This document shows positions 1 to 64,000 of a DNA stretch of 64,000 bases, one piece after another (positions within the stretch are counted from its first letter, which is position 1; every line of letters starts with the position of its first letter). Origin of the DNA: an uncultured Candidatus Saccharibacteria bacterium. GTDB taxonomy: Bacteria > Patescibacteriota > Andersenbacteria > UBA10190. The notes under the pieces were generated by a model. It was given only the letters and a program-made list of their open reading frames with translations, was not told the origin of the DNA and did no database searches. The position numbers were made by a program, and so were the translations under genes. The DNA is taken from positions 3,217 to 67,216 of the forward strand of contig CAYVFG010000003.1 of assembly GCA_964450915.1 (NCBI GenBank). Direction: 5' to 3'.

Positions 1-5
1 CGAGT

Positions 6-2060
6 GTGCTGCGAAATGCTCCTGGTATGTGCCCAGAATGCGGAATGCAGTTGGTGGAGACCCAGCCTTCGCCCCACCACAGCGGGGCTTCGGCGGGCAA
101 GCACAGCGGGCATAGTACTAATATGTTCGCCAAGAAATTTTATGTAAGCGTAGTACTTACGATTCCGATTCTTCTGTATTCGCCTTTACCGCAATTATTT
201 TTACATTGGCAGGCGCCAGTATTTTTTGGATCATGGCTGCTTCCTGCAGTATTAGGTTCGATTGTTTTTTTCTACGGTGGTTGGATTTTTTTGACCAGTG
301 CTATGCGGGAGTTGAAGGGCAGGGTTCCTGGGATGATGACGCTCATTTCCATGGCGATTGTAACTGCGTACGTGTACAGCCTATTCCAAACATTTCGAGG
401 CGAAGCAGATACGATGTTTTGGGAGTTGGCGACATTAATTGATGTGATGCTACTCGGGCATTGGCTTGAGATGCGTGCAGTAAAAGGGGCACAAGGCGCA
501 TTGCAAGAACTTTCTAAATTGCTCCCTGATACAGCTGAAGTTGAGCGAGGTACTGCAACAGAAACAGTGGCTTTGAACCAACTGAACGTTAATGATGTGA
601 TTATCATTCGCCCGGGAGGGAAAGTCGCGGCTGATGGTGAGGTGATTGAAGGGCAGTCTGATATTGATGAGTCATTGGCAACGGGAGAATCCAAGCCAGT
701 TTCCAAACATGTTGGCGATGAGGTTATTGCAGGCACGAGCAATGGGGACGGCTCTCTTCGAGTTCGTGTTACTAAAATTGGTGAGAATACATTTTTGGCA
801 GGTGTGATGCGGTTGGTGCAAGAAGCACAGTCAAGTAAGTCAAAACTTCAATTATTGTCAGACAAGGCAGCATTTTACTTAACCATTGTTGCAGTTGTTT
901 CCGGATTGATTACGTTGTTCGTATGGTTGCCATTACGTGGAGCTGACTTCGCATTTATGCGCTTGGTATCCGTGTTAGTGGTTGCCTGTCCGCATGCGTT
1001 AGGGTTGGCCATTCCGCTTGTTGCATCTATATCCACTACGATGGCTGCGCGTAATGGGTTTCTAGTGCGGCAACGATTGGCATTAGAAGCTGCTCGAAAT
1101 ATAGACGTGGTCTTGTTTGATAAGACAGGGACGCTGACAAAAGGAGAATATGGAGTCGTTTCGGTTATTACAACTACGGGTAATACGGAACAAGAAGTAA
1201 TACGGCTCGCAGCTTCAGTTGATGCGAAATCAGAGCATTCGGTGTCGCGAGCGATTGTAAGTTATGCTCAAAAAATACAAGTTCCGATTGTTGCAATTTC
1301 TGACTTTGCGCGTTTGCCAGGAAAGGGTGTAAGCGGAGTTATTGAAGGGAAGGCGATTCAAGTTGGCGGCAAGTCTTTATGGGAAAAATCGGGCGCAACG
1401 TTGCCAGAGGATGTTCAGCAGGGCATTGCGAAAGAAAGTACTGCTGGGCGAACCATTATTTACGTATTGCATGATAAAGCCCTTATCGGCGTTATTTCAC
1501 TCGGCGATATTATTCGAGAAGAATCTCGGTCAGCAATTGCAATATTACAGCAGCAAGGCGTGCAGGTTGCTATGATAACAGGCGATGCGGAAGGGGTTGC
1601 AAAGTGGGTTGCTCATGAACTGAATATTCAAGAATATTTTGCACAAGTATTGCCAGAGCATAAGGCAGATAAGGTAAAAGAATTACAGCAAAAGGGAAAG
1701 AAGGTTGCCATGGTTGGCGATGGTATTAATGATGCTCCGGCATTAACCCAGGCAGATGTTGGGATTGCTATCGGAGCTGGAACGAATGTTGCAATTGAAT
1801 CTGCCGGCATCGTGCTCGTAAAGAATGACCCGCGAGATATCCCGAAAATTATTACTCTCTCAAAATTGACGTATCGTAAAATGATTCAGAATTTGTGGTG
1901 GGCGGCAGGATACAACATTGTTGCATTACCTCTTGCTGCGGGAGTAGCCGCGCATTGGGGCATTATTCTCAACCCCGCAGTATCAGCTGTATTTATGTCA
2001 TTCTCTACAGTAATTGTTGCCATAAATGCAGTGCTGCTTCGTCGCGCATCGCTTAATTGA
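6..2060 (+). CDS. copper/heavy-metal translocating P1B-type ATPase (CPH-type); 5' end probably cut by window edge
   Basis: 684-aa ORF open to position 1. DKTGTLT phosphorylation motif, CPH membrane metal site (VVACPHALG), GDGINDAPAL hinge, His-rich N-terminus (HHSGASAGKHSGHS) and a CPECGM metal-binding-like motif. Confidence 0.85.
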   Translation: MLRNAPGMCPECGMQLVETQPSPHHSGASAGKHSGHSTNMFAKKFYVSVVLTIPILLYSPLPQLFLHWQAPVFFGSWLLPAVLGSIVFFYGGWIFLTSAMRELKGRVPGMMTLISMAIVTAYVYSLFQTFRGEADTMFWELATLIDVMLLGHWLEMRAVKGAQGALQELSKLLPDTAEVERGTATETVALNQLNVNDVIIIRPGGKVAADGEVIEGQSDIDESLATGESKPVSKHVGDEVIAGTSNGDGSLRVRVTKIGENTFLAGVMRLVQEAQSSKSKLQLLSDKAAFYLTIVAVVSGLITLFVWLPLRGADFAFMRLVSVLVVACPHALGLAIPLVASISTTMAARNGFLVRQRLALEAARNIDVVLFDKTGTLTKGEYGVVSVITTTGNTEQEVIRLAASVDAKSEHSVSRAIVSYAQKIQVPIVAISDFARLPGKGVSGVIEGKAIQVGGKSLWEKSGATLPEDVQQGIAKESTAGRTIIYVLHDKALIGVISLGDIIREESRSAIAILQQQGVQVAMITGDAEGVAKWVAHELNIQEYFAQVLPEHKADKVKELQQKGKKVAMVGDGINDAPALTQADVGIAIGAGTNVAIESAGIVLVKNDPRDIPKIITLSKLTYRKMIQNLWWAAGYNIVALPLAAGVAAHWGIILNPAVSAVFMSFSTVIVAINAVLLRRASLN

Positions 2061-2115
2061 TAAACGGAGTTGAAACTTCCTTTTCTTTTTATCCTCACAC
2101 GATACACTTGGTCGT

Positions 2116-2523
2116 ATGACTAATGAAACAACAACAGCAATTATTATTACTCTTATAGTAGGATTAGGAATCGGATACGCGGTGCGCGGTGCTCAACCTG
2201 CGCCACAAATTCCTGCAACTATGATGAATGGCGGCATGCACCAGATGCCGAATGGATCTATGATGGGAAATAGTAGTGATACAGATATGGACGACATGAT
2301 GAAGCAAATGTCTGCAGGGCTTGTGGGGAAAACAGGCGACGCATTTGATCAGGAATTCCTTACTGAGATGATTGTTCATCATCAAGGAGCTGTAGATATG
2401 GCACAGGCTGCTTTAAAAGATGTAAAGCATCAGGAGATTAAAGATTTAGCGAATGGCATTATTACGGCCCAAGAAAAAGAAATATCGATGATGAAGGGCT
2501 GGCAAGCGTCTTGGTATAAGTAG
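2116..2523 (+). CDS. DUF305-family protein with Met/His-rich segment (copper-tolerance associated)
   Basis: 135 aa. N-terminal TM helix, Met-rich stretch (MMNGGMHQMPNGSMMGNSSDTDMDDMMKQM), C-terminal HHQGAVDMAQ...EIKDLA motif typical of DUF305. Lies 55 bp downstream of the ATPase. Confidence 0.7.
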   Translation: MTNETTTAIIITLIVGLGIGYAVRGAQPAPQIPATMMNGGMHQMPNGSMMGNSSDTDMDDMMKQMSAGLVGKTGDAFDQEFLTEMIVHHQGAVDMAQAALKDVKHQEIKDLANGIITAQEKEISMMKGWQASWYK

Positions 2524-2777
2524 GAAGAGAAAGGTAGTACGGTTTTTTCTTGCTCGTATTACGCTAACGCCAAGTCCTCAATTCTCTTTGCAAACATCTT
2601 AATATCCGCAAAGAACTTCTCAAAATCCAGCTCTTTTGGTTTAACGATTTTTGAAGGATGTTCACTATTAATCCCCTATTGCAGGAATAAAGGGATTTGC
2701 AATAATTAGTCATTTACATAAATCTAGAAACAGGGACGAATCTGCACAATCAAACTGAATAGAAAAGGAGTCGAATC

Positions 2778-3764
2778 ATGAAGGGCTCAAGTTCTCCTAT
2801 TATTGCAAGAGGTGATTCAGGGGAGGTTGTTAGGACGTTAGTAACCTGTGGCCAGGTGTATGAGTTTGATCCTCAACGGGTACGTCCTTTTCCGGACCAA
2901 ATTCGAAAAAGATTTACTGGGATCAAGCGGCTAGCTCTTAGCATCCGTTTTGTGGGACAAACCAATCCGGGGAAGGTTCGCTTGGTGCATGACGATCCCC
3001 AATACGACGCAGAGCTCATTGATGGTGAGCGTCGCTTAAGAGCGGTTTTGCTCATTCCAGACAGGAGGTTTAAGGCATTTGTTGAGGATGGTATTGAGGA
3101 CGTTGCTACTCAATATGAGCATTGCGTAGCTTCCAATTTTGGAAGGCAAGACCATGATCCGCTGGAGATTACCGCATCGATCAGTCGTTTTCAGCAAGAT
3201 GGGAAGAAAAATGCCGAAATCGCTCAGATTTTTGGAAAGTCAGAGGGGTGGGTAAGTCAGTATTTAAGTTTGGCCAAACTTGCTCCCGAAGTTCAGGCGA
3301 TGCTGACTCCTCCTGATGAAGACGAAGATGAGCGAGGGGTTTCTGATGTCGACGCGAATGAAAAAAATCAACTTCAAATCTTCCGCCCCACTCTTCCGTT
3401 TTCAGTAGCACTGTTGTTGGTGCGGCTCGCTCACGATGTTCAGGTTGATGTTGCGAAGAAGATTATGAGCGATGGTATGTCGGCATCCGCTGCTCGACGA
3501 CTTGTTCTTAATCAGCTTCGCGAATCTCCTGGTGGGGACAAGAGACGTCTTCGGCCAACCGAGCAATGGCAGAGTCTGGAGCGTCTCGCGAGGCAGACAA
3601 AGGATCGTTTCGGGGTTTTTCTCGATCTGGGCAGTAAGGATTTTTTGCAGGTCGTGAAGGCTTCTGGAGCAGGAAATCGTGGTGCTCTAGAGGAAGGGTT
3701 GCGCGCCCTTGTTGCGGATCTTACTGAGCTTGCCGATAGTATAAGTAAGATTAAGGATGATTGA
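2778..3764 (+). CDS. orphan ParB/Srx-fold DNA-binding protein (ParB N-terminal domain + HTH)
   Basis: 328 aa. SD AAAGGAG 6 nt upstream of the ATG. ParB box motif LIDGERRLRAV, HTH NAEIAQIFGKSEGWVSQYLSLAKL. No adjacent ParA. Confidence 0.6.
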   Translation: MKGSSSPIIARGDSGEVVRTLVTCGQVYEFDPQRVRPFPDQIRKRFTGIKRLALSIRFVGQTNPGKVRLVHDDPQYDAELIDGERRLRAVLLIPDRRFKAFVEDGIEDVATQYEHCVASNFGRQDHDPLEITASISRFQQDGKKNAEIAQIFGKSEGWVSQYLSLAKLAPEVQAMLTPPDEDEDERGVSDVDANEKNQLQIFRPTLPFSVALLLVRLAHDVQVDVAKKIMSDGMSASAARRLVLNQLRESPGGDKRRLRPTEQWQSLERLARQTKDRFGVFLDLGSKDFLQVVKASGAGNRGALEEGLRALVADLTELADSISKIKDD

Positions 3765-3976
3765 GCTCAGAAGAATCTCGATCTTGTCAGTCACATTGGA
3801 ATTTTCCTCTGTGGCTGTTTTTTTATTCAAATATTAATTTTATTTACAGCATCTCTGTTCGTACCGTGTTTCAACGGCACCGAGTAGTGCCTACCTTTGA
3901 CAAGGTAATAGTATAAACGTACATTGATCGTAATGTATTCGTCCTTTCCAAATAACTTTTCTAACAAGAAAGATTC

Positions 3977-4258
3977 ATGATGGACATAACATTTCTACTC
4001 AGCATTCTGGTAAGCGTTTTTTCCCTTGCCTTGGTGTTGATCGGCATTCCTGCTCAAATCAAAAAGAATTACAAAGAAAAACGGTCGGGGCAGCCCATTG
4101 CAACAATCCTGATTGCTCTTTGCTTTTATGCTTCTTCTATCGGCTTCTTTATTCTTACAAAAGCATGGTTGCCGTTAGTATCATTCTGCATCGGTATTAT
4201 CATGTGGGGGATTACTTTGGTTCAGTATTTCATCTACGAAAAGGGGAAAAAAGTTTAA
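3977..4258 (+). CDS. SemiSWEET/PQ-loop-like small membrane protein
   Basis: 93 aa, three predicted TM helices, PQ motif in TM1 (GIPAQIKKNYKEKR). Size and topology fit bacterial SemiSWEETs. Confidence 0.5.
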   Translation: MMDITFLLSILVSVFSLALVLIGIPAQIKKNYKEKRSGQPIATILIALCFYASSIGFFILTKAWLPLVSFCIGIIMWGITLVQYFIYEKGKKV

Positions 4259-4430
4259 ATCCGATCTGGAAAAATGCTCCTGCTCGCGACATGAAGTTGC
4301 GAGTTCTTTTTTATCCAAAATCCGTCTCCGTATCTTCATGAAATGCTCATGCGCAGTTGTATTTTCGAAGGTATAGTGAACCTATACATACCGATTTGGT
4401 ATACACATTTTATTCTTAATAAATAATTCT

Positions 4431-5207
4431 ATGCATACATACGTAAAAAGTTTAGTCGTTGCATTGGCCTTGGCACTCGCGTTGCCAACAGGGGCTTTTG
4501 CGAGCGCGACCACGGGCACCTTTTCGGGGTTTGTGCCATCTATCGGAACGGATAGTTTTGTATTGCAAACCAAAAACCGTTATCAGCAGACTATTAATGT
4601 CTCGAGCGGCACGGTGATTACCATGCAAGGCAAAACAGAAACATTTTCGGATGTTATGGTTGGGGAGCAAGTGACTGTTAAGGGGGTGTGGGATAAGACA
4701 AACAAAAACGTAGCAGCCGAGACGGTTATTATTAAAGCGGCGAAAACAGGGTGGATTACGGGAACGATTACCGGGATAAATGGGACTACGATCAGCGTGC
4801 TTTCAAAAGGCGTTACGTATTCAGTTGATGCAAGTAATGCAAAAACCATTCGACGATTCAATGCTCCGATGAAGGTTTCTGATATGCAGATCGGAGACGT
4901 GTTGCAAGTGCGGGGAGTAATTCCTACGAGCACGAGCATTACGGCAACAACGATTCGAGATCTTTCTCTCCAGGCGCGCCATGGGCAGTTCGATGGAACT
5001 GTGCAATCGGTGAGCGGATCAAGCTTTGTGCTCCAAAGCAATCATCGAGGATCGCAGACTATCAATACGAACAGCTCGACAATCTACAAACACAAAGGAG
5101 CAATCGTTTCGTTCGCCAGTGTAACGGCTGGATCGAACGTGCGAGTATTCGGGGTGTGGAATAGCACAAATAGCAACGTAACTGCAAAGCTTGTCATTAT
5201 CAAGTAG
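4431..5207 (+). CDS. secreted protein with three tandem ~75-aa repeats (DUF5666-like)
   Basis: 258 aa. Signal peptide MHTYVKSLVVALALALALPTGAFA. Repeat units end ...VTVKGVWDKTNKNVAAETVIIKA / ...LQVRGVIPTSTSITATTIRDLS / ...VRVFGVWNSTNSNVTAKLVIIK. Confidence 0.6.
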   Translation: MHTYVKSLVVALALALALPTGAFASATTGTFSGFVPSIGTDSFVLQTKNRYQQTINVSSGTVITMQGKTETFSDVMVGEQVTVKGVWDKTNKNVAAETVIIKAAKTGWITGTITGINGTTISVLSKGVTYSVDASNAKTIRRFNAPMKVSDMQIGDVLQVRGVIPTSTSITATTIRDLSLQARHGQFDGTVQSVSGSSFVLQSNHRGSQTINTNSSTIYKHKGAIVSFASVTAGSNVRVFGVWNSTNSNVTAKLVIIK

Positions 5208-5228
5208 TAAGAAATTTAAGAAGGAAAA

Positions 5229-5257
5229 CAGCTCGCACATCACGCGAGCTGTTTTTG
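5229..5257 (+). terminator. rho-independent terminator
   Basis: CAGCTCGC-acatcac-GCGAGCTG hairpin followed by TTTTT, directly after the 4431-5207 gene. Confidence 0.7.
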
Positions 5258-5287
5258 TATTGCAATAGTAAAGCAAAAGAAAAAGCC

Positions 5288-5400
5288 GAGAGAAGTAGTG
5301 TGGCGCAATGCGTGGGCTATGGTATGTGAAACGATGGTACCACGTCCTTCAGGTAAGAGCTTGTGCTCGAACTTGTGCGCTTACTACGACCTCTCTCGGC
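5288..5400. ncRNA. candidate structured small RNA / long hairpin element, family unknown
   Basis: 118 nt closed by a 9-bp helix GCCGAGAGA...UCUCUCGGC, with further nested pairings (GUAGU/ACUAC, GCGC/GCGC, CGUGG/CCACG). No ORF. Sits between convergent genes downstream of a terminator. Confidence 0.25.
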
Positions 5401-5734
5401 CTAGCTAGTATTATATATTCTTGGATAAAGTCAATACCTACTCATTTTTCATTTATTATTGATAAAATCATATAGATAGTATATTATGTTGTTGTGTTTG
5501 ATTGGTTTTGGTGTGTTGTCCTGGAATTTGGAGATGTTCGATGACGCGGTTCTTTAAGTTAATTCTCAGCTTCTTGGGATTATCGAGGGTGGGGGCGCGC
5601 GAAGATTGGATTTACGATTTCAGTCGGCCGAGAAATCGAGCCTTCGACAATCTTGGAGTCAAGTACTGAAGACAGTAGCGCCAGCCTCGCTTGCTGCCAA
5701 ACCAACGGATTGTATTTCTTTTGTGAAATGCAGT

Positions 5735-5786
5735 CCGTTTTTTCTTGAAAAGAAAAAGTCGACCTACTCATGTGAGCGGGTCGACG
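5735..5786 (-). terminator. rho-independent terminator for the minus-strand gene ending at 5810
   Basis: GTCGACC...GGGTCGAC hairpin followed on the minus strand by a T-run (CTTTTTCTTTTC). Confidence 0.5.
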
Positions 5787-5809
5787 TATTTGTGTTAGAG
5801 AAGCGCGTG

Positions 5810-6520
5810 CTATACAAGCGCCTCTCTGATGCGTTGCAGGAATTGAATTCCCTGAGCCGTATCGTTCGCGTGAACTTCGCACGGCATCTTCGTAACGCTT
5901 TCTGTGAAAAGATGCTCGAGGTCTCGCTTGGGAGTTATTTGATCCCAGTTGATATTTAGAACTCTTGTTTGCCAGCCGACGCGGATGGGGCCCACTTCCG
6001 TGTGTGCAATGTACCAAGGCTCGCATTTCATGGCAGTAACGGCAGGGAAGTGCCCGTGAGGAATTGCTTGAAACCATTTTTGAGAGAACCCGGCTTTGTG
6101 AAACATCGCGTCGAAACTGTTGCGGCCTTCTGTCGTGAGTCGGGCTCGGTTGCATGCAAAGTGAGCGAAGCGCACGATCTTAAAGACTCCGACGTCGCCT
6201 TTTTGCACGAGGTAATCAAGGCAAATGCCGTCCTCTTTTCCTCTGCGGCTATACTTTCCTTCGGGAATGAGGAGTTCGTTCGTTATGTGCCAAAAGGGGT
6301 CCATCTCATACAGTCCATCGATCCGACAGCTGAAAATTCCGGCTAAAACTGTGCGAATGCTTTTTCCGACAAAGCGATCGAGACCGATTTCTTGCGTTGT
6401 TTCGTAGGACATCACGTGGTCCAGATCAGGGCGTGACCCCAAAATGTTCCACCCTTGCCCGCATTCGCTGCAGACAAGATTTTTCGGCGGAGTTTCAACG
6501 CACCATTCGGGTGGGCGCAT
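5810..6520 (-). CDS. hypothetical protein with N-terminal C4 zinc ribbon; possible metal-dependent hydrolase
   Basis: Start moved to the internal ATG (MRPPEW...) that has SD AAGGAAG 5 nt upstream. CVETPPKNLVCSECG zinc-ribbon-like motif. His-containing motifs (DLDH, IPHGH, IAHTE) weakly reminiscent of a metallo-hydrolase. Confidence 0.45.
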   Translation of the reverse strand: MRPPEWCVETPPKNLVCSECGQGWNILGSRPDLDHVMSYETTQEIGLDRFVGKSIRTVLAGIFSCRIDGLYEMDPFWHITNELLIPEGKYSRRGKEDGICLDYLVQKGDVGVFKIVRFAHFACNRARLTTEGRNSFDAMFHKAGFSQKWFQAIPHGHFPAVTAMKCEPWYIAHTEVGPIRVGWQTRVLNINWDQITPKRDLEHLFTESVTKMPCEVHANDTAQGIQFLQRIREALV

Positions 6521-6775
6521 GGCATCTTCCTTTGTGTTGGAGATATGAATTGAGTTGGTGAGAGAGCTACGGCTATTCTGTGCTTTACAGCATTCCTTTG
6601 TCAATGATTTCCATTTTGAAAAACGGAAAGGCAAAAGCATTCGATTGTCAACGATAGAAGCTATTTGCAAAGCGCTTCCGTGCCAACCTGGAGATATCTT
6701 GGGATATAAGTAGGAGTGGGTACTGCATCAGCAAATAAGGAGGACTGTTTCTTGGAAAAATGAAATACGCCAATA

Positions 6776-6804
6776 TTGACAATATCAATCCGATAGTCTA
6801 TTAT
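6776..6804 (+). promoter_or_regulatory. sigma-70-type promoter
   Basis: TTGACA - 17 nt - TATTAT upstream of the 6841 ORF. Confidence 0.6.
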
Positions 6805-6840
6805 GATTGGCTGTAGGTGTTCGGATTGCACGTTATTCAC

Positions 6841-7272
6841 ATGAAAGGTTCAAGGGCTATGCGAATCGTGACGGAGTCAGGGGTTTCAACGGAAGCAGGG
6901 ATGCCGGTGGATGGCGGAATGACGATGAACGTCTTTCCGCTTGTTGAGAGATGGCTTGCTGAGAATGTCGATAGACTGCGTGCTCTGCAACACGTTGCGG
7001 TTCACAAGGGGATGGATCGATACCGATCCATGATCGATTTCCTGTTTTGCGAGACATTTATCGACTTCAAGGAGAGCTGTTTTCGTTTTTATGATCAGCG
7101 AGGGCCGGAGTTGAAAGGATGTTCACAGTTCAGCGAAGGGATTCGAACCCAGTGGGAGCGCCAGCTTCTTGTTGCGCTGGAATATGCGTATCGCATTTTC
7201 CAGTCAAAACGAGATATCACCTGGACGCTTTTCCGGCTCGAGTTTTTACAACTGGAACTCCTCGCCGCCTAA
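6841..7272 (+). CDS. hypothetical protein
   Basis: ORF bracketed by a consensus promoter upstream and a terminator downstream. No recognisable domain. The start is chosen downstream of the predicted TSS and is uncertain (6841 or 6856). Confidence 0.45.
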   Translation: MKGSRAMRIVTESGVSTEAGMPVDGGMTMNVFPLVERWLAENVDRLRALQHVAVHKGMDRYRSMIDFLFCETFIDFKESCFRFYDQRGPELKGCSQFSEGIRTQWERQLLVALEYAYRIFQSKRDITWTLFRLEFLQLELLAA

Positions 7273-7302
7273 TGAGCCACGCACTTTTTGTTGTGTATGT
7301 TT

Positions 7303-7332
7303 CGCCCGCGCTTTCGAGCTCGGGCGTTTTTA
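7303..7332 (+). terminator. rho-independent terminator
   Basis: CGCCCG-cgctttcgagct-CGGGCG hairpin followed by TTTTT. Confidence 0.6.
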
Positions 7333-7361
7333 TATACATCTCTTATTTGGGTGTATGATAT

Positions 7362-7904
7362 GTGCATATGGCTTCTAAGAAAAATAAAAAAGATCAAATC
7401 AGGCAACGTAATCTTTTTATCGCAGGTGGAATAGTTGCAGTGCTGTGCCTCATTGCAGTTGCAAGTATCTTCGGGTATTCGCTCCGGGGTGCTGTGTATT
7501 CGGGGAGCGCAACATTTTCCGCATCTCCAAGTCCGCGCCCGACGCCATCTCCTTCATGCACGCCACTGAGCAGCGCTCAGGTATCGGATATTGTTAAGCA
7601 TATCAACAGTATTCAGTTGCAAATTGAGGATATTAACAAGCAAATACAAGCTTCGGAAAGAGATAGGTTTTCTCTTGAAAATTCGTTATTGAAATTACAA
7701 GGTCAGTTGAAAAAAGCAACTGATAAAAATACGATCAAGTTCTTGAAGAGCCAAATTAATGCTGTTTCTGCAAATATAGTAGTGGCAGATGAGCATTTGA
7801 ATTCGTTGCGACAACAAATCGGAAAGCTGTATGAGCAAATAACTCACCTGAATGAAACGCTGAGTCATAATTGCAATAATCAAGGGTCTCCGACGCCGTT
7901 GTAG
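7362..7904 (+). CDS. membrane-anchored coiled-coil protein with Pro/Ser-rich linker
   Basis: 180 aa. N-terminal TM (LFIAGGIVAVLCLIAVASIFGY), SPSPRPTPSPS linker, heptad-like C-terminal region. Confidence 0.5.
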   Translation: MHMASKKNKKDQIRQRNLFIAGGIVAVLCLIAVASIFGYSLRGAVYSGSATFSASPSPRPTPSPSCTPLSSAQVSDIVKHINSIQLQIEDINKQIQASERDRFSLENSLLKLQGQLKKATDKNTIKFLKSQINAVSANIVVADEHLNSLRQQIGKLYEQITHLNETLSHNCNNQGSPTPL

Positions 7905-7905
7905 T

Positions 7906-8103
7906 ATGAGCCCCGCAGACTCCCAGAGTACTCCGGACGATATTCGCGCAGCAGGGTGGATGGTGGCCGTTCATAATGATTATCGATTAAATGGAGAGCT
8001 GCATACGTTTTGGCTATTTACAAAAGATGATCGAGCAGTAAAGGGGGAGGGGAAATCGGATGCTGAGGCGTTGAACGAAATACGCAAAGCATTAGCTATA
8101 TGA
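7906..8103 (+). CDS. small hypothetical protein (possibly HicB/UPF0150-like fold)
   Basis: 65 aa. Overlaps the next ORF by ATGA. Weak resemblance (GWMVAV...GKSDAEALNEIRKALA) to UPF0150/HicB-like antitoxin-like proteins. Confidence 0.35.
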   Translation: MSPADSQSTPDDIRAAGWMVAVHNDYRLNGELHTFWLFTKDDRAVKGEGKSDAEALNEIRKALAI

Positions 8104-8330
8104 ATGATTCGTCTCGCTCAAAAGAATTAGACGCTCTTACGAATCAAGTGCGCAAGCTAAATAAAAATATGAAGTGGCATGCTACGTTTGTTCGCGGAAT
8201 TGCTACTGGTTTTGGTACCGCTATCGGTGCGGGCATAATAGTGACGATTGTTGTAGTAGTGCTCAATAAGCTTACAGACTTGCCATTGCTAGGCAGCGCA
8301 TTCGGATTTCTTGCCAGTCATTTGAAATAA
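8100..8330 (+). CDS. small membrane protein
   Basis: 76 aa, one C-terminal TM helix. Translationally coupled to the 7906 ORF. Confidence 0.4.
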   Translation: MNDSSRSKELDALTNQVRKLNKNMKWHATFVRGIATGFGTAIGAGIIVTIVVVVLNKLTDLPLLGSAFGFLASHLK

Positions 8331-8377
8331 CCGCATTATCGATCAGTGAGAACCGAAATATTTGTCGCCGTATAGTC

Positions 8378-8722
8378 TTATTTTGTTTGTTGTTCTAGTG
8401 CCGAGAATGCGGATGTAATAAGAGAGAATACCAAGCTGAATAATAATCCGTACCAAAAATCCTGAACGAAGAATCCGGGAACGATTCTGCTCGTGAGCAT
8501 TACCAGCACCGCGTTAATAATAAATGTGAATAATCCGAGTGTCAGAATTGTTATCGGCAGAGTAAGGAGGATGAGAAACGGTTTAATTAAAATATTCAGT
8601 AAGCCGAGAACGAGCGCAACGAGGAGTGCTGTTGTAAGGCCGGTTACTGCTACTCCTGGCAATATGTATGCGGTAATAATGATAGCGAGCGCATTTATAG
8701 CCCACTTTAAAAAGATATTCAT
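8378..8722 (-). CDS. Phage_holin_4_2 / DUF360 family four-TM membrane protein
   Basis: Sequence pattern WAINALAIIITAYILPGVAVTG...LLTLPITILTLGLFTFIINAVLVMLTSRIVPGF matches the DUF360/holin-4_2 architecture. Start set at MNIFLKW. Confidence 0.6.
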   Translation of the reverse strand: MNIFLKWAINALAIIITAYILPGVAVTGLTTALLVALVLGLLNILIKPFLILLTLPITILTLGLFTFIINAVLVMLTSRIVPGFFVQDFWYGLLFSLVFSLITSAFSALEQQTK

Positions 8723-8729
8723 AGAATCG

Positions 8730-9956
8730 TTATCGTAAAACAATCATTGAGCGAACATAGTTGAGGCCATAGCTTCTGTTTTGTCCGAGCGGGTCTTGCA
8801 TCTGGTATGAGTTGCCAACTTTTCCTTGGATGACGATAAAATGGGATGATCCGTCGGAATTAATTGCGCCTACTTGCGGTAAATAGATGCTGACGATAAC
8901 TGGGCGGCCCGCCTTGAGTTCGTCATCAACCGTAGCCCAGTTTACGCCAGTTTTTTCTTGGATAGAAAGTCCAACGCCCGACGCAACTGCATTTGTGTTT
9001 GCGTACCCGCCTCGGGTAAACCAGCTTGGGTGGTTTGCGATCTGTGCGGGGGTGACATGGTATCCCTTCTTTGTTGCAACCATGGCAAGCGATGTGATGA
9101 GGCATCCGTAATCATGAACGGTGTATGGACTGTATCCGAGCGTGTCGTAATAATTTAATTGATTGTACGACCAAGATGCTGCAGGGGCGGATACGATATC
9201 GTTACCCCAGTGGGCTTGCGCTACTAAGTTCTGTAATTTTCGCTGCGTTTCTGCGATCTGCTGCTTAATGACTGCCTGGTCTGCTGCATACGATTGAATT
9301 TGCGCCTTGGTTGCGGACAATAAATAATTCGTTTGATTCGTTTGATACGATAAATCTTTTTGATGCCCGGTAAGATTTTCGTGGAGGTTGCTTAAGGAAT
9401 CTTTTTGTTTTTGCAGATTATTTTTTTGCTGCTGAAGATCTGCTTGCAGAGCGCGCGTGTCGTTTACTCGCTTTTGAATGTTGTCTTGTAATTGCTTCAA
9501 GTAATCCATGTCGTTCGTCACTTCTGAAAACGAAGATCCGGAAAGAAGGATCGCAAGTTGGGGGGTTTGTGATTCAGTGTACAATTGCACGATTTCAGAT
9601 TCGAGCTGTGCCTGGAGCTGGGTAAGCTGCTGCTGTTCGGAATCTATGTATCCTGACACCTGGTCAATCTGAGTGGAGGTGTCGGAAATTTTGCCTTGGG
9701 TATCTTTGATTTGCGCTTGAGTTGTTTGGAGCTTGCTGCCTAAGTCCGCCAAAGCTTGTTTATAGCTATAGGCAGTTTGCTGTTTCTCGTTAATTTTTTG
9801 TTGTCCTTGGGCCAGTTTTGCTTGCAAGGCCTTGATGGCAGCATTGCAGCTCTCCGCATCGGTACACGTAACAGCTTGCGCAGATTGCAAAGCAACCGCG
9901 AAGAACATACTAGCTAACACGACGATGCTAGTCACCTTTTTCCAAACAATACGCAT
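8730..9956 (-). CDS. secreted coiled-coil peptidoglycan hydrolase-like protein with C-terminal C39-like cysteine peptidase domain (PcsB-like architecture)
   Basis: Signal peptide, ~230-aa Gln-rich coiled coil, then a C-terminal domain with YGCLITSLAMV catalytic Cys and a downstream HFIVIQG His. Confidence 0.65.
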   Translation of the reverse strand: MRIVWKKVTSIVVLASMFFAVALQSAQAVTCTDAESCNAAIKALQAKLAQGQQKINEKQQTAYSYKQALADLGSKLQTTQAQIKDTQGKISDTSTQIDQVSGYIDSEQQQLTQLQAQLESEIVQLYTESQTPQLAILLSGSSFSEVTNDMDYLKQLQDNIQKRVNDTRALQADLQQQKNNLQKQKDSLSNLHENLTGHQKDLSYQTNQTNYLLSATKAQIQSYAADQAVIKQQIAETQRKLQNLVAQAHWGNDIVSAPAASWSYNQLNYYDTLGYSPYTVHDYGCLITSLAMVATKKGYHVTPAQIANHPSWFTRGGYANTNAVASGVGLSIQEKTGVNWATVDDELKAGRPVIVSIYLPQVGAINSDGSSHFIVIQGKVGNSYQMQDPLGQNRSYGLNYVRSMIVLR

Positions 9957-10024
9957 GTGTTCTCATATAATACTGTTTTTTAATGGATTTTGCTAGGTTG
10001 TATATATTGGTTTACTGTCACTAT

Positions 10025-10594
10025 ATGCCTAAGGTGCGATTGGATGTGCTTATAGAGGGTTTTGCTGATGAGTCAAGCTTGAAACAGCATGGAACTGCTC
10101 GATATCAACCGAATATTGTGTTGATGCGTGTTGATGATCTAGTGATTATTGTAGATCCGGGAACGGTGGAAAGGCAGTCAGATATTGCGGACGCCTTGGC
10201 AGTGCAAGGCTTGAAAGTATCAGATGTGACACATGTTATTCATACGCATCATCATTTGGATCACAGTCGCAATACGGGAATGTTTATGGATGTTCCAGTT
10301 ATCGATGCATGGGCAGTGTGGAAGGGAGTTGATTACGACAGAAAGCCCACGGCTTTGCATGAATTAATTCGCTTGCAGCCAACCCCCGGACATTCGTATG
10401 ACAGCTTGACGGTATTTGCAGACACGGAAGATGGTATCGTCGCAATCTGTGGCGATGTATTTTGGTGGAAAGGCGACACGCAATCAGATGTATATGCAAC
10501 GGATGTAGAAGATCTTGCGAAAAGTCGCGCGCTTGTTCTTGAGCAATCAGATTTCGTTATCCCCGGACATGGTCCGAAATTTAAAACGAAGTAG
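10025..10594 (+). CDS. MBL-fold metallo-hydrolase
   Basis: HTHHHLDHSRNTG (HxHxDH) motif and downstream His/Asp ligands. Start at the internal ATG (MPKVRLDV). Confidence 0.75.
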   Translation: MPKVRLDVLIEGFADESSLKQHGTARYQPNIVLMRVDDLVIIVDPGTVERQSDIADALAVQGLKVSDVTHVIHTHHHLDHSRNTGMFMDVPVIDAWAVWKGVDYDRKPTALHELIRLQPTPGHSYDSLTVFADTEDGIVAICGDVFWWKGDTQSDVYATDVEDLAKSRALVLEQSDFVIPGHGPKFKTK

Positions 10595-10596
10595 GG

Positions 10597-11703
10597 TTAT
10601 TCGACCGCGATTGAAGTAGCGAGCCCTGCTTTGTTATATTGCCATACGATTTCTCCGGTTTGGGGGTTCACCTCGATAATTCTTCGTTTGCCGGCCTCAG
10701 AAATAAGAACGTTGCCGTTGCCGAGCTTAATGGCATCTGTCGGATAGTTCAGCGTTGATCCGTCTTTGAGCTGGTGCAAGGTCCACAGAATTTGGCCATT
10801 TTCAGTAACTTCAAACACCTCGTTTTTTAAATGATCTTCCGCGATAAACGTTCCGTCCGCAGTGGGGAATACATTTTGCAGCCATTTGCCCCCGACATCT
10901 TGCCATTGCCAAGCGATATTTTTTGTAGCTCGATCAATAATCATGATTTTGTTTGTAAGCGTGTCGGAAATTAAAATTCGAGAACCTTGGTCATCGAGCG
11001 GCATGGCGAATCGATTTCCTTTTAAGTATCCTGGCGCATCTCTCATCTCCGCTTTGTGCCCATACTCCCAAACGATCTGCTTTGTAGCTTTATTGATAAT
11101 AACAACGCGCCTGTTGTTTGCGTCTGTTACTAATACTTCTGTTCCATTATTGAGCAGGTACGCTTTTTTAGGTTGATGCAGGCATTTGTCGCAATATTGC
11201 TGGTTTAATACGCCATATTGCCATACGACTTCGTGGCTAGTGCGGTCTAATTCCTGAATGAGCATGCCGTTCGATGTAGCTGCCATAATGTCGCCATTTG
11301 GCGCAACGGTCATAAATTCGACGTTGGATGCTTGTCCGCTATCCGTAACAGACGGGAACGAAAATGTTTGAGACCATGTGAGTTGGCCCGTTGCGCGGTT
11401 GATCGCAGCGATGCGATCGCCGGAATAGTCCGTAAACCACACGGTACTAAATTCTCGAGGAGCGCTGGGCGATACGGATGGCACGGGGGAAGCGCCCAGC
11501 CCATTTGAAAGCATGTCGCTTATGGATTGAGACAATGGCAGGAGTGCGGATGAAAAATTGTTTTTTCCGGCAGGTAAGTTTTTTTCAGTTATAAAAAATG
11601 CATATATTGCAAACCCCGCAATACAAAAACATAGGAAAGAAAACATCGTAAATAAGCCGATTTTTACTGACATATTACGCTCTATATTACTCGATGTTGA
11701 CAA
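10597..11703 (-). CDS. membrane-anchored PQQ-like beta-propeller repeat protein
   Basis: N-terminal TM, then repeated W/Y-rich strands (IVWEYG, VVWQYG, IAWQWQ, ILWTL, IVWQYN) typical of PQQ/BamB-like propellers. Confidence 0.55.
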   Translation of the reverse strand: MSTSSNIERNMSVKIGLFTMFSFLCFCIAGFAIYAFFITEKNLPAGKNNFSSALLPLSQSISDMLSNGLGASPVPSVSPSAPREFSTVWFTDYSGDRIAAINRATGQLTWSQTFSFPSVTDSGQASNVEFMTVAPNGDIMAATSNGMLIQELDRTSHEVVWQYGVLNQQYCDKCLHQPKKAYLLNNGTEVLVTDANNRRVVIINKATKQIVWEYGHKAEMRDAPGYLKGNRFAMPLDDQGSRILISDTLTNKIMIIDRATKNIAWQWQDVGGKWLQNVFPTADGTFIAEDHLKNEVFEVTENGQILWTLHQLKDGSTLNYPTDAIKLGNGNVLISEAGKRRIIEVNPQTGEIVWQYNKAGLATSIAVE

Positions 11704-11741
11704 TTTTTACACCTCGTGTATTATGTTAGTTAATCTAACTA
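11696..11741 (+). promoter_or_regulatory. marR promoter (TTGACC-17-TATTAT) with downstream palindromic operator TAGTTA-N3-TAACTA
   Basis: -35 at 11696-11701, -10 at 11719-11724, palindrome at 11727-11741, immediately before the marR ATG at 11749. Confidence 0.5.
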
Positions 11742-11748
11742 TTTATAT

Positions 11749-12162
11749 ATGGAACAATTAGACCATTTAATAACGCTTATATTCGGCGTCGCGAAGCAGA
11801 CGAAGGAATATATAAAGTCTGCGGAGGGTATTACGCTTTCCCCCGGGCAATTGCAGACGCTTAAGTTCGTCCATGAACATAAGAACCCGCTCATGAAAGA
11901 CGTATCCGGATACCTGTGCGTAGCACCACCTTCTGCAACAGCTTTGATAGACCATCTTTCAAAAGGCGAATATTTAGACAGAATTGCAGATAAAAATGAC
12001 CGCAGAATAGTACGGCTCAAGATTACGAAGAAAGGCCAAGCAGAAGTAAAGAAGTCGTATCAAATAATGGCGAAGCATTTAAAAGAAGTGTTAAAAAAAT
12101 TAAGCGACACGGAAGTAAAGCAGTTTACAACTATTTTAGAGAAACTCTATGAACAAAAATAA
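11749..12162 (+). CDS. MarR-family transcriptional regulator
   Basis: 137 aa winged-HTH. LSPGQLQTLKFV...DRIADKNDRRIVRLKITKKG is a typical MarR pattern. Confidence 0.8.
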   Translation: MEQLDHLITLIFGVAKQTKEYIKSAEGITLSPGQLQTLKFVHEHKNPLMKDVSGYLCVAPPSATALIDHLSKGEYLDRIADKNDRRIVRLKITKKGQAEVKKSYQIMAKHLKEVLKKLSDTEVKQFTTILEKLYEQK

Positions 12163-13429
12163 TATTATTATCGGAAGTATTGCAGTAATCGTTCTTGCTG
12201 GCGCGGGATGGTTCGGTGCGCGCATTTTTATGACGCCGGCTCCTGTCATGCATGCTGTTGCAATTGGCAACCACGATGTTGTGCAAGAAGTATCTGCGGC
12301 AGGGCAAGTAGAATCTGTTGATACGCACGAGCTGGCGTTCGGAACAAGCGGAATTGTAAAAACAGTCCTTGTCCAAAAAGGCGATACGGTAAAGGTCGGG
12401 CAGGTACTTGCAACCCTTGATGCTTCAGATATTGCAATGCAGCGCGCAAGCGCCAACGCTGTAGTGATCGGCGATCAGCAGGCGGCGCAACAGAGTCTTG
12501 TAAACGCGCAAACTGCGTTGTCTCAGCTTAAGAAGGCAGATGCGGCAAGTATTGCAAATGCTACGCAAAAAGTGCTTGATACTCGCACATACATGAACAA
12601 GATGCAGGATATTTTTACGGATGTGAGCAACGACGGCGATATTGATACTACGTCGGTCACATATATAACTTCGGCGCAGGCGCTTGCGAGTGCAAAAAAT
12701 GCGTATAACGAAGCGGTAACAAGTTTGCATGCGTTACAGGCAAGCGTAAAGCAGACAGAATCGGGCGCGGAGTCCCAGGTAGCTTCGGCGCAGATTTCTC
12801 AAACGCTTAAATCGAGCACGATCAATGCATCTGGCGACTTGTCTGCAAATCAGGCGCAGCTTGGGTACCAAAATGCGGTGCTTAGTAAAACAATTTTGCG
12901 TGCTCCTGTTTCAGGAGTGCTTAGTTCCGTAGATGTGCATGTTGGAGAATATGCATCTCCTGCTAAGTCCAGCGCAACATTGCTATCACAAGCGCTTAAA
13001 ATTACGGCCAGTGTTTCCGAGAAAGACATTGCAAATGTCGAAGTGGGGCAACATGCAACCATTACGATTGATGCGCTAGGTTCTCAAAAATTTGACGCGA
13101 CCGTTACGTCTATTGACCCTGCTGCAACGATTGATTCGGGAGTAGCGTCATATGGAATTACTCTTGAGTTTGTAAAGCCGGATAGTCATATTATTTCCGG
13201 CATGACCGCAAATGTTGCAATTCCTGTTGCAGAAAAGAAGGACGTGCTCGCCGTGCCAGCTGACGCGGTATTTTCTGATGGCGATACGTATTTTGTGAAT
13301 ATTTCAGATTCGGAAAACAAATCTCATAAACAAACAGTGCAGCTTGGTATTCGCGGAACAAACGGATATGACGAGGTTATTTCCGGAGTATCATCTGGCG
13401 ACTTAGTTCTATCTTTTAGCTCTAAATAA
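12149..13429 (+). CDS. HlyD/EmrA-family periplasmic adaptor (membrane fusion protein)
   Basis: N-terminal TM, lipoyl-like strand (VKVGQVLATLD), long coiled-coil hairpin, beta-barrel/MPD region. Overlaps marR by 14 nt. Confidence 0.75.
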   Translation: MNKNNIIIGSIAVIVLAGAGWFGARIFMTPAPVMHAVAIGNHDVVQEVSAAGQVESVDTHELAFGTSGIVKTVLVQKGDTVKVGQVLATLDASDIAMQRASANAVVIGDQQAAQQSLVNAQTALSQLKKADAASIANATQKVLDTRTYMNKMQDIFTDVSNDGDIDTTSVTYITSAQALASAKNAYNEAVTSLHALQASVKQTESGAESQVASAQISQTLKSSTINASGDLSANQAQLGYQNAVLSKTILRAPVSGVLSSVDVHVGEYASPAKSSATLLSQALKITASVSEKDIANVEVGQHATITIDALGSQKFDATVTSIDPAATIDSGVASYGITLEFVKPDSHIISGMTANVAIPVAEKKDVLAVPADAVFSDGDTYFVNISDSENKSHKQTVQLGIRGTNGYDEVISGVSSGDLVLSFSSK

Positions 13430-13434
13430 CTTTT

Positions 13435-14088
13435 ATGTCACAAGAACAAGTTACAAATCGAACTGATCACGTTATCGGAATTTGGAACAGGCCAAGCGTT
13501 CGAATCGGAATAATCATAGGGCTCATTGCACTTATCGCGGGCATTGCTATCTGGATTCGAATTGAAAATAGCAGAGTGTATATTGAAAAATCTATTATCA
13601 CAGCTCCTGCTATTGAATTGTCGCCGCAAACATCGGGCACTCTTGAGCAAGTATATGTTCATGAAGGAGACGTAGTAAACGAAAATACGATTGTAGTGCG
13701 AGTTGGGAATGAACTGGTGAAAACAAAAACATCGGGGCAGATTGTGTATACGCTGAATACAGTAGGTTCGCTTATAAATCGCGGAACAGTTGTTGCGAGG
13801 CTGATTCACCCGCAAGACTTGCGCGTAGACGGGCAAGTGCAGGAGAACAAAGGATTGAGCGATATTCGCGTTGGGCAAACGGCCATGTTTACAGTAGATG
13901 CATTCGGATCTAAAAAATTTACCGGAGTTGTTGATGAAGTTGCTAATACGTCCAGATCCGGGGATGTGGTATTCAGCATTTCCGATAAGCGAGCGCAGCA
14001 AGATTTCGACGTAAAAGTTCGGTTCGATGCGAGCTCGTATCCGGAGCTCAAGAACGGAATGTCTGCAAAAGTTTGGGTACAGAAGTAG
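13435..14088 (+). CDS. second, short HlyD-family adaptor
   Basis: 217 aa. TM, then lipoyl-like segment (EQVYVHEGDVVNENTIVVRV) and C-terminal barrel (GQTAMFTVDAFGSKKFTGVVDEV). Confidence 0.6.
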   Translation: MSQEQVTNRTDHVIGIWNRPSVRIGIIIGLIALIAGIAIWIRIENSRVYIEKSIITAPAIELSPQTSGTLEQVYVHEGDVVNENTIVVRVGNELVKTKTSGQIVYTLNTVGSLINRGTVVARLIHPQDLRVDGQVQENKGLSDIRVGQTAMFTVDAFGSKKFTGVVDEVANTSRSGDVVFSISDKRAQQDFDVKVRFDASSYPELKNGMSAKVWVQK

Positions 14089-14094
14089 TCTGCT

Positions 14095-15579
14095 ATGGCA
14101 AACGGCGGTTCGTTAAAATGGTGGGTACTGTTTACGGTTATTATCGGCACGTTTTTGGGCCGTCTCGATCAGACGATCGTGAATTTGGCGTTGCCGAAAA
14201 TTATCGATGATTTCAGTATTACCGTAACGAGCGCAGGTTGGATTGCAACTGCGTACATTTTAGCCAATGCCGTATTCGTTCCTATCTGGGGAAAGCTCGG
14301 AGATACGATTGGCCGTAAAAAAGTATACTTGCTTGGCTTTATTATATTTATTATCGGTTCGGTATTGGCAGGGCTTTCTTGGAATTTAACTTCCATGATT
14401 ATTTTTCGCGTTATTCAGGCAATTGCAGGGTCCGCGGATTATCCAACTGCCATGGCAATTCTTGCCGTTACATTTGATAAGGGAAAAGAGCGCGCGCAAG
14501 CATTAGGCATCTGGTCTGCGTCGTTTGCCGTTGCCGCAGTGTTCGGTCCGCTGATCGGAGGCCCGCTCATTGACGCATTCGGATGGCGATCTGTGTTTTT
14601 AATTAATTTGCCAGTCGGACTAGTCGGGTTGCTTATGGCATGGATTTTCGTTACGGAGTCTACGTCGTTGAAGAAAACAGTTTCGTTCGATTGGTGGGGC
14701 GCAATTGCGTTGGGAGGCGCGCTCGCCTCGCTTGTCTTAGTGCTCGATAAGGGCATTGATTGGGGATGGGTATCGTGGCAAAGCGTCGCATGCTATATCG
14801 CAGTAGCTATTTTCTCCGCAATATTCTACAGAATTGAAACGACGCATGTTGAACCGATTGTAGACTTTAAATTTTTCAAATTACCGGTATTTACAAACGT
14901 CCTTATAAATAATTTCATCGTATTTATGGCAATGATGGGGAGCTTCTTCTTAATCCCCGTGTTTGCCTCCACATTCTTAGGGTATGACGCCACGCAAACA
15001 GGATACTTATTTATTCCCATGGCAATTGCAATCATGGTTGCTGCTCCCCTAGGCGGAAGCTTGACCGGGAAAGTAAGCGCTCGAACAGTTATTATGGGAA
15101 GCACGTTTGTGTCTGCAATCGGGCTATTTATGTTTTTAGGGATTGATGTGCGTTCGAGTGCGTGGGATTTGATTATTCCAATGGCAGTGATGGCATTTGG
15201 AATCGGGTTTGGGATGTCGCAGCGTACCGGAGTTATCGCGGCTGTTGTTCCTGATACGGAAATTGGTGTGGCGTCTTCTATTTTGGCTCTAGCGCGAAAT
15301 ATTGCAGGAGCATTCGGGGTAGCATTATTCGCAACTGTTTTACATAATGTTACGGAATCAAATCTGCTTTCTATTGCACGCAATAGTACGATCAATATTA
15401 CAAATGCTCTGCAGTATCATGAAGCAATTGCGCTTATGGAATTGCAGGCGCAAGTAACTGCATACCGAACGGTGTTTTATGTCGCAGGGTTTGTGATGCT
15501 TTTGGGGGCTATCACTGCGTGGTGGATCAAAGTATCCAAGAGCGCAGAAATGCACGACAAGGAAGTGATTGTTGAATAA
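14095..15579 (+). CDS. MFS transporter, DHA2 (EmrB/QacA) family, 14 TM
   Basis: 494 aa. GKLGDTIGRKK motif A-like loop, 14 hydrophobic segments. Confidence 0.85.
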   Translation: MANGGSLKWWVLFTVIIGTFLGRLDQTIVNLALPKIIDDFSITVTSAGWIATAYILANAVFVPIWGKLGDTIGRKKVYLLGFIIFIIGSVLAGLSWNLTSMIIFRVIQAIAGSADYPTAMAILAVTFDKGKERAQALGIWSASFAVAAVFGPLIGGPLIDAFGWRSVFLINLPVGLVGLLMAWIFVTESTSLKKTVSFDWWGAIALGGALASLVLVLDKGIDWGWVSWQSVACYIAVAIFSAIFYRIETTHVEPIVDFKFFKLPVFTNVLINNFIVFMAMMGSFFLIPVFASTFLGYDATQTGYLFIPMAIAIMVAAPLGGSLTGKVSARTVIMGSTFVSAIGLFMFLGIDVRSSAWDLIIPMAVMAFGIGFGMSQRTGVIAAVVPDTEIGVASSILALARNIAGAFGVALFATVLHNVTESNLLSIARNSTINITNALQYHEAIALMELQAQVTAYRTVFYVAGFVMLLGAITAWWIKVSKSAEMHDKEVIVE

Positions 15580-15659
15580 AGGGTTGCAACATACGAACAA
15601 AAGAAGATAATAACAAAACTGTACATTTACCCTACGCGTCGTAAGAAAGGACGTGCTCT

Positions 15660-16136
15660 ATGAAGTCGGGCGACTTGAGCGTGTTGTTTGGTCGGTTGGA
15701 AATAGTGAAGAGGTGCGTGATTTCGGAACTGAATTCCGGATACGTTATTTTGAGAGATCCTGTAAACAACGAATTTCTCATTGGTCCAAATGGAGCCGCA
15801 TTTCTTTCAATGCTCCTTCGATGTTCGCTGGAACCCGATGAATTGCTCGGAGCCAATTCGTTTGAAGGATGCAGTATCAGCGCGTTATGCGTTCGATACA
15901 GCAACGTTCTTAAAGTCTACTTTCGAGGCCACTCTACTTGGGAGTCTCAAGGAGAGGTAGCGCTTTGGGAGGAACGCAAAAGAGTGTTGAGAATCGAACT
16001 TGTCGATAGGACGGTAAACGCAAAGTGGAATTTTGCCGGAATCGGTATGCGGATTGTATATGAGACGCATACCGGAAAAGAGTGCGCGATTGTCTATGAC
16101 AATTCCTTGCGACCAATAAAGGAGGAACCCAATTAG
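15660..16136 (+). CDS. hypothetical protein
   Basis: 158-aa ORF with no recognisable motif, followed by a terminator. Confidence 0.4.
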   Translation: MKSGDLSVLFGRLEIVKRCVISELNSGYVILRDPVNNEFLIGPNGAAFLSMLLRCSLEPDELLGANSFEGCSISALCVRYSNVLKVYFRGHSTWESQGEVALWEERKRVLRIELVDRTVNAKWNFAGIGMRIVYETHTGKECAIVYDNSLRPIKEEPN

Positions 16137-16141
16137 TCAAA

Positions 16142-16174
16142 CCCCGCATACGCTCTGCGGGGTATTTTCTTATT
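16142..16174. terminator. bidirectional-looking terminator hairpin between convergent genes
   Basis: CCCCGCA-tacgctc-TGCGGGG followed by TATTTTCTTATT. Confidence 0.6.
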
Positions 16175-16179
16175 AATAA

Positions 16180-17013
16180 TTATCGAACAAGGAGAATGAT
16201 GCTTGCAAGTACTCCTGCAACCATGCAGTATATTGCAAACGGTTTGAGCGTATTTGTTTGAAAGAATTTGGTTAAGTATTTGATGGAAAAATACGCTGCA
16301 ACCCCTGCACACAATGCACCTACTACTGTTGGCATAAGCGCCACTTGGCCTGCGCCGTGGAGTAGTCCGGGAAGTTTCAGTGCTGATGCTGCAAAAATAA
16401 TTGGCGTTGCAAGGAGAAATGAATATGTTACGGAATCAGCATGGGTAAGACCTGCGAATAGACCCCCCGCTATAGTTGCCCCCGTCCTGGAGAATCCTGG
16501 GAATAACGCCACGATCTGCGCAATACCTACATAGAGCGCTTGTGCGAATGTGACGTTTTGAATATTTGATCCTGTTTTTTTCGGGATTAATTCCGCTACA
16601 TATAAAACAATTCCATTGAGCAATAAAAACAATGCAGCATAGCTTGGAAGGGCAAATAGCGTTTTTAATTTATGCTCGAATATAAGACCGAGCAATCCTG
16701 CAGGGATTGTGCCAATGATAAGCAGCCAAGCAAGTTTTGCATCTGCATTTGTTTTTACAAGCGTTCTATTGCCAAGCGATGCGAAAAATCCTTTTGCCAA
16801 TGCAATCCATGTCGTCCAATAAAAACCGATAAGGACAAGCGCCGTTGCAAGGTGCGTACCTACTAAAAAGTTCAAGAAAAACGGATCATTTTGCAAATCG
16901 TTCCAGCCAAGCAGTGCGGGAAAGATAACGCTATGCCCCAGGCTTGATATTGGAAATAGCTCTGTTACTCCTTGAAGTGCTCCTAAGGTAATTGCTTGAA
17001 AAAGTGTAATCAT
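16180..17013 (-). CDS. uppP: undecaprenyl-diphosphate phosphatase
   Basis: Start at the internal ATG (MITLFQAITLGALQGVTELFPISSLGHSVIF). Matches the UppP/BacA signature. The longer ORF-track N-terminus looks spurious. Confidence 0.85.
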   Translation of the reverse strand: MITLFQAITLGALQGVTELFPISSLGHSVIFPALLGWNDLQNDPFFLNFLVGTHLATALVLIGFYWTTWIALAKGFFASLGNRTLVKTNADAKLAWLLIIGTIPAGLLGLIFEHKLKTLFALPSYAALFLLLNGIVLYVAELIPKKTGSNIQNVTFAQALYVGIAQIVALFPGFSRTGATIAGGLFAGLTHADSVTYSFLLATPIIFAASALKLPGLLHGAGQVALMPTVVGALCAGVAAYFSIKYLTKFFQTNTLKPFAIYCMVAGVLASIILLVR

Positions 17014-17034
17014 ATCCTGTAGTATACTGTATCT

Positions 17035-18732
17035 ATGATGAACATCAGAAAAGCGCTGATTGGTGATATTTCTGCCGGAATTGCAAAGGCGGTGGAGGCT
17101 GGCGACCTGCCTGCTCACGCAGAAAAAATGGCCGTTATGGTGAAGCAAACCGAAAGCGTTGGGCATGGAGATTATGCCAGTCCGGTAGCTTTGGCAATTG
17201 GAAAGCAGGCGAAAAAAAATCCCCTTGATATTGTTGAAGTTATCGTCAAGCACATGCCGAAAAAGGAATATGTAGAAATGATCGAGGCCGCAAAGCCAGG
17301 TTTTTTGAATATTACGATCAGCACGGATTACTTAGCATCTCGCATGGACGATATTTCTCATGAAGATATTTGCGAGGCGTGCAATATCGGAAACGAGAAG
17401 ACGATTAATATGGAATTTATTTCCGCGAATCCGACGGGGCCGCTCACGCTCGGCAATGCCCGCACTGCGTTTAGCGCAGATACTCTTGCAAATGTATTTG
17501 TGTGCGCCGGATACAACGTGACGCGAGAATATTATATTAATGATGCAGGGGAGCAAATTCGGCGATTGGGTGAGTCGGTATTGCGAAGAATAATTCAGCA
17601 GGAGGGGCATAAAGTGGAATTTCCCGAAGATTTGTATCAAGGGGAATATATTTCAGAGATGGCAAAGGATATTGCCGAGGAATTTGCGGAAACGGAAAAA
17701 AAGAAATTCGATAAAGCTGATTTGGAAAACGAAGAATTGCTCGCGCGAATCAGCACGCTTGCCATGGAACGATGCTTGCTTGCCATCAAGAAAACAATTA
17801 GCGACGACTTGAAGATTAGCTTTGACGTATTTAGTTCGGAGCGCGTGGTGCGAGATAGCGGCGAAATTGAAAACGTTTTAACGAAACTTCGCAAAAAAGA
17901 ACTGACATTTACAAAAGAGGGCGCAGAATTTTTACAGACAACGAAATTCGGCGATGATAAGGATCGCGTCATTGTTAAAAAAGACGGATCGTATGCGTAT
18001 ATCACCCCGGACATTGCGTATCACCAGGATAAGTTCGACAGGAAATACGATATGATTTTTACATTCCTAGGGGCCGATCACCAGGGCCACATTCCGAAAT
18101 TGAAAGCGGCGCTATCTGCGCTTGGGAACGATGTTGAAAAATTGCACATGATAGTCGCGCAATTTTTGGCGATCACGCAAGGCGGAAAGCCGGTGAAGTT
18201 ATCTAAGAGAAAGGGTAATGTGTACGGCCCTAAGGATTTAATAGAAGAAATCGGATACGATGCCGCCCGCTTCTTTATGGTGCAGCACGCACTGCAGCAT
18301 CATATGGTGCTCGATTTGGAAGTTGCGAAAGAAAAGAGCGAGGCTAATCCGGTATACTACGTGCAGTATGCGTATGTTCGCTTACAGTCTATTTTACGAA
18401 AGGCAAAAGAAATGGGTATTGCGGTTGACGGTGATACAGAAATTTCAGAAAAAGTTTCGCTTACAAACGATTCTGAGCGAGCACTGGCGCTTGCCTTGCA
18501 CAAATTCCCGGAAATCATTGAAGATATTGCAGGTTCGTATGCGGTGCATCAGCTGGCATTTTTTGCATACGACTTGGCACGTGCTGTAAACGTATTTTAT
18601 CGAGATGTGCCGATTTTGGCAGAAGAAGACGAAACGCTTCGTCTCTCCCGCTTGCAGATCGCCCTTTCTGCGCGATTTGTATTGTCGAAAACCCTCGACT
18701 TGCTTGGAATTTCCAAGCCGGATGTGATGTAG
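17035..18732 (+). CDS. argS: arginyl-tRNA synthetase
   Basis: 565 aa. Class I HIGH-like region, QYAYVRLQSILRK motif, C-terminal DALR anticodon-binding domain. Confidence 0.9.
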   Translation: MMNIRKALIGDISAGIAKAVEAGDLPAHAEKMAVMVKQTESVGHGDYASPVALAIGKQAKKNPLDIVEVIVKHMPKKEYVEMIEAAKPGFLNITISTDYLASRMDDISHEDICEACNIGNEKTINMEFISANPTGPLTLGNARTAFSADTLANVFVCAGYNVTREYYINDAGEQIRRLGESVLRRIIQQEGHKVEFPEDLYQGEYISEMAKDIAEEFAETEKKKFDKADLENEELLARISTLAMERCLLAIKKTISDDLKISFDVFSSERVVRDSGEIENVLTKLRKKELTFTKEGAEFLQTTKFGDDKDRVIVKKDGSYAYITPDIAYHQDKFDRKYDMIFTFLGADHQGHIPKLKAALSALGNDVEKLHMIVAQFLAITQGGKPVKLSKRKGNVYGPKDLIEEIGYDAARFFMVQHALQHHMVLDLEVAKEKSEANPVYYVQYAYVRLQSILRKAKEMGIAVDGDTEISEKVSLTNDSERALALALHKFPEIIEDIAGSYAVHQLAFFAYDLARAVNVFYRDVPILAEEDETLRLSRLQIALSARFVLSKTLDLLGISKPDVM

Positions 18733-18775
18733 CAAGGTTTTTGCCTAAAAAGGGCATCTGCCGTATGCTACAAGC

Positions 18776-19390
18776 ATGCGAATCGGTATTGATGCACATA
18801 TAATCGTGAAGAGTCATAGGCGCTACGATAAGCGCATTGCTCGCTATACGGAGCAATTAATTACTCATTTGATCGAATCCGATACGAAAAAGGAGCATAC
18901 GTGGGTGCTGTTTTTCGATAGTCGCCAGAAAACGACGAAGAAATTTGAGCGGGAAAACGTGGAAATCAAGCATTTCCCCTTCATTCAATATCGTCAGTAT
19001 TTGCCCGTTGTGTATTCTCATGCGCTCATTGCATCATATTTGACGGCTGCACGCCTTGACGTATTCCATTCCCCGGAAGGGCTTATTCCCTTTATGTACC
19101 CCGGGAAGATCATTACGACGTTTCATTATGTTCCTCGCGGAAAAGGAGAATCTGGAATTTTCTCGCAGACGTTCATGCTCGGAGCCCGCATGGCATTTGT
19201 GCAGTTATGCAGGCGCGCGCAACGAATTATCGTAAACAGCAATGCGGATAAAAAGATTTTGGCGGATACGCATAAGTATCCTGTGAAAAGCATTGTCGTG
19301 ATGGAGGAAGACGACTTGAATCAGGTTGATTGGGCAAGGCGAACACGCGAGTTGAAAAAACTATACGCCCAGGTTGGTGGAAAGAAGTAA
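18776..19390 (+). CDS. glycosyltransferase family 4 N-terminal-domain protein (catalytic C-terminal half absent; possibly truncated)
   Basis: 204 aa beginning MRIGIDAHII, typical of GT4 N-terminal Rossmann domains. No EX7E-containing C-terminal domain. Confidence 0.45.
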   Translation: MRIGIDAHIIVKSHRRYDKRIARYTEQLITHLIESDTKKEHTWVLFFDSRQKTTKKFERENVEIKHFPFIQYRQYLPVVYSHALIASYLTAARLDVFHSPEGLIPFMYPGKIITTFHYVPRGKGESGIFSQTFMLGARMAFVQLCRRAQRIIVNSNADKKILADTHKYPVKSIVVMEEDDLNQVDWARRTRELKKLYAQVGGKK

Positions 19391-19391
19391 T

Positions 19392-22307
19392 ATGATGCGC
19401 GAAGTACCATCGCATGTGGATAGTAATTCCCTTGAGCGGGATGTTTTGACGTATTGGGATGAAGAGCAGATTTTCAAGAAGTCATTGGATCAAAACAAAG
19501 ATAAAAAGCAGTTTACGTTTTATGATGGCCCGCCGTATGCAACGGGCAAGCCTCATTATGGGCATGTATTGCAGTCCGCAATTAAAGATACGGTATTAAG
19601 GTATAAGACAATGCACGGATACTACGCTCCTCGCAGAGTAGGGTGGGATACGCACGGATTGCCGATTGAAAATATTGTTGAAAAAGAATTGGAGATAAAA
19701 ACAAAAAAAGATATCGAAAAAGATATCGAGGGTTTTAATCAAAAGTGTAAAGAAACAGTATATCGATATGTAGATATATTTAGAGATACGCTCAAGCGAA
19801 TTGGGCGATGGGCAGATTATGGAAATGAATATTCTACGCTTGATCGTAATTACATGGAGTCGGAATGGTGGGTGTTTCAACAGATCTGGAATCAGGATTT
19901 AATATATAAATCATTCCGTTCAACGCCATATTGTATTCGTTGTGCAACTCCATTGTCGAACTTTGAGGTTGGTATGGCATATAAGGATACGCGAGATATG
20001 AGTGTGTATGTTGCCCTTCGACAGGCTCAGGGCAAATCAGAAGTGAAGCTTCTGATTTGGACTACAACTCCCTGGACGCTGCCTGCCAACGTCGCCGTTG
20101 CGTATAATCCCGAGATTTCTTATGTAGTCGCAAGAAAAGATGATAAAGAATATATTCTTGCAAAAGATCGCGTTGCGCATGTTCTTGGTGATGAGGCTCA
20201 AATTGTTCGTGATATCGCTGTAGATGAACTTGCGGCGTATACATACGAGCCGTTGTTTGCATCAAATACGAGCGATGAAGATAAAAGTAAATCTTTTCGA
20301 CTAGTCGCAAGCGATCATGTGTCTGCGCAGGATGGTACCGGCTTGGTGCATATGGCGCCTGCCTTCGGAGAAGAAGATTTTAATGTGGCAAAGAAGAATG
20401 ATTTGCCCATCGTTCGAAATATAGACATGCTAGGCAATTATAATGCGGATGTTCCGATGTGGGCGGGTAGGAATTTATTTGATGCTCAGAAAGATATCAT
20501 AAAAGAGTTAGATAAAAACGGCGCGCTATTTAAGCGCGAGCTTATTACGCATAGCTATCCATTCTGCTGGAGATGCGATACGCCGCTTATTTACATGGCG
20601 CTTGATTCTTGGTTTTTGAAAGTATCTCAGATTAAAGAAAAGATGCTGGAGAATAATCAGCAGATTACTTGGATCCCGGAGCACTTAAAAGAAGGGCGAT
20701 TTGCAAAAGGTATAGAATCTGCGCCTGATTGGGCAATTTCTCGTAATAGGTTCTGGAGTGTGCCGATGCCTATTTGGGAATGCTTAGAATGCGAGGATAG
20801 AGTTTGTATTGGTAGTGTTGCGGAATTGCAGGAAAAATCGGGAGCTACGGATGAGCAAGTTCAAGACATTCATCGCCCATACGTAGACGATATTACGTGG
20901 TCGTGCGAAAAATGTTCTGGCACGATGAAGCGTATTCCGGAAGTTCTCGACGTTTGGTTCGATTCCGGAAGTATGCCGTATGCCCAGTATCATTATCCGT
21001 TCGAGAATAAGGAAATGGTTGAGGCGGGGTATCCGGCAGATTTTATCGCGGAGAGCATTGAAATGACTCGCGCGTGGTTTTACGTGTTGCACGTACTTGC
21101 AACAGGGTTAACGCAAAAAAATATTGGACTTGGCACAGATAAGCCGGCGTTTGTAAATGCAATCGGTTCCGGAATTATTTTCGCAGAAGATGGGCGCAAG
21201 CTTTCGAAGAAATTAAAAAACTATCCGGAAATTGAACCGGTGCTCGAGCAGTATGGTGCTGATGTACTTCGATTTTATCTGTTATCCAGCAGCGCACTCG
21301 GCGAACCATATAAGTTTTCCGAGAAAGACATGCGCCAGGTGCAGCGCAACGTGTATCTTACGCTTTGGAATGTGTATAGCATGTTCACTCGGTATGCAAA
21401 GGTTCACGGATTCGTTGCTGGTGCAGACGATGCGAAGTCTGCAAACTCTCTTGATCAATGGATTCTTGCTCGTACGCATCAGCTTATTCAGCATGTTACT
21501 CAACATGCAAACGCATATCGAATCGACTATGCAGCTCGAGAATTTGTTACGTATATTGATGATTTGAGCAATTGGTATGTGAGGCGTTCGAGAACACGTT
21601 TGCAGCATCCGGAAAACGACCAAGAAAAACAAGAAGTATTCGGAACGCTTTACACTGTTCTTGTTCGAGTAAGCAAAGCGCTTGCGCCATTCATGCCGTT
21701 TGTTGCGGAGGAAATGTATCGAAACTTAACAGGGGAACAGTCGGTGCATTTGGTTTCGTGGCCATATAAAATTTCTGATATGCCAAAGCCGGGGGCAGAA
21801 GATTCTTATGACACGGCGATTCTTGATAGAACAAAGCATGTTCGAGAAACGATTTCCGAAGCTCTTGCTACTCGCGCCGTTGCGAAAATCAAAGTACGCC
21901 AACCGCTTGCGCTGCTTGAATTGCCTGCATCTGCAGAAGAATTTTTCCCGGAAGATTTGGAAATGATTAAAGAAGAGGTGAACGTAAAGGAAGTAAAGAT
22001 TTCCGCCATTGATGCAATGAAATTGGATACGGAAATTACGCCATCACTAAAACAGGAAGGCATTATTCGCGATCTGATCCGGTATGTTCAAGGATTGCGC
22101 AAGCAAGCAGGATATGCCCTTGATGATAAAATTACGGTTGGACTTAAAACGGATAACCAAGAAATTCTTGATGCTGTGTCGTCGTATAAAGAAATGCTCA
22201 CAACCGCTTTGCAGGCAACGGGTATTGTTGATGTGCTAGAAAACGCTGATGCAAGTGAGGAAGTGAACTTGAGCGGTGCAACTGCAATAATTTCGGTGAA
22301 GAAATAA
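19392..22307 (+). CDS. ileS: isoleucyl-tRNA synthetase, type 2 (eukaryote-like)
   Basis: FYDGPPYATGKPHYGHVL (HIGH), KLSKKLKN (KMSKS), CP1 editing insertion. Start taken at MMREV. Confidence 0.9.
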   Translation: MMREVPSHVDSNSLERDVLTYWDEEQIFKKSLDQNKDKKQFTFYDGPPYATGKPHYGHVLQSAIKDTVLRYKTMHGYYAPRRVGWDTHGLPIENIVEKELEIKTKKDIEKDIEGFNQKCKETVYRYVDIFRDTLKRIGRWADYGNEYSTLDRNYMESEWWVFQQIWNQDLIYKSFRSTPYCIRCATPLSNFEVGMAYKDTRDMSVYVALRQAQGKSEVKLLIWTTTPWTLPANVAVAYNPEISYVVARKDDKEYILAKDRVAHVLGDEAQIVRDIAVDELAAYTYEPLFASNTSDEDKSKSFRLVASDHVSAQDGTGLVHMAPAFGEEDFNVAKKNDLPIVRNIDMLGNYNADVPMWAGRNLFDAQKDIIKELDKNGALFKRELITHSYPFCWRCDTPLIYMALDSWFLKVSQIKEKMLENNQQITWIPEHLKEGRFAKGIESAPDWAISRNRFWSVPMPIWECLECEDRVCIGSVAELQEKSGATDEQVQDIHRPYVDDITWSCEKCSGTMKRIPEVLDVWFDSGSMPYAQYHYPFENKEMVEAGYPADFIAESIEMTRAWFYVLHVLATGLTQKNIGLGTDKPAFVNAIGSGIIFAEDGRKLSKKLKNYPEIEPVLEQYGADVLRFYLLSSSALGEPYKFSEKDMRQVQRNVYLTLWNVYSMFTRYAKVHGFVAGADDAKSANSLDQWILARTHQLIQHVTQHANAYRIDYAAREFVTYIDDLSNWYVRRSRTRLQHPENDQEKQEVFGTLYTVLVRVSKALAPFMPFVAEEMYRNLTGEQSVHLVSWPYKISDMPKPGAEDSYDTAILDRTKHVRETISEALATRAVAKIKVRQPLALLELPASAEEFFPEDLEMIKEEVNVKEVKISAIDAMKLDTEITPSLKQEGIIRDLIRYVQGLRKQAGYALDDKITVGLKTDNQEILDAVSSYKEMLTTALQATGIVDVLENADASEEVNLSGATAIISVKK

Positions 22308-22756
22308 AAAGAGCCCCGGTCGCACATTTCTTTTTCAAGATATGTGCGCCGAGGCGAAAAGGTCTTCATTGCATGTCACTAATAAATGATTGCGCGGTCC
22401 AGGCCTGTTTATATAGGCGTTCCTAACAGGGAGGTCAACTCGATGAGTGATTCCACTGAGGTTTCTGGAGAAGTTCAATCATTATTGCCGATCATGCGCC
22501 GAAGGGTTCTTGTCGTTGCGAGGGAGGTTGAGGGTCGCGCGTCATCGTCACGTAACCGTGGTGTCCGTGAAGAGTTATCGTGTTCCTCATAGGCTCTCCT
22601 TTCTATCGGTTGGTGAACCGTCGCAAGCCAGCTGGATCAAGAGGGATCCTCCTTGTGATGTTTTTCAACTAATCTGATCGCTGGAGCAATACAGGTTTCG
22701 TTAGCACAAACATCACTATGTAAATGTGCTAGTTACTACTATATTCTTCCCGTTAT

Positions 22757-22780
22757 TTTTGTCAAATTATTTTGACAAAA
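22757..22780. promoter_or_regulatory. 10-4-10 palindrome TTTTGTCAAA-ttat-TTTGACAAAA (operator-like; left half doubles as a -35 box)
   Basis: Perfect inverted repeat. The same palindrome recurs at 51521-51544. Confidence 0.5.
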
Positions 22781-22789
22781 ATAAAACAG

Positions 22790-23133
22790 CCTCCGGAAGT
22801 GTTGAAACACTTCACGGAGGACTGGGCGCAGGGCTCAAAGGGTGATCAGTCTCTCGTTGATCAAGCCTTCAAGCCGGGCGCAAACCCTTCCACAGCGTCA
22901 TCTTAGCGGGCCGCAGACTAAAAGTCATTGCCATAAGTGGTCGCTTTCCACGCATTCGCGATCGTGGAAGGGGTAGACACGCTGCTAATCGCAGCGTACC
23001 TAGGGGGGCTCAAGAGGATGCATCGGGGCTTCCTTTGGTGGTAGACGAATTCGGTCCGGCTTACTTCGACACGCAACCATTGCGCATCAGTCGCCGACGC
23101 CGATCAGGCCAGGGCTGCGGTCGGGGCTTTTTT
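22790..23133 (+). ncRNA. rnpB: candidate RNase P RNA (type A-like, reduced)
   Basis: No ORF. Promoter-like TTGTCA-17-TAAAAC upstream. P4-like complementary strands AAGCCGGGC (22880-22888) and CCGGCUUAC (23056-23064), the latter within ACGAAUUCGGUCCGGCUUAC, which resembles the conserved ACAGAAnCCGGCUUA. Multiple GC-rich hairpins. Ends in a GC hairpin plus T6 terminator (23094-23133). Confidence 0.35.
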
Positions 23134-23337
23134 CAAACAATAGAGGGGAGAAGCGCTGCAACTGAGCCGACTGGGATCCTTCATGATGCTCCTTTCGAGC
23201 CTTGGGTTGGTGTGCTGATGGGTTGCATCCGCACGAAGAACAAAACTGACTTTAGACATAGTAGCTTTATGTTCTATTTTTGTCAAATCTATTTATACTA
23301 AAATAATAAAAAATTGCTTAATTGAGCAAAAATAAAA

Positions 23338-23520
23338 CCCCTGCGGTTAATGTACTCGATTGAGTAGATTAAAAGAGGGGCGAATATGCCCGGAGCGACT
23401 AAGAGATTGCTCGCTTGGTCCCCCGGTACACGCTCTGCAAAAACGCGGGCCAACGCTGCAGAGCTAAGACTGATGGAAAGGTGCAACTAACTACCGCTAA
23501 CCTAGCAGAGAGTTGTTTTT
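23338..23520 (+). ncRNA. candidate structured sRNA (unknown family)
   Basis: Preceded by TTTTTGTCAAAT box and an A/T-rich promoter-like region. Hairpins CCCCU...AGGGG, GAGCG...CGCUC, GCUCUGCA...UGCAGAGC. Ends with a T7 run. No ORF. Confidence 0.25.
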
Positions 23521-23540
23521 TTGTCAATAGGGGTGGTATA

Positions 23541-24176
23541 ATGATTAGTATTATGCCTTCTTCTCGTACCGTTTCCGCGCTCGTATTTTCCCGAAAAAAC
23601 ATCGGGGAGGCGGACAGATTGATGACCTTTTTTACTCAAGAAGAAGGGCTTATAAAAGTTATTGCAAAGGGTGTGCGCAAAATTCCGTCTGCAAGGGGCG
23701 GGCACTTGGAGCCGTGTACGCAAGTGCTTGCAAATATTTCAGAAAGCAAAGCCGGATTATATATGGGGAACGTAGAGACTCAGGATTATTTCCATGCATT
23801 GCGAGGCGATGCTGATGCATTTGCGCGAGCGTGCAAACACATAACGGTGTTCCAGCGGTTATTTACAGAGCGCCAGGCGGTTCCGGAGTTATTCGATGCT
23901 TTAGTCGCTGGATGGCAATTATATCCATCGCTATCGCCAGAAAAAAGGATTGTGATGGATGCTGCAATTTCGTTGCAGATTATTCAGCATGCGGGAGTAA
24001 TGCCCGATATGCGATTATGGGCCGCTTCTTCCGCCAAAGATAAAACTCCTCTCGTTGTGAAATATTTGGCAGAACACCCTGATCATGCGCCGCGCATTGC
24101 GTTGTCTGAAAACGACGCTCGCGGAGTTGCTCGGGTAATGAACGACCTGCTCGCTCGAACAGTGGTATACTCATAG
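23541..24176 (+). CDS. recO: DNA repair protein RecO
   Basis: The N-terminus (ALVFSRKNIGEADRLMTFFTQEEGLIKVIAKGVRK) matches the RecO OB-fold. An extended -10 (TGGTATAAT) overlaps the ATG, so the transcript may be leaderless and the true start may be the second ATG at 23550. Confidence 0.8.
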   Translation: MISIMPSSRTVSALVFSRKNIGEADRLMTFFTQEEGLIKVIAKGVRKIPSARGGHLEPCTQVLANISESKAGLYMGNVETQDYFHALRGDADAFARACKHITVFQRLFTERQAVPELFDALVAGWQLYPSLSPEKRIVMDAAISLQIIQHAGVMPDMRLWAASSAKDKTPLVVKYLAEHPDHAPRIALSENDARGVARVMNDLLARTVVYS

Positions 24177-24179
24177 GAC

Positions 24180-26144
24180 ATGGCGGAAGAACCAGAAAAA
24201 GAAGTTCCAGTTCCTAAAGAAGAAGATAGCAATATTTCAATGTTGCGGAAGGATTTGTATGCTCGCGAGGAACCGGAAGAGCTAAAAAAACGGAGCAAGG
24301 AATTATTTACCCCGAAACAGCCAGTCGTCCTGCCCGAATCAAAAGTTGAAAGTCAGCCGGATTTGGTCGATGCAATGACGGGGAAAATGAAAAAAAGAAA
24401 ACAGATTCTTACCTGGGTTGGAATCGGCATTATCGGTATTATTATTTTTTCGTCTGCTATTGCGCTTACGATGTGGTATCGAGGAACTCAGCAGGTAAGT
24501 TCTTCCCAGATCGGCGTTGATATTACGGCTCCGTCGAATTTTATTGCGGGCGGAATTATGAAATACACCGTTACTGTTCGCAATAATAGCCATGTGGCAT
24601 GGGGCGCGGTGAATGTGCTGTTTACTCCATCGGCAGGATTTATTTATCAATCATCAACGCCGTCTGCTCAAGTAAGCGTTAAGGACATGACCGTAGCGCT
24701 TTCTGCTCTGCCTGCCGGACAAGCGGAAACATTCGAGGTTACGGGGCAATTACTAGGAGATCAGGGTACGACTGCGGGCGTATCTGCGCAAATTACGGTG
24801 AGCCCGGAAAAGTTCCCAAAGCAAACGATCAGCAATTCTGCAACGGCAAGCACGGTGCTCTCCGCCATCCCGCTCGATATTTCAGTTGAAGCTGCAAAGA
24901 CTGCTGCCGTAGGCGAGCGCATTGCGGCCATTATTCATATTAGAAACTTAGGAGATACGCCGATTGAAAATGCGCAATTAAAATTATCTCCCGATCCGGG
25001 GATGGACTTGGCTACAGAAGACAGCGGATTTTCTCCGGATTTTTCTGTATTGGATTCGTATTGGAATCTTCCGAAAATAAAACCTCTCGATCAAGTTGAT
25101 TTATACTCAGTGCTCTATGTGCAGGGAAATCCTGGTGATACGCGCACGCTGGGCATTGCTGTCAACAAGAGCCAAAACAATCAAACGTACACGCTGCGAA
25201 ATATTGCGCATGTGATTACGATTTCTACGTCGCAAGTTGCGGTAACGCAGACGTTTAATCAGAACGATCAGGGGACGCTTATTGTCAGTACCGGACAAAG
25301 CATTGACGGCGCAGTGAATTACAAAAATACCGGCACGACAGGGCTTACGGATGCCATTATGAAGGTGCATTTCGAAGGCCCGGGTCTCGACGTGTCTACG
25401 CTCAAGCTTCATTCAGGATCGTACGATCCGAAAACGAATACGATTACATGGACGGCGGCGTCTCTTCCGGAATTGCAGAGAATTTTGCCGGGGCAGGGCG
25501 GGCAGATTACCTATTCATTTAATATTTTGCCCTATATTCAATTTCCTCCGAGCGGTAAAAATCAGAAACTTATTGCAACGGCGTCGTTGGATAGCCCGGA
25601 TTTGCCAGCGCCTACCGGGCAGACCCGGCAGATAATTTCTGATCGATTTACGATGCCCATACAGACGGGAATTCTTCTCGCAACAGATGCGTTCTATGAT
25701 GATGGGCGATTAGGTATTCAGAGTACGGGGCCGCTTCCTCCTCAGGTAGGGCAGCAGACAACGTATACGCTCAGGACAAAAGTGGGCTCTACGCTTAATG
25801 ATGTTCAAAATAACCAAGTAACGATTATTCTTCCTGATGGGGTTACCTATACGAATCAAAGCTATAAATCATCCGGCACTATCGATTACAACCAGAGAAC
25901 TAATACAATCGTCTGGACGATCGATCCGTTGCGAGGACTAACGGGGCGATCGCTGCCGTTGGAAGAGTTAGATATGCAAGTTGCCATAACTCCAGGGGCA
26001 GATAAAAAAGGGCAAGAAGTTCAGCTTGCGCAGAGTGTCTCGGATTCAGGAAAAGATACGTTCACCGGCAATCAAGTAACGGTAAAAGTTACGGATATGC
26101 CTACAACCAGGACGGCTTCCCCTCAGAACGGGGATGTGCAATAA
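24180..26144 (+). CDS. membrane-anchored large surface protein with DUF11/CARDB-like repeated beta-sandwich segments
   Basis: 654 aa. Charged N-terminus, TM (ILTWVGIGIIGIIIFSSAIALTMW), repeated LPAG / TV.N.G motifs. Confidence 0.55.
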   Translation: MAEEPEKEVPVPKEEDSNISMLRKDLYAREEPEELKKRSKELFTPKQPVVLPESKVESQPDLVDAMTGKMKKRKQILTWVGIGIIGIIIFSSAIALTMWYRGTQQVSSSQIGVDITAPSNFIAGGIMKYTVTVRNNSHVAWGAVNVLFTPSAGFIYQSSTPSAQVSVKDMTVALSALPAGQAETFEVTGQLLGDQGTTAGVSAQITVSPEKFPKQTISNSATASTVLSAIPLDISVEAAKTAAVGERIAAIIHIRNLGDTPIENAQLKLSPDPGMDLATEDSGFSPDFSVLDSYWNLPKIKPLDQVDLYSVLYVQGNPGDTRTLGIAVNKSQNNQTYTLRNIAHVITISTSQVAVTQTFNQNDQGTLIVSTGQSIDGAVNYKNTGTTGLTDAIMKVHFEGPGLDVSTLKLHSGSYDPKTNTITWTAASLPELQRILPGQGGQITYSFNILPYIQFPPSGKNQKLIATASLDSPDLPAPTGQTRQIISDRFTMPIQTGILLATDAFYDDGRLGIQSTGPLPPQVGQQTTYTLRTKVGSTLNDVQNNQVTIILPDGVTYTNQSYKSSGTIDYNQRTNTIVWTIDPLRGLTGRSLPLEELDMQVAITPGADKKGQEVQLAQSVSDSGKDTFTGNQVTVKVTDMPTTRTASPQNGDVQ

Positions 26145-26151
26145 TGGGCGA

Positions 26152-27285
26152 ATGTTCAAATTTGAAGTACTAAAGAAGCTCGGCCGAGCTCGACTATCCG
26201 AACTTACGACCCCGCACGGAACTATTCCCGGGCCGTTTTTTCAATTTGTAGCTACTCAAGCTGCAATCCGCGGCCAAGTGATGAGCGAGGATATGGAAAA
26301 GCTTGGCGTAGATATTATGCTGGCGAATACGTATCATCTGCATTTGCGCCCTGGGGAAGACTTGATGGAAAAGGCTGGCGGCCTGCATACCTTTATGCAA
26401 TGGGATAAGCCGATAACAACGGATTCGGGTGGATATCAGGTATTCAGCCTAGGCGATCATGTAAAAATAGATGATGACGGCGTTACGTTTAAAGCGCCGT
26501 TAGATGGGAGTGTTCATCGATTTACTCCGGAATCCACGATGCAAGTGCAAGCGAAGCTGGGGCCGGACATCGTGATGCCGCTCGATGTATGTACGCCGTT
26601 TTCTGCATCAAAAGATGAAGTTGAAAAAGCGATTATTAAAACAACAGCGTGGGTAAAGCGATGTAAAGACGAGCAGGCGCGCCTGGCTTCTCCTCAAGCG
26701 TTATATGGAATAGTTCAAGGCGGGGTGTATCCGGATCTGCGAGAAAAGGCTGCAGGACTCCTGCGAGACATCGGATTTTTTGGATACAGTATTGGCGGGG
26801 AGCTCCAGGAAAAAGGAGAAAAAGAAATTAAGAAAATTGTAAATATTACAACAGCGCAATTGCCGGAAGATGCACCGAGATACCTCATGGGCTATGGAAA
26901 GCCGGAAGATATTGTTGAGGCGGTGCGATTAGGTGTCGATCAATTTGATTGCGTGCTGCCGATCCGCAACGCGCGCCATGGGCAAATTTTCTTAGATTTA
27001 AATATCGAGGAACTTAAAAAGGCATTGGTTGATCCTGAATACAGTATCGATCCGAAAAAATTATACAAATCCATTGACATTACAAAGGCAGTCTTTGCGG
27101 ATGATTTGTCCGTATTTAATACAAACGATACCGATATAACGCGTCCGTATTCAAAAGCATATGTCCATCATTTAATGCGTGCCGAGCAGCCCTCAGGAAT
27201 GCGGCTGGCAGTTATGGCAAACGTGGCATTCTACGTGAACTTGATGAAGCAAATTCGAGGAATTATTGAGCAAGAAGGGGTATAA
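26152..27285 (+). CDS. tgt: queuine tRNA-ribosyltransferase
   Basis: LANTYHLHLRPG, DSGGYQV, LMGYGKPEDIVEAVRLGVDQFDCVLPIRNARHG. The C-terminal Zn-binding CxCxxC appears replaced by TNDTDIT. Confidence 0.85.
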   Translation: MFKFEVLKKLGRARLSELTTPHGTIPGPFFQFVATQAAIRGQVMSEDMEKLGVDIMLANTYHLHLRPGEDLMEKAGGLHTFMQWDKPITTDSGGYQVFSLGDHVKIDDDGVTFKAPLDGSVHRFTPESTMQVQAKLGPDIVMPLDVCTPFSASKDEVEKAIIKTTAWVKRCKDEQARLASPQALYGIVQGGVYPDLREKAAGLLRDIGFFGYSIGGELQEKGEKEIKKIVNITTAQLPEDAPRYLMGYGKPEDIVEAVRLGVDQFDCVLPIRNARHGQIFLDLNIEELKKALVDPEYSIDPKKLYKSIDITKAVFADDLSVFNTNDTDITRPYSKAYVHHLMRAEQPSGMRLAVMANVAFYVNLMKQIRGIIEQEGV

Positions 27286-27292
27286 TAGCTTC

Positions 27293-27709
27293 ATGGGATT
27301 ATATTCAGCACTATTCGGCGGAGGCTCGAAGAAAAAAAGTCCTGAAGAGTTGCAGAAGATTGCACGCGGGCAATCCATCATAGGCAACGTGCTTGGTTCC
27401 AGCCCGTATATGGATGAATGGCGCAGGCAGAATAAGCAGAATTCCCAAAATTATGCTGAGCAAGAAAGAAGCACGCGAAAAAAATGGGGATATGAGGATG
27501 CTGAAATTAATAGAAGTTTACAAAAAGAACGTGATCGTTACTATCGAAAATACAAAGATCCGAAAGAGGCTGAAAAATGGTTTTCTCAGTATGAAGCAAA
27601 AAAGCGCCGAGAAGTCCAGAGTGAGCGCGATAGAGAGCTGCGGGCACTGAAAGAAGAAAAAAACCAGCAACAGCGCGATATTGCGAAAAACATCAAACAG
27701 TGGAGATAG
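27293..27709 (+). CDS. hypothetical highly charged (K/R/E-rich) protein
   Basis: Start set at MGLYSALFGGG after the tgt stop. A TATAAT sits 7 nt upstream. C-terminal charged coiled-coil-like region. Confidence 0.4.
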   Translation: MGLYSALFGGGSKKKSPEELQKIARGQSIIGNVLGSSPYMDEWRRQNKQNSQNYAEQERSTRKKWGYEDAEINRSLQKERDRYYRKYKDPKEAEKWFSQYEAKKRREVQSERDRELRALKEEKNQQQRDIAKNIKQWR

Positions 27710-27747
27710 CCTTTGTCATCCGCACTATTCTGCTATAGTCTTATTTT

Positions 27748-29061
27748 ATGGATAAACAAGTCAGCATGGACACTCTCGTGAACCTGGCAAAGCGCCGAGG
27801 GTTTATTTTTGCTGGGTCTGAAATATATGGAGGATTAGCAAACAGCTGGGATTATGGGCCTTTGGGAGTTGAGCTGAGAAATAATATCAAAAAATCGTGG
27901 TGGAAGAAGTTTGTGCAAAAGCGCCAAGATATTGTGGGGCTAGACTCTGCATTGATTATGAATCCGAAGGTATGGGAGGCATCCGGCCACGTGGCAACAT
28001 TTAGCGATCCTCTTATTGAGTGTAAGAATTGTCATGAACGATTTAGGGCGGATCAAGTCGACGTGAATGCGCCTTGCCAAAAGTGTGGAGAGAAAGATAC
28101 GTTTACGGAACCTGCTGCGTTTAATTTAATGCTCAAAACGTTTTTGGGGCCAAAAGAAGAAGCTGCTGCAAAGGCATACTTGCGCCCGGAAACAGCGCAG
28201 GCGATGTTCGTGGATTTTCCCCAGGTGCTTGCAAGTTCTCGTAAAAGAATTCCGTTTGGTATTGCGCAGATTGGTCGTGCATTTCGAAATGAAATTACTC
28301 CGGGAAATTTCATATTTCGACTTCGCGAGTTCGATATTATGGAGTTTGAATATTTTGTGCATCCGAATGATTGGGGAAAATATTTTGAATATTGGCTTGC
28401 GCAAATGCATGAATGGATTTCTGAATGTGGAATCGACTCTGCACGAGCTCATGAGCTTGAAGTCCCCGAAGAAGATCGTGCGCATTATTCTTCGCGTACG
28501 GTTGATATTGAATTTGATTTTCCGTTTGGAAAAAAAGAATTATACGGATTGGCGTACCGTGGCGATTTTGATTTGAAAAATCATAGTGAGCACTCTGGAA
28601 AAGATTTGTCGTATACGGACCCGGTGACAAACGAAAAATATATTCCACACGTAATTGAGCCTACGTTCGGATTAGATCGTACTATCCTTGCCGTGCTTGT
28701 GTCTGCGTACAAGGAAGAAGAAGTGGATGGGGAAATGCGAACGGTGTTGAGTCTGCCTGCGCACCTAGCTCCATATCAGGTCGCCGTATTGCCATTGATG
28801 AAAAAAGAAGAGCTTACGGATGAAGCAAGAAAGATTACGGAAGAATTGTCGAACTATATGGCTGTTGAATATGATGAAACGCAATCAATCGGAAAGCGAT
28901 ATCGCAGACAAGATGAAATCGGAACACCATTCTGCGTGACGATTGATTACGATACATTGGAAGATAATGCGGTTACTGTTCGCGATCGGGATACGATGAA
29001 GCAGGAGCGTGTTGCGATTACGGAACTGAAAAAATATCTCGTCGAAAAAATTTCCTTATAG
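27748..29061 (+). CDS. glyQS: glycyl-tRNA synthetase (alpha2 dimeric type)
   Basis: RRGFIFAGSEIYGGLANSWDYGPLGVELRNNIK N-terminal signature, class II motifs, C-terminal anticodon-binding domain. Confidence 0.9.
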   Translation: MDKQVSMDTLVNLAKRRGFIFAGSEIYGGLANSWDYGPLGVELRNNIKKSWWKKFVQKRQDIVGLDSALIMNPKVWEASGHVATFSDPLIECKNCHERFRADQVDVNAPCQKCGEKDTFTEPAAFNLMLKTFLGPKEEAAAKAYLRPETAQAMFVDFPQVLASSRKRIPFGIAQIGRAFRNEITPGNFIFRLREFDIMEFEYFVHPNDWGKYFEYWLAQMHEWISECGIDSARAHELEVPEEDRAHYSSRTVDIEFDFPFGKKELYGLAYRGDFDLKNHSEHSGKDLSYTDPVTNEKYIPHVIEPTFGLDRTILAVLVSAYKEEEVDGEMRTVLSLPAHLAPYQVAVLPLMKKEELTDEARKITEELSNYMAVEYDETQSIGKRYRRQDEIGTPFCVTIDYDTLEDNAVTVRDRDTMKQERVAITELKKYLVEKISL

Positions 29062-29101
29062 TTGACAGCTATGAATAAGGGCAGTATTTTGAGACTGCTC
29101 T

Positions 29102-29512
29102 ATGAAGACATATAGAGGGATGGCGGAACGCCTATCCATGTTTGGTTCTTTAGGAATTGGGGGGTGTCGAATGCCAGTAAAGCAAGAGAGTCTTTTCAAT
29201 CATGTTTTTTCTCAAATTTTTGAAGAGCCAAGCATCGACTTGAGTCGAATTCGGCCATGTGAGCAGCTTTTGTTTCTCACGATGGGGCTTGGGCGCGTTA
29301 TTGGGCAGCTTGAGTCCGAGGAGCGGGATGTATTTAGCTATCGTCTGGGGCTTGCCGATGATGGCGTCCATTCAGCAGGCGAGGTCGCAGTTCTTATGGG
29401 TATAGACGTCCAGGCTGTGGATGCGCACTATGCAAAAGGGTTGCGCAAAGTTCGCGCTCACCCAGATGTGCAGAGTATGCGGCCATTTGTGCGTCGAGCA
29501 ATTGTTACGTAG
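29102..29512 (+). CDS. small protein with sigma-70 region-4-type HTH only
   Basis: EERDVFSYRLGLADDGVHSAGEVAVLMGIDVQAVDAHYAKGLRKVRA matches the sigma70_r4 pattern. No region 2. GC content higher than neighbouring genes. Confidence 0.4.
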   Translation: MKTYRGMAERLSMFGSLGIGGCRMPVKQESLFNHVFSQIFEEPSIDLSRIRPCEQLLFLTMGLGRVIGQLESEERDVFSYRLGLADDGVHSAGEVAVLMGIDVQAVDAHYAKGLRKVRAHPDVQSMRPFVRRAIVT

Positions 29513-29523
29513 CGCAGCAAGGT

Positions 29524-29557
29524 CTGACGATTTTCTTGTAAGTCGTCAGCTTTTTTA
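29524..29557 (+). terminator. rho-independent terminator
   Basis: CTGACGA-ttttcttgtaag-TCGTCAG followed by CTTTTTTATTT. Confidence 0.6.
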
Positions 29558-29593
29558 TTTGCCCTTGCTGTACAAAACACGTACACTGGTGAT

Positions 29594-30871
29594 ATGTCAA
29601 AATTTCCACTCATCAAAAAAACACTTCCTTCGGGATTAAGAACAATTATTTTACCCCGCCAAGAGATGGCATCTGCAACCATCATGGTATTGATCGGGGT
29701 TGGGTCCAGATATGAAACCCCGAAGCAGGGTGGATTATCCCACTTTTTAGAGCACATGTTTTTTAAAGGCACGACGAATCGCCCGACGACGAAAGAGATT
29801 TCAGAAGCAGTTGATAATATCGGCGGAGAATTCAACGCATTCACCAGCGAAGAATACACTGGGTATTATGTAAAAGTTGCATCTGAGTATTTGGAAAAGG
29901 GCGCTGAAGTCGTTGCGGATATTCTTTTGAACCCCTTATTTCCGGAAGAGGAAATCGAACGAGAGCGCGGTGTTATTCAAGAAGAAATTAAGATGTATAC
30001 GGATATGCCAATGCGCCATATTCAGCATTTGTGGAATTCCGCATTGTTTGGGGATACGCCGCTTGGGCGCCGTATTGACGGAACGCACGAGACAGTGAGC
30101 GCATTTAAGCGCAAAGATTTTCTTTCGTATGTAAAATCGCATTACCATACTGGTAATGCGATCGTTGTGGTTGCGGGCAATGTTGATCCGAAGAAAACGC
30201 AGAAGATGATTCAGGATATGTTTGCTCCGCTTGTTGATGGTGCGGAAACGAACCCAAAATCAGCTCCGAAGAAAATGCCCGCGAAAAAATTTGTGCATGA
30301 GTATAGAAAGACATTGGATCAAACGCACTTGATGGTAGGCGTTCCAGGTGTTTCTGAAAACGATCCTCGTAAATATGCGGCAGGGCTTTTGGCAGCAATC
30401 TTGGGCGGGGGCATGAGCAGCCGCTTGTTCCTCAGCGTTCGCGAACGAAACGGTTTGGCGTACATGGTGCGAACATCTTCCGATACGTATACGGATGCGG
30501 GAAGTTTTGTAACCCAATCTGGCGTTCGAACAGATAAGGCTCAGCAAGCGCTCAAGCTTATTTTGGAGGAATATGACAGAATAATGGAAGAGCCTGTTAC
30601 GAAAGAAGAGCTTGATAAAGTGAAGAAAATGGCTCGAGGAAGCTTGGTTCTTGATTTGGAAGAAACGAATGCTCTTGCGTTATTTTCCAGCATTCAGGAT
30701 TTAACGGAGCATACGATTAAGACGCCGGACCAGATTATGAAAGAAATTAATAAGGTTACGATTAGCGATATTCAGGATATCGCTCGTGAACTTCTTCGAA
30801 AAGACAAACGCACTGTTGCGCTGCTCGGTCCGCAGAAGTCTTCTGCGCCGTTTGAGAAATTGCTCAACTAA
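29594..30871 (+). CDS. M16-family (pitrilysin/insulinase-like) zinc peptidase
   Basis: Inverted zincin motif HFLEHMFFKGT (HxxEH) and downstream E ligand region. Confidence 0.85.
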   Translation: MSKFPLIKKTLPSGLRTIILPRQEMASATIMVLIGVGSRYETPKQGGLSHFLEHMFFKGTTNRPTTKEISEAVDNIGGEFNAFTSEEYTGYYVKVASEYLEKGAEVVADILLNPLFPEEEIERERGVIQEEIKMYTDMPMRHIQHLWNSALFGDTPLGRRIDGTHETVSAFKRKDFLSYVKSHYHTGNAIVVVAGNVDPKKTQKMIQDMFAPLVDGAETNPKSAPKKMPAKKFVHEYRKTLDQTHLMVGVPGVSENDPRKYAAGLLAAILGGGMSSRLFLSVRERNGLAYMVRTSSDTYTDAGSFVTQSGVRTDKAQQALKLILEEYDRIMEEPVTKEELDKVKKMARGSLVLDLEETNALALFSSIQDLTEHTIKTPDQIMKEINKVTISDIQDIARELLRKDKRTVALLGPQKSSAPFEKLLN

Positions 30872-30891
30872 TTGTATAATTAGGCAATACT

Positions 30892-31944
30892 ATGCCTATG
30901 ATACAAGGAAATAAACAGGTTATTGAAATATCTTCCGGAACAATTATTCGCGTCATGGTGTTCGCGGTGTTGCTTGCGTTGCTCTATATCATCAAGGACA
31001 TTCTTCTTATGCTTGTCGGGGCAATGGTGATCGCGTTTGCTATCGAGCCCCTTGCGAAGGCCCTGAGAAAATACAATATTCCGAGGGCTATTTCTGTCAT
31101 CGTGGTGTATTTGCTGTTTATAGGTCTTATAGCAATTGCGCTTCGCTTGGTATTGCCTGCATTAGCAGAGCAGACAACTCAAATTGCACAGCAAGTTCCG
31201 CAAATCGTAAGCGGGCTGGAGCGAACAGTGGGGACAATCCCAGGGTTTTCTCCTGAGACTATAGCCGTTCAGATCCAATCTGCCCTTACCAGTTTCGGAA
31301 ATAATCTCACGAACCTTACGACGCAGGTATTTTTGCAGACAAAATCAATATTCACCGGAGTATTTTCTCTGTTCTTCGTCCTCGTGATTGCATTTTATTT
31401 GGTAATTGAAGAGGATGCGTTAAAGAAACTGTTTCGTTATATTATTCCAAAACAGCACGTTGCGTATGCGGAGCTGATGATTGATAGGATTCAGACGAAA
31501 TTAGGAAGATGGGTGTTAGCTCAGCTGTTTTTGGGGATTATCGTCGGATGTGCGATCGGGTTGATATTTTGGGCAATCGGATTTAAGTATGCGCTTGCAC
31601 TCGGGGTTGTGGCCGCTATCTTAGAAGTATTCCCTGTGGTGGGGCCTATTATGTCCGCTCTATTCGGAACATTATTAGCTCTATCTCAGTCGTTCGTATT
31701 TGGCATTATCGCACTTATTATCTATATTATTGTTCAGCAGGTAGAAGGCCAAGTATTGGTGCCTAATATTATGCGCAAGGCGGTTGGGTTGAACCCTCTT
31801 GTAACCATCATCGCAGTTCTTTTGGGGGGAAGGCTTGCGGGTGTGCCGGGAATCATTCTCGCAGTACCTATCGCAACTATTTTTAGCATTATGCTAGGCG
31901 ACTTTTTCTCCACCTCAGCTGGTGATGATGAGCTAGCAGGGTAA
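30892..31944 (+). CDS. AI-2E family transporter (UPF0118/PerM-like)
   Basis: 350 aa, ~8 TM, characteristic central cytoplasmic loop, C-terminal GxxG-rich TM. Confidence 0.75.
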   Translation: MPMIQGNKQVIEISSGTIIRVMVFAVLLALLYIIKDILLMLVGAMVIAFAIEPLAKALRKYNIPRAISVIVVYLLFIGLIAIALRLVLPALAEQTTQIAQQVPQIVSGLERTVGTIPGFSPETIAVQIQSALTSFGNNLTNLTTQVFLQTKSIFTGVFSLFFVLVIAFYLVIEEDALKKLFRYIIPKQHVAYAELMIDRIQTKLGRWVLAQLFLGIIVGCAIGLIFWAIGFKYALALGVVAAILEVFPVVGPIMSALFGTLLALSQSFVFGIIALIIYIIVQQVEGQVLVPNIMRKAVGLNPLVTIIAVLLGGRLAGVPGIILAVPIATIFSIMLGDFFSTSAGDDELAG

Positions 31945-31970
31945 TATTATTATTAATCACACTTACTATT

Positions 31971-32498
31971 ATGAACTTATGGCACGACGTTTCGTTTGGA
32001 AAATCTCTTGATGAATTAAACCTTATTGTCGAGATTCCGACTGGTTCGCAAAACAAGTATGAGCTGGATAAAGATTATGGATTAATCAAGCTTGATCGCG
32101 TGTTGTACTCGCCATTGCATTACCCTGGTGATTACGGATTTATTCCGCAGACGCTTGGAGAAGATAACGATCCGTTGGATGGAATCGTAATGATGAATTT
32201 CCCGACATATCCTGGGACACTCATGACTGTGCGTCCTCTTGGAATGCTTCGCATGGTTGATCAGGGAGAGAACGATGAGAAGATTCTTTGCGTACCAGTA
32301 GATGATGTGCGTTTTGAAGGGGTTACAAAGCTTTCGGATGTAGCTCAGCCGGTGCTTGATGAAGTTGCTCACTTCTTTGCCGTCTATAAGCAGCTAGAGA
32401 AAAAAGAAGTTGTTATCAACGGATGGGCAGATTTGGACGAAACAAAGAAATGCATTCAGGCGGGGATTGATCGATACAACGAAAAGTTTCCTAAATAA
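31971..32498 (+). CDS. ppa: inorganic pyrophosphatase (family I)
   Basis: IVEIP...YELDK...DYGFIPQTLGEDNDPLDGIV...KIL active-site pattern. Confidence 0.9.
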   Translation: MNLWHDVSFGKSLDELNLIVEIPTGSQNKYELDKDYGLIKLDRVLYSPLHYPGDYGFIPQTLGEDNDPLDGIVMMNFPTYPGTLMTVRPLGMLRMVDQGENDEKILCVPVDDVRFEGVTKLSDVAQPVLDEVAHFFAVYKQLEKKEVVINGWADLDETKKCIQAGIDRYNEKFPK

Positions 32499-32943
32499 GA
32501 ATACGGGTAATTATAATCGCAAGTCCGCCTACAAGGATTTGCGATAGTAGGCCCTTTGGTACTGAATCTGTTTCGCGCTGAATTGCTTCGTGAAAACTAA
32601 AATACGCCTGAATAAATTTCGGAAAACGATTTTTCTGATGCTTTTTTGTCATGCTCCAGAACGCGTGCAAGGTATCCGGCATGTTGCCCCCTGCTATTGC
32701 TGCGAGTATCGATAGGGAAAATGCGGCGTTGCCAGCAATGAGATATGCTGCGCCGAGTCCCGATACAACGTCCAAGGCTACATAAGCATATGGATATGAT
32801 TTCATCTTATGCGGATAAATATTCCAATGGAGCATTCTGTCGCATAGAAAATGCATTATAAACGCAGCGCAGAAAGCAAGGATAGGATTTGGGAAAATAA
32901 TTCCTAGGGGAATGCTGATGATTGTATGAGTAATGGAAAGCAT
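32491..32943 (-). CDS. hypothetical membrane protein (possibly YdjM-like membrane-bound metal-dependent hydrolase)
   Basis: Start moved to the internal ATG (MLSITHTIISIPLGIIF). 4 TM helices with conserved His residues. The longer ORF-track version overlaps tatD. Confidence 0.4.
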   Translation of the reverse strand: MLSITHTIISIPLGIIFPNPILAFCAAFIMHFLCDRMLHWNIYPHKMKSYPYAYVALDVVSGLGAAYLIAGNAAFSLSILAAIAGGNMPDTLHAFWSMTKKHQKNRFPKFIQAYFSFHEAIQRETDSVPKGLLSQILVGGLAIIITRILI

Positions 32944-32979
32944 ATTGCACAAGTATAACGCGCAACGTATGCTGTGGCT

Positions 32980-33768
32980 ATGTTTGACAGTCACGCGCAT
33001 ATAAACGACGCAGCATTCGACGAAGATCGAGATGCTCTGCTTACGAGCATGTTTGCATCCGGTGTTACTGGCTGGATTGAAGTTGGAACGAGTATTGAAG
33101 AAAGTAAAAAGGCCCTGTCGCTCGCGAGCGACAGGGCAGGCTCTGACCTGCAAATATTTGCATCCGTTGGCGTGCATCCGCATGAGTTACAACATATGCA
33201 AGATAGCGATTGGAGCAAGCTTTCCGAGCTTGCTGATAACTCGCTTTGCAAAGCTGTTGGCGAAGTGGGGTTGGATTTTTCCAGAGGAACTGATATCGAA
33301 TTTCAGGAAAAGATATTAAAAAGATTTATTGCGCTTGCTCAGCAAAAAAATCTCCCCATTATTTTCCATGTTCGAAGCGGAAATGATATAGATGCTCATG
33401 ATGAGCTTATTCGAATATTAAAAACATATACAAATAGCGATAGGCCCAAAGGCGTTATCCATACGTTTAGCGGGAATTTGCAACAGGCTCAAGAATATAT
33501 CTCACTTGGAATGTTGATTTCATTTTCCGGCGTTTTGACGTTTAAAAAGTCAGAAGGATTGCGAGGAATTGCCAAAACAATCCCGTTAGAATCTATTCTT
33601 ATTGAAACAGATTGCCCGTATTTAACCCCAGAACCGTTCCGAGGCAAGCGGAATGATCCATCGTATTGCAGGTTTGTCATACAAAGTATATCAGAATTAC
33701 GAGGTGTAGGATTTTCTGAGATAGAACAAAAAACGCACAACAACGCCAAGAAATTGTTTTCTATTTGA
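32980..33768 (+). CDS. TatD-family metal-dependent hydrolase/DNase
   Basis: MFDSHAHI N-terminal signature, VGEVGLDF, further H/E/D ligands. Confidence 0.85.
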   Translation: MFDSHAHINDAAFDEDRDALLTSMFASGVTGWIEVGTSIEESKKALSLASDRAGSDLQIFASVGVHPHELQHMQDSDWSKLSELADNSLCKAVGEVGLDFSRGTDIEFQEKILKRFIALAQQKNLPIIFHVRSGNDIDAHDELIRILKTYTNSDRPKGVIHTFSGNLQQAQEYISLGMLISFSGVLTFKKSEGLRGIAKTIPLESILIETDCPYLTPEPFRGKRNDPSYCRFVIQSISELRGVGFSEIEQKTHNNAKKLFSI

Positions 33769-33895
33769 CAATGACCAATAAAAGGCCTATAATTGTCACA
33801 GTTCGTTGACAGTTTGGTGTATATAAATTTGGGGTCTGCGAGGCAAGGTACCTCGTGTTTGATAGTTTCTTTAGTGTTTGATCATGGAGTTGATC

Positions 33896-34114
33896 ATGTC
33901 GAGTTCAATTGAAGGCGGTCCTCTTCTTCGTTTTTTGCAGGAGAATTCTGTTGCCGCTACGCCACCGCGGGATCTCTGGGAAGAATTGGAGGCTTCTGGT
34001 CGACGCAGGAAAATTCCGAGGGAGGCAAGAAAGATCGGCGGATCAGAAAAGCCGCTTTCTCTGGAAGATCTTGGCAGGCCTTTCGTTGATTCACACGCTT
34101 GTGTGATTCTCTGA
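33896..34114 (+). CDS. small hypothetical protein (72 aa)
   Basis: GGAG SD 5 nt upstream of the ATG. ORF ends ~36 nt before a very strong terminator. No homology recognised. Confidence 0.3.
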   Translation: MSSSIEGGPLLRFLQENSVAATPPRDLWEELEASGRRRKIPREARKIGGSEKPLSLEDLGRPFVDSHACVIL

Positions 34115-34149
34115 AAAGAAAGCATTTGTCCACGTACTACAACAGCAAG

Positions 34150-34188
34150 CCGTATTGAGTGATTTCACTTAGTACGGCGATTTTTTTT
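34150..34188 (+). terminator. strong rho-independent terminator
   Basis: CCGTATTGAGTGA-tt-TCACTTAGTACGG 13-bp hairpin followed by T8. Confidence 0.8.
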
Positions 34189-34278
34189 GGCAAACTTTTT
34201 TGCCAACCCCGCGTAGCCTTGGCGAAGTGGGGTAGAAACACTATAGAGAATGCTAGTATTTCTCGATATACTTTCATT

Positions 34279-35565
34279 ATGTCACGAACAGAACGCAAAC
34301 AAGAAGCGTTGTATAAGCCCTTGGCCGCCATGATGCGACCGAAGAGTTTGGATGATTTTGTAGGGCATGCCGAGGTGCTCGGAAAGGGAAAGCCGTTACG
34401 AAAAGCCATTGAGCAGGGAAAGGTTGGGTCGCTGATTTTATGGGGGCCTCCTGGTGTTGGAAAAACGACATTGGCAGAGTTGATTGCGCGAAATATGGAT
34501 GCAGCAATTGAGCGGGTGAGTGCCGTTACTGCAGGGGTAAAAGATTTGCGCGACGTGCTTTCGCGTGCACGCGAGTGGCAGAAAATAAAAAAATCGACAG
34601 TCCTGATTGTAGACGAGATTCATCGATTCAATAAAAGCCAGCAAGATGTATTGTTGCCCGCCGTTGAAGAGGGGCTTGTGATCATGATCGGTGCAACAAC
34701 AGAAAATCCGTATTTCGAAGTGGTTTCAGCGCTTATTTCCCGCGCGCAAGTAGTTCGGCTGGAAATTCTTCAAGACAAAGATATTAAAAAAATTATTGCT
34801 CATGCGCTTGTGGAGTATCCGGCATTACATATTGAAAAAGATAGCCTTGATGCAATTGCTCAGCGATCCGGCGGCGATGCTCGGCGGGCATTGAATATTT
34901 TGGAGAGAATTATTGCAGCGAAAAAGAAGGGGGAAATTACTATAAAAGATATTCAAGCGGCAGCTCATGGGAGTGTGACGCATTATGATAAGGCGGGCGA
35001 TGTGCATTACGATACGATTTCAGCGTTTATTAAAAGCTTGCGAGGGTCGGATGTTGATGCGGCATTATTTTATTTATTTAGAATGATTGTAGCTGGAGAA
35101 GATCCGAAATTTATCATCAGAAGAATGTTTATATTTGCATCCGAAGATATCGGCAATGCTGATCCACATGCGTTAATGCTGGTAGCTGCAGCAAGCCAGG
35201 CTCTCATGTGGGTTGGCTTGCCCGAGGCGGAGTATAACTTGGCTCATACTGCATGCTACTTAGCCGCAGCTCCAAAGAGCAATTCTGTAACCCGGGCAAT
35301 GGGTGCAGTAAAACAAGACGTAGAAGTGCATGGCAACGATGCGCCACCGGGCAACGTTGTAAATGCTCCCATTGAAGATATGAAGCAACATGGTCGCGGA
35401 GTTGGGTATGAATATCCTCATAACTTTCCTGGGCATATCGTCAAGCAGCAATATCGGCCGAATTCCGTCCAGAACAATATCTATTACGAACCGGGCGATG
35501 AAGGGTTTGAAAAAGAGGTAAAGCGTCGCATAGAGGCAGCGCGGAAAGTTATATACGGGCAATAA
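34279..35565 (+). CDS. rarA: replication-associated recombination protein A (AAA+ ATPase)
   Basis: Start at MSRTERKQ. Walker A LWGPPGVGKTTLA, Walker B LIVDEIHRF, MgsA C-terminal domain. The ORF-track N-terminal extension is rejected. Confidence 0.85.
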   Translation: MSRTERKQEALYKPLAAMMRPKSLDDFVGHAEVLGKGKPLRKAIEQGKVGSLILWGPPGVGKTTLAELIARNMDAAIERVSAVTAGVKDLRDVLSRAREWQKIKKSTVLIVDEIHRFNKSQQDVLLPAVEEGLVIMIGATTENPYFEVVSALISRAQVVRLEILQDKDIKKIIAHALVEYPALHIEKDSLDAIAQRSGGDARRALNILERIIAAKKKGEITIKDIQAAAHGSVTHYDKAGDVHYDTISAFIKSLRGSDVDAALFYLFRMIVAGEDPKFIIRRMFIFASEDIGNADPHALMLVAAASQALMWVGLPEAEYNLAHTACYLAAAPKSNSVTRAMGAVKQDVEVHGNDAPPGNVVNAPIEDMKQHGRGVGYEYPHNFPGHIVKQQYRPNSVQNNIYYEPGDEGFEKEVKRRIEAARKVIYGQ

Positions 35566-35586
35566 AAGTTGTGTATACTGCTATTT

Positions 35587-37980
35587 ATGGCAGATATTGC
35601 ATATAATCACGCAGAAATTGAGAAAAAGTGGCAACAGCGCTGGGCTGAGGAAGGGACGTTTACGACGCCTGAATTGCCCGGAGCGAAGAAAAGCTACGTT
35701 CTCGACATGTTTCCGTATCCGTCCGGAGATGGGCTTCATGTAGGTCATCCGAAGGGGTACATTGCCACGGACGTATTTTCCCGCATGCAGCGCATGCAAG
35801 GCTACGATGTGTTGCATCCGATGGGGTGGGATGCGTTTGGATTGCCGGCAGAAAACTATGCAATTAAAAACAAAGTGCATCCTCGTGTAGCCGTTGAAAA
35901 AAACATTGCTCGGTTTAAAGAACAATTACAGAATATCGGGTTTTCATATGATTGGAATCGAGAAATAAATACTACTGACCCGGAATATTATAAATGGACG
36001 CAGTGGATCTTTTTACAGTTATACAAAAAAGGATTGGCGTATGAAAGCTTCGAGCCGATCAATTGGTGCCCATCGTGCCAGACCGGTCTTGCAAACGAAG
36101 ATGTGGAGCAAGGCAAATGCGAGCGCTGCGGATCGGTTGTTGAAAAGCGCCCGATGCGCCAATGGACGCTTAAAATTACTGATTATGCAGAAAAAATGCT
36201 TGCTGGGTTGGAAGGGCTTCCATGGCCAAAATCTATTATTGAGTCGCAGAGGAATTGGATTGGAAAATCGGAAGGTGCAGAGATTGGTTTTACTGTTGAG
36301 TTTAAAAAAGAAGGTGCGAAGCCAGGCTTGATTCCCGTATTCACTACTCGACCAGATACTTTATTTGGTTGCACGTACTTTGTATTGTCCCCCGAGCATA
36401 TATGGGTGCAATTAGCGACTGATGATAAGCATGATGTGCTGGAAAATAAAGAAGAAGTGAGAAAATACATCATTCAAGCTGCGAAGAAAACGGAAATAGA
36501 TAGAACGGATGCTACGAAAGAAAAAACGGGAGTTGAATTAAAGGGTGTGTGGGCAATTAATCCCGCAACTGGAGAAAAAATTCCAATGTGGGTTGCAGAT
36601 TACGTATTAGCTGATTACGGAACAGGAGCTGTGATGGCGGTGCCGGCTCATGATGAGCGCGATTTTGCGTTCGCGAAAAAATATGAGTTGCCGATTAAGA
36701 ATGTTATTGATGATCGTGGCGTGTTGACTGACTCTGGGGAATTTACTGGAATAAATGCTGAAGAAGCGAAGAAAAAAATAACGGAGAAATTTGGAAAAAT
36801 AACAACGAATTATAAGCTTCGCGACTGGGTATTTTCTCGTCAGCGATATTGGGGAGAGCCGATCCCGATTATTCATTGCGAAGAAGACGGTATTGTTCCT
36901 GTACCCGAGGATCAATTGCCTGTCGTATTGCCTGAAGTTGAGCATTATGAACCTGCAGGAACGGGAGAATCGCCATTGGCTTTAATTACTGACTGGGTGA
37001 ATACAACATGTCCGAAGTGCGGAAAGCCTGCTAAGCGGGAAACGAACACTATGCCGCAGTGGGCAGGGTCAAGCTGGTATTACTTGCGATATATTGATCC
37101 GAAAAATTCGGAAGCGCTCGTTGATGCTCAAAAGGAAAAAGCATGGATGCCCGTTGATCTATACGTTGGCGGAGCTGAGCATGCAACAAGGCATTTAATT
37201 TATGCTCGCTTTTGGCATATCTTCTTATATGAATTGGGCGTTGTAAGTACTCCAGAGCCATTTACGCGATTAGAGCATGTTGGGTTAATTCTTGCTGAGG
37301 ATGGCAGGAAGATGAGCAAGCGCTTTGGAAACGTGGTGAATCCGGACGATATCGTGGCATCAGTAGGCGCTGACACGCTTCGCATTTATGAAATGTTCAT
37401 GGGGCCGTTTAACCAAACAGTTGCATGGAGCACGGCAAGCATGAGCGGACCGAGAAAGTTTATTGAGCGTGTGTGGCGTTTGGCGCAAGCAAGTATGGCT
37501 GAGGATCATCAAAATTCTGATGCAGTATTATTCGCAATCAATAAGGCAATTAAGAAGGTTACGGAAGATACGGCTGCATTCCGATTTAATACGGCAATTT
37601 CAACGCTTATGGAATGCTTAAATGTATTTGAAAAAGAAAGAGTGGTTTCCAAGCAAAGTCTTGAAAAGTTTATCTTGTTGCTTTCGCCGTATGCTCCGCA
37701 TGTGTGCGAAGAATTATGGGAACAGTTGGGGCATGCTGATGGTATTTCTAAAACACCATGGCCCGTTGCAGATGAGAATTATCTAGAAGAGCAAAACATT
37801 GTTATCCCTGTACAAGTAAACGGCAAAGTGCGTGCAGAAATTGCAGTAACGCGCGATGCTGCCCAAGCCGATGTTGAGAAATTGGCAATGGCGCAAGAAA
37901 ATGTAGGTAAGTTTATAGACGGGAAAGAAGTTCGAAAAATAATCTACGTGCCAAACAAATTGCTTAATATTGTGTGTTAA
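35587..37980 (+). CDS. leuS: leucyl-tRNA synthetase
   Basis: MFPYPSGDGLHVGHPKGY (HIGH), KMSKRFGN (KMSKS), CP1 editing domain. Confidence 0.9.
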   Translation: MADIAYNHAEIEKKWQQRWAEEGTFTTPELPGAKKSYVLDMFPYPSGDGLHVGHPKGYIATDVFSRMQRMQGYDVLHPMGWDAFGLPAENYAIKNKVHPRVAVEKNIARFKEQLQNIGFSYDWNREINTTDPEYYKWTQWIFLQLYKKGLAYESFEPINWCPSCQTGLANEDVEQGKCERCGSVVEKRPMRQWTLKITDYAEKMLAGLEGLPWPKSIIESQRNWIGKSEGAEIGFTVEFKKEGAKPGLIPVFTTRPDTLFGCTYFVLSPEHIWVQLATDDKHDVLENKEEVRKYIIQAAKKTEIDRTDATKEKTGVELKGVWAINPATGEKIPMWVADYVLADYGTGAVMAVPAHDERDFAFAKKYELPIKNVIDDRGVLTDSGEFTGINAEEAKKKITEKFGKITTNYKLRDWVFSRQRYWGEPIPIIHCEEDGIVPVPEDQLPVVLPEVEHYEPAGTGESPLALITDWVNTTCPKCGKPAKRETNTMPQWAGSSWYYLRYIDPKNSEALVDAQKEKAWMPVDLYVGGAEHATRHLIYARFWHIFLYELGVVSTPEPFTRLEHVGLILAEDGRKMSKRFGNVVNPDDIVASVGADTLRIYEMFMGPFNQTVAWSTASMSGPRKFIERVWRLAQASMAEDHQNSDAVLFAINKAIKKVTEDTAAFRFNTAISTLMECLNVFEKERVVSKQSLEKFILLLSPYAPHVCEELWEQLGHADGISKTPWPVADENYLEEQNIVIPVQVNGKVRAEIAVTRDAAQADVEKLAMAQENVGKFIDGKEVRKIIYVPNKLLNIVC

Positions 37981-37995
37981 TATTCGGATGTATCT

Positions 37996-38667
37996 ATGAC
38001 TACTATCCCCCACGGCCGAGTTATGGACAGTGCGGCTCATGCTCCGGTTTCCGGAGCTCAAGTGATGATTTATGATGCAACGGGCAAGTTGCATTCTACG
38101 CTCACCACGAATGATCAAGGTGAATTTCCTACGAGCTTTCCGAAGGGCGAATATGGAATAACAATTCATGCTGCGGGTTATGCACTGGACGCCGAAGCAT
38201 CCTTTACGATGCCCAAAATCGCAGATGTGATGTATGACGGCGGAACGTTTGCAGTAGAGCAAGACGATGAACCAATAGACATTGTTGTGCCTGTGAAGAA
38301 AAATACTGATGAAAAACGATCCAGTTCCGGACTGCTTCGATCGCTCTGGGGTACGCTGCAGTTTGAAATGAGCAAACGGAATCGTAAAAAAAATTCATCG
38401 TATGGAATTGTTCGAGATGCCAGTACTCAAAAGCCACTCGATTTGGCTGTTATTCGTTTGTTTGATGAAAAAACGGGGCAATTACTAGAAACGAAGATTT
38501 CGGATACATACGGAAAGTTTTCGCTGTTTCCCTCGCCAGGCACGTACAGAATAACTATCAGTCGAGAGGGGTATGCAGATGCTGTACGCGAGCATATTCA
38601 AGTGTCTGCTACCGGAGAATCCACGCTTCTTGACCCTGTTGATTTGAACCAAAAACCTGTGGTATAA
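37996..38667 (+). CDS. protein with two carboxypeptidase-regulatory-like (CarboxypepD_reg) domains
   Basis: Two ~80-aa repeats (GAQVMIYDATGKL...GEYGITIHAAGYA and LAVIRLFDEKTGQL...GTYRITISREGYA). Confidence 0.5.
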   Translation: MTTIPHGRVMDSAAHAPVSGAQVMIYDATGKLHSTLTTNDQGEFPTSFPKGEYGITIHAAGYALDAEASFTMPKIADVMYDGGTFAVEQDDEPIDIVVPVKKNTDEKRSSSGLLRSLWGTLQFEMSKRNRKKNSSYGIVRDASTQKPLDLAVIRLFDEKTGQLLETKISDTYGKFSLFPSPGTYRITISREGYADAVREHIQVSATGESTLLDPVDLNQKPVV

Positions 38668-38675
38668 CCAAACCT

Positions 38676-39371
38676 ATGCAAGCAATTATTTTAATGGCAG
38701 GAAAAGGAACTCGCATGGCAAAGTACTACGAAGGCCCGAAGCAGCTGCTACCAGTTGCAGGAAAACCCGTTGTAGAATATTTGCTCCAAGCGCTTCCTGA
38801 GGAAATTACAGAATTAATTTTCGTTGTGGGCGGCCCGCATGAGGCCACAATTCGAGAGTATTTTAAATCGGGTGAGCATATGGGGCGTCCGATTACATTT
38901 GTAAAGCAAGAAGAGCAGCTGGGATTAGCTCACGCATTCTTTACGGCAAAGGATTTGATTCACGGTAAGTGGTTCGGTAGCGTTGCTGACGATATCTATG
39001 ATCCTGCAGCGCTTAAAGAGCTTGTGCAGCAAGACTTAGGGTTGTATTCATACCGAGTTCCTAATCCGGAACAGTTTGGCGTGCTTGTAGTTGACGAAGA
39101 TGGATACGTGGTAAAGGCAGTTGAAAAACCTCAAGAGTTTGTATCTGATTTGATTTGGGGCGGAGCGATGGTAATGGATGAGAGTTTCTTTGAGGTTGAA
39201 ATTACGCCATCAGCGCGCGGAGAATATGAAACCCCGGATGTATGGATGAAGCTAATTAACGAAAAAGGAAAGAAGATTAAAACGGTTGAATGCTCATATT
39301 GGTTCCCAGTAAATGACAAGCCACAATTAGACGCCGCAGAGGCGAAGATGAAAGAATTGGGGCTGGCGTAA
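38676..39371 (+). CDS. sugar-phosphate nucleotidyltransferase
   Basis: MQAIILMAGKGTRM...KQLLPVAGKPVVEY N-terminal NTP_transferase signature. Confidence 0.75.
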   Translation: MQAIILMAGKGTRMAKYYEGPKQLLPVAGKPVVEYLLQALPEEITELIFVVGGPHEATIREYFKSGEHMGRPITFVKQEEQLGLAHAFFTAKDLIHGKWFGSVADDIYDPAALKELVQQDLGLYSYRVPNPEQFGVLVVDEDGYVVKAVEKPQEFVSDLIWGGAMVMDESFFEVEITPSARGEYETPDVWMKLINEKGKKIKTVECSYWFPVNDKPQLDAAEAKMKELGLA

Positions 39372-39380
39372 TATCTTCCG

Positions 39381-39420
39381 AAAATAAAAAATCGCACTTA
39401 GATAAGTGCGATTTTTTATT
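39381..39420. terminator. bidirectional rho-independent terminator
   Basis: A-run, AATCGCACTT-agat-AAGTGCGATT, T-run, between convergent genes. Confidence 0.75.
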
Positions 39421-39431
39421 CTGTAGAGAGT

Positions 39432-40748
39432 TTATCCTCGTCCTACGCTGTGATATACGAATCCTTTCGCTTCCATATCTTTTGGATCGAACATATTTCT
39501 GCCATCAATGATGATTGGATTATGCAGAGATTTTTTAACTAGGTCCCAATCCGGATTTTTGAATTCGTCCCATTCCGTAACAATCACCAATGCATCCGCG
39601 TCTTTAAGAGCTTCTTCTTTAGAGGATACGTACGCAACTTTATCGCCAAGCACTTCTTTTGCAGTGTGGCGCGCTTCAGGGTCGTAGGCTGCAATAATAG
39701 CGCCGTCTTTGTGCAATCGTTCAACGATAGTGATACTTGGAGCGTTACGCATGTCGTCGGTGTTTGCTTTAAACGCTAGCCCCCACAATGCGATTTTCTT
39801 GCCCTTGGTAATCCAAAGCGCCTTTTCGATTTTCTGGATAAACAATTCGCGCATGTCTTCGTTGATTTTTTCCACTTCTTTTAACACGTCGAAGTTGTAG
39901 CCCAAGTCTTCTGCAATAGTAATAAATGCAGATACGTCTTTCGGGAAGCAGGATCCGCCGTATCCGATACCGGCATTTAAGAATGATTTGCCGATTCTGG
40001 AATCTAATCCCATGCCATACGTAACCTGATCAATATTTGCATTTGATAGTTCGCAGATGCGAGCAAGTGCATTCGCAAATGAAATCTTCATAGCCAAAAA
40101 CGAATTGCTTGCGTGTTTGATGAGCTCGGCGCTATTTACGTTCGTTTCAATAAACGGAGCATCGATCGGTTCGTAAATTTCTCGCATAATCTTTGCTGCT
40201 CGTTCGTTTTCAACTCCGACAACAATGCGATCCGGTTTCATAAAATCTTCAATAGCTGATCCTTCTCGCAAAAATTCAGGATTGCTGACGACATCAAAAT
40301 CGAGTCCGTGCTTATTGTATTGCTTTACCGTTTCAAGAACCCGTTCACCCGTTTTAACTGGCACGGTACTTTTATCTACGATGACTTTGTAAGAAGTAGC
40401 AGCTTCTGCAATTTCTCGAGTTGCTCCAGCAACGAATGATAGGTCTGCCCGACCATTTGCCTGTGGAGGAGTGTTAACGGCGATGAAAATGACTTCGGAT
40501 TGTTCCACTGCTTTTTTTAGGCTTGTAGTAAATGTAAGGCGGCCTTCTTTTACGTTCTTTTTTACAAGTTCTTCTAGGCCTGGTTCATAGATCGGAATAT
40601 GGCCGTTTTTTAGTTTCTCTATTTTTTGTTCGTTATTATCTACAAGAACGACCGTATGGCCGATTTCTGCTAAACATGTACCGGAAACAAGTCCTACGTA
40701 TCCTGCTCCTATAAATGCCAATGTGTGTGGGTTTGATGGTTTATTCAT
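39432..40748 (-). CDS. UDP-glucose/GDP-mannose dehydrogenase family nucleotide-sugar dehydrogenase
   Basis: FIGAGYVGLVSG NAD-binding motif, GGSCFPKD catalytic Cys, C-terminal UDP-binding domain. Confidence 0.85.
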   Translation of the reverse strand: MNKPSNPHTLAFIGAGYVGLVSGTCLAEIGHTVVLVDNNEQKIEKLKNGHIPIYEPGLEELVKKNVKEGRLTFTTSLKKAVEQSEVIFIAVNTPPQANGRADLSFVAGATREIAEAATSYKVIVDKSTVPVKTGERVLETVKQYNKHGLDFDVVSNPEFLREGSAIEDFMKPDRIVVGVENERAAKIMREIYEPIDAPFIETNVNSAELIKHASNSFLAMKISFANALARICELSNANIDQVTYGMGLDSRIGKSFLNAGIGYGGSCFPKDVSAFITIAEDLGYNFDVLKEVEKINEDMRELFIQKIEKALWITKGKKIALWGLAFKANTDDMRNAPSITIVERLHKDGAIIAAYDPEARHTAKEVLGDKVAYVSSKEEALKDADALVIVTEWDEFKNPDWDLVKKSLHNPIIIDGRNMFDPKDMEAKGFVYHSVGRG

Positions 40749-40767
40749 GTACTATGTATACCTAAAG

Positions 40768-41589
40768 TTATAGAAAAATACGAGTGTTGCTCTGTTTTAC
40801 GAGGTTGTCTTGCACTAAGGATTCTAGTATCTCTATTGCTGAGTAATCTTGCTCATCGTTTCTGAGTAGTTCTTCAAGATAATCTAATCCAGCATTCTTG
40901 GGCATGCTTTTTTCTGGCTGAGCTAGTAAGGTGCGCATTAGTTTTGCTCGATACGATCTAAAAGAGCCAGCAAATTTACTTTGTTTCGTATAATGCTTAC
41001 TTTTTTTATTTATTTTTTTATCTTTTAAAACCATCGCCCCATAGTCGAATAATGCCCAGTGCCAATTTGCAGGATCTTCTTTTGGGATAGATTTTTTTGC
41101 TAATTCTAGAATATCTTTATCGTGGACGTCTGTCTTATCGTGAAAAAAGAAGTGCAAATATACGCGCCTAATGTTTGTATCAATGAATGCTTCAGTATTT
41201 CCAAATGCGAAACAGGAAATTGCACCAGCAGTATACGGCCCGATGCCAGGCAGGGTAAGTAGAGTTTTTACGTCCTTCGGGAATTTGCCGTTATGATCTG
41301 TAATAATTGCTTTGCATGCTTCCTTTAAAAACCGTGCTCGGCGCCAATAGCCTAATCCTGACCATATTGCTAATAAGTCTGCATCTTTGCACTGCGCAAG
41401 CGATTTTATATTTGGAAATGCCTGTAAAAATTCTTTGTATTTAGGAAGCACTCGAGACACTTGGGTCTGCTGGAGCATGATTTCCGAAACCATAATTCGA
41501 TACGGATTTTTCGTATTTCTCCATGGCAGATTTCGCTTATTGCCTTTGTACCAATCAAGAATCGTTTTCTGGAATTTAGCGGTTGTCAT
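40768..41589 (-). CDS. HhH-GPD base-excision DNA glycosylase (MutY/Nth-like) without Fe-S cluster loop
   Basis: N-terminus ILDWYKGNKRNLPWR...IMVSEIMLQQTQV, HhH LLTLPGIGPYTAGAI, catalytic D. No C-terminal C-x6-C-x2-C-x5-C and no NUDIX-like domain. Confidence 0.7.
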   Translation of the reverse strand: MTTAKFQKTILDWYKGNKRNLPWRNTKNPYRIMVSEIMLQQTQVSRVLPKYKEFLQAFPNIKSLAQCKDADLLAIWSGLGYWRRARFLKEACKAIITDHNGKFPKDVKTLLTLPGIGPYTAGAISCFAFGNTEAFIDTNIRRVYLHFFFHDKTDVHDKDILELAKKSIPKEDPANWHWALFDYGAMVLKDKKINKKSKHYTKQSKFAGSFRSYRAKLMRTLLAQPEKSMPKNAGLDYLEELLRNDEQDYSAIEILESLVQDNLVKQSNTRIFL

Positions 41590-42112
41590 GAGGAAACAGT
41601 AATCCTTTCTTCGTGATAATTAAAAACCAAGGAGTGAATGTTTCGGGATGTTCACTAATTTCTTGTTCTAGGTCTTCTTTTGAAATCCATCTATATGCCA
41701 TCGCTTCTTCTGGATTAGGAACGATAACATCATCGTGCATTCCGGAGTAGACATGTAAATATTCGTGTTCTATTAAATTTGGCGGAACGGGAACGTTATA
41801 GATAAATGCTGTCTGCTTTGTAAGAGACGTATCAAATCCCATTTCTTCTTGAAGCCTTCTATGGGGAGCACTGTCCGTCGGCTCGTCTTTCATGGGGTGT
41901 CCGCAGCACGCGTTCGTCCATAAGCCTCCAGAGTGATATTTGGTGAGCGCTCGCTGCTGCAGGAGCATTTCGTCGTTGCTATTATAAATTAATATTGAAA
42001 ACGCTCGATGCAACAGGCCTTGCTGATGAACTGCTAGCTTTTCACCAGTTCCCACTTGCTCATCGTGCTCGTTAACTAGAATAATGGTGTTTTTTCGCTC
42101 TTCTTCTGTCAT
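41576..42112 (-). CDS. idi: isopentenyl-diphosphate delta-isomerase, type 1 (NUDIX fold)
   Basis: LHRAFSILIYNSNDEMLLQQRALTKYHSGGLWTNACCGHP matches the Idi type 1 active-site region. Confidence 0.85.
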   Translation of the reverse strand: MTEEERKNTIILVNEHDEQVGTGEKLAVHQQGLLHRAFSILIYNSNDEMLLQQRALTKYHSGGLWTNACCGHPMKDEPTDSAPHRRLQEEMGFDTSLTKQTAFIYNVPVPPNLIEHEYLHVYSGMHDDVIVPNPEEAMAYRWISKEDLEQEISEHPETFTPWFLIITKKGLLFPHDNR

Positions 42113-42119
42113 AGTGTTG

Positions 42120-42202
42120 TGCCGCGGGAGAGAATCGAACTCTCATGAAGTTGCCTTCGCAGGATTTTGAGTCCTGTGCGTCTACCGTTCCGCCACCACG
42201 GC
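42120..42202 (-). tRNA. tRNA-Leu (anticodon CAA), type II with long variable arm
   Basis: Minus-strand sequence GCCGUGG...CCGCGGC acceptor stem (7 bp incl. one G-U). Anticodon stem CAGGA/UCCUG with loop CUCAAAA. Variable arm GAAG-gcaa-CUUC. T-arm GAGAG-UUCGAUU-CUCUC. Discriminator A, CCA not encoded. Confidence 0.85.
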
Positions 42203-42339
42203 TGTTGTTACACTCTATATCCAGATGCATTTATTTTCCAGTCCGCATGCCTATTCGGCTCGCAACGTAGCTAAAACCGGCCTGGGCAAAACTGCCCATT
42301 GCGTAGGTGTGTAAAACTCTATACCATTTGAGGTATCGT

Positions 42340-43104
42340 ATGTCGGAAACACTTGCTGTAGTAAATCAGAAGGGTGGCGTGGGCAAGACAACCACGAGTG
42401 TTAATCTTGGCAGCTATTTGGCAGATTCTGGCAAAAACGTATTGATTGTAGATTTGGATCCGCAGGCGAATGCAACTGCCGGGGTCGGTGTTACGGTAGG
42501 CGAAGGGATTCCGAGCCTGTATGACTTGCTTGCGGGAGAAGTTCCTATCGAAAAAGTTATTTTCCCAACGCATTTGGAGCGATTGAACATTATTCCGTCT
42601 ACTCCGGACTTAGCAGGCGCTGCAATGGAGCTTATGGACGAAAGTTATCGAGAATACAGGTTGCGACGAGCGCTGAAGGCCGTAAAAGACAGTTACGATT
42701 TTATTTTAATTGATTGCCCACCAAGCTTGGGCTTATTGACGATTAATGGTCTTGCTGCAGCAGATAGGCTGCTTATACCTGTGCAATGCGAATTTTATGC
42801 ATTAGAGGGGTTGCATCAACTGTTAAATACTGTCGATTTAGTGAGAAAGCATCTCAATCCGCGATTGCAGGTGCTAGGCGCTGTGCTTACGATGTTTGAT
42901 CGCAGAACTGCGCTTTCTCGCAAAGTGGTACGCGAAGTGCGCAAAACATTCCCGGGCCACGTTTTTGAAAGCATTATTCCGCGCAATACGGAACTTGCGG
43001 AGGCCCCAAGCACCGGACAGACTATTTTAGAGTATGATCGATTATCTCCTGGAGCGCGAGCGTACGAATATTTGTCTGAAGAATTGTTGGATCTCTATTC
43101 TTAA
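42340..43104 (+). CDS. parA: ParA/Soj chromosome-partitioning ATPase
   Basis: Deviant Walker A VVNQKGGVGKTTTSVNLG. Start at MSETLAV. Confidence 0.9.
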   Translation: MSETLAVVNQKGGVGKTTTSVNLGSYLADSGKNVLIVDLDPQANATAGVGVTVGEGIPSLYDLLAGEVPIEKVIFPTHLERLNIIPSTPDLAGAAMELMDESYREYRLRRALKAVKDSYDFILIDCPPSLGLLTINGLAAADRLLIPVQCEFYALEGLHQLLNTVDLVRKHLNPRLQVLGAVLTMFDRRTALSRKVVREVRKTFPGHVFESIIPRNTELAEAPSTGQTILEYDRLSPGARAYEYLSEELLDLYS

Positions 43105-43119
43105 CTACTATTATTATCT

Positions 43120-44499
43120 ATGGGACTTGGACGAGGACTAGCATCACTTATTTCACGCCGCGACAATCAATCCGCTGACGATGTGCTCGAGCAGATCGAT
43201 AGCATGGAGGAATTAAATGAAGAAACGGGCGTGGTGCGCGATTTTCGAGATTTGCAGCGGGATGCTGATGATGAAGTGATTGCTGCGCCAAAAAAACCAC
43301 TGGTAACTCCTATTTTCTTGGATCCGGAGGATGCTCGTATGCACGAAGATGAAGTGGCGGAAAAAGTTTCTATTACAAAAGTTGTGGTGGAAGAAAAAAA
43401 TGAAGATATCGAAGAAGAGCCTGCGGAAGTAGAGGTTGAGGAAGTGGAGGTTACCGAGGAGCCGGCTGTTGAAGAGAAAACGGAACCAGTTACGCCAGAA
43501 GTTGAACTACCTCGTCCCGCCCCGCAGGGCGAGGCTCGCTCTGAAGAGCGGCCAGAAGAGCCCGAGGAGGCGGAAGATGATGACGATGTGTCTGAGGTAC
43601 TAGTTGCTCAGGCAATGAAGTACGACGGCATCTGGGACCGACACGAAGATACTGTTCGCCATATTCCTGTTGCAGATATTACCATTAACCCTCTCCAGCC
43701 GCGAAGATCGTTCGATGAAAATGAATTAAAAGATTTGCAAGAATCTATTTCAAAGAACGGAATTCTTCAGCCCTTGGTTGTTCGCAGATTGGATAACGAC
43801 AAGTTTGAATTGATTGCAGGGGAGCGGCGCTTGCGTTCTGCAAAGGCTCTTAAATGGGAAAAGGTTCCATGCGTTATTCGAAAAGATGTTTCTTCTGACC
43901 AATCTCGATTAGTGTTTGCGCTTGTCGAAAACATTCAGCGAGAAAACTTGAATCCAATTGAAGAAGCGCTGGCATATAAGCAGCTTAATGAGGATTACGG
44001 ATTGACTCATGAAGAAATTGGTCAGCGAGTAGGGAAGAGTCGTGTTGGTGTAACGAATATTGTCCGCGTATTGCAACTCCCTGCTGAAATTCAACGCGGA
44101 ATGGTGGAAGGAAAAATTACGATGGGACATGCAAAGGCAATCTTGATGATTCCGGATCCGGAAAAGCAAATTCGATTCTATCATCATTTGGTTGATGAAG
44201 GGCTTACGGTTCGAAAAGCAGAGCTCCGTGCCCGCAGAATTCAGCGAACGATGGTGACGGGCGTTTCAACTCCTCGCAATCGATTTAAGGATCGCCATCC
44301 ATTGTCGCTCAAGTACACACCCATGATCGAAGAGCGATTCGGATACTTAACTCACATTAAATACGAAGAAGATAAGAAGGCATTTGAAGTTGTGCTTCGC
44401 GCAACAAACGATAAAGAACTAGAAGAGCTTGTGGGCCGCTTACTAGGCCAGCGCTCATTGCCATCCAACGACCTGGATCGCGACGTGATTGAGGATTAG
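43120..44499 (+). CDS. parB: ParB/Spo0J chromosome-partitioning protein with ~170-aa acidic insertion
   Basis: Canonical N-terminal GLGRGLASLI peptide, then a Glu/Val/Pro-rich low-complexity region, then ParB box (ELIAGERRLRSAK), HTH and dimerisation domain. Confidence 0.9.
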   Translation: MGLGRGLASLISRRDNQSADDVLEQIDSMEELNEETGVVRDFRDLQRDADDEVIAAPKKPLVTPIFLDPEDARMHEDEVAEKVSITKVVVEEKNEDIEEEPAEVEVEEVEVTEEPAVEEKTEPVTPEVELPRPAPQGEARSEERPEEPEEAEDDDDVSEVLVAQAMKYDGIWDRHEDTVRHIPVADITINPLQPRRSFDENELKDLQESISKNGILQPLVVRRLDNDKFELIAGERRLRSAKALKWEKVPCVIRKDVSSDQSRLVFALVENIQRENLNPIEEALAYKQLNEDYGLTHEEIGQRVGKSRVGVTNIVRVLQLPAEIQRGMVEGKITMGHAKAILMIPDPEKQIRFYHHLVDEGLTVRKAELRARRIQRTMVTGVSTPRNRFKDRHPLSLKYTPMIEERFGYLTHIKYEEDKKAFEVVLRATNDKELEELVGRLLGQRSLPSNDLDRDVIED

Positions 44500-44519
44500 C
44501 GGAATTAATTGTTAAAATT

Positions 44520-45545
44520 ATGAGGGTGTCTGCTGTCAGTATAGCGTTGCTAGTAGCTGCTTTTCTGGTAGTTTTGATGCTTGGAATGGTTGCGCTGCAG
44601 CATCGTGCCTATGTTTCGCCTGTCATTGCTCGAAGCCAAGGACAAGTAACTGTTCATTCATGTTCCGGCATGAACGGCGTGAGCGAACCTTGCTATTGGA
44701 GATATGAATACAACGCGCCTGCTTGTGGGCAAGGAGCTTGTTCGAAAATGGTCATATTCTTTAGCGGTGGTGAAATGAACTGCGACGATTCGTACGGCAA
44801 CCCGAATACTGTGTATGGCAAGATATTGGATGCATATGCGCAGGATGGGTATGTTGCGGTGTGCGCAGGGACCTTCATAACAAGCAAGGGCGGGCAATCG
44901 ACCCCGTATTCCCAAGAAGCAACTCGGGTTGACGCGCTTGTAAAAAACATTCGGGCATCCTCGGATATTCTCAAGGCGTGGAATGGGGATCAGCTCCTCT
45001 TTTCCGGAGTTAGTCACGGTGCAACTGCGCCTGTAACAACGATGGCGCAAACAACGCTCGATGAGCAGGCAGCGTGGAAGGGGGCTAAAACAACAGGGGC
45101 GTGTTTCTTGGACGGCATGTATGACACCGTTGCTGCTGACGCATTTTTGCAGAATGGTACTCCTCGTGCACAATGCAATGCACTCCATACTGCAACTGCG
45201 TGCGCACGATATTTCAATACGTCTTCCTGCCCCGCTGTTACTCAAAGCAATGCTCTTGCGGCGCAGGATACGATCGTGCATGTAAACCCTTCTGTATTTA
45301 CTATTTCCCATTGGAAGCTCGTAGAGTGCGGAAGTGCCTTGCCTGCTTGCGGAGTACAAGGCAATCCAACAGCGGGCGATGCCCTGCCTGCTGCGCCAAT
45401 ACAGCAGCTATGCACCAGTATTCAAGGGGCATCTCAACAGTCCTGTACCTTTGGTTCGCTTCCTGACCAAAGTCATCAGATGTGCGCAGGAACTCCCCAA
45501 GGAATTAACCAATGCCAGAGTTGGTTTGATGGAATTGTTCGGTAG
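44520..45545 (+). CDS. secreted Cys-rich alpha/beta-hydrolase-like protein (esterase/depolymerase-like)
   Basis: N-terminal TM/signal, GxSxG (FSGVSHGATAP), ~20 cysteines, higher GC than neighbours. Confidence 0.5.
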   Translation: MRVSAVSIALLVAAFLVVLMLGMVALQHRAYVSPVIARSQGQVTVHSCSGMNGVSEPCYWRYEYNAPACGQGACSKMVIFFSGGEMNCDDSYGNPNTVYGKILDAYAQDGYVAVCAGTFITSKGGQSTPYSQEATRVDALVKNIRASSDILKAWNGDQLLFSGVSHGATAPVTTMAQTTLDEQAAWKGAKTTGACFLDGMYDTVAADAFLQNGTPRAQCNALHTATACARYFNTSSCPAVTQSNALAAQDTIVHVNPSVFTISHWKLVECGSALPACGVQGNPTAGDALPAAPIQQLCTSIQGASQQSCTFGSLPDQSHQMCAGTPQGINQCQSWFDGIVR

Positions 45546-45559
45546 GTGAAAGTCGTTAT

Positions 45560-47746
45560 TTATTCTTGCTCGTTCTCTTTGCTGAACTTACACGTTTTGC
45601 TGCTGCAGCGGATCGTATTTTTTGCGCCATACACAAGGAGACTTTCGCATTGCGGGCATTTTTCTCCAGTCGGCTTGCTCCAATATGCATTTTTGCATTC
45701 CGGATATTGATCGCATGCGTAGAATGTTTTGCCGCGTTTGGACTTCTTTTCAATAATACTGCCCTTGCCGCACAGCGGACATTTTACGCCGGTATCTTTA
45801 ACGATCGGCGTAATGTGTTTGCAATCCGGGTATCCGGAACAACCTAGGAAGGCGCCGAAGCGTCCGCGTTTTACTACTAACGGCTTTCCGCAATCTGGGC
45901 ATATTTTGCCGGAATATTCTTCTTCTAGTTTTTTCTCATCACCCATCGGTTCCGTGTGTTTGCATTCCGGGTAGTTGCTGCACGCTTTGAACTTTCCGAA
46001 TCGTCCAAGCTTGATGACGATATCGCTTCCGCATTTCGGGCACTTTTCATCCGTTGCCGTTTGCGTTAAGTCTTCTTTTTTGAGTTCTTTGTTTTTCTCA
46101 CCGATCAATGCGTGGAATGGTCCGTAGAAATCTTTGATGACGGGCTGCCATTTTTTATCTCCGGATGCAACATCGTCCAGACTTGCCTCCATGTTGGCAG
46201 TAAAGTCGATATCCACAATATTGGGAAAGTGTTCTGTAAGTACGCCATTTACCAATGTTCCAATTTCTGTAGGCGCCAGTCGTTTTTCTTCGTTCTTCTC
46301 CACATACCCACGTTTTTGAATAACATCAATCGTTGGCGCATATGTGCTTGGGCGACCAATGCCATGTTCTTCCAATGCCTTTACTAGGGTTGCTTCCGAG
46401 TATCGTGCAGGAGGCTGCGTAAAATGCTGTTCGGGTGCAAGCTTGGATAGTTTGAGTTCATCGCCTTGCGCAAGTTCTGGCAACACGGATTCCTGAAGCG
46501 CTGCCTTCTCGCCGAGTGCGCGTACGAATCCGTCGAATTGCACGGTCATGCCGTTTGCGCGGAATGTATAGTCGTTAGCCGTAATATCGATTGCTGTCTG
46601 GTTGAGTATTGCATCTGCCATTTGAGATGCAATCATGCGCTGCCAAATGAGGCGATACAGTTTGATTTGGCTTGGTTCGAATTCTGCAGAAAGCATGTCT
46701 GGAGTCTTGGATGGGTCGGTAGGGCGGATAGCTTCGTGTGCTTCTTGCGCGCCTTTGGATTTTTTGGAAAATACTCGCGGAGCAGAAAGCGCATAGTTAT
46801 CACCGAATAATGTTTTAATAGTCGTAGCTGCAACAGCAGTAGCCTCTGTTGAAAGGTTTAACGAGTCTGTTCTCATATATGTAATGTGTCCATTTTCATA
46901 CAAACCTTGGGCGATCATCATGGTGCGCTTGCTGGAGAATCCTAGCTGATTAAATGCTGCCTGTTGCAATGTGCTTGTGGTAAACGGTGCGGGCGCCGTT
47001 CGCTTGCGCTGCTTTACTTCGATATTTGAAACAACGTATTTTGCGTCGGATAATTCTTTTTCGATCCCCTGCACTTCTTCTTTTGATGTGATGCCAAGTT
47101 TTGGAATTGCTTTGCCACCTTTCGCTTTAAGCAAACTAGAAAATTCGGTGCCTTCTTTTTTTACTAATGCTTCAAGTGTCCAATATTCATCTGATTTGAA
47201 CGCATTGATTTCTTCTTCTCGCTGCACAATAAGCCTTACCGCAACGGATTGTACGCGCCCTGCAGACAGGCCTCGGCGCACTTTATTCCAAAGAAGAGGG
47301 GAGAGTTCGTATCCAACCAATCTATCTAATACCCTGCGGGCTTGCTGTGCATCTACGAGGTTAATGTCGAGCTCTCGCGGATTTTGGATCGCGTTTTGGA
47401 TGGCTGTTTTTGTAATTTCGTGGAATGTAATGCGCTTTGCCTTTTCGGGCTTTGGCGCAAGTACCTCGTATAAATGCCAGGCAATTGCTTCTCCTTCACG
47501 ATCTTCGTCAGTTGCAAAGTAGATGATATCTGCTTTAGACGCATATTTTTTTAACTCCTTAATCCGTTCTTCTGCTTTCTCTGGAATAATATAGGTAGGA
47601 ACGAAATTCTTTTTTACATCAACGCCGATTTTGGACTTTGGTAAATCGCGGACATGGCCATAGCTGCTTTTTACGACAAAGCCCTTGCCGAGATATTTCT
47701 GAATTGTTTTCGCCTTTGCGGGCGACTCCACAATCACTAAGTTCAT
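45560..47746 (-). CDS. topA: DNA topoisomerase I
   Basis: TOPRIM N-terminus MNLVIVESPAKAKTIQKYLG, catalytic Tyr region, four C-terminal C4 zinc ribbons. Confidence 0.9.
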   Translation of the reverse strand: MNLVIVESPAKAKTIQKYLGKGFVVKSSYGHVRDLPKSKIGVDVKKNFVPTYIIPEKAEERIKELKKYASKADIIYFATDEDREGEAIAWHLYEVLAPKPEKAKRITFHEITKTAIQNAIQNPRELDINLVDAQQARRVLDRLVGYELSPLLWNKVRRGLSAGRVQSVAVRLIVQREEEINAFKSDEYWTLEALVKKEGTEFSSLLKAKGGKAIPKLGITSKEEVQGIEKELSDAKYVVSNIEVKQRKRTAPAPFTTSTLQQAAFNQLGFSSKRTMMIAQGLYENGHITYMRTDSLNLSTEATAVAATTIKTLFGDNYALSAPRVFSKKSKGAQEAHEAIRPTDPSKTPDMLSAEFEPSQIKLYRLIWQRMIASQMADAILNQTAIDITANDYTFRANGMTVQFDGFVRALGEKAALQESVLPELAQGDELKLSKLAPEQHFTQPPARYSEATLVKALEEHGIGRPSTYAPTIDVIQKRGYVEKNEEKRLAPTEIGTLVNGVLTEHFPNIVDIDFTANMEASLDDVASGDKKWQPVIKDFYGPFHALIGEKNKELKKEDLTQTATDEKCPKCGSDIVIKLGRFGKFKACSNYPECKHTEPMGDEKKLEEEYSGKICPDCGKPLVVKRGRFGAFLGCSGYPDCKHITPIVKDTGVKCPLCGKGSIIEKKSKRGKTFYACDQYPECKNAYWSKPTGEKCPQCESLLVYGAKNTIRCSSKTCKFSKENEQE

Positions 47747-47789
47747 ATGTGGGCAGTAAACAGGGAAACGGATGTAATGTCAAAATTAT

Positions 47790-48677
47790 TTATATTTTCT
47801 TCACGTATTGCATTCCCCCAACATGTTCCACAACTCCAATCATTTCCAGTTCTGAAATGCCTGCTGAAGCATCTTGGATAGACATATCGCAAAGTACGGC
47901 GAGGTCTTCTATGTGAAGTGGGTCTGAGGATAGCTTGGTTACCATTATTTTCAATTCCTTTCGAATTGGTTCATGGGTGAGCGTTTCTGAATCACTTTCA
48001 GATAATTCAAATCGTGTAAGAATGTCTGTGCTATCGAGCACCATGCCTGCGCCATCCCTAATGAGCATATTTGTCCCTTCGCATGCAGGGTCGGTGATGG
48101 GGCCAGGGATTGCCAAGACGTCCCGATTTTCTTCCATTGCCAAGCGGGCTGTAATAAGCGATCCAGAGCGCTTTGCCGCTTGTATAATGAGTGTTGCCTT
48201 GCATAGCCCGGCAATGATGCGGTTGCGGGCGGGGAAATTGCCTAAATATGCAGGCGTGCCGGGTTCATACTCTGAAATAATCGCCCCGCCTGTTTTTAGA
48301 ATTTCTTGTGCAATAGTTTTATTGCCTCGCGGATAGAGCGACTTGTCATCTACGCCAGAGCCTAATACGGCAATGGTCGGCATGTTTTGGTCGACACAAA
48401 TTCTGTGTGCAAATGTATCTATTCCGTACGCCATTCCGGAAACTAACGTAACACCGGCGCGTACGCATGGTGGCAATAACGATGCGCATGCTTGGCGGCC
48501 GTACATCGTCGCCTTTCTGCTACCAACAACTCCTAGTAAGAATTCCGAAGATAGTATTTCTTTGTTCCCTCGTATATATAACTGCTCCGGCGCCTTATGA
48601 ATCTCGCGCAATAATGCAGGATATTCTTCATCTGCAAATTTGATAACAGAGATATCATCTCTCATGCTCTTATTCAA
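47790..48677 (-). CDS. dprA: DNA processing protein DprA (Smf)
   Basis: Rossmann-like DprA core (VVGSRKATMYGRQ...VSGMAYGIDTFAHR) and C-terminal winged-helix-like tail. Confidence 0.85.
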   Translation of the reverse strand: MNKSMRDDISVIKFADEEYPALLREIHKAPEQLYIRGNKEILSSEFLLGVVGSRKATMYGRQACASLLPPCVRAGVTLVSGMAYGIDTFAHRICVDQNMPTIAVLGSGVDDKSLYPRGNKTIAQEILKTGGAIISEYEPGTPAYLGNFPARNRIIAGLCKATLIIQAAKRSGSLITARLAMEENRDVLAIPGPITDPACEGTNMLIRDGAGMVLDSTDILTRFELSESDSETLTHEPIRKELKIMVTKLSSDPLHIEDLAVLCDMSIQDASAGISELEMIGVVEHVGGMQYVKKI

Positions 48678-48685
48678 CCATATTT

Positions 48686-51604
48686 TTATTCGGCAAGCGA
48701 GGAAATTATTTGTTGTATCAATTCAGGCGTTATTGTATCGGTGTCCCAAGAGATCGTGCTTTCGCGTGCTTGCCAGCGGGCTGGTGTGCCGTTTTGATTT
48801 TTTATTGCAGATAATTTTTCGAGGATTTTAACTGGATCTTTTCCGGTTACCAGTAATCGAACGTACGGATCTTCGTCGTTTGGTCGAATTGTTTTTGTCT
48901 GCATTGCGGTAATTCCGCACGCTGTTGCGGCCTTTTCCAGCTGAATCATGAGCGACAAATTTTGCACTTCTTCAGGAATTGCTCCAAATTCTTCTTTCAA
49001 ATTTTTTATATAATTTTGTAATTGTTCAACTGACTTCGATCGAGAGAGGCGAATGTACCACATTGTTCTGGTGTCGGTATCTGGAATAAAGCTTGCAGGA
49101 ATATATGCGGGCAGCATTGTATGGATGTCTGCGCGTTGTATTTCTGTCTCTCCCGCATCATCAACCATATCGAGATACATATACATGCCGACTGCCGACG
49201 CAGAACCGCTTTGCTCGGCGCCCATTAGATTGCCCGCACCGCGCAACTCCAAATCTCGTCGTGCAATATCCCAGCCGGAACCTTGGCGAGTGGATTCCGT
49301 GAGGGCTGTTAAGCGCTGACGTTGCATGTCTGTTAATTTTTCTTGGGAGTATAGAAACAATGCATGACCTTGTCTTGAGCGTCTTCCGATTCTTCCTCGC
49401 AATTGATACAGCTGCGCTAATCCGAAGTGCGGAGCATTCCAAACAATCATCGTATTTGCATTTGGTAAATCCAAGCCGTTTTCAACGATACTGGATGAAA
49501 TCAAGATATCCAGTTGGTGTGTGTCAAATGCGTGAATGATTGCGCTCAGCTTTTCGTCGGGGAGCTTGGCATGTGCAATGGCGATGCGCGCATGGGGTGC
49601 AAGTGCTTGAATGGTCTCTTTAATCATCGCAAGGTTTCTAATCTTAGAAGAAACGATATATATTTGCCCGTCTCTATCTAATTCTTGAAATAATGCTTGG
49701 GTAAGCGCGCTATCTGAAACTTTTTTAATACTCGTTTCGATATTCTTTCTGCCTTTTGGAGCTGTTGCAATAACAGAGAGGCTTCGAAGGCCGGACAATG
49801 CCATGGATAGTGTTCGTGGAATCGGCGTTGCCGAAAGCGAGAGAACGTCGATAGTTGATCGCATCTTTTTTAAGTGCTCTTTATGCTTTACGCCGAATTT
49901 TTGTTCTTCGTCGATGATGAGCAAGGATAGATTTTGCCACGGGATGGAATTGCTCAGTATTGCATGTGTTCCAATGACGATAACAGGTTTGCCATCCGAA
50001 ATAATTTGCTTTGCTTTTTTTATTTCTTTTTGCGAAGAAAATCGTGAAATTAAAAAGATGGAATCCGATATATCGGATAAGCGTTCTTTAAATGTATCCG
50101 CATGCTGCTGGACTAACAGCGTTGTTGGTGCAAGCAGAGCGATTTGCTTGCCATTTGCGAATGCATGGCGGGCTGCGCGCATGGCAAGTTCCGTTTTTCC
50201 GAACCCAACGTCGCCGACCATGAGCCTATCCATGGGTATATCTTTTTGCATGTCTGATTGAATATCTTGCCAGGTGGTTGCTTGGTCTGGCGTCATTTCA
50301 TACGGAAAAGTCTCGTCGAGCTTTTTCTCGATAGTTGCATCTATATAATACGGGCTTCGTTTCGCCTTCTCGCGTTCTTTATTGATTGCGATAAGTTCTT
50401 TTGCGAATACAGCAGCATCGTGTTGCGCTTTTTTCTTTGTTTTTTGCCATAGGGTACCGCCTAAGCGATACAGTGCGGGCGAGCTTTCTCCTATATATGG
50501 GGATACTTTATGCGCAAACGCTACGGGTACGGAAAGCGTATCGCCGTCTGCATAACGCAACACAATATATTCTTGTTCCGCATTGTCTAACATCCTTTTT
50601 TCTAGCCCCTCAAATATTCCGATACCATGGTCTGCGTGCACTGCCGGCCTGCCGGGAGTAAGCGCTCCGATCAATTCCAGCGCTCGCTCTTGCGATATTG
50701 GCGATGAGTACGTCTTCGAAGATTTGCTGATAGCTCCAGGGATTACGGGCATTTGAATTTCTTGCAATCGTGTTGGTAGTATAATGTCCGGATGTTTTGA
50801 AGCTGTAATAATAGTTGTTGCAGTAGGGAAGTGCGCTTGCTGAGGAGCTATAACAACAAATTTTTTAAATGCTGTTTCAAGCTTTTCTGTTTTTTGTGGG
50901 AATGAGAGCGGAGGAATTGCAACGGAGTGTTCGTTTTTTGCACGATTCTTTTTTCGAACAATAATTTTATCAATCGTATTCCCAAAAAAAGAAATAGAAA
51001 TAGGATGCTCAAAAAGAGGATGCGAGATGCGCGCTTCATCTCCTATAATATAAAATCCGGACCCGGCTTGTTTGCTGCTGTGGCGAATATATCCTGTTGA
51101 TACTAATGTTTTTGCAAGTTCTGTAATGGAGTACGTTTGGCCGAGAGTGAGATGAAGGATGCGTGCTTGATATTCTTCGCTGCTCGGAAATTGCATGTCT
51201 GCAATACTTTTCGGAACATAGTATGATCTGGGGAGATTACTAAGGAGCGCATGAGCGGATGTTGAGAGTTTTGTAGATATAGTACCGTCCAGTTCTTGCT
51301 CTGTGAGCTGGTCGGTGATGATATGTTCTATTCCCCATTGTTCTGCCGAATGGGTCTCGGTATGCGAGCTTATGAGCGCAATAGGAGAAGTGATTTTGCC
51401 CGAAATCGTGCTTGCGAACATCATATTGAGATTTTCGGGTATAGAAACGAGCACCTTTTCAGGGGAAATTGTCAGTTCCGTTGAGACGTCATGCAGAAAC
51501 TCCTCCCATTCTGGTTGGTATTTTGTCAAAATGCTTTGACAAAATTGAGATAGGCCTATGATTGACATTCTTATATTGTTACTGTACATTCTGTTTTCAA
51601 GCAA
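48686..51604 (-). CDS. mfd: transcription-repair coupling factor Mfd (compact form)
   Basis: RNAP-interacting domain, DEAD/DEAH helicase motifs (GDVGFGKTELAMRAA, TATPIPRTL), TRG motif, C-terminal D7. The start is uncertain and may be an internal ATG near 51424, which would leave the 51521-51544 palindrome intergenic. Confidence 0.8.
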   Translation of the reverse strand: MLENRMYSNNIRMSIIGLSQFCQSILTKYQPEWEEFLHDVSTELTISPEKVLVSIPENLNMMFASTISGKITSPIALISSHTETHSAEQWGIEHIITDQLTEQELDGTISTKLSTSAHALLSNLPRSYYVPKSIADMQFPSSEEYQARILHLTLGQTYSITELAKTLVSTGYIRHSSKQAGSGFYIIGDEARISHPLFEHPISISFFGNTIDKIIVRKKNRAKNEHSVAIPPLSFPQKTEKLETAFKKFVVIAPQQAHFPTATTIITASKHPDIILPTRLQEIQMPVIPGAISKSSKTYSSPISQERALELIGALTPGRPAVHADHGIGIFEGLEKRMLDNAEQEYIVLRYADGDTLSVPVAFAHKVSPYIGESSPALYRLGGTLWQKTKKKAQHDAAVFAKELIAINKEREKAKRSPYYIDATIEKKLDETFPYEMTPDQATTWQDIQSDMQKDIPMDRLMVGDVGFGKTELAMRAARHAFANGKQIALLAPTTLLVQQHADTFKERLSDISDSIFLISRFSSQKEIKKAKQIISDGKPVIVIGTHAILSNSIPWQNLSLLIIDEEQKFGVKHKEHLKKMRSTIDVLSLSATPIPRTLSMALSGLRSLSVIATAPKGRKNIETSIKKVSDSALTQALFQELDRDGQIYIVSSKIRNLAMIKETIQALAPHARIAIAHAKLPDEKLSAIIHAFDTHQLDILISSSIVENGLDLPNANTMIVWNAPHFGLAQLYQLRGRIGRRSRQGHALFLYSQEKLTDMQRQRLTALTESTRQGSGWDIARRDLELRGAGNLMGAEQSGSASAVGMYMYLDMVDDAGETEIQRADIHTMLPAYIPASFIPDTDTRTMWYIRLSRSKSVEQLQNYIKNLKEEFGAIPEEVQNLSLMIQLEKAATACGITAMQTKTIRPNDEDPYVRLLVTGKDPVKILEKLSAIKNQNGTPARWQARESTISWDTDTITPELIQQIISSLAE
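51521..51544. promoter_or_regulatory. 10-4-10 palindrome TTTTGTCAAA-atgc-TTTGACAAAA in the mfd/trmB-like divergent region
   Basis: Perfect inverted repeat with half-sites identical to the element at 22757-22780. Followed by TTGACA-17-TACATT promoter-like spacing before the 51612 ATG. Confidence 0.5.
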
Positions 51605-51611
51605 CCCCCCT

Positions 51612-52394
51612 ATGGAATTTATCCAAGAATTAATGAGCTTAGGTTTGAAGGATAAGCAAGCATCCGTCTATCTTTCGTGTCTGCAATTAGGGCCTTCTCC
51701 TGCCCAGTATATAGCAAAAAAGGCTGACGTAGTGAGAGCTACGACGTACGTGATCTTAGAAGAGCTGATGGCGTTAGGGCTTGTGACGAAATACAAGGAA
51801 GGGAAGAAGACCATGTTTTCCGCAGAAGCGCCTCGGCAATTATTGCGACTACTCGAAAAGCAAGAAGAGGAAATCCAAGAAAAACAAAAAGATTTGGAGC
51901 AAATTTTGCCAGAATTGCAGATGCTTACAAAGGCACTAGGCGACAAACCGTCAGTTCGATACTTCGAGGGGAAAGAGGGTTTAGCTGCAATTCGAAGAGA
52001 TTTGGTTATGTATTCACGCCCAGAGGATACCATCTACAATTTTACTCCTGCTGACCATCTTGTGGGCGTTTTCCCCGATGACGAGCATACGAACTATGTG
52101 CAGCGTGTTGCGAAAGGAATTAAAGGTAAAACGATATTTTCCACAACTTCTGAACAATTGAGAAAGTATTGGTCATCTCAGGAGTTTAGTCGACATACAG
52201 AACGAAGGTATGTTCCGCATAATAAGTTTCCTGTTCCAGCAGGCATGACGATTTATCGAGACAGGGTTGCTATTGGATCGTTTACTGGTAAATTGTTTGG
52301 TGTAATCATCGAAAGCGAGCAAATGGCAAACATGATGCGAGCGCTGTTTGATCTTGCTTGGGAGTCTGCAAAAAGCATTGACGAAAAAGAATAA
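51612..52394 (+). CDS. TrmB-family transcriptional regulator
   Basis: N-terminal winged HTH (LGLKDKQASVYLSCLQLGPSPAQYIAKKADVVRATTYVILEELMALGLV) plus C-terminal sensor-like domain. Start at MEFIQ. Confidence 0.7.
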   Translation: MEFIQELMSLGLKDKQASVYLSCLQLGPSPAQYIAKKADVVRATTYVILEELMALGLVTKYKEGKKTMFSAEAPRQLLRLLEKQEEEIQEKQKDLEQILPELQMLTKALGDKPSVRYFEGKEGLAAIRRDLVMYSRPEDTIYNFTPADHLVGVFPDDEHTNYVQRVAKGIKGKTIFSTTSEQLRKYWSSQEFSRHTERRYVPHNKFPVPAGMTIYRDRVAIGSFTGKLFGVIIESEQMANMMRALFDLAWESAKSIDEKE

Positions 52395-52636
52395 ATAGAT
52401 TAAACTCTAAGTATTCGATTGGGAATTCTCGAGAACCTAAATCGGATTATCAGGGGGTAATTCTCTGATATAGGGCGTCGTTACTAGGCCGAATTCTTTG
52501 GAGGAGGAAATGCGTCATGACCCATTGACCGTATCCGTCTCTTCACGGAAGAAGAGACCAGCGACCCGAGCAGGAGTGCACATTTCATAAGTTCGCTTGA
52601 TGCGTTACGCGAACTTGCACAGAGTTTCAGACTCGA

Positions 52637-52672
52637 CCCGATTGAGACCTTCTGGTTTCATCGGGTTTTTTC
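52637..52672 (+). terminator. rho-independent terminator
   Basis: CCCGAT-tgagaccttctggtttc-ATCGGG followed by TTTTTT. Confidence 0.7.
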
Positions 52673-52700
52673 TTGCATATTCTACATAAAGTGTTATAGT
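52673..52700 (+). promoter_or_regulatory. sigma-70-type promoter TTGCAT-16-TATAGT
   Basis: -35 at 52673-52678, -10 at 52695-52700. Confidence 0.6.
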
Positions 52701-52703
52701 AGC

Positions 52704-52812
52704 GGCTCCTGCTCCAAAGCGGTAAACGCAGGGTACCTTGGAAGGTGCTCGCCGCTTTGTAAGGGGGGGCCCGGGGCGCAGCACATGTTGCGCTTCCGGG
52801 TCTTTTTCTTTT
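52704..52812 (+). ncRNA. ffs: candidate 4.5S/SRP RNA (small bacterial type)
   Basis: ~105-nt hairpin RNA bounded by promoter and terminator. 5' GGCUCC...AAAGCGG pairs with 3' CCGCUUU...GGGGGGGCC. Apical region CAGGGUACCUU-GGAA-GGUGCUCGCC resembles the SRP helix 8 pattern CAGGUCAGGUCC-GGAA-GGAAGCAGCC. Ends in a CCCGG...CCGGG hairpin plus U-run. Confidence 0.45.
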
Positions 52813-52967
52813 GACACGCTTTTCTGTTTCAAGGTACATTTATGAGTCCTTTTCACTATTGTCATCATCGTTCTGCCAGTTAAGAATATTTCACTGGAAT
52901 CACCCCCTCCTAGATTCCAGGAGATACCTTGCTGGCGGAACATTGCGGACAATAGTACGATAAAGCG

Positions 52968-53540
52968 ATGAAGCACGTTTTAGTTGTTGCATTAGGAAAT
53001 CCTGGGGAAAAATTTAAGAATACGCGGCACAATCTTGGCCAGGATACTGTGTTGAGCTGGGTTGAGTTGATGCGAGAAAAGGGTGCAGATGTGCAGGCGG
53101 TCCAATCAAAAGAGTCGTTGCACTCGCGTATTCAGGAGGTTGTTTTTAATAATGCAAAGATAACTGTTTTATATCCGGATGTATTTATGAATGAGTCCGG
53201 GAAAGCGGTGATGCAATATCTGCGATATAACGAAGTTGATCATGAGAATATTCTTATTGTTCATGATGATTTGGAATTGCCATTAGGCGAGGCGAGGTTG
53301 CAAGAATCCGGAAGCGCAAAAGGGCATAACGGCGTTCGCAGTATTCATGAATATGCAGGAACATTAGATATTCCAAGATTGCGAATTGGTATTGGGCGGC
53401 CAGAAGATCAGAAACCTATTGATGTGTTTGTGCTCGAAAGGTTTACAGAGCAAGAGCGAATGATTTTAGATAGCAAGAAGCAAGGCGTGCTCGATGCGAT
53501 AACTGAGGCTATTGCTGCACCTGGTCTGATCCGACGATAA
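52968..53540 (+). CDS. pth: peptidyl-tRNA hydrolase
   Basis: MKHVLVVALGNPGEKFKNTRHNLG N-terminal signature, catalytic His and Asp. Confidence 0.9.
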   Translation: MKHVLVVALGNPGEKFKNTRHNLGQDTVLSWVELMREKGADVQAVQSKESLHSRIQEVVFNNAKITVLYPDVFMNESGKAVMQYLRYNEVDHENILIVHDDLELPLGEARLQESGSAKGHNGVRSIHEYAGTLDIPRLRIGIGRPEDQKPIDVFVLERFTEQERMILDSKKQGVLDAITEAIAAPGLIRR

Positions 53541-54966
53541 CAAGTATATCTGCTTTTGTTTTCGCTTCCGCAGATGGGATATCTGTTGCAGACGATGCGT
53601 TTAGGCTGGATGCGATTTTCGTAGCATCGTCAGACTGGGTGACATTCGGAGAGTACACCGTTGTTTTTGTTATTGTTTTTGAAGCGGCATTGCCTGTCGC
53701 AATAACCTTATACCCGAGCCCTTTGAGTTTTGTTGCCGTTTTTCCTGCAAGGCCGGTGGTGCTTGTTCCGTTTCGAACTTCGATTGTGGCAGAGGAGGAT
53801 GTTGGAGTCGAGCTTGCGTTTGGAGTGGGTGATGCTGACGGAGAAATGCTTGGAATAATATCTCCATTCGCATCAATATTATGTACGGTTGTATCTGCTT
53901 GATTCGCAGCTAAGTCCGTCCCTGTTGATGACGCGAACATATTTTGTGCCAGTGTTTTGATTTCTGAAAAATCTCCTGTTCGTGTTTTTAATACAGATGC
54001 GGGAACACCGCCGAGCATTACGGTGTCGCTTTTTAAGATGCCGTTCGGACCAGTGCTCATGACATCGGATTTGTAGCTCGAAGGGTCGATCTGGCGGAAC
54101 AATTCAAAAAATCGTTTCATTTCCCATGTCTGCATGTCTGTTCGAATATTTTCAGACAAAGACGAAAATATTCCGCTGATCGCATTGAAATCAAGCGCAG
54201 TCGATACGGAGAATACTTTGTCGCGGATCGCAAGAACCACTTGTTGCTGTCGCGCGGTGCGCTTAAAGTCTCCTCCCTCGGGGCCTTCTACATATCGAGC
54301 TCGGACGTACGCAAGCGCCCTATCCCCGTTCATTGTTTCTGTTCCGGCAGGGAAGGCGATTTTGTGCCAGTAGTCAAAAAATCCATTATCAATTTTGATA
54401 TTGACGCCGCCCACTGCGTCCACGATCTTTTTAAATGCGGTAAAGTCTACTCGGGCATAATAATCCATTTTAAGTCCGGTAATCTCCTCTACTTTTTGTT
54501 CAAGCAAGGAAGCTCCGCTTCCCGGTTTTGCCGCTTCTCCGTATGCGTTCACTGCATTTAATTTAGAGTAGAACTGCTGGCCCGGCACTTGCACGTATAG
54601 GTCGCGCGGAAGGGAGAGGAGAGAAATCTTTTTCTCCTTTGGTTGAATGCTCGCGATCATAATAGTGTCGGTAAGGTTCGGCCCGTCGTGTCCGTCTCCT
54701 CCAATTGCCATAAGAAGGATATTGATTCGGTCCTCCTGTTCGCCTTTTAATTTGTTGCCTGATTTAAAGAGGAGATCTGAAAGTTGTCCGAAGATTGTTT
54801 GGTTTGCAGTGCTGATACTGTTGCTGGCAGAAAGAATCTTATATCCAAATACTCCTGCGCCAGTTAAAATGAAAATAACGAGAACTATAAGGATGGCTCG
54901 CGTAATACGAAATGCTTTTGAATGCCCTTTATGTGGTTCTTCCATGTCTTGCATATCATACTGCAT
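53509..54966 (-). CDS. LCP (LytR-CpsA-Psr) family cell-envelope phosphotransferase with C-terminal LytR_C-like domain
   Basis: N-terminal TM, RINILLMAIGGDGHDGPNLTDTIMIASI core, Ser/Thr/Pro-rich linker, LytR_C-like tail. The 3' end overlaps pth by 32 nt (convergent). Confidence 0.8.
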   Translation of the reverse strand: MQYDMQDMEEPHKGHSKAFRITRAILIVLVIFILTGAGVFGYKILSASNSISTANQTIFGQLSDLLFKSGNKLKGEQEDRINILLMAIGGDGHDGPNLTDTIMIASIQPKEKKISLLSLPRDLYVQVPGQQFYSKLNAVNAYGEAAKPGSGASLLEQKVEEITGLKMDYYARVDFTAFKKIVDAVGGVNIKIDNGFFDYWHKIAFPAGTETMNGDRALAYVRARYVEGPEGGDFKRTARQQQVVLAIRDKVFSVSTALDFNAISGIFSSLSENIRTDMQTWEMKRFFELFRQIDPSSYKSDVMSTGPNGILKSDTVMLGGVPASVLKTRTGDFSEIKTLAQNMFASSTGTDLAANQADTTVHNIDANGDIIPSISPSASPTPNASSTPTSSSATIEVRNGTSTTGLAGKTATKLKGLGYKVIATGNAASKTITKTTVYSPNVTQSDDATKIASSLNASSATDIPSAEAKTKADILVIVGSDQVQQ

Positions 54967-54984
54967 CCTAGTAAACTTGCCAAT

Positions 54985-55590
54985 ATGGATGAACAGTCGT
55001 TTGAGAATCGGTCTCTCGTGTGGGTAGTAGGCTCATTCTTTTGGGAGTTACTGAAAGCGTTTTTGTTAGCAATGGTCATTATCGTGCCGATTCGATACTT
55101 CATTGCACAGCCATTTTTCGTTCGCGGTGCATCAATGGAGCCCAACTTTCATAATGGTGAATATCTTGTGATCGATCAGTTGTCGTACCGATTAAGTCAG
55201 CCGAAGAGAGATGATATTATTGTGTTCCGATACCCACTCGATGAGTCGCAATTTTTTATTAAAAGAATTATCGGGTTGCCAGGCGACGAAGTTATCATCG
55301 ATAATTCGCAGATCGAAATAAAGAATGCCGCATATCCGAACGGAGTGTTATTGAACGAGTCTCAGTACCTATCGCCTGAGGTTACTACGGGTGGCCAGGT
55401 AGATGTTCGTTTGGGCAGCGACGAGTATTTTGTGTTAGGGGATAATCGTCCGTCCAGTTCCGACTCGAGAGTGTGGGGGCTAGTGAAGAGAAGTGAGATA
55501 GTCGGGAGAGTCTGGGTTCGTGCGTGGCCACTTGATCGTCTTGCGACATTCCATTCATTGGTGCCAAGTTTCGTGTCCCCTCAATCATAG
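54985..55590 (+). CDS. lepB: signal peptidase I
   Basis: GASMEPNF (catalytic Ser box), catalytic Lys, GDNRPSSSDSRVWGLV box E. Start at MDEQSF. Confidence 0.85.
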   Translation: MDEQSFENRSLVWVVGSFFWELLKAFLLAMVIIVPIRYFIAQPFFVRGASMEPNFHNGEYLVIDQLSYRLSQPKRDDIIVFRYPLDESQFFIKRIIGLPGDEVIIDNSQIEIKNAAYPNGVLLNESQYLSPEVTTGGQVDVRLGSDEYFVLGDNRPSSSDSRVWGLVKRSEIVGRVWVRAWPLDRLATFHSLVPSFVSPQS

Positions 55591-55592
55591 GC

Positions 55593-55621
55593 TTGATTTT
55601 TACCTCGTTCATCGCTATAAT
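55593..55621 (+). promoter_or_regulatory. consensus sigma-70 promoter TTGATT-17-TATAAT abutting the hisS start (leaderless or very short leader)
   Basis: -10 ends 10 nt before the hisS ATG at 55632. No SD possible. Confidence 0.55.
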
Positions 55622-55631
55622 GAGCATTCAT

Positions 55632-56960
55632 ATGCCATCTAAAAAGAAAACATCCCCAGCTGAAACAGTTCAATTTCCATTGCACAGTCCTCGCGGTACG
55701 CAGGATATCCTGCCTCAGGACCAGAAATATTGGGAATATGTAACAGAAAATGCGAAGACATTTATGCGCGGATGGCACTTCCAGCAGCTGGAAACTCCCA
55801 TGTTTGAAGAAACGGCATTGTTTACGCGCGGCATTGGAGAAGGTACGGATATTATTGATAAGGAATTATTCGAATTGAAATCTCGCGGAAAAGGAGCAAA
55901 TTATTCCTTGCGCCCGGAGGCAACTGCTTCCATTATTCGAGCTTATATCGAGCACGGCATGCGAAGCTGGCCGAAGCCGGTGAAATTATTCACAATCGGT
56001 TCATTTTTCCGATATGATCGTCCTCAGGCTGGAAGATTCCGAGAACTTCATCAAATCGATTTGGAAATTATCGGAGCAAGCAATCCTATTACGGATGTCC
56101 AGCTTATTTATGTTATGCATAATTATTTTAAGTCGCTTGGCTTAGAGGATTATGTTGTACTGCTTAATACGTTAGGCGAGCCATCGGAACGAAAAACATA
56201 TATCGGTTTATTGAAAGAACATTTTCGAAGAAATCGAACAAAGCTCTGCCGTGATTGCAAAGAACGTCTTACTACGAATCCGCTTCGATTGCTTGATTGT
56301 AAGGAGGAGAAATGCATGCAAGTAAGCAATACTGCTCCGCGGTTGCTTGACCATTTGTCTGACGCATCAAAAAAACATTTCGAATTTATTCTCAATAGCT
56401 TGCGAGAACTTGAAGTTCCGCACGAAGTTTCCCCGTCGCTTGTTCGCGGACTGGATTACTATACGCATACCGTATTCGAATTTGTGCCAAAATCTACGCG
56501 AGGAGAGGGGCAGCAAAGTTCATTCGCTGCCGGCGGGCGATACAATAATTTAATTAAGGAATTGGGCGGCAAAGAAGCCTCCGCGATTGGCGCTGCGATC
56601 GGAGTTGAGCGCTTGATCGATCGCGTAAAGGCGGAAGGAATTGATTTGATGATTATGGATCAACCCCAATTGTTTATTGCGCAATTAGGAGAGCAAGCAA
56701 AGATTGTTGGGCTTCGGGTGATGAAGCAGCTTCGTGATGCGGATATTCCGTTTTCTGAAAGCATCGATAGGGATGGTATGCAGCAGCAATTGCATATGGC
56801 GGACAGGCTGAAGGTTGAATGGTCGATTATCATCGGACAAAAAGAAGTAATCGACAATACGGTTATTTTGCGAAACATGGAGAGCGGAATGCAAGAGGTT
56901 GTTGATCGGGATAAGCTCGTGCAAGAATTGGAAAAACGGCTACATATTGTACGTGAGTAG
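55632..56960 (+). CDS. hisS: histidyl-tRNA synthetase
   Basis: Class II motifs, HisA/HisB-like histidine-binding region (GGRYNNLIKELGG), C-terminal anticodon-binding domain. Confidence 0.9.
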   Translation: MPSKKKTSPAETVQFPLHSPRGTQDILPQDQKYWEYVTENAKTFMRGWHFQQLETPMFEETALFTRGIGEGTDIIDKELFELKSRGKGANYSLRPEATASIIRAYIEHGMRSWPKPVKLFTIGSFFRYDRPQAGRFRELHQIDLEIIGASNPITDVQLIYVMHNYFKSLGLEDYVVLLNTLGEPSERKTYIGLLKEHFRRNRTKLCRDCKERLTTNPLRLLDCKEEKCMQVSNTAPRLLDHLSDASKKHFEFILNSLRELEVPHEVSPSLVRGLDYYTHTVFEFVPKSTRGEGQQSSFAAGGRYNNLIKELGGKEASAIGAAIGVERLIDRVKAEGIDLMIMDQPQLFIAQLGEQAKIVGLRVMKQLRDADIPFSESIDRDGMQQQLHMADRLKVEWSIIIGQKEVIDNTVILRNMESGMQEVVDRDKLVQELEKRLHIVRE

Positions 56961-56986
56961 CAAAAAACGATATACTACGTGGTAGT

Positions 56987-57355
56987 ATGTCGACTGAATC
57001 AGGATGCATTTTTTGTAGTATTGCAGAGCAAGCTGTTCCTGCCGATGTTTTATTTGATGGCGGGGATACGATGTTTTTTCGAGATATTAATCCGAAAGCG
57101 TCTGTGCATATTATTGGAATTCCTAAAAAACATTTGCAGTCACTTGATGCTATGCAAGGCGATGATCATTCGATGATCGGCAAGCTGCTTCACGAAGCAA
57201 CGCACGTTGCTCGGGACGCGGGTATTTTCGAATCCGGATATCGCGTCATTACAAATGTGGGCAAGCATGCTGGGCAAGAAGTTCATCATTTGCATTTTCA
57301 CATTGTTGGCGGAGAAGATTTAGGACCGCTTATTTGTAATGCGTCATCGTTATGA
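56987..57355 (+). CDS. HIT-family nucleotide hydrolase
   Basis: Histidine triad HHLHFHIVGG. Confidence 0.85.
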   Translation: MSTESGCIFCSIAEQAVPADVLFDGGDTMFFRDINPKASVHIIGIPKKHLQSLDAMQGDDHSMIGKLLHEATHVARDAGIFESGYRVITNVGKHAGQEVHHLHFHIVGGEDLGPLICNASSL

Positions 57356-57768
57356 ATAAGAAATATATAACGCGGATGTATGCATTTGTATTTGTTTCGA
57401 TGCTGCCTTTTGTCAGCTTTGCGCAAACCGGCGGTCTTATTAAGTGCGGTCCGGCAGGCCAACAGGGAAAGGATTGCACTATTGACGATTTTTTTACTCT
57501 TTTCGTAAATATTTTTAATTATCTGCTTGGCATGGGCGCCATCGTCGCGTTTCTATTTTTGATTTACGGTGGCATAAAAATGTTCCTCTATTCAGTAGAC
57601 GAGGAAAATCTTGCGGCAGGCAAAAAGACGGTCATAGAGGCATTGATTGGACTGGCTATTATATTGCTTGCGTACGTGCTCATTAATACGCTTCTTACTG
57701 TTTTGGGCGTTTCTAAGCCGGCAGATTATTTTAATGGCAATGCAGTCAGCGGAAGTGCGGTCAAATAG
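57352..57768 (+). CDS. secreted two-TM small protein with VirB2/TrbC-pilin-like topology
   Basis: 138 aa. Signal peptide ending VSFA-QTGG, two hydrophobic helices separated by a short loop (YSVDEENLAAGKK), Gly/Ser-rich tail. Translationally coupled to the HIT gene. Confidence 0.4.
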   Translation: MNKKYITRMYAFVFVSMLPFVSFAQTGGLIKCGPAGQQGKDCTIDDFFTLFVNIFNYLLGMGAIVAFLFLIYGGIKMFLYSVDEENLAAGKKTVIEALIGLAIILLAYVLINTLLTVLGVSKPADYFNGNAVSGSAVK

Positions 57769-57844
57769 TCATTGACATGCAACTTATCCCGTGGTAGGAT
57801 GTTTACTAGAGTTTGTTATTATTTTTAGGAGGTGACTTTTTCCT

Positions 57845-58096
57845 GTGTTAGAAGTACAGAAACGTGATAATGAAAATTCCGAAGGATTAATCCGTCGGTT
57901 TTCTCGTGTTGTGCAACAAAGCGGAGTGTTGTTACAGGCGAAGAAAGTTCGGTACCACGAAAAAAAACAAAGCAAAATGAAAGTTCGTGAAGCTGCTCAA
58001 CGAAGAAGCGAGTTACAGACCGAGCGCGAACGAGCAATCAAAATGGGAGAAATAGACGAATTCGCATATCCTCAAAAGAAAGGCAAGCGTTTCTAA
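57845..58096 (+). CDS. rpsU: 30S ribosomal protein S21
   Basis: MLEVQKRDNENSEGLIRRFSRVVQQSGVLLQAKKVRYHEKK matches the bS21 pattern. Basic C-terminus. Confidence 0.85.
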   Translation: MLEVQKRDNENSEGLIRRFSRVVQQSGVLLQAKKVRYHEKKQSKMKVREAAQRRSELQTERERAIKMGEIDEFAYPQKKGKRF

Positions 58097-58114
58097 ATAG
58101 AGACCATTGTAAAA

Positions 58115-58147
58115 CACCCCGGTACTCGCGGGGTGTTTTATTTTGTA
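58115..58147 (+). terminator. rho-independent terminator
   Basis: CACCCCG-gtactcg-CGGGGTG followed by TTTTATTTT. Confidence 0.8.
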
Positions 58148-58172
58148 TTTATAGGTATAATGAAGAAACTAT

Positions 58173-58913
58173 ATGGCCAATGAACTTCCTCCCAATTTAC
58201 CGATCCCACCGATTCCTCCTGCAGGAGGCGCTCCCGCAACTGGATTTGATGTGCCGGACCCATTCGAGGATGTATCTTCGATGCCCGATAAAACAAGTCA
58301 GCCGAATCCGCTTATTGCGCCTCCGGAGGTTGATGAGTCTCTTGAAACTGACCAGCCCGTATTCGTAAAACCGGAAATGCCAACAAGAAAACGAAGTGCA
58401 AAAACCCTTGTTTTTATTGTGTTGGGAGTAGTCATTTTGCTTATCGCCGTGATTGCAGCTATTGCGATAAAAATGTTTTCAGGATCTTCTGTGCAAAAAA
58501 CAGCTGCGGACATTACGCCCACTCCGACAGTTGCTCCTGTTCAAAGCCAGCAGCCAGTAGCGGTGGAATCGAGCACGCCCCCTCCTACTTCCTCGGCTCA
58601 AATCGGTTCGGATGGCGATGACCCCGATAAGGATGGGGTAAATAATGCGGAGGAGCGGCTATATGGGACTGATCCAAATAATCCTGATACTGACGGAGAT
58701 GGGTATGATGACGGCGAAGAAGTGAAGAATGGGTATAACCCTCTTGGCCAAGGATCGCTTGATTCTGATAATGATGGGTTGACGGACCCGGTGGAGCGTA
58801 AAATGGGTACTGATCCGTTTAATCCTGATACTGACGGAGATGGATATTCGGATGGGGACGAGGTTGCGCACGGACACAACCCGCTTGTTCCTGCACCGAA
58901 CGACAAGCTGTAA
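58173..58913 (+). CDS. membrane-anchored protein with thrombospondin type-3-like calcium-binding repeats
   Basis: Pro-rich N-terminus, TM, Thr/Pro linker, three DxDxDGxxDxxE repeats ([46 protein letters not shown]). Confidence 0.6.
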
Positions 58914-58928
58914 TAGCGCATGTAATGT

Positions 58929-59360
58929 ATGACGCTTGAGTTGCAGTGTGAACAATTTCCACTTACGCATGAGCAGATAATGAAGCTATTAGATTGTGCA
59001 TGCGACAAGCTCGATATGCACGATAGTGGACATGTAACGCTGCGCTGTGTTGAAGTTGATGAAATAACAAATATGAACGCAACCTATCGACATAAAAATT
59101 CTCCGACAAATATACTGACGTTTTCATATGATGAGAATGAGCATGATATTGCTATTTGCATGAACGTTGCAGCCGATGAAGCGCGAGATCGAGGAGTTGA
59201 GCTTGCTGATTATGCAGCATTGCTTGTGACTCATGGATTCTTGCATGCACTGGGAATGGATCACGAAGCATCTGAAAAAGAGGAGCTAAAAACGGAAGAA
59301 TTAGAAAAGCAAATTCTGGCAGAGACAGGATTTGCTCCTGTAACATTATTTGCGGTATGA
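58929..59360 (+). CDS. ybeY: rRNA maturation endoribonuclease YbeY
   Basis: HGFLHALGMDHE metal-binding motif. Confidence 0.85.
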   Translation: MTLELQCEQFPLTHEQIMKLLDCACDKLDMHDSGHVTLRCVEVDEITNMNATYRHKNSPTNILTFSYDENEHDIAICMNVAADEARDRGVELADYAALLVTHGFLHALGMDHEASEKEELKTEELEKQILAETGFAPVTLFAV

Positions 59361-59722
59361 AGCGTTGGCACAGGAGCAGGTCTTTTTTTGAAGCGCTAGC
59401 ATTTGCTCTTCGAGGAGTTGCAACTGCCATTTTGCGCGAGAGAAATATTCGTATACAGCTTTTTATTGGAACAATTATTTTGTTCATGATGATCTTGCTG
59501 CACGTATCTTTTTTGAATATGGGAATCGGCATTATTGCTATTTTGCTTGTCCTGGCCTTTGAGATGATAAATACCGCGCTTGAGTTGCTGTCTGACATGG
59601 TGCATCCGGAATACAGCGTTATTGTTCGGAATGTGAAGGATATTTCTGCAGGAGCAGTTCTTGTGGTTACTATCGCTGCCTGCGTTGTCGGGTTATTGAT
59701 TTTTCTTCCAATCCTTTTTTAG
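59357..59722 (+). CDS. dgkA: diacylglycerol/undecaprenol kinase (DgkA family)
   Basis: Three TM, EMINTALELL motif, C-terminal DISAGAVLV. Confidence 0.8.
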   Translation: MKRWHRSRSFFEALAFALRGVATAILRERNIRIQLFIGTIILFMMILLHVSFLNMGIGIIAILLVLAFEMINTALELLSDMVHPEYSVIVRNVKDISAGAVLVVTIAACVVGLLIFLPILF

Positions 59723-59749
59723 GTACAATAGGTATAGAATATTTTCATT

Positions 59750-60994
59750 ATGAACCGACCACACATATATACGGCGATTGATATTGGATCCAGTGCTGTT
59801 CGTGTTGTTGTTGCGCAAAAAAATCCTCAATCCGAGGAAGGGGAAGTAAAGATTCTCGGTGTCGGGAAAGCTGTTATGAGCGGAATGCAGAAAGGGGTTG
59901 TGACTGATGTGGAAGAAGCTGTCGCATGCCTAGGGACTGCTCTCGATGTCGCAGAGCGCATTTCTGGAATACCTGTAGAAAAGGCCGTAGTGAGCGTAAA
60001 TGGTGCGCACTTGGTGTCGCAAGAATTGCGCGGAGTTATTGCAATAAGCCGTGCGGATGGCGAGATTACTCCCGATGATGTTGATCGGGTTATTAACGCC
60101 GCTCAAGCGATATCTCTCCCGCCTAATCGAGAAATTATGCACATTTTGCCGCAAAATTATATTGTTGATGGGCAGGAGCATATTCAGGATTCTGTCGGGA
60201 TGACAGGGGTGCGTCTTGAGGTTGAGGCGCATGCAATTGTGGGATCCTCTCCTGCAATTAAAAACCTTACCAAAGTTGTGAATCAATCCGGTGTTCATAT
60301 TGATGAGTTTGTGTTCGCTCCGCTTGCAGCAGCGCTTGCCGTTCTTGAAAAACGCCAGAAGGAGTTAGGGGTGGTGCTTATTGATTTGGGAGCTGGGACG
60401 ACGAGCTTGGCGGTATATGAGGAAAGTATTTTGTTGCATACAAGCGTGTTGCCCGTAGGTGCATCGCATATTACGAATGATATTGCGATAGGTCTTCGCA
60501 CTTCAATAGAGATTGCGGAAGCCATTAAGCTATCTCACGGAACTGCTACAGTAGAAGGCATCTCTCAAAGCGATATGATTGTTGTCGAAGGTCAGGATGG
60601 TGAACAGGAATCCATTTCAAGAAAAGAAGTTGCTGAAATTATTTCCGATAGATTAGATGAGCTATTTTCTCACGTTGATCGCGAACTTAAAAATATAGGA
60701 CGATCCGGACTGCTGCCTGCCGGAGTGATATTGACGGGCGGAGGAGCGTACATGGATGGCATTGTTGAATTGGCAAAAAAGCGATTACGCTTGCCGGTAC
60801 GAATCGGCCATCCGAAAAAATTAGCCGGATTATCCGATCAAACAGATGGACCTGAATTTGCTGTCGCAATCGGGCTGATTGCGTTTGCGCTTGATCAAGA
60901 AGGCAAAGAAGTTTCTCATAAATCTCTATCTTTACCCGATATTAGCGGCACCGTCCAAAAGCTGAGAGATTGGACCAAGTCGTTCTTGCCATAA
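59750..60994 (+). CDS. ftsA: cell division protein FtsA
   Basis: Actin-like ATPase: IYTAIDIGSSAVRVVVAQ, DLGAGTTSLAVYE, GVILTGGGA. Confidence 0.9.
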   Translation: MNRPHIYTAIDIGSSAVRVVVAQKNPQSEEGEVKILGVGKAVMSGMQKGVVTDVEEAVACLGTALDVAERISGIPVEKAVVSVNGAHLVSQELRGVIAISRADGEITPDDVDRVINAAQAISLPPNREIMHILPQNYIVDGQEHIQDSVGMTGVRLEVEAHAIVGSSPAIKNLTKVVNQSGVHIDEFVFAPLAAALAVLEKRQKELGVVLIDLGAGTTSLAVYEESILLHTSVLPVGASHITNDIAIGLRTSIEIAEAIKLSHGTATVEGISQSDMIVVEGQDGEQESISRKEVAEIISDRLDELFSHVDRELKNIGRSGLLPAGVILTGGGAYMDGIVELAKKRLRLPVRIGHPKKLAGLSDQTDGPEFAVAIGLIAFALDQEGKEVSHKSLSLPDISGTVQKLRDWTKSFLP

Positions 60995-61080
60995 AAAAAT
61001 ATTCGTGAACACAAAGTGTGTACGGGTTGTACACATATTGTTATTGACATTCTTTTTTTCGTTCGTACGATGAAGATGAT

Positions 61081-62319
61081 ATGCCACTAAAACGAGCCAG
61101 TATTGAAAACGTAGCAAACATCAAAGTTGTTGGTGTGGGCGGAGGCGGAAACGCTGCGCTTAACAGAATGGTTGAGGCGAACATTAAAGGTGTTGAATTT
61201 ATTGCGGTTAATACTGACGCACAAGCGCTTCATTATTCTGCAGCTCCTACAAAACTTCATATCGGACAAACTGTTACGAAGGGCTTGGGAGCGGGAATGA
61301 ATCCTCTTTTGGGGCAACAGGCTGCCGAAGAAAGCCGAGAAGAAATTTATGAATTGCTAAAAGGGGCTGACATGGTATTCATCGCTGCCGGATTTGGCGG
61401 CGGTTCCGGTTCCGGTGCAGGGCCTGTTGTGGCAGAAATTGCTCGCGAGGTAGGTGCTCTCACTGTTGCAGTTGTAACAAAGCCATTTTCATTTGAAGGT
61501 CAGCAGCGCATGACTATTGCAGAAGAAGCGCTTGCGGAATTGCAAAGCAGAGCGGATGCTTCTGTGGTTATTCCTAATGACAGGCTGCTGCAAATTATCG
61601 ATAAGAAAACAAGCCTCATTGATGCATTTCGAGTGGTGGACGACGTATTGCGACAGGGCGTTCAAGGTATCTCCGATTTGATTACTCACCATGGAATGGT
61701 CAACGTAGACTTTGCGGATATTAAGGCGATTATGCAAAATGCCGGATCTGCTCTTATGGGTATTGGAAAAGCTTCCGGGGAAAATAGGGCAGTGGAAGCT
61801 GCACGCGCAGCAATTGATAGCCCTATGCTCGACGTGACGATTGACGGCGCAAAAGGGATCGTGTTTAACATTACATCTGGCCCAGACCTTCGCATGTATG
61901 AAGTGGATGCTGCTGCTCGAACGATTACGGAGCATGCTGATCCGAATGCAAAGGTTATTTTTGGTGCAGTTATTGATTCGGACCAAGTAGAAGAAGGGGA
62001 GATTAAAATTACCGTTGTTGCTACTGGTTTTGATAAGCCGCAAGCGATTATCCGTCCTCGAAGTACGCCTGGCTATGCAACCAATCAGCAAGCTCAACAA
62101 CAGCAGCAGATGCCTCAAAACGAACCGCGAGTGCAGCCGATGCGATCTCCGTATGGCATGCCGTCTGTAAATTTATCTCAGCAAAATCAGCCTGCGCCAA
62201 AACCAAGAATCATGCCGATGCAGCAACAGCAGCAAGAAGATGAGGATCTGGAAGTGCCCACATTTATCCGCAGGAAAATGCGCGAGCGCAAGCAGAATCT
62301 CGGACAAGAAGAGGTTTAA
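61081..62319 (+). CDS. ftsZ: cell division protein FtsZ
   Basis: [13 protein letters not shown], tubulin signature [20 protein letters not shown]-rich C-terminal linker and conserved C-terminal peptide. Confidence 0.95.
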
Positions 62320-62350
62320 GTAGCTATACAACTCATGTAGGATTACAAGC

Positions 62351-63724
62351 ATGCGAGCTTCTGTTTGCATGCTTGTTGTTTCGTGGGTGGTTGGAATAAC
62401 TGCGGGAGTATTCCAAGCAGTTCCGGTTTTGGTTGGGGCTTGTGGGCTGACTATGGTGGCAATAGCATATTATATGCATCTTCGAACGCAATTTTTTATT
62501 GCAGTTATTGCACTGACCTATCTTGGATATATGTATGGCGGTTTTACTGTTCAGCCGCGCACCACTGTTTGCCAAGGAGAAACAGCCTCATATGCTACTC
62601 TCGATCACGCATACTCGATATCGTTCAATCAGGCACGATATGTGTTCAAAAGAAATGATGGATGTTCAATTTTGGTATACACCAATCGGTTCCCATTGCT
62701 TGTTGGCGGTACTCAGGCTCACATCAAGGGCTCGCAAGCTATTTCCTCGATATTTTTGCAAGACGATGGGATAGATTTAATTGTCCAGCATGCAGATATA
62801 GATATTTTACATAATGGGGGATCTGCAGTTGATGCATTAAGAATAAAAGGAATAGAGACGCTATCTCGCTATTTAAGCGAGCCCGATGCCTCGATTGCAA
62901 TCGGAATGTTGTTGGGGGACAGGGGTACGATATCGAAAAATGTTCAAGACGAATTTCGTGCAAGCGGAATAAGCCATGTGCTTTCCATTTCCGGGCTTCA
63001 TGTTTCTATTCTTGTGGGAATTCTCGCGCTACTGCTTCAGTTGTTACCGATTCCGCCTATATTCAGGGTTGGAATTATGGCCAGTGTTATGTGGGTGTAT
63101 ATAGCGAGCATCGGAGCTCCGTTGTCTGCGGTGCGAGCAGGCGTGTTCTGGACCCTCTACGCGCTCGCCTACCGGGCGCAAGTACTTATTGGCGCATCTA
63201 CGGTCCTTGTTGCTGTCCTGGCTCTTCTTATGACGTTTGATCCCCGAGCGATTTTATCGCCAGGATTTCAACTTTCCATGGCAGCCGTGACAGGAATTTT
63301 TCTTATGTTGCGTCTTATTTCTTTTCGCCTGCACCCTGTTTCGTCGCTCTTTTTTGTTTCCCTTGGAGCTACAATAGGAACACTCCCGCTCGTTGTGTAT
63401 TATTTCGGCGGAATTCCTACGCTGAGCATTTTAGTGAACATACTTATTGTTCCCATCACTCCCGCACTCTTAGTGGCTATTTTATTGGTGTTGGTGGGGA
63501 GTATAATTTCTCCTATCGTAGCCCTCTTTTTTTCGTATGTTGTTCATGTTCTGATTTTGTGGATAGTTGGAATCACATCTAGTGTCCAGCATATTCCCTA
63601 TGCGTATATTGATCACCTCGCCTTGCCTGGTTGGGGAGTTTTTGCTTTCTATGCGCTGCTTCTATTGATTGTGCTTCTTTATATGCATCATAGAAGAATG
63701 CATTTCCGAGAACTATGGATATAA
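62351..63724 (+). CDS. comEC: ComEC/Rec2 competence channel protein, N-terminal DUF4131 + competence domain part
   Basis: GISHVLSISGLHVSILVG motif, ~10 TM. Lacks the MBL domain, which is encoded by the next overlapping ORF. Confidence 0.8.
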   Translation: MRASVCMLVVSWVVGITAGVFQAVPVLVGACGLTMVAIAYYMHLRTQFFIAVIALTYLGYMYGGFTVQPRTTVCQGETASYATLDHAYSISFNQARYVFKRNDGCSILVYTNRFPLLVGGTQAHIKGSQAISSIFLQDDGIDLIVQHADIDILHNGGSAVDALRIKGIETLSRYLSEPDASIAIGMLLGDRGTISKNVQDEFRASGISHVLSISGLHVSILVGILALLLQLLPIPPIFRVGIMASVMWVYIASIGAPLSAVRAGVFWTLYALAYRAQVLIGASTVLVAVLALLMTFDPRAILSPGFQLSMAAVTGIFLMLRLISFRLHPVSSLFFVSLGATIGTLPLVVYYFGGIPTLSILVNILIVPITPALLVAILLVLVGSIISPIVALFFSYVVHVLILWIVGITSSVQHIPYAYIDHLALPGWGVFAFYALLLLIVLLYMHHRRMHFRELWI

Positions 63725-64000
63725 CAAGTGGAATTGTTTGGGGCGCCATACTCATTATCTGTTTTGTATTCATGTCTTCTGTTCCGCAGGAAGGGGTGGG
63801 TATTACGCGCTTTGATCCGAAACATGGAAATGCGCTTATCGTTCAAGACGGAACTATCCAAGTGCTTGTTGGCGGAGGAGGAGATGAAGCACTTCTAAGT
63901 TCACTTCCGGCGAAAATGTCTTGGTTTGATAAAAGGATTGAAGTTGTTATCGTCCCTACCTGGAAGCCAGAAGATGTTATGAGTCTTCTTTCGATTCTTG
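63715..64000 (+). CDS. ComEC C-terminal metallo-beta-lactamase-like domain encoded as a separate overlapping ORF (3' partial at window edge)
   Basis: Begins at an ATG overlapping the comEC stop (ctATGGATATAA). ITRFDPKHGNALIVQDGTIQVLVGGGGDEALL resembles the start of the ComEC MBL domain. Runs off the window. Confidence 0.5.
   Translation, partial: MDITSGIVWGAILIICFVFMSSVPQEGVGITRFDPKHGNALIVQDGTIQVLVGGGGDEALLSSLPAKMSWFDKRIEVVIVPTWKPEDVMSLLSIL

What the first reader, a model, noticed from the sequence alone, without database searches (positions are those of the whole stretch)
22310..23540. 1.2-kb GC-rich island between ileS and recO with no long ORF, holding two or three tandem same-strand structured RNA candidates
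In an otherwise tightly packed genome this is the longest stretch without a long ORF. It is markedly more GC-rich than flanking genes and is full of perfect hairpins, for example CCUCCGGAAGUG-uugaaa-CACUUCACGGAGG, CCACG...CGUGG and CGCUGC-uaauc-GCAGCG. It is partitioned by promoter-like boxes and terminators into sub-elements at 22380-22670, 22790-23133 and 23338-23520. The middle element carries P4-like complementary strands (AAGCCGGGC and CCGGCUUAC) and a 3' ACGAAUUCGGUCCGGCUUAC segment like the conserved ACAGAAnCCGGCUUA of bacterial RNase P RNA, so rnpB is my best guess. The other two elements match nothing I can name and could be unknown RNAs.
Basis: partly seen in the sequence, partly recalled or inferred. 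Interest (0 to 1): 0.7.

Follow-up and report, generated by a model that had tools for sequence, protein, structure and literature searches.

The report
Opposite-strand small-gene island, not RNase P
The gap between ileS and recO is not an RNase P gene; it is a clade-specific, variable island of three short self-contained genes that appear to be read from the opposite strand (two tiny-protein messages with heavily folded RNA, one small RNA candidate), and their function is unknown.

Summary
The physical observation holds. The stretch 22308-23552 is the longest one in the window without a long ORF. It has GC-rich blocks (50-57% against 45%) separated by AT-rich spacers, and it folds far better than shuffled sequence.

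The rnpB guess fails. No Rfam family matches, even at E<=10 on the middle element alone. That element is also absent or replaced by unrelated sequence in close relatives.

Promoter and terminator signals point to the minus strand. Three perfect TTGACA-N16/17-TAnnnT promoters are each matched by a hairpin plus U-tract terminator, and this pattern repeats in every related Candidatus Andersenbacteria locus.

- **Unit D/B (about 23251 to 22775)** has a strong Shine-Dalgarno (SD) site and a 26-codon ORF (MKDPS...). The ORF is kept in six lineages with synonymous codon changes, so it is translated.
- **Unit A (about 22731 to 22296)** has a 17-codon upstream ORF ending on the start codon (AUGA) of a 32-codon ORF. 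The SD and AUG of that ORF pair with a conserved segment inside it. Its consensus fold is conserved (structure conservation index about 0.7).
- **Unit C (about 23492 to 23327)** has no SD-led ORF and is a small-RNA candidate.

The modules come and go between relatives. Function is unknown, and the strand assignment rests on sequence signals only.

The parts
22296..22355 (-). Intrinsic terminator of unit A. The hairpin is 22311-22355. The U tract (CUCUUUUUAUUU) overlaps the last ileS codons.
   Evidence: dG is -29.7 on minus against -24.8 on plus, and a U tract follows only on minus. Two compensatory pairs, plus G-U pairs that work only on the minus strand, are seen across relatives. The site was found by the symmetric scan.
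22296..22731 (-). Unit A transcript (about 430 nt, inferred). It comprises a 5' stem-loop, an upstream ORF, a small ORF, a folded 3' part and the terminator.
   Evidence: It is 91-94% identical in L168, L081 and L178, and recognisable in L082. Consensus fold: structure conservation index (SCI) 0.69-0.97, z -7 to -8 against column shuffles. 11 pairs carry double changes.
22738..22765 (-). Promoter of unit A: TTGACA, 16 nt, TATAGT.
   Evidence: The -35 box is perfect in all orthologous units (alignment).
22587..22654 (-). Upstream ORF of unit A. SD AAGGAGG (22648-22654), 7 nt, TTG at 22640, 17 codons. The stop TGA overlaps the next start codon (AUGA).
   Evidence: The 17-codon frame and the AUGA overlap are kept in window, L168, L081 and L178. 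In L178 the frame is restored by two single-base indels. The upstream ORF is absent in L082.
22492..22603 (-). Small ORF of unit A. SD GAAAGGAG at 22596-22603, ATG at 22590, 32 codons: MRNTITLHGHHGYVTMTRDPQPPSQRQEPFGA.
   Evidence: The ORF is kept through ...RDPQPP in 5 lineages. The N-terminal half changes mostly non-synonymously, and L081 has a stop at codon 24. Translation is therefore plausible, but the peptide sequence is weakly constrained.
22521..22536 (-). Segment GACCCUCAACCUCCCU (codons 18-23 of the small ORF). It pairs with the SD and AUG of the same ORF.
   Evidence: Helices 7-8: 15 pairs, 11 invariant in 4 sequences. They were predicted by RNAalifold.
22775..22820 (-). Intrinsic terminator of unit D/B. 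Hairpin 22790-22820, followed by CUGUUUUAUUUUUG.
   Evidence: Equivalent hairpins with U tracts close the corresponding units in L082, L166, L170 and L178.
22821..23103 (-). Only the block 22826-22881 is shared with L166.
   Evidence: Folds have z -4.3 (plus) and -5.1 (minus). The sequence is unalignable with the tails of L082, L170 and L178. There is no Rfam match. The translated proxy is found only in the 99% strain.
23104..23196 (-). Small ORF of unit D/B. SD GAAAGGAG at 23189-23196, ATG at 23184, 26 codons: MKDPSRLSCSASPLYCLKKAPTAALA.
   Evidence: ORFs of 26-35 codons are present in five lineages, plus the conserved MKDPSR start at the cut end of the L174 contig; all begin MKDPS or MKSPP. 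L082 and L170 share K, D, P, S and VNSL through 8 synonymous codon differences, including Ser AGT against TCA.
23166..23214 (-). Most conserved core of unit D/B: CA-rich leader, SD, start codon and first five codons.
   Evidence: It is 94% identical to L082 over 49 nt while the flanks are unalignable. The motif GCTCGAAAGGAGC is present in six related loci representing four lineages other than the window's own.
23258..23286 (-). Promoter of unit D/B: TTGACA, 17 nt, TACTAT.
   Evidence: The promoter and the first 20 transcribed bases are conserved in 10 units from 9 loci.
23327..23381 (-). Intrinsic terminator of unit C. Hairpin 23339-23381, followed by UUUUAUUUUUG.
   Evidence: One pair covaries (UA to CG) in L081 and L178.
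23327..23492 (-). Unit C: about 165-nt small-RNA candidate with three hairpins and no SD-led ORF on the minus strand.
   Evidence: It is 85% identical in L081 and L178 and 98% in L168. The central hairpin is nearly invariant. SCI is 0.71-0.74 and z is -3.6 to -4.3 on either strand. The plus-strand 34-codon ORF is cut to 10 codons in L081.
23499..23527 (-). Promoter of unit C: TTGACA, 17 nt, TAGGTT. It sits back to back with the recO promoter.
   Evidence: The -35 box is perfect, and the -10 box is TAGGnT in L168, L081 and L178.
22619..22665 (+). Weaker plus-strand hairpin followed by UUUUU. It may end read-through from ileS. It overlaps the upstream-ORF start region of unit A.
   Evidence: dG is -16.3 on plus against -10.3 on minus. 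It is present in L081 and L178 and deleted in L082.
23538..23555 (+). recO -10 box (TATAAT, 23538-23543) and ATG (23553). The mRNA is leaderless or nearly so. This marks the right border of the island.
   Evidence: The same arrangement is seen upstream of recO in all relatives.

Best explanation
The gap holds three independent transcription units on the minus strand. They converge on ileS and diverge from recO. Each unit consists of a consensus sigma-70 promoter, a short RNA and an intrinsic terminator.

- **Unit D/B** is a small messenger. It has a roughly 60-nt CA-rich leader, a strong Shine-Dalgarno (SD) site and a 26-codon ORF that is translated into a small protein of an 'MKDPS' family. 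A roughly 300-nt GC-rich folded tail follows, and this tail is free to vary.
- **Unit A** is a roughly 430-nt folded RNA. A 17-codon upstream ORF with its own strong SD ends exactly on the start codon of a 32-codon ORF. The SD and AUG of that ORF are locked in a conserved helix with codons 18-23 of the same ORF. The inferred mechanism is translational coupling: ribosomes finishing the upstream ORF open the helix and reinitiate.
- **Unit C** is a roughly 165-nt non-coding RNA candidate.

The units behave as exchangeable accessory cassettes in a variable slot found in this Candidatus Andersenbacteria clade.

*Shown:* the sequence signals, conservation, the coding pattern of the D ORF and conserved pairing. 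*Inferred:* actual transcription, the strand, translation of the A ORFs, the coupling mechanism and any cellular role.
For: **Promoters**
- The window holds 12 perfect TTGACA-N16-18-TAnnnT sites in 64 kb, against 2.2 in shuffles. Outside the gap they mostly sit just upstream of gene starts (five of the nine, e.g. 11697, 29062, 61044). Three lie in the gap, all on the minus strand.
- In 13 related gaps every perfect TTGACA promoter is on the minus strand, with 1-4 per gap.

**Terminators**
- A strand-symmetric scan of 11 gaps found 24 minus-strand hairpin plus U-tract sites, typically -15 to -32 kcal/mol with a stereotyped UUUUAUUUUU tail. It found 12 weaker sites on plus.
- The number of minus terminators equals the number of minus promoters in most of the gaps scanned (8 of 10 with promoter counts, including the window at 3 and 3).
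- G-U pairs in the unit A terminator work only on the minus strand.

**Coding**
- The D ORF is present in 6 lineages. Conserved residues are encoded by different synonymous codons, including a Ser codon-family switch.
- SD sites are rare in this genome (about 3 of 51 gene starts). Three strong ones within 1.2 kb, each 4-8 nt before a start codon, is therefore not background.
- The plus-strand ORFs are broken in relatives.

**Unit A**
- The upstream-ORF length and the AUGA overlap are preserved through two compensating indels in L178.
- The SD/AUG helix is invariant in 4 sequences.
- The consensus fold has a structure conservation index (SCI) of about 0.7 and z of -8.

**Modularity**
- Window and L168 carry A+B+D+C. 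L081 carries A+C. L178 carries A, an unrelated tail, D and C. L082 carries a diverged A, an unrelated tail and D.
Against: - There are no expression data. The strand rests on sequence signals alone.
- Consensus folds of A and C are equally good on the plus strand. The plus-strand fold of A uses more G-U pairs and has slightly more covariation (15 against 11 double changes).
- Two plus-strand hairpin plus U-tract sites exist in the window, at 22619-22665 and 23089-23133. ileS has no plus-strand terminator of its own before them, so part of A may also be transcribed as an ileS 3'UTR.
- The A small ORF shows no protein-level constraint in its N-terminal half and has a premature stop in L081. Its conserved RDPQPP codons can be explained at the RNA level.
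- The peptides match no Pfam or NCBIfam model, and beyond the first five residues they align poorly.
- Only 4-6 informative sequences are available per family.
Confidence: 0.6

Rival explanations
1. Plus-strand structured non-coding RNAs. A would be an ileS 3'UTR or a 3'UTR-derived RNA ending at the 22665 U tract. B would be an RNA ending at the 23133 U tract, and C an RNA ending at the 23515-23523 T run.
For: - The plus-strand consensus fold of A is at least as good as the minus-strand fold (-94 against -78 kcal/mol; structure conservation index 0.71).
- It keeps several pairs in L082 only through G-U.
- Plus-strand hairpin plus U-tract sites lie at the right ends of A and B.
- Positive GC skew and T excess on plus in 22400-22700 fit a G+U-rich structured RNA.
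Against: - No acceptable plus-strand promoter exists for B or C. The best is TTGTCA-17-TAAAAC, which lacks the final T of the -10 box.
- The plus terminator after B is not conserved in L178, L082 or L166.
- The closing helix of the plus-strand A fold lies beyond its own putative terminator.
- The reading does not explain the perfect, conserved minus-strand promoters, the matched minus-strand terminators or the synonymous-codon pattern of the D ORF.
Confidence: 0.15
2. The units are type I toxin-antitoxin-like or other addiction or defence cassettes. This is a functional refinement of the best explanation, not an alternative to it: small toxic peptides encoded on highly folded mRNAs with sequestered ribosome-binding sites, present in variable tandem copy number in one intergenic slot.
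For: - The SD and AUG of unit A are sequestered in a long-range helix, with a coupled overlapping upstream ORF reminiscent of mok/hok.
- The RNAs are 400-470 nt long with strong promoters.
- The number of tandem units varies between close relatives, from 1 to 4.
- The slot also takes up other accessory genes, such as a DUF559 endonuclease-like gene in L175.
Against: - The peptides are hydrophilic or basic rather than transmembrane helices.
- No conserved antisense promoter was found on the plus strand.
- The only family libraries searched (Pfam, and NCBIfam) gave no match, and no toxin- or defence-specific library was searched.
- The peptide sequence is barely conserved.
Confidence: 0.1
3. The island is the decaying remnant of one or more ordinary protein genes. 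Promoter, ribosome-binding site and start codon would survive, and the rest would be frameshifted.
For: - Some relatives carry real minus-strand protein genes in the same slot (250-290 aa in L086 and L172, homologous to each other).
- Gap length varies from 466 to about 1750 nt.
- The GC content of the blocks resembles or exceeds that of coding sequence.
Against: - tblastn of those slot proteins against the window gap finds nothing.
- Pfam finds nothing in any frame's ORFs.
- A and C are conserved at 85-94%, with conserved pairing and compensatory changes.
- The small ORFs are kept at similar length in several lineages, which decay would not do.
Confidence: 0.05
4. The middle element is the RNase P RNA gene (rnpB).
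For: - The length is right (about 340 nt).
- It is GC-rich and well folded.
- A 7-bp complementarity (AAGCCGG with CCGGCUU) has a 3' strand resembling the conserved CCGGCUUA.
Against: - There is no RNase P hit on either strand, even at E<=10 on 381 nt.
- No GGAAAGUCC-type segment is present.
- The element is absent in L081 and replaced by unrelated sequence in L178, L082 and L166 at the same position.
- It is found only in a 99% identical strain by translated proxy.
- The MFE fold does not pair the proposed P4 strands.
Confidence: 0.01

Closest known systems
Bacterial RNase P RNA (Rfam RNaseP_bact_a / RNaseP_bact_b)
   Same: The size (about 340 nt), GC-richness and dense helices of the middle element are similar. 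It also has a short complementarity whose 3' strand reads CCGGCUUA.
   Different: There is no covariance-model match at any threshold. The conserved GGAAAGUCC region is missing. The element is not conserved even among relatives with 86% RecO identity. The transcription signals point to the other strand.
Type I toxin mRNAs with coupled overlapping reading frames and sequestered ribosome-binding sites (hok/mok/sok of plasmid R1; aapA1/isoA1 of Helicobacter). Comparison from general knowledge.
   Same: These are also roughly 400-nt highly folded RNAs from strong promoters, with a tiny ORF whose SD is buried in a long-range helix. In unit A an upstream ORF ends on the main ORF's start codon. Copy number in tandem varies between strains.
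   Different: The peptides here are not hydrophobic. No antisense RNA promoter was detected. No toxicity is known. There is no sequence relationship.
Dual-function small RNAs (e.g. SgrS/SgrT, RNAIII/delta-haemolysin, SR1/SR1P). Comparison from general knowledge.
   Same: These are short stand-alone transcripts with their own promoter and intrinsic terminator. They combine a translated small ORF with long structured non-coding parts.
   Different: No target pairing region has been identified here. No Hfq or ProQ context is known in this phylum. The non-coding tail of D/B is not conserved, whereas regulatory parts of dual-function RNAs usually are.
Proline-rich ribosome-arrest or leader peptides (EF-P-dependent PPX motifs, RAPP-type arrest peptides). 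Comparison from general knowledge.
   Same: The short ORFs carry conserved Pro-rich motifs: MKSPP and MKDPS at the N terminus, and RDPQPP followed by W, S or stop in unit A. The motif in A coincides with the segment that pairs with the SD.
   Different: No downstream gene exists to be regulated before the terminator. Stalling is untested. The conservation can be explained at the RNA level.

Membership tests
RNase P RNA (bacterial type A/B) | Significant match to the family covariance model (sequence plus structure) | tested here: not met
   No hit at gathering score on the whole window. None at E<=10 on 22200-23650. None at E<=10 on 22770-23150 alone, either strand. None in 10 related loci.
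RNase P RNA (bacterial type A/B) | Universally conserved P4 strands with flanking GGAAAGUCC and ACAGAAnCCGGCUUA segments | tested here: not met
   Only AAGCCGG and CCGGCUU are present. There is no GGAAAGUCC, and the MFE fold does not pair the two strands.
RNase P RNA (bacterial type A/B) | Conservation as an essential gene among close relatives | tested here: not met
   The element is absent from the syntenic gap of L081. It is replaced by unrelated sequence in L178, L082 and L166. The translated proxy is found only in the 99% strain. Whether relatives carry rnpB elsewhere could not be checked.
tmRNA, SRP RNA, 6S RNA and other Rfam families | Match to a family model or detection by ARAGORN | tested here: not met
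   ARAGORN finds only tRNA-Leu in the window. Rfam gives only noise hits.
Sigma-70 promoter plus intrinsic terminator transcription unit | -35 TTGACA and -10 TAnnnT at 16-18 nt spacing, conserved in orthologous positions | tested here: met
   Three sites in the gap, all on minus. The boxes are perfect in all related units.
Sigma-70 promoter plus intrinsic terminator transcription unit | GC-rich hairpin immediately followed by a U tract on the transcribed strand | tested here: met
   Three such sites on minus in the window (-17 to -30 kcal/mol). Across 11 gaps there are 24 on minus and 12 weaker ones on plus. Compensatory changes occur in the stems.
Sigma-70 promoter plus intrinsic terminator transcription unit | Transcript actually made, with the predicted ends | not testable with these tools
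   No RNA-seq or end-mapping data are available.
Protein-coding small ORF (unit D/B) | Reading frame kept in diverged relatives with an excess of synonymous change at conserved residues | tested here: met
   Five lineages carry complete 26-35 codon ORFs, plus the ORF start (MKDPSR) at the cut end of L174. In L082 against L170, 8 conserved residues are all encoded by different codons. Pro is CCC, CCG or CCA, and Ser is AGT, TCT or TCA.
Protein-coding small ORF (unit A) | Reading frame kept with protein-level constraint | tested here: inconclusive
   The frame is kept through RDPQPP in 5 lineages, and the upstream-ORF coupling is kept in 4. Changes are mostly non-synonymous, L081 has a stop at codon 24, and the conserved codons double as a pairing strand.
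Type I toxin-antitoxin system | Small hydrophobic (membrane) toxin peptide | tested here: not met
   The peptides are polar or basic, e.g. MKDPSRLSCSASPLYCLKKAPTAALA and MRNTITLHGHHGYVTMTRDPQPP....
Type I toxin-antitoxin system | Antisense RNA gene overlapping the toxin mRNA | tested here: inconclusive
   No conserved plus-strand promoter was found. Read-through from ileS could supply antisense RNA to unit A.
Leader-peptide attenuator | A regulated gene downstream of the leader ORF and its alternative structures | tested here: not met
   Each unit ends in a terminator and is followed by the next unit's promoter or by the ileS stop codon. There is no downstream ORF.

The most novel reading that the evidence does not exclude
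In a genome that initiates translation almost entirely without Shine-Dalgarno (SD) sequences, this clade keeps a dedicated and fast-turning-over slot of SD-led micro-ORF RNAs. Proline-rich nascent peptides (MKDPS or MKSPP, and ...RDPQPP followed by W or stop) and self-sequestering ribosome-binding sites would make these RNAs sensors or modulators of ribosome state, for example EF-P or anti-SD availability. Alternatively they could be selfish, toxin-like addiction cassettes. To my knowledge (no dedicated literature search was made for this point), either would be the first regulatory small-RNA and small-protein island described for Patescibacteria (CPR).
Probability: 0.15. Interest if true: 0.65.

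Novelty: new member of a known kind. Interest (0 to 1): 0.4.

Why it matters
- **Annotation.** The case removes a tempting mis-annotation (rnpB). It shows how a GC-rich, hairpin-dense gap can be read on the wrong strand.
- **Biology.** Patescibacteria (CPR) have almost no described regulatory RNAs or small proteins. This locus offers three concrete candidates that can be tested by metatranscriptomics, with defined promoters, ends and one small ORF under protein-level selection.
- **Translation initiation.** The host appears to use leaderless, SD-independent initiation for nearly all other genes. That contrast makes the SD-led micro-ORFs a handle on how such organisms use the anti-SD at all.
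- **Limits.** The elements are restricted to one clade, vary between close relatives and have no known function, so the immediate impact is modest.

Tried and rejected
- **Rfam and ARAGORN.** Rfam was run at gathering score and at E<=10 on the window, the gap, the middle element and 10 related loci. Only noise came back (STnc420, Ysr206, a snoRNA). ARAGORN found no tmRNA.
- **Protein families.** Pfam on every ORF of 44-88 aa in the gap, and NCBIfam on eight small-ORF peptides, found nothing.
- **Collection scans.** The ileS scan of the species-representative genome collection returned only relatives at 44% identity or less, so it was useless for synteny. The metagenome scan with a RecO alignment gave only two close loci. 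A viral-contig scan for the unit D core gave 0 matches.
- **Other copies.** blastn of the gap against the rest of the window and all loci found no dispersed copies.
- **Pseudogene idea.** tblastn of the proteins that occupy the slot in relatives found no remnants in the window.
- **Plus-strand ORFs.** The 49/68-aa ORF in A, the 34-aa ORF in C and the 146-codon open frame over B/D were rejected as coding. They are frameshifted or truncated in L178, L081 and L082, or found only in the 99% strain.
- **Strand from structure.** Consensus-fold energy, structure conservation index and G-U counts on both strands were inconclusive.
- **Literature.** Searches on CPR non-coding RNA, Andersenbacteria and leaderless translation in Patescibacteria found nothing relevant.
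- **Source record.** A look-up of the window's own record through P0038 found nothing on record.
Full report
**What is at the coordinates**

ileS (Pfam tRNA-synt_1, Anticodon_1) ends at 22307. recO (RecO_N) starts at the ATG at 23553. The 1245 nt between them is the longest stretch of the window without an ORF of 120 aa or more.

GC-rich blocks sit at 22400-22700 (50.5%), 22790-23250 (56.6%) and 23339-23500 (52.5%). The window is 45.0% GC and ileS 43.3%. The blocks are separated by spacers of 20-30% GC.

The quoted hairpins are present; the first has a one-base bulge. Each block folds much better than dinucleotide shuffles, with z from -4 to -5.6. This is true for both strands, so folding energy alone says nothing about which strand is read.

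**RNase P and other known RNAs**

Rfam 15 gives no family at gathering score anywhere in the window except one tRNA. Only noise appears at E<=10 in 22200-23650, or in the middle element alone, where the filters are most permissive. ARAGORN finds no tmRNA. Ten related loci have no Rfam hit either.

The 'P4-like' strands are a genuine 7-nt complementarity. However, the GGAAAGUCC-type conserved segment is absent, and the strands do not pair in the MFE fold. The rnpB reading is therefore rejected.

**Whose genome, and the relatives**

RecO homologues place the window in Candidatus Andersenbacteria (Patescibacteria/CPR). They form a graded series of relatives at 99, 86, 79, 76, 69-64, 61 and 57% RecO identity. 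Their contigs were fetched.

The order argS, glycosyltransferase, ileS, gap, recO is kept wherever the contig reaches that far upstream. The gap itself ranges from 466 to about 1750 nt. In more distant relatives (RecO 45%) it is about 85 nt.

The window's gap is a mosaic of four modules:
- A: 22308-22770
- B: 22771-23136
- D: 23137-23300
- C: 23301-23552

The relatives combine these modules differently:

| Locus | RecO identity | Modules in the gap |
|---|---|---|
| L168 | 99% | A, B, D, C (all four) |
| L081 | 86% | A and C, joined exactly at the spacer |
| L178 | 86% | A (91%), an unrelated GC-rich sequence in place of B, the D core, C (85%) |
| L082 | 76% | a diverged A, another unrelated tail, the D core |
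| L166 | 79% | a D unit whose tail shares only 37-56 nt with B |

A translated proxy of B finds only the 99% strain among 5.8 billion proteins. So B, the rnpB candidate, is the least conserved part of the island.

**Which strand**

The window contains 12 perfect TTGACA-N16-18-TAnnnT sites, against 2.2 in shuffles. Outside the gap they mostly lie just upstream of gene starts (five of the nine), so this is the organism's normal strong promoter. Three are in the gap, at 22765, 23286 and 23527, all on the minus strand. In 13 related gaps every perfect TTGACA promoter is also on the minus strand, with one to four per gap. The -35 box and part of the spacer are conserved in alignments.

The three hairpins at the left end of each block are followed by U tracts only on the minus strand: CUCUUUUUAUUU, CUGUUUUAUUUUUG and UUUUAUUUUUG.

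A strand-symmetric scan of 11 gaps found 24 minus-strand terminator-like sites, mostly -15 to -32 kcal/mol with this stereotyped tail. It found 12 weaker ones on plus. The number of minus terminators equals the number of minus promoters in most of the gaps scanned, 8 of 10, including the window.

The unit A terminator stem has two compensatory pairs, plus G-U pairs that exist only in the minus-strand RNA.

Against this, plus-strand hairpin plus U-tract sites exist at 22619-22665 and 23089-23133. The first could end read-through from ileS, which has no plus-strand terminator of its own. The second is not conserved in L178, L082 or L166.

Consensus folding does not settle the strand. For A the structure conservation index (SCI) is 0.71 on plus and 0.69 on minus, and for C it is 0.74 and 0.71. 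All are clearly better than column-shuffled alignments. The plus-strand fold of A uses more G-U pairs.

My reading is that the transcription units are on the minus strand. I cannot exclude that part of A is also transcribed as an ileS 3'UTR.

**Unit D/B (about 23251 to 22775, minus)**

After the promoter come a short 5' hairpin and a CA-rich leader. Then follow GAAAGGAG, four bases, and an ATG at 23184 opening a 26-codon ORF.

The 49 nt around the start are 94% identical to L082, although everything downstream is unalignable.

Complete ORFs of 26-35 codons beginning MKDPS or MKSPP occur in the window (and L168), L082, L166, L170 and L178; in L174 only the ORF start (MKDPSR) is present at the cut end of the contig. 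L082 and L170 share K, D, P, S and, at the same distance, V, N, S, L. All eight residues are encoded by different codons. Pro appears as CCC, CCG or CCA, and Ser as AGT, TCT or TCA. That pattern is what selection on a protein produces, not selection on an RNA. I therefore regard this small ORF as translated.

It is GC-rich and folded but free to vary between lineages.

**Unit A (about 22731 to 22296, minus)**

It starts with a conserved stem-loop. Then comes AAGGAGG, seven bases, and TTG at 22640, opening a 17-codon upstream ORF. Its stop overlaps the ATG at 22590 (AUGA) of a 32-codon ORF that has its own GAAAGGAG.

The 17-codon frame and the AUGA overlap are kept in window, L168, L081 and L178. 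In L178 this happens through two compensating single-base indels.

The SD and AUG of the 32-codon ORF pair with GACCCUCAACCUCCCU, which is codons 18-23 (RDPQPP) of the same ORF. Of the 15 pairs, 11 are invariant in four sequences.

The 3' half contains helices with compensatory changes and a variable loop length in L082.

The peptide itself is poorly constrained. Most changes are non-synonymous, and L081 has a stop right after PP. The act of translation, or the RNA structure, seems to matter more than the product.

The plus-strand 49-codon ORF with a GGGAGG box is frameshifted in L178 and absent in L082, so it is not a gene.

**Unit C (about 23492 to 23327, minus)**

Unit C has three hairpins and no SD-led ORF. 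It is 85% identical in L081 and L178, with a nearly invariant central hairpin. The plus-strand 34-codon ORF is cut to 10 codons in L081. Too few sequences are available for meaningful covariation. C is a small-RNA candidate of unknown role.

**Context that makes the ribosome-binding sites notable**

Of 51 gene starts inspected, only about three have an SD. Most have a -10 box ending 7-12 nt before the ATG, which means leaderless or near-leaderless mRNAs. This includes recO and its orthologues in every relative. Three strong SDs, each correctly spaced from a start codon, within 1.2 kb are therefore not background.

**Mechanism and comparison**

The best-supported picture is an accessory, fast-evolving island of three self-contained minus-strand genes: one small-protein mRNA with a variable folded tail, one folded RNA with a translationally coupled pair of micro-ORFs and a self-sequestered ribosome-binding site, and one small RNA.

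In architecture the units resemble dual-function small RNAs and, for A, type I toxin mRNAs of the hok/mok kind. Membership in the type I class fails on the hydrophilic peptides and on the lack of a detectable antisense promoter. Leader-peptide attenuation fails because nothing lies downstream to be regulated. Decay of a larger gene is unlikely: no remnants were found, and structure and ORF length are conserved.

The recurrent proline motifs (MKSPP, RDPQPP followed by W or stop) are unexplained. They could reflect anti-SD pairing at the RNA level or ribosome stalling at the peptide level.

**Verdict**

- The rnpB interpretation is wrong.
- The strand is most likely the opposite one.
- At least one element is coding.

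The elements belong to no described family but to known kinds of genes. They are confined to one CPR clade and vary among close relatives. Interest is moderate. The main value is a set of precisely delimited candidates for strand-specific transcript mapping in a phylum where regulatory RNAs and small proteins are essentially uncharted.

Noticed in passing
window-wide gene starts, e.g. 9983, 17035, 23553, 24180, 30892, 38676, 56987, 58173, 59750: The genome looks poor in Shine-Dalgarno (SD) sites and largely leaderless. Most starts have a TATAAT or TATACT-like box ending 7-12 nt before the ATG and no GGAG. Only about 3 of 51 starts (2778, 15660, 41589) have an SD. recO orthologues in all relatives show the same layout.
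   Followed up: partly
ileS-recO gap in L086 (about 2300-3190, minus), L172 2600-3385 (minus), L175/L176 3528-3905 (minus), L083 3973-4461 (plus): The same slot carries other cargo in relatives. L086 and L172 hold a 250-290 aa minus-strand protein of unknown function (about 28-30% identical to each other over the 154-214 aligned residues). L175/L176 hold a DUF559/MTES_1575 endonuclease-like gene. L083 holds a 162-aa ORF. The gap behaves as a hot spot for accessory DNA.
   Followed up: partly
window 22753-22784: A perfect 14-nt palindrome (TTATTTTTGTCAAA / TTTGACAAAAATAA) fuses the U tract of the D/B terminator with the -35 box of unit A. The same junction joins A directly to C in L081.
   Followed up: partly
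window 3764-4431: The second-largest gap holds a TTGACA-17-TACATT promoter at 3897 and an unlisted 93-codon hydrophobic ORF (3977-4258), probably a small membrane protein.
   Followed up: no
window 33765-34159: A perfect TTGACA-17-TATAAT promoter on the plus strand is followed by about 390 nt before the next long ORF (GTG at 34159). This could be a long leader or another small gene. Rfam finds nothing there at gathering score.
   Followed up: no
L177 2475-4000: The most distant syntenic relative (RecO 57%) has a 1526-nt gap with four minus-strand promoter-terminator units. Two of them have small ORFs starting MNSPP or MKSPP, and one ends in ...VPPP-stop.
   Followed up: partly
window 42119-42202 (minus): The only tRNA in 64 kb is tRNA-Leu(CAA), with a long variable arm.
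   Followed up: no
window 2740-2790: One of the few SD-led genes, a ParB-like protein at 2778, has a start region (AAAAGGAGUCGAAUCAUGAAGGGC) resembling that of the unit D small ORF (GAAAGGAGCAUCAUGAAGGAUCC).
   Followed up: no

Follow-up and report, generated by a model that had tools for sequence, protein, structure and literature searches.

To our knowledge, transcriptional regulation in the candidate phyla radiation (CPR), also termed Patescibacteria, is almost unstudied. Regulators are scarce in these bacteria, for which there is no genetic system; our search of the literature on Andersenbacteria found nothing on regulation. Among the described systems that come closest to the locus considered here are the archaeal sugar regulators TrmB and TrmBL1, which recognise a palindromic site known as TGM (TATCAC-N5-GTGATA), and genes for cupin-type glucose-6-phosphate isomerase represent a typical target class of TrmBL1. 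Other boxes that invite comparison are the Rex box (TTGTGAA-N4-TTCACAA), the TnrA/GlnR box (TGTNA-N7-TNACA), and the CtsR repeat (GGTCAAA), which is direct rather than inverted. Also of relevance are repressor operators that overlap the -35 element of a promoter, and the UP elements that precede the -35 of strong rRNA-type promoters.

The window analysed here, meaning the whole 64-kb stretch of DNA, is from a Candidatus Andersenbacteria genome and carries two intergenic copies of one inverted repeat with perfect 10-bp arms and a 4-bp spacer. Site 1 (22757-22780) reads TTTTGTCAAA-TTAT-TTTGACAAAA (in full, TTTTGTCAAATTATTTTGACAAAA) and site 2 (51521-51544) reads TTTTGTCAAA-ATGC-TTTGACAAAA (in full, TTTTGTCAAAATGCTTTGACAAAA); neither is assigned to a strand, and at site 1 the arms stay complementary out to 14 nt (22753-22784). 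The core can be written as TGTCA-N8-TGACA or, equivalently, as TTGTCAA-N6-TTGACAA, and the half-sites lie about one helical turn apart with the dyad symmetry that characterises operators. An earlier note on this DNA had reported both copies and judged them unlikely to arise by chance, and on both counts it was right: none of 100 dinucleotide-preserving shuffles gave any match, as against two perfect copies in the window. A third copy is not found in the 64 kb even with up to 3 mismatches allowed. With one mismatch allowed, the 10-mer shows no enrichment in the window (13 observed vs 10.9 expected). The 9-mer TTGACAAAA is enriched (6 observed vs 1.38 expected in 64 kb), with all six copies confined to the two dyad loci; the remaining good TTGACA promoters of the window have no A-tail. 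A 470-kb contig of an Andersenbacteria relative carries the same two sites. Matches to the 9-mers of the dyad in the full text of the literature were limited to primers and papers on miR-223. Readings of the palindrome as a parS, dif, or uptake-signal sequence or as an RNA hairpin were dropped, given only two copies and an AT-rich stem, and the sequence does not match the consensus of parS or dif. The palindrome is real and conserved, and it is part of promoter DNA. The likeliest reading, to which we give about an even chance, is that it represents an ordinary operator, of the repressor type, for a dimeric DNA-binding protein.

Site 1 lies between ileS, whose stop codon is at 22307, and recO, in a spacer of 1.2 kb that is the largest non-coding stretch of the window. 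Three transcription units, which we call A, B, and C, are arrayed in it on the minus strand. Unit A (22310..22732, minus strand) is a structured RNA of ~420 nt, unit B (22785..23250, minus strand) a GC-rich RNA of ~460 nt, and unit C (23330..23492, minus strand) an RNA of ~160 nt, none of which has a match in Rfam. Each unit shows the same order of parts on the minus strand, namely a promoter, a GC-rich body, and a hairpin with a T-tract, which reads TTTTATTTTTG in units B and C and CTCTTTTTATTT in unit A. These hairpins with their T-tracts have the form of intrinsic terminators and are located at 22315-22355 for unit A, whose terminator abuts the ileS stop codon, at 22790-22827 for unit B, where TTTTATTTTTG runs on into the right arm of site 1, and at ~23342-23385 for unit C. 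A simple terminator scanner missed all of them because the stems are bulged. That the minus strand is the transcribed one is indicated by the T-tracts, which follow the hairpins on this strand only, by pairs in the unit A terminator that are U.G here but C.A if the plus strand is read, and by compensatory changes in the same terminator in relatives. A compensatory change also distinguishes the terminator stem of unit C in the window (UUAAU/AUUAA) from that in the relative L055 (UCAAU/AUUGA), and the folding z-score of unit B is -4.7 on the minus strand vs -3.5 on the plus strand. Units A and B further have in common a covarying 5' hairpin that is followed by a conserved GAAAGGAG and an AUG, and in unit A this GAAAGGAG/AUG segment is predicted to pair with CCUCAACCUCCC. 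A conserved small protein beginning at the GAAAGGAG-AUG of units A and B was considered and rejected, as the open reading frames are poorly conserved and differ in length (23 aa vs 32 aa) between near-identical relatives. Viral contigs searched with the ribosome-binding motif of unit B returned only unrelated high-GC phage gene starts.

The local annotation is corrected by these findings, since the spacer had been taken to hold a plus-strand rnpB followed by a second sRNA candidate and instead comprises three strongly promoted minus-strand RNA modules, the former rnpB candidate corresponding to unit B and the second sRNA candidate to unit C. Against the proposed rnpB at 22790-23130, the bacterial RNase P covariance models, which describe the conserved P4 and CR-I to CR-V core, gave no match on either strand at E<=10, which leaves the label unsupported, and the proposal is weakened further by the absence of unit B from the 86%-identical relative L055. 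An Rfam search of the ileS-recO spacer (1.4 kb, both strands) at the gathering threshold and at E<=10 with permissive filters likewise gave no match, and Rfam searches of the window, of the loci of five relatives, and of nine CPR loci yielded nothing relevant. Neither ARAGORN nor Rfam detects a tmRNA in the spacer. With Rfam and ARAGORN both negative, identities as rnpB, tmRNA, SRP RNA, and 6S RNA were all rejected. This Rfam-negative array of RNA modules is a more unusual observation than the dyad itself.

With the units assigned to the minus strand, site 1 comes to lie downstream of the unit B terminator, where it makes up the unit A promoter. This promoter (22738..22765, minus strand) consists of a -35 TTGACA at 22765-22760, supplied by the left arm of site 1 as it reads on this strand, a 16-nt spacer, and a -10 TATAGT at 22743-22738, and in a promoter scan it matches the consensus at 11 of 12 positions. 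The unit B promoter (23258..23287, minus strand) has its -35 TTGACA at 23286-23281 and a -10 TACTAT after a 17-nt spacer, and the unit C promoter (23499..23528, minus strand) has its -35 TTGACA at 23527-23522 and, again after 17 nt, a -10 TAGGTT. The latter sits within the spacer of the divergent recO promoter, whose extended -10 TGGTATAAT (23534-23542) belongs to a plus-strand start region (23534..23555) with the recO ATG at 23553, or alternatively at 23541; the recO mRNA is nearly leaderless. The best consensus promoter sites that the scan finds in the ileS-recO spacer are on the minus strand. Every module promoter is built as aTTTGACAAA(a/t), 16-17 nt, and then a variable hexamer of -10 form, for which TACTAT, TATCGT, TACGAT, TAAGAT, and TATGAT are all found. 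The layout of the unit A promoter recurs in the relatives L055, L124, L128, and L129 with a different -10 (TAnnnT or ACACTA-like hexamers), the -10 of unit C becomes TAGGAT in L055 and TAGGGT in L124, and a GAACAT block in the spacer of the unit B promoter is kept in 6 lineages. A -10 that varies in sequence while its form and spacing are kept is the pattern expected of real promoters. Sigma-70-type promoters, taken as a TTGACA-like hexamer with TAnnnT 16-18 nt further on and a transcription unit behind it, are recognised at the left arm of site 1, at the -35 boxes of units B and C, and at more than 12 homologous promoters in relatives.

These assignments bear directly on the isolated half-sites that the earlier note had placed ahead of the second sRNA candidate and of recO. 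The half-sites do exist, at 23278-23287 as an exact copy (within the 23276-23287 originally given) and at 23519-23528 as TTTTGTCAAT, yet they do not precede plus-strand features: the first coincides with the -35 of unit B and the second, at recO, with the -35 of unit C. Those at 23278 and 23519 are, in other words, not halves of an operator but -35 boxes, belonging to the promoters of the paralogous units B and C. The overlap of the palindrome with a -35 element is upheld at site 1, where the left arm provides it on the other strand from that assumed. As a non-random, conserved dyad overlapping a -35, the palindrome fits the dimeric operator that was originally proposed.

Relatives of this locus were collected through homologues of RecO, and the percentages given here refer to RecO identity. 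The ileS-recO spacer ranges from 467 to 1752 bp and carries a different set of modules in every relative: A-B-C, as in the window, in L124 (99%), A and C only in L055 (86%), a single B-type unit in L126 (79%), A and B in L128 (76%), and a B-type unit, an unrelated unit, and an A-type unit beside recO in L129 (69%). In L132 and L134, the array includes a minus-strand open reading frame of 261-281 aa with no assigned family, and relatives at 45% have no modules at all. Such gain and loss of RNA cassettes might suggest that the palindrome is a recombination or insertion site, particularly since the point at which L055 lacks unit B is precisely a repeat overlapping the right arm of site 1. However, the junction in L055 coincides with 12-bp direct repeats, CAAAAATAAAAC (22776-22787 and 23327-23338), which are terminator T-tracts, so that an ordinary deletion accounts for the gap; homologues of unit B are present in L126 and L128. 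Most module junctions have no dyad, no recombinase gene lies nearby, and site 2 is not associated with modules, and we give this recombination reading hardly any credence. Identity of the window to L055 amounts to 92% in unit A and 98% in its promoter with the dyad, as compared with 82% for the 3' end of ileS and 83% for recO. Purifying selection acts more strongly on one of the RNA modules than on the housekeeping genes beside the array.

Presence of the dyad at orthologous positions in relatives had been set beforehand as a test, and the dyad proves to be perfect in 5 genomes. It is imperfect, with the core TGTCA-N8-TGACA intact, in 4 more diverged ones. At unit A, it is perfect in the window, L124, and L055, reads TTTTGTCAAA-TATT-TCTGACATAA in L128 and TTTTGTCAAG-AAAT-TATGACAAAA in L129, and recurs ahead of different cargo in L132 as TTTTGTCAAC-TATT-TCTGACAAAG. 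Across 9 independent sites (sites 1 and 2 of the window and those of L055, L128, L129, L132, L001, L003, and L216), the core TGTCA-N8-TGACA is invariant, its distal TGACA included, and the spacer is always 4 nt. Conservation of the left arm always exceeds that of the right, which becomes CTGACA or ATGACA in relatives. Two further close relatives were found in a metagenome scan with the RecO alignment, which brought no new dyads.

The same comparisons supply the material for an explanation that dispenses with a dedicated regulator and treats the palindrome as a by-product of promoter architecture and shared descent. Here a consensus -35 with its flanks (ATTTGACAAAA) would have on its upstream side an A/T-rich UP-like element and the T-tract in which the preceding terminator ends, duplication would have spread the module round the genome as a reusable promoter, and the copy between mfd and the trmB-like gene would be a relic. 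It is true that all module promoters combine aTTTGACAAA(a/t) with an A-rich stretch at -40 to -46 (TCAAAAT) that is approximately the reverse complement of the -35 flank, that the last four Ts of the unit B terminator tract are the start of the right arm of site 1, and that the module array has clearly been rearranged through duplication and deletion. B-type promoters manage with this A-rich TCAAAAT alone in place of the distal arm, and part of the arm can accordingly be explained as a UP-like element. An element of this kind needs only A or T, however, and the G and C of the distal TGACA, invariant in all 9 sites, are left unexplained. Nor is the arm simply a terminator tail, as it stays with the unit A promoter whichever element precedes it, be it the B terminator, the C terminator, or, in L129, where no terminator lies upstream, the recO promoter, and is kept in L132 even with CCAC between the arm and the T-tract. 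We regard the by-product explanation as possible but doubtful, and the second site, to which it assigns no function, bears on it further.

Site 2 is located between mfd, which is on the minus strand and followed by dprA, and a trmB-like regulator gene on the plus strand, a synteny conserved in relatives. The distance from its centre to the mfd ATG, which is downstream, is ~40 nt, and relative to the inferred start of the trmB-like transcript the centre is at about -65. The mfd start region (51490..51508, minus strand) comprises the ATG at 51492-51490 and a Shine-Dalgarno sequence, GGGAGGAG, and the promoter of the trmB-like gene (51562..51590, plus strand) comprises TTGACA, a 17-nt spacer, and TACATT. 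The spacer of this promoter is almost invariant even in relatives without the dyad, and could itself be the real autoregulatory site of the regulator. The dyad of site 2 is perfect in L001, L002, and L214, has one mismatch in L003 (TCTGACAAAA), matches at 17/20 positions in L216 (TTTTGTCAAT-ATAT-TCTGACATAA), is decayed to 14/20 without an indel in L004, and is absent from L218; the last two are the most distant relatives, and their TrmB-like protein is still 73-79% identical, which counts against the operator reading. In L216, the dyad arms agree with the window at 17/20 positions vs only 8/17 for the 17 nt between the dyad and the -35 of the trmB-like gene, which argues for constraint on the dyad itself: both half-sites are kept at orthologous positions while the adjacent non-coding DNA diverges.

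Each arm of the palindrome reads TTGACA on its own strand, and the arms might therefore be considered the -35 boxes of two back-to-back divergent promoters that require no further factor. In the window, a TATGAT does lie 15 nt beyond the right arm of site 2, and an arm with a good -10 is also seen in the CPR loci L017 and L116. The TATGAT is nevertheless lost in L002, L003, and L216 though the arm is kept, and the position at which the left arm of site 2 would need a -10 is occupied by the Shine-Dalgarno sequence of mfd, so neither arm of this site has a conserved -10 of the sigma-70 type. The plus-strand arm of site 1 lacks a -10 and leads straight into a terminator hairpin, and the change of the right arm to CTGACA or ATGACA in relatives, in which the left arm never changes, is not what a pair of -35 boxes would predict. 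This arrangement strikes us as very improbable, and even jointly with the recombination site it accounts for only a small share of our expectation. That site 2 is conserved without being a promoter provides the strongest argument for a predicted protein-binding site. Conservation beyond that of the neighbouring 17 nt is likewise not expected of a non-functional relic, as the by-product explanation would have it. In that explanation's favour, the mfd copy resembles the spacer of the unit A promoter (TTGACAAAA(A)TA...AGAAT) without a -10, and L216 and L128, which stem from the same sample, have an identical asymmetric right arm, TCTGACATAA, at the two loci. This shared TCTGACATAA resembles a directional element inherited by common descent more than two symmetric half-sites each selected on its own; taken with the invariant left arm, the pattern is as compatible with such an element as with an operator.

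On the minus strand, the left arm of site 1 is thus the consensus -35 (TTGACA with its A-tract) of a strong sigma-70-type promoter for unit A. One helical turn upstream of it, at about -43 to -52, is the second arm, and the centre of the dyad (22768.5) falls at about -37 if unit A starts ~7 nt after TATAGT. If the dyad is indeed an operator, a candidate dimer occupying both arms would cover the -35 hexamer and compete with RNA polymerase for the -35, with repression of unit A as the predicted outcome. At site 2, in the control region common to the mfd-dprA operon and the trmB-like gene, the dyad would be bound by this protein as well, which could there block transcription of mfd-dprA or modulate the regulator's own promoter. 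Because the unit A promoter is already near consensus, repression by occlusion is more likely there than class II activation. Binding and repression are steps that we infer, starting from the observed sequence, the strands of the promoters and terminators, and the conservation of both arms.

The product of the gene next to site 2 is an obvious candidate for the binding protein and had been named as such in the earlier note. This gene (51612..52394, plus strand) codes for 260 aa, of which only the N-terminal winged helix matches known families (Pfam PF01978, E=3.8e-11, over the first ~100 residues). The cut-offs of the NCBIfam models for TrmB and TrmBL1 are 600 and 650 bits; the protein reaches 20.7 and 24.2 with them, over residues 2-103 only, and was rejected as an equivalog of either regulator. 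It has no homologue in the PDB, no recognisable C-terminal sugar-binding domain, and no identical database record. Among its 348 homologues (E<=0.001), those labelled by source are mostly from Candidatus Andersenbacteria, within the CPR, the best being 97% identical and from GCA_021414205.1, and full-length homologues occur in at least three CPR lineages. The autoregulatory position of the dyad beside the trmB-like gene is kept in 6 genomes. In a Saccharibacteria genome, the palindrome is found 540 bp from a 36%-identical TrmB-like orthologue, separated from it by a minus-strand, GC-rich RNA of ~400 nt with no Rfam match; the orthologue has no dyad in its own upstream region. A co-occurrence of palindrome and TrmB-like gene in Buchananbacteria (L024) was discounted because the palindrome there lies inside the polA coding sequence. 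The circumstantial support from this set of positions makes the adjacent TrmB-like regulator a candidate binder that we propose tentatively. The fuller reading, in which the dyad is the operator of the TrmB-like factor and that factor would control a family of abundant, structured RNA modules (A, B, and C and their relatives) together with the mfd-dprA repair and competence operon, we judge unlikely. If true, it would imply one protein-DNA code common to Andersenbacteria, Saccharibacteria, and Dojkabacteria, reaching in the last a glycolytic gene.

A wider view of the palindrome comes from a scan of one genome per species with the pattern TTTGTCAAA-N4-TTTGACAAA, which gave at least 118 loci. 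The matches listed come from a broad spread of phyla. Each genome has one, apart from the Andersenbacteria relative, in which the two sites of the window recur, and a distribution of this kind does not represent one broadly conserved regulon. An arm followed by a -10 at 16-18 nt is found at 42 of the 118 listed loci, as compared with ~8% in controls, and at 9 of the 10 CPR loci among the matches listed. In two diverged Dojkabacteria, perfect arms with different flanks and spacer lie upstream of orthologous genes for a cupin-type glucose-6-phosphate isomerase (PGI). At 10 of the 118 listed loci, a protein of 63-74 aa belonging to one subfamily of XRE/HTH_3 proteins is encoded within 700 bp; these loci are from Bacillaceae, Leuconostoc, Bacteroidota, Mogibacterium, Treponema, and Rubneribacter, and span four phyla. 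In four Bacillaceae, the palindrome is positioned between the TATAAT -10 and the Shine-Dalgarno sequence of the XRE/HTH_3 gene, and in those genomes it would appear to be the autoregulatory operator of this small XRE regulator. The placements in Dojkabacteria and beside the XRE genes, as in Bacillaceae, suggest that the sequence is used as an operator elsewhere.

For the window, an XRE-family repressor is an equally concrete rival of the TrmB-like protein as the candidate binder, the dyad remaining an operator in either case and the small XRE/Cro-type (HTH_3) protein being encoded elsewhere in the genome. The association with the XRE subfamily is itself difficult to ascribe to chance, as random placement in 8-kb blocks would bring all 10 genes that near with a probability of only ~0.175^10. 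On the other hand, tblastn searches with three members of the subfamily gave no match, either within the window (64 kb) or across ~100 kb of loci from related Andersenbacteria, and none of the 10 CPR palindrome loci among the matches listed has an XRE gene nearby. An XRE-type binder accordingly seems to us quite unlikely here.

A conserved and testable candidate operator, while not surprising in itself, would provide a first handle on a regulon in the CPR, with only a few proteins to consider as binders. In its half-sites the dyad resembles the boxes of Rex (TTGTCAA vs TTGTGAA), TnrA/GlnR (TGTCA...TGACA vs TGTNA...TNACA), and CtsR (TGTCAAA vs GGTCAAA), but identity with any of the three was rejected, as the spacing is N6 rather than the N4 of Rex and N8 rather than the N7 of TnrA, and the repeat is inverted rather than direct as in CtsR. 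With the UP element and -35 of strong rRNA-type promoters, the unit A promoter has in common an A/T-rich stretch at -40 to -55 before a consensus -35 and, downstream, genes of the abundant-RNA type; it differs in the distal TGACA, whose G and C never vary and are not required by a UP element. The XRE/HTH_3 operator of Bacillaceae, Leuconostoc, Bacteroidota, Treponema, and others has identical arms, TTTGTCAAA-N4-TTTGACAAA, but in Bacillaceae lies downstream of the -10 and not over the -35, and no cognate gene accompanies the palindrome in the window or at the related loci. The archaeal TrmB/TrmBL1 (Tgr) system is called to mind by the TrmB-type winged helix of the neighbouring gene product and by the cupin-type isomerase gene that follows the palindrome in Dojkabacteria, and differs both in its motif and in its targets, which here would be an RNA gene and mfd-dprA rather than sugar metabolism. 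The closest likeness is to the repressor operators that overlap a sigma-70 -35 and bind dimeric helix-turn-helix or winged-helix proteins, for example of the MarR, XRE, or TrmB type. Here the dyad is known from two sites in 64 kb and has candidate binders only. As in those systems, a perfect inverted repeat lies over a consensus -35, and the unequal evolution of the arms would follow from a left arm constrained twice, as -35 box and as half-site. A second copy in the divergent region of a regulator gene completes the resemblance, since this is the classic layout of autoregulation.

Three transcription units, all on the minus strand, make up an array in the 1.2-kb spacer between ileS and recO (window 22308-23540): units A (~420 nt), B (~460 nt) and C (~160 nt). 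Every one of them has a consensus promoter ahead of a structured, GC-rich body and ends in an intrinsic terminator; none of the three matched a family in Rfam. Each relative examined carries a different set of modules in this spacer, whose length ranges from 467 to 1752 bp, and relatives at 45% RecO identity carry zero modules there. Unit A is 92% identical to its counterpart in a relative whose ileS and recO are 82-83% identical to those of the window. GCA_021414205.1 (locus L055), an 86%-identical relative, is without unit B (window 22788-23326), and the junction falls at two 12-bp direct repeats, CAAAAATAAAAC, at 22776-22787 and 23327-23338. In another ileS-recO relative, L124, whose RecO is 99% identical to that of the window, the 5' third of unit A (the unit lies at L124 2230-2690) is closer to L055 than to the window, a mixed likeness that suggests recombination inside the module array.

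Units A and B have a 5' hairpin in common that covaries; a conserved GAAAGGAG comes after it and, 5-9 nt further on, an AUG (window 23150-23215 and 22590-22610), an arrangement shared with units of four relatives (L126, L128, L129 and L132). In unit A, the predicted pairing partner of the GAAAGGAG/AUG segment is CCUCAACCUCCC. Peptides read from the AUG would begin M-K/R-D/S-P..., and the frames behind it vary in both length and sequence; the segment may mark regulated small-peptide mRNAs or else RNA motifs. Two relatives also carry a minus-strand ORF of 261-281 aa in the same spacer (L132 1600-2385 and L134 1028-1873), for which Pfam returned no family. The L132 ORF has a promoter of the same type as the modules, TTGACA-17-TATGAT, the -35 in L134 is TTGACT, and a leader, GGAATATGGCATATG..GCCATTTCCAC, is conserved ahead of the ORF in both loci.

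At the recO end of the array (window 23534-23555), the recO mRNA appears nearly leaderless: 10 nt separate the end of an extended -10 element, TGGTATAAT, from the ATG at 23553. The -35 box of the divergent unit C falls within the spacer of the recO promoter, so that both promoters share physical DNA. At the second palindrome-bearing locus, the promoter of the trmB-like gene, TTGACAttcttatattgttactgTACATT (51562-51590), is almost invariant, spacer included, among relatives whose protein identity goes as low as 73-79%, some of which have lost the palindrome; its spacer may be the regulator's own operator. For the divergent mfd (start region 51490-51604), gene callers place the start in the relatives L001-L004 ~25 codons upstream, giving proteins of 959-960 aa, and such a start would put the palindrome within coding sequence. 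The better-supported start, the ATG at 51492, has GGGAGGAG 7 nt ahead of it and gives a product of 935 aa.

A second palindrome in the window, TTGGCAAA-CTTT-TTTGCCAA (34186-34207), has the geometry of the first with a symmetric base swap; it directly follows a hairpin and T-run that resemble a terminator (34150-34189), and precedes an AAA-ATPase gene starting at ~34280, which from its sequence we take to be RarA-like.

In Dojkabacteria, the perfect palindrome is kept in front of orthologous genes for a cupin-type glucose-6-phosphate isomerase (PF06560; L019 3585-3606, L106 2124-2145 and L047 1891-1912), as the -35 region of their promoter and with differing flanks and spacer. In a saccharibacterial locus, L017, it lies ~170 nt upstream of the promoter, TTGACA-16-TACATT, of a GC-rich, terminator-bearing minus-strand RNA of ~400 nt (6740-7160), which has no match in Rfam and is convergent with a TrmB-like orthologue, facing its 3' end.

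In several unrelated genomes (L038, L091, L092, L114, L118, L121 and L095 among the matches listed), the same 22-mer caps a perfect hairpin that is far longer and has GC-rich clamps, e.g. cgccccgaTTTGTCAAA....TTTGACAAAtcggggcc, which is a different, terminator-like or repeat-like use of the palindrome. Among the matches listed, TTTGTCAAA-N4-TTTGACAAA also occurs in four phyla within 700 bp of a regulator gene of one XRE/HTH_3 subfamily encoding 63-74 aa (L022, L033, L081, L061, L058, L099, L072, L108, L052 and L030), with a position between the -10 and Shine-Dalgarno of the small XRE/HTH_3 gene in Bacillaceae. Palindrome and gene together look like a widespread autoregulatory operator-regulator pair.

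Follow-up and report, generated by a model that had tools for sequence, protein, structure and literature searches.

To our knowledge, minigenes have for decades been described solely as elements of phages or of synthetic design, which poison cells in which peptidyl-tRNA hydrolase (Pth) is limiting. The products of minigenes drop off as peptidyl-tRNA and burden Pth (PMC2490762). The pth gene is essential, and its regulation is poorly understood. A conserved chromosomal minigene beside pth, as proposed for the locus described here, would make the long-suspected link between early peptidyl-tRNA drop-off and Pth supply directly testable.

The 570-bp gap upstream of pth in the 64-kb window (the whole stretch of 64,000 nucleotides that was analysed) is composed of three conserved RNA units, A, B and C, each led by its own predicted promoter (Table 1). 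We compared it with 13 related loci of Candidatus Andersenbacteria with the gene order mfd, TrmB-like gene, gap and pth. The synteny and the gap are kept in all relatives, at Pth identities of 48–90%. The gap measures 440–765 bp, and roughly 470–630 bp except in the two most distant loci. The loci amount to about 10 independent lineages for A and C and three for B. A contig with an identical pth region is present in SRR8931222, SRR8931208 and SRR8931241, and the nearest MAG is GCA_021414205.1. The predicted promoters and terminators are consensus matches, and their counts in the region are not above chance (4 versus 2.5 expected and 2 versus 1.2); the listed features are taken as real because they recur in relatives, not because of these counts. 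In particular, all three promoters are conserved, and 13 copies from relatives again contain the SD-like tract, the two ATGs, the hairpins and the terminator. Every sequence feature that an earlier, sequence-only reading had listed for the gap is present. That reading did not include the second ATG (52517), unit A's own promoter or unit C, the most conserved element of the gap (its last 160 nt, 52811–52967).

Rfam gives no match at gathering score in the window or in the 13 related loci, and no match of any family at E ≤ 10 for 52350–53000. tmRNA, RNase P, 6S, T-box and other Rfam families are accordingly rejected for the gap, with no match at E ≤ 10 and none in relatives, and ARAGORN finds no tmRNA. 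No further copies of A, B or C are found within the 64-kb window. Two longer ORFs, one of 50 aa (52811–52963, + strand) and one of 123 aa (52605–52976, − strand), are also rejected: in the relatives, indels occur whose lengths are not divisible by three, and what is conserved is the nucleotide sequence, with no codon pattern. We are confident that the gap holds three conserved units that match no Rfam family, and that B is not the SRP RNA. The RNA cluster is specific to one Candidatus Andersenbacteria clade and adds three RNA families to the almost unexplored RNA biology of the CPR.

Table 1 Features of the gap between the TrmB-like gene and pth (window coordinates; RNAs, promoters, terminators and folds are predicted).
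Feature	Position	Strand	Details
Unit A	52378–52672	+	Promoter, GGAGG tract, two overlapping start codons, C-ANGGAN-G hairpin, terminator
Unit A promoter	52378–52406	+	−35 TTGACG 52378–83, 17-nt spacer, −10 TAAACT 52401–06; consensus scan
Unit A RNA, about 260 nt	52413–52672	+	H1, H2, G-tract, two mini-ORFs, internal hairpins, terminator
Unit A 5' hairpins	H1 52414–52446; H2 52449–52469	+	
SD-like G-tract	52500–52507	+	GGAGGAGG; unit A
ORF1	52510–52590	+	26 codons plus stop, MRHDPLTVSVSSRKKRPATRAGVHIS; ATG 52510; stop 52588–52590
ORF2 (minigene)	52517–52528	+	ATG ACC CAT TGA, 3 sense codons; other frame than ORF1; SD spacing 9 nt
Hairpin with C-ANGGAN-G apex	52537–52558	+	GUCUCUUC-ACGGAA-GAAGAGAC; predicted in nearly all copies
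Unit A site complementary to unit B	52568–52576	+	GAGCAGGAG; complementary to unit B 5' tail CUCCUGCUC, 52706–52714
Post-ORF1 hairpin	52591–52614	+	GUUCGC...GCGAAC; loop UGCGUU 52602–52607
Unit A intrinsic terminator	52637–52671	+	CCCGAU...AUCGGG plus U6
Unit B	52673–52812	+	"SRP-like" RNA of the earlier reading
Unit B promoter	52673–52700	+	TTGCAT 52673–52678, 16-nt spacer, TATAGT 52695–52700; preceding TGT = extended −10
Unit B RNA, about 110 nt	52701–52812	+	Long hairpin plus terminator hairpin
Unit B helices		+	Outer 52706–10/52762–66; middle 52715–23/52751–59; apical 52731–38/52743–50
Unit B 5' bulge	52724–30	+	AAACGCA
Unit B apex and terminator	Terminator hairpin 52767–52803	+	Apex UUGGAA; U-run after terminator hairpin
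Unit C	52811–52967	+	Best-conserved part of the gap
Unit C promoter	52811–52840	+	TTGACA, 18-nt spacer, TACATT; 10/12 consensus matches
Unit C extended hairpin	52856–52955	+	P0 52856–63/52948–55; P1 52870–84/52928–41; P2 52894–901/52913–20
Unit C invariant apical loop	52902–12	+	ACCCCCUCCUA
−10-like box and pth start	52957–52970	+	TACGAT, 5 nt, pth ATG (52968); without SD

Unit A is present in every related locus, with a tandem duplication in L021, and has no Rfam match. Its promoter and the stop codon of the TrmB-like gene overlap, and a TTGAC/TTGAT-17-TAnnnT promoter stands at the same position in 12 of 12 lineages examined. The G-tract, ATG1 and ATG2 are found in all 13 copies, the GGAGG-type tract lying 2–5 nt upstream of ATG1; the neighbourhood has no other strong SD-like tract. 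The sequence-only reading placed this tract 5 nt before the ATG, but in the window the G-tract ends 2 nt short of the ATG, and a spacing of 5 nt results only on counting from the first GGAGG. The 26-codon mini-ORF, the perfect hairpin behind it and the terminator are where that reading had them, and an equivalent hairpin and U-run close unit A in all lineages. The C-ANGGAN-G hairpin occurs once in the window; across the copies its apical loop reads AUGGAA, ACGGAA, AAGGAA, ACGGAU, AAGGAU or AUGGAU.

Unit C is predicted to be transcribed towards pth as a long, very stable hairpin (MFE −52.9 kcal/mol, z = −7.5), a rod of roughly 45 bp that ends 12 nt before the pth start codon. Its promoter elements TTGACAC and (GA)TACAKT are conserved across lineages. 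In the alignment, 96.1% of cells are paired, and compensatory changes are seen in 9 of 30 pairs; none of 500 shuffles reaches the observed score, and slid controls are 31–52% paired. In L030 the stems are wholly different and the loop is identical. Unit C is thus a covarying structure between a predicted promoter and a start codon, as in cis-regulatory leaders. By exact-pattern scans of genome and metagenome collections, the hairpin is found only in Andersenbacteria, plus chance hits in L023, L027 and L028. A palindromic DNA operator is rejected for unit C, given G·U pairs valid only on the + strand, the compensatory changes in P0 and P1, the stems of L030 and a covariance model that scores 109–139 bits on the + strand versus 20–44 bits on the − strand. 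An 8-codon TTG ORF within unit C (TTGCTGGCGGAAC...TAG) loses its start in L014, L015 and L016 and is rejected. Also rejected is a pseudoknot between the loop and the GGAG directly after P2, which has no linker and whose GGAG L015 and L016 do not keep.

The invariant loop of unit C, A(A/C)CCCCUCC, resembles the anti-SD of 16S rRNA. In the window, an SD-like motif precedes 6 of 55 ORFs, so that SD use is at chance level, and GGAGG occurs 68 times versus 68.4 expected. In addition, the 16S anti-SD motif is missing from about half of the Parcubacteria (PMC9297842). The conserved GGAGG of A and the CCUCC loop of C, 400 nt apart, are exceptional against this background and therefore unlikely to be ordinary ribosome-binding features, and the locus serves as an example of SD-like and anti-SD-like sequences kept for a purpose other than general translation initiation. 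The loop of C could pair with the G-tract adjoining the start codons of A, which would couple A, in its translation or its availability, with the pth leader, in one direction or the other. The G-tract ranks among the top three duplex partners of the C loop in all lineages, and first in four of them; in 4 of 12 loci the best site for the loop anywhere in the locus lies within A, which makes up only about 7% of the tiles. However, better-scoring sites lie outside A in 7 of 12 loci, the complementarity is short (5–8 bp), as expected of any SD-like/anti-SD-like pair, and the invariance of the C loop leaves it no room to covary. We regard the A–C pairing as a tentative assignment that is somewhat doubtful.

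The pth start itself is preceded by TAC(G/A)AT, at a distance of 5 nt in most lineages and 6–8 nt in L013, L015 and L021. For 12 of 54 ORFs in the window, a hexamer resembling a −10 box lies 5–12 nt before the start codon, which is an enrichment, and TACGAT is probably the −10 box of a second, leaderless-type promoter for pth, as for many genes here.

Unit C may also act independently of A, as a mimic of the 3' end of 16S rRNA (GGAUCACCUCCUUA) that titrates or senses a factor binding this tail, or as an RNase III-type processing hairpin that converts a long-leader into a short-leader pth mRNA. The loop with its adjoining stem, UGGAAUCACCCCCUCCUA, closely resembles what we take to be the universal 16S 3' end. 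The invariance of the loop above covarying stems, the rod ending so near the start codon and the preference of this genome for very short leaders are consistent with either form. On the other hand, A and C occur together in every locus, including the most distant (L030), which fits a functional link between them, and we consider independence of C unlikely.

Unit B is predicted to fold with an MFE of −58 kcal/mol (z = −4.05 versus shuffles), in agreement with the earlier description of a ~105-nt RNA made of one long hairpin, a terminal hairpin and a U-run. The promoter described earlier is also present, to which we add the TGT of an extended −10, and its layout is repeated in L008 and L014. The same two loci keep the architecture with different helix sequences, so that the helices covary in three lineages. 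The covariance model of B matches only the window, L005, L006, L008 and L014 (82–129 bits), and finds no B in eight syntenic loci (L010, L012, L013, L015, L016, L021, L029 and L030). Unit B thus combines a stable structure with the layout of an independent unit, its promoter and terminator being predicted from sequence, and is most likely an accessory small RNA of three lineages. This agrees with the fallback that the sequence-only reading had offered, a compact sRNA of unknown function.

Two segments of unit B are complementary to unit A. The 5' tail of B has a 9-nt Watson–Crick match to the end of ORF1 (shuffle p about 0.001), and the corresponding matches in the three B lineages are 9, 7 and 5 nt. 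The GCAGG core is found in unit A only in B-bearing lineages. In addition, the loop of the post-ORF1 hairpin is complementary to the bulge of B, with cognate runs of 6 nt in the window (shuffle p = 0.028), 6 nt in L014 (p = 0.004) and 5 nt in L008 (p = 0.041) versus 2–3 nt for non-cognate combinations. The two contacts have a parallel, not antiparallel, topology, which makes one continuous duplex impossible. The complementarity is kept through sequence change, as for a base-pairing sRNA, and was noticed post hoc in three lineages. Unit B may act by pairing with A, its 5' tail on the last codons of ORF1 and its 7–8-nt bulge on the loop of the hairpin just past the ORF1 stop; we hold the chances for and against this pairing to be even. 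A pairing of the apical loop of B with P2 of unit C shows no covariation and is rejected.

In sites of CsrA/RsmE proteins, a C-G pair closes an ANGGAN hexaloop, and the ribosome-binding tract carries another GGA. Such sites could be formed by the GGA-rich G-tract and by the GGA hairpins of the two units, C-ANGGAN-G in A and UUGGAN in B, with A and B as protein decoys or targets rather than base-pairing RNAs. In accordance, 11 of 13 copies of A carry an ANGGAN hexaloop, with a GGA-containing G-tract about 35 nt upstream, and in ultra-small groundwater prokaryotes transcripts of csrA have been reported (PMC9938205). However, tblastn finds no csrA in the window or the fetched loci (only noise at E > 2), GGA is not clearly enriched in A (about 7 by hand count versus about 5 expected from composition), and B has a single GGA loop. 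A CsrA sponge is rejected for unit A on the first two grounds. Moreover, CsrA-type sites would leave the lineage-specific B–A complementarity and unit C unexplained. We judge protein sites of this type improbable. The hairpins of the locus share with CsrA/RsmE hairpins and TwoAYGGAY (RF01731) the AYGGAW/ANGGAN hexaloops closed by a C-G pair, and differ from them in giving no Rfam match, in occurring once per unit and in belonging to a host with no known csrA.

The base-pairing reading, to which we return, centres on unit A and its two overlapping mini-ORFs. ORF1 is open for 15–27 codons in all 13 copies and for 25–27 codons in nine of them; the chance probability of an open frame is 0.16–0.37 per copy. 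The ORF1 peptides are hydrophilic and unrelated between lineages, and the frame relative to a conserved UGCAC motif varies by lineage. ORF2 has three sense codons in 10 of 12 tabulated copies and in L029, and five codons in 2 of 12 (per-copy chance 0.12–0.25). Its stop (TGA, TAA or TAG) and inner codons vary, and its SD spacing across copies is 7–10 nt. With a tract, a start, at most about six sense codons and a stop, ORF2 has the composition of a minigene. Most likely, selection acts on the readability and the stop position of the two frames and not on the encoded peptide.

Unit A has a short ORF with a ribosome-binding-like tract between a predicted promoter and terminator, and could be a classical ribosome-mediated attenuator of pth, in which the position of the ribosome would set the terminator and thereby read-through into pth. 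The order of promoter, tract, short ORF of conserved length and stop position, hairpins and terminator is consistent with this, as is the terminator adjoining the pth-proximal promoter in lineages without B, and a link of minigenes and short ORFs to Pth is established in E. coli (PMC2490762). However, no run of regulatory codons is common to the peptides of the 13 copies, and in 10 lineages the left arm of the terminator shows no consistent antiterminator, the best upstream partners being weak (−5.6 to −14 kcal/mol) and at non-homologous positions. In addition, the ORF1 stop and the terminator are 46–77 nt apart, a stretch that contains other hairpins, and A is separated from pth by one conserved promoter or two and, in some lineages, by a further terminator. 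A classical attenuator is thus quite unlikely.

Still less probable is a functional 26-residue micro-protein encoded by ORF1. The frame is open at similar length in all copies behind a strong G-tract, but the unrelated peptides and the shifts of frame against conserved nucleotide motifs argue against it, as do the comparisons with L005 (three substitutions, all three nonsynonymous) and L006 (3' half identical in nucleotides, with no synonymous drift). An ORF that is always open with an unconserved peptide argues for a translated regulatory ORF. The sequence-only reading had left the choice between a leader or attenuator and a micro-protein, and had proposed a search of relatives for the peptide; its leader-type open ORF is partly supported, whereas the unconserved peptide speaks against the micro-protein, and the lack of a codon run and of a consistent antiterminator, together with the intervening promoters, against the classical attenuator.

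The proposal that unit B (52704–52812) is the organism's 4.5S/SRP RNA has next to no chance and is effectively refuted: unit B resembles the bacterial small SRP RNA (RF00169) in being a single extended hairpin of about 100 nt with its own predicted promoter and terminator and a GGAA apex, but the apex said to recall SRP domain IV, a UUGGAA/UGGA loop, tops 8 bp of unbroken helix, the only interruption being a 7-nt bulge on the 5' side, both the symmetric and the asymmetric helix-8 loops that would bind Ffh are absent, as are a GNRA tetraloop and an AGCA on the 3' strand, and the SRP covariance models give no match at gathering score in the window, none at E ≤ 10 in 52350–53000 and none (RF00169/RF01854) in the 13 related loci. 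Unit B is also missing from most close syntenic relatives, eight loci with the same flanking genes, which is not as expected of an essential RNA. No SRP RNA is found elsewhere in the 64-kb window, which is in its favour; the window is a small part of the genome, so failure to find ffs there says little. A false SRP-RNA annotation is thereby removed.

Taken together, we propose a cluster of base-pairing regulatory RNAs centred on unit A and linked to pth, a view that we hold provisionally, at slightly less than an even chance, its mechanism being inferred. A more specific form is a dedicated translation-state sensor before pth. In such a sensor, A would provide a minigene and leader ORF, the anti-SD-mimicking loop of C would mask the start of A, B would make contact with the end of the ORF in A, and ribosome occupancy or peptidyl-tRNA drop-off on the minigene would feed back on Pth synthesis. 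We put this form forward as a long shot; if true, it would provide the first case of peptidyl-tRNA hydrolase being regulated through a natural minigene. Such a sensor would sit in a bacterium largely without SD-led initiation, in a lineage that may even lack the 16S anti-SD.

The locus can be compared with several known systems. Like the leader-peptide attenuators of trp, his and leu/phe, unit A has a short ORF between a promoter and an intrinsic terminator, with readability conserved and not the peptide; unlike them, it has two overlapping starts, promoters downstream, and neither a codon run nor a detectable terminator/antiterminator switch. Unit A as a small structured tiny-ORF mRNA, with an adjacent B bearing short, lineage-matched complementarity to the 3' end of ORF1, recalls type I toxin–antitoxin systems and neighbour pairs (tisB/istR-1, bsrG/SR4). 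However, the genes stand in tandem and are neither antisense nor divergent, most lineages do without B, and the ORF1 peptides, being hydrophilic and unconserved, are not membrane toxins. The CCCCUCC loop of unit C, complementary to the GGAGG by a start codon, resembles C-rich-loop sRNAs of the RsaE/RoxS type and anti-SD sequestering hairpins. It differs from these in lying in or directly upstream of the pth mRNA leader, in having a neighbouring mini-ORF RNA as presumed target and in belonging to a genome otherwise without SD use. Finally, ORF2 is built like phage lambda bar and synthetic 2–8-codon minigenes (PMC2490762), with a tract, an AUG, two further sense codons, a stop and a link to Pth. 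Known here from sequence alone, it differs from these in being chromosomal and conserved, in lying within a hairpin, in being overlapped by a longer ORF and in adjoining pth.

The gap upstream of pth demonstrably holds three conserved elements (units A, B, and C), each with its own consensus promoter. By its Pth homologs, the source belongs to Candidatus Andersenbacteria, within the Parcubacteria (CPR). For comparison, syntenic regions were fetched for Pth homologs with 48–90% identity, giving about 12 distinct gap sequences (L-numbers denote related loci). The gene order in every locus is mfd(−), TrmB-like(+), a gap of 440–765 bp, pth(+), and LytR-family(−). The gap's best-conserved DNA motif also served to scan genome and metagenome collections, and all true matches are from Andersenbacteria. 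Counts of promoter and terminator consensus sequences in the gap region are not above chance by themselves; the features are judged real because they are conserved in relatives. The 3′ ends of pth and of the convergent LytR/LCP-family gene share 32 nt, an overlap kept in several relatives.

Features of the gap upstream of pth and of its neighbors (window positions)
Feature	Position	Strand	Description
TrmB-like regulator gene	51558–52394	+	
Gap	52395–52967		573 bp, between TrmB-like regulator gene and pth
Unit A	52378–52672	+	promoter, hairpins, G-tract, two ATGs, hairpins, terminator
Unit A promoter			TTGACG-17-TAAACT, consensus match
SD-like G-tract	52500–52507		GGAGGAGG
ORF1	ATG 52510, stop 52588–52590		26 codons
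Hairpin	52591–52614		GTTCGC/GCGAAC
Terminator	52637–52671		CCCGAT/ATCGGG + T6
Unit B	52673–52812	+	present in three lineages
Unit B promoter	52673–52700		TTGCAT-16-TATAGT, TGT giving an extended −10
Unit C	52811–52967	+	most conserved part of the gap
Unit C promoter			TTGACA-18-TACATT, consensus match, conserved
Unit C P0	52856–52863 with 52948–52955		
Unit C P1	52870–52884 with 52928–52941		
Unit C P2	52894–52901 with 52913–52920		
pth	52968–53540	+	
LytR/LCP-family gene	53509–54966	−	overlap with pth, 53509–53540

Unit C, which the sequence-only reading had left undescribed, forms one extended hairpin after its promoter; the end of this hairpin lies 12 nt upstream of the pth ATG. In the alignment of 12 sequences, 96.1% of cells are paired (31–52% in slid controls) and 9 of 30 pairs show compensatory changes, a covariation score reached by none of 500 shuffles. 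The minimum free energy is −52.9 kcal/mol (z = −7.5). In the most distant relative, L030, the loop is identical and every stem is different (z = −6.5). The covariance model scores 109–139 bits on the plus strand versus 20–44 bits on the minus strand, and finds exactly one copy per locus. The apical loop of 11–13 nt, A(A/C)CCCCUCC..., is invariant in all lineages. Together with the stem it reads UGGAAUCACCCCCUCCUA, resembling the universal 16S 3′ end, GGAUCACCUCCUUA. In a rival explanation, unit C is a 16S-tail mimic or a processing hairpin that acts independently of unit A. Pth itself lacks an SD, and TAC(G/A)AT lies 5 nt before its start in most lineages (6–8 nt in L013, L015, and L021). The 765-bp gap of L030 (935–1700; Pth 48% identical) contains an extra ~300 nt, apparently structured, between the mini-ORF and unit C, and a second strong hairpin between unit C and the pth start TATCAT-N6-ATG; unit C there may therefore be a free-standing small RNA.

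The genome makes little use of SD sequences: among the window's 55 ORFs, only 6 have an SD-like motif, and GGAGG occurs exactly as often as by chance (68 observed versus 68.4 expected). TATAAT-like −10 hexamers are enriched 5–12 nt upstream of start codons (12/54 ORFs), indicating that most mRNAs are leaderless or have very short leaders. This fits a published survey in which no 16S anti-SD motif could be detected for about half of Parcubacteria (PMC9297842). Against such a background, the conserved G-tract before the mini-ORF and the CCUCC loop 400 nt downstream are both exceptional. In duplex predictions for the C loop, the unit A G-tract ranks in the top three partners in every lineage and first in four; across the whole locus, the loop has its best site within unit A, only ~7% of the sequence, in 4 of 12 loci. 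The predicted pairing is suggestive only, because any SD-like/anti-SD-like pair would behave so, and the invariance of the C loop places A–C covariation beyond test. A G-rich site within the 5′ region of a HIT-family gene, ~4.17–4.2 kb downstream of the C loop in four relatives (L010, L012, L015, and L016), is repeatedly among the strongest predicted partners (−14 to −18 kcal/mol), and could be either a coding-sequence coincidence or another C-loop target.

Unit A starts from a sigma-70-like promoter that overlaps the TrmB stop codon in 12/12 lineages. Its RNA carries two or three hairpins, a GGAGG-type tract, ATG1, and ATG2, the last 5 or 7 nt downstream of ATG1, in a different frame and within a small conserved hairpin. 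Every feature listed by the sequence-only reading was located in place, including the SD-like tract, the 26-codon ORF, the hairpin, and the terminator; the spacer between the G-tract and ATG1, given there as 5 nt, is 2 nt. Across copies, the G-tract is better spaced for ATG2 (7–10 nt) than for ATG1 (2–5 nt). ORF1, from ATG1, is open for 15–27 codons in 13/13 copies (25–27 in nine). Starting at ATG2, ORF2 runs for exactly 3 sense codons in 10 of 12 tabulated copies and in L029, and for 5 in two copies; its stops interchange among TGA, TAA, and TAG, and its inner codons vary. The shuffle probabilities per copy (0.16–0.37 for ORF1, 0.12–0.25 for ORF2), taken over roughly eight independent lineages, indicate that both are non-random. 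L030 keeps the G-tract and a single AUG opening an 8-codon ORF. Unit A is present as two tandem copies in L021 (2680–3035; labeled 'uncultured Candidatus Saccharibacteria', with Andersenbacteria-like synteny), each core with a G-tract, two ATGs, a 3-codon ORF, and a GGA-type hairpin.

Inside ORF1, nearly all copies have a hairpin with a C-ANGGAN-G apex. A rival explanation is that a CsrA-type protein binds the GGA hairpins; ultra-small prokaryotes are known to have csrA transcripts (PMC9938205), and no csrA was found in the window. The layout of mini-ORF, hairpin, and terminator had suggested a leader or attenuator. A classical attenuator is an unlikely rival explanation, and no conserved antiterminator was found among the compared lineages. 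The leader reading is partly supported, as is the companion suggestion of a compact sRNA of unfamiliar type for unit B. The third option, an unannotated micro-protein, fails, since neither ORF yields a conserved peptide across the compared copies, the ORF1 frame shifts relative to a conserved UGCAC motif, and all three substitutions between the window and L005 are nonsynonymous, indicating selection on readability and stop position, not on a protein.

The unit B RNA (~110 nt; −58 kcal/mol, z = −4.05) has the promoter, long hairpin, and terminator hairpin described from sequence. Its identification as SRP RNA is rejected. At gathering score, a tRNA-Leu is the sole match of Rfam (4227 families) across the window, 52350–53000 at E ≤ 10 gives only junk matches with E > 2 and no SRP model, and 13 related loci give nothing. 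SRP helix 8 has symmetric and asymmetric loops, which bind Ffh; unit B lacks them, its apical UUGGAA/UGGA loop caps an 8-bp helix free of interruptions, and its bulge of 7 nt is one-sided. In addition, its covariance model matches only the window clade (window, L005, and L006), L008, and L014; eight other syntenic loci lack unit B. The three lineages share a short outer helix, a 9–10-bp middle helix, a 6–8-nt 5′ bulge, a 7–8-bp apical helix with a UUGGAN apex, and a strong terminator; helix sequences differ and the fold is the same. Near-repeats, CGGGTTTTTTCTTGCAT and CGGGTCTTTTTCTTTTGACA (52660–52680 and 52797–52816), flank unit B, and a single junction copy joins the unit A terminator to the unit C promoter in lineages without it, suggesting that unit B arose or was inserted by duplication of this terminator/promoter junction.

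The unit B bulge is complementary to the apical loop of the hairpin that immediately follows the ORF1 stop in the same genome (AACGCA/UGCGUU in the window, UAGCAC/GUGCUA in L014, AUGUG/CACAU in L008). Cognate runs in the window, L014, and L008 are 6, 6, and 5 nt, versus 2–3 nt for non-cognate ones (shuffle p = 0.028, 0.004, and 0.041, for a pattern noticed post hoc). An invariant CCUGC in the unit B 5′ tail is complementary to GCAGG near the ORF1 end, a match, also noticed post hoc, with a full length of 9 nt in the window and of 7 nt in L014; within unit A, GCAGG occurs in B-bearing lineages only. The two contacts could not form in a single antiparallel duplex. The best functional lead from these complementarities is that unit B may be an accessory RNA that base-pairs with unit A.

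Elsewhere in the window, a 1.1-kb ORF-free stretch between ileS and the next gene (22308–23414) contains an inverted repeat with TTGACA boxes facing both directions (~22750–22785) and a terminator-like hairpin with a U-run (near 23100–23135), which suggests that the annotation misses one or two structured RNAs of ~350–450 nt. The plus-strand candidate contains an RNase P-like string, CGGCUUAC; Rfam gives no match to the stretch even at E ≤ 10. Within ORF 43120–44499, GGAGG recurs every exactly 120 nt (43206–43570; at 43206, 43326, 43446, and 43566), indicating tandem 40-residue repeats in the protein.

Three RNA families without an Rfam match form a clade-specific cluster at this locus. It is firm that units A, B, and C belong to no known RNA family, that the structures of B and C are supported by covariation, and that the reading frames of A are conserved. 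Most likely, unit A would act as a hub, a translated mini-ORF/minigene RNA; unit B would pair with its ORF1 end region, and the anti-SD-like loop of unit C, in the long pth leader, with the G-tract adjoining the unit A start codons, the three together linking translation state to pth. A connection of the locus to Pth biology is plausible and testable. In E. coli, minigenes of 2–8 codons give rise to peptidyl-tRNA and become toxic if Pth is in short supply (PMC2490762). By analogy, a functional connection between pth and the adjoining ORF2, a minigene of 3 sense codons, is an attractive, unproven reading.
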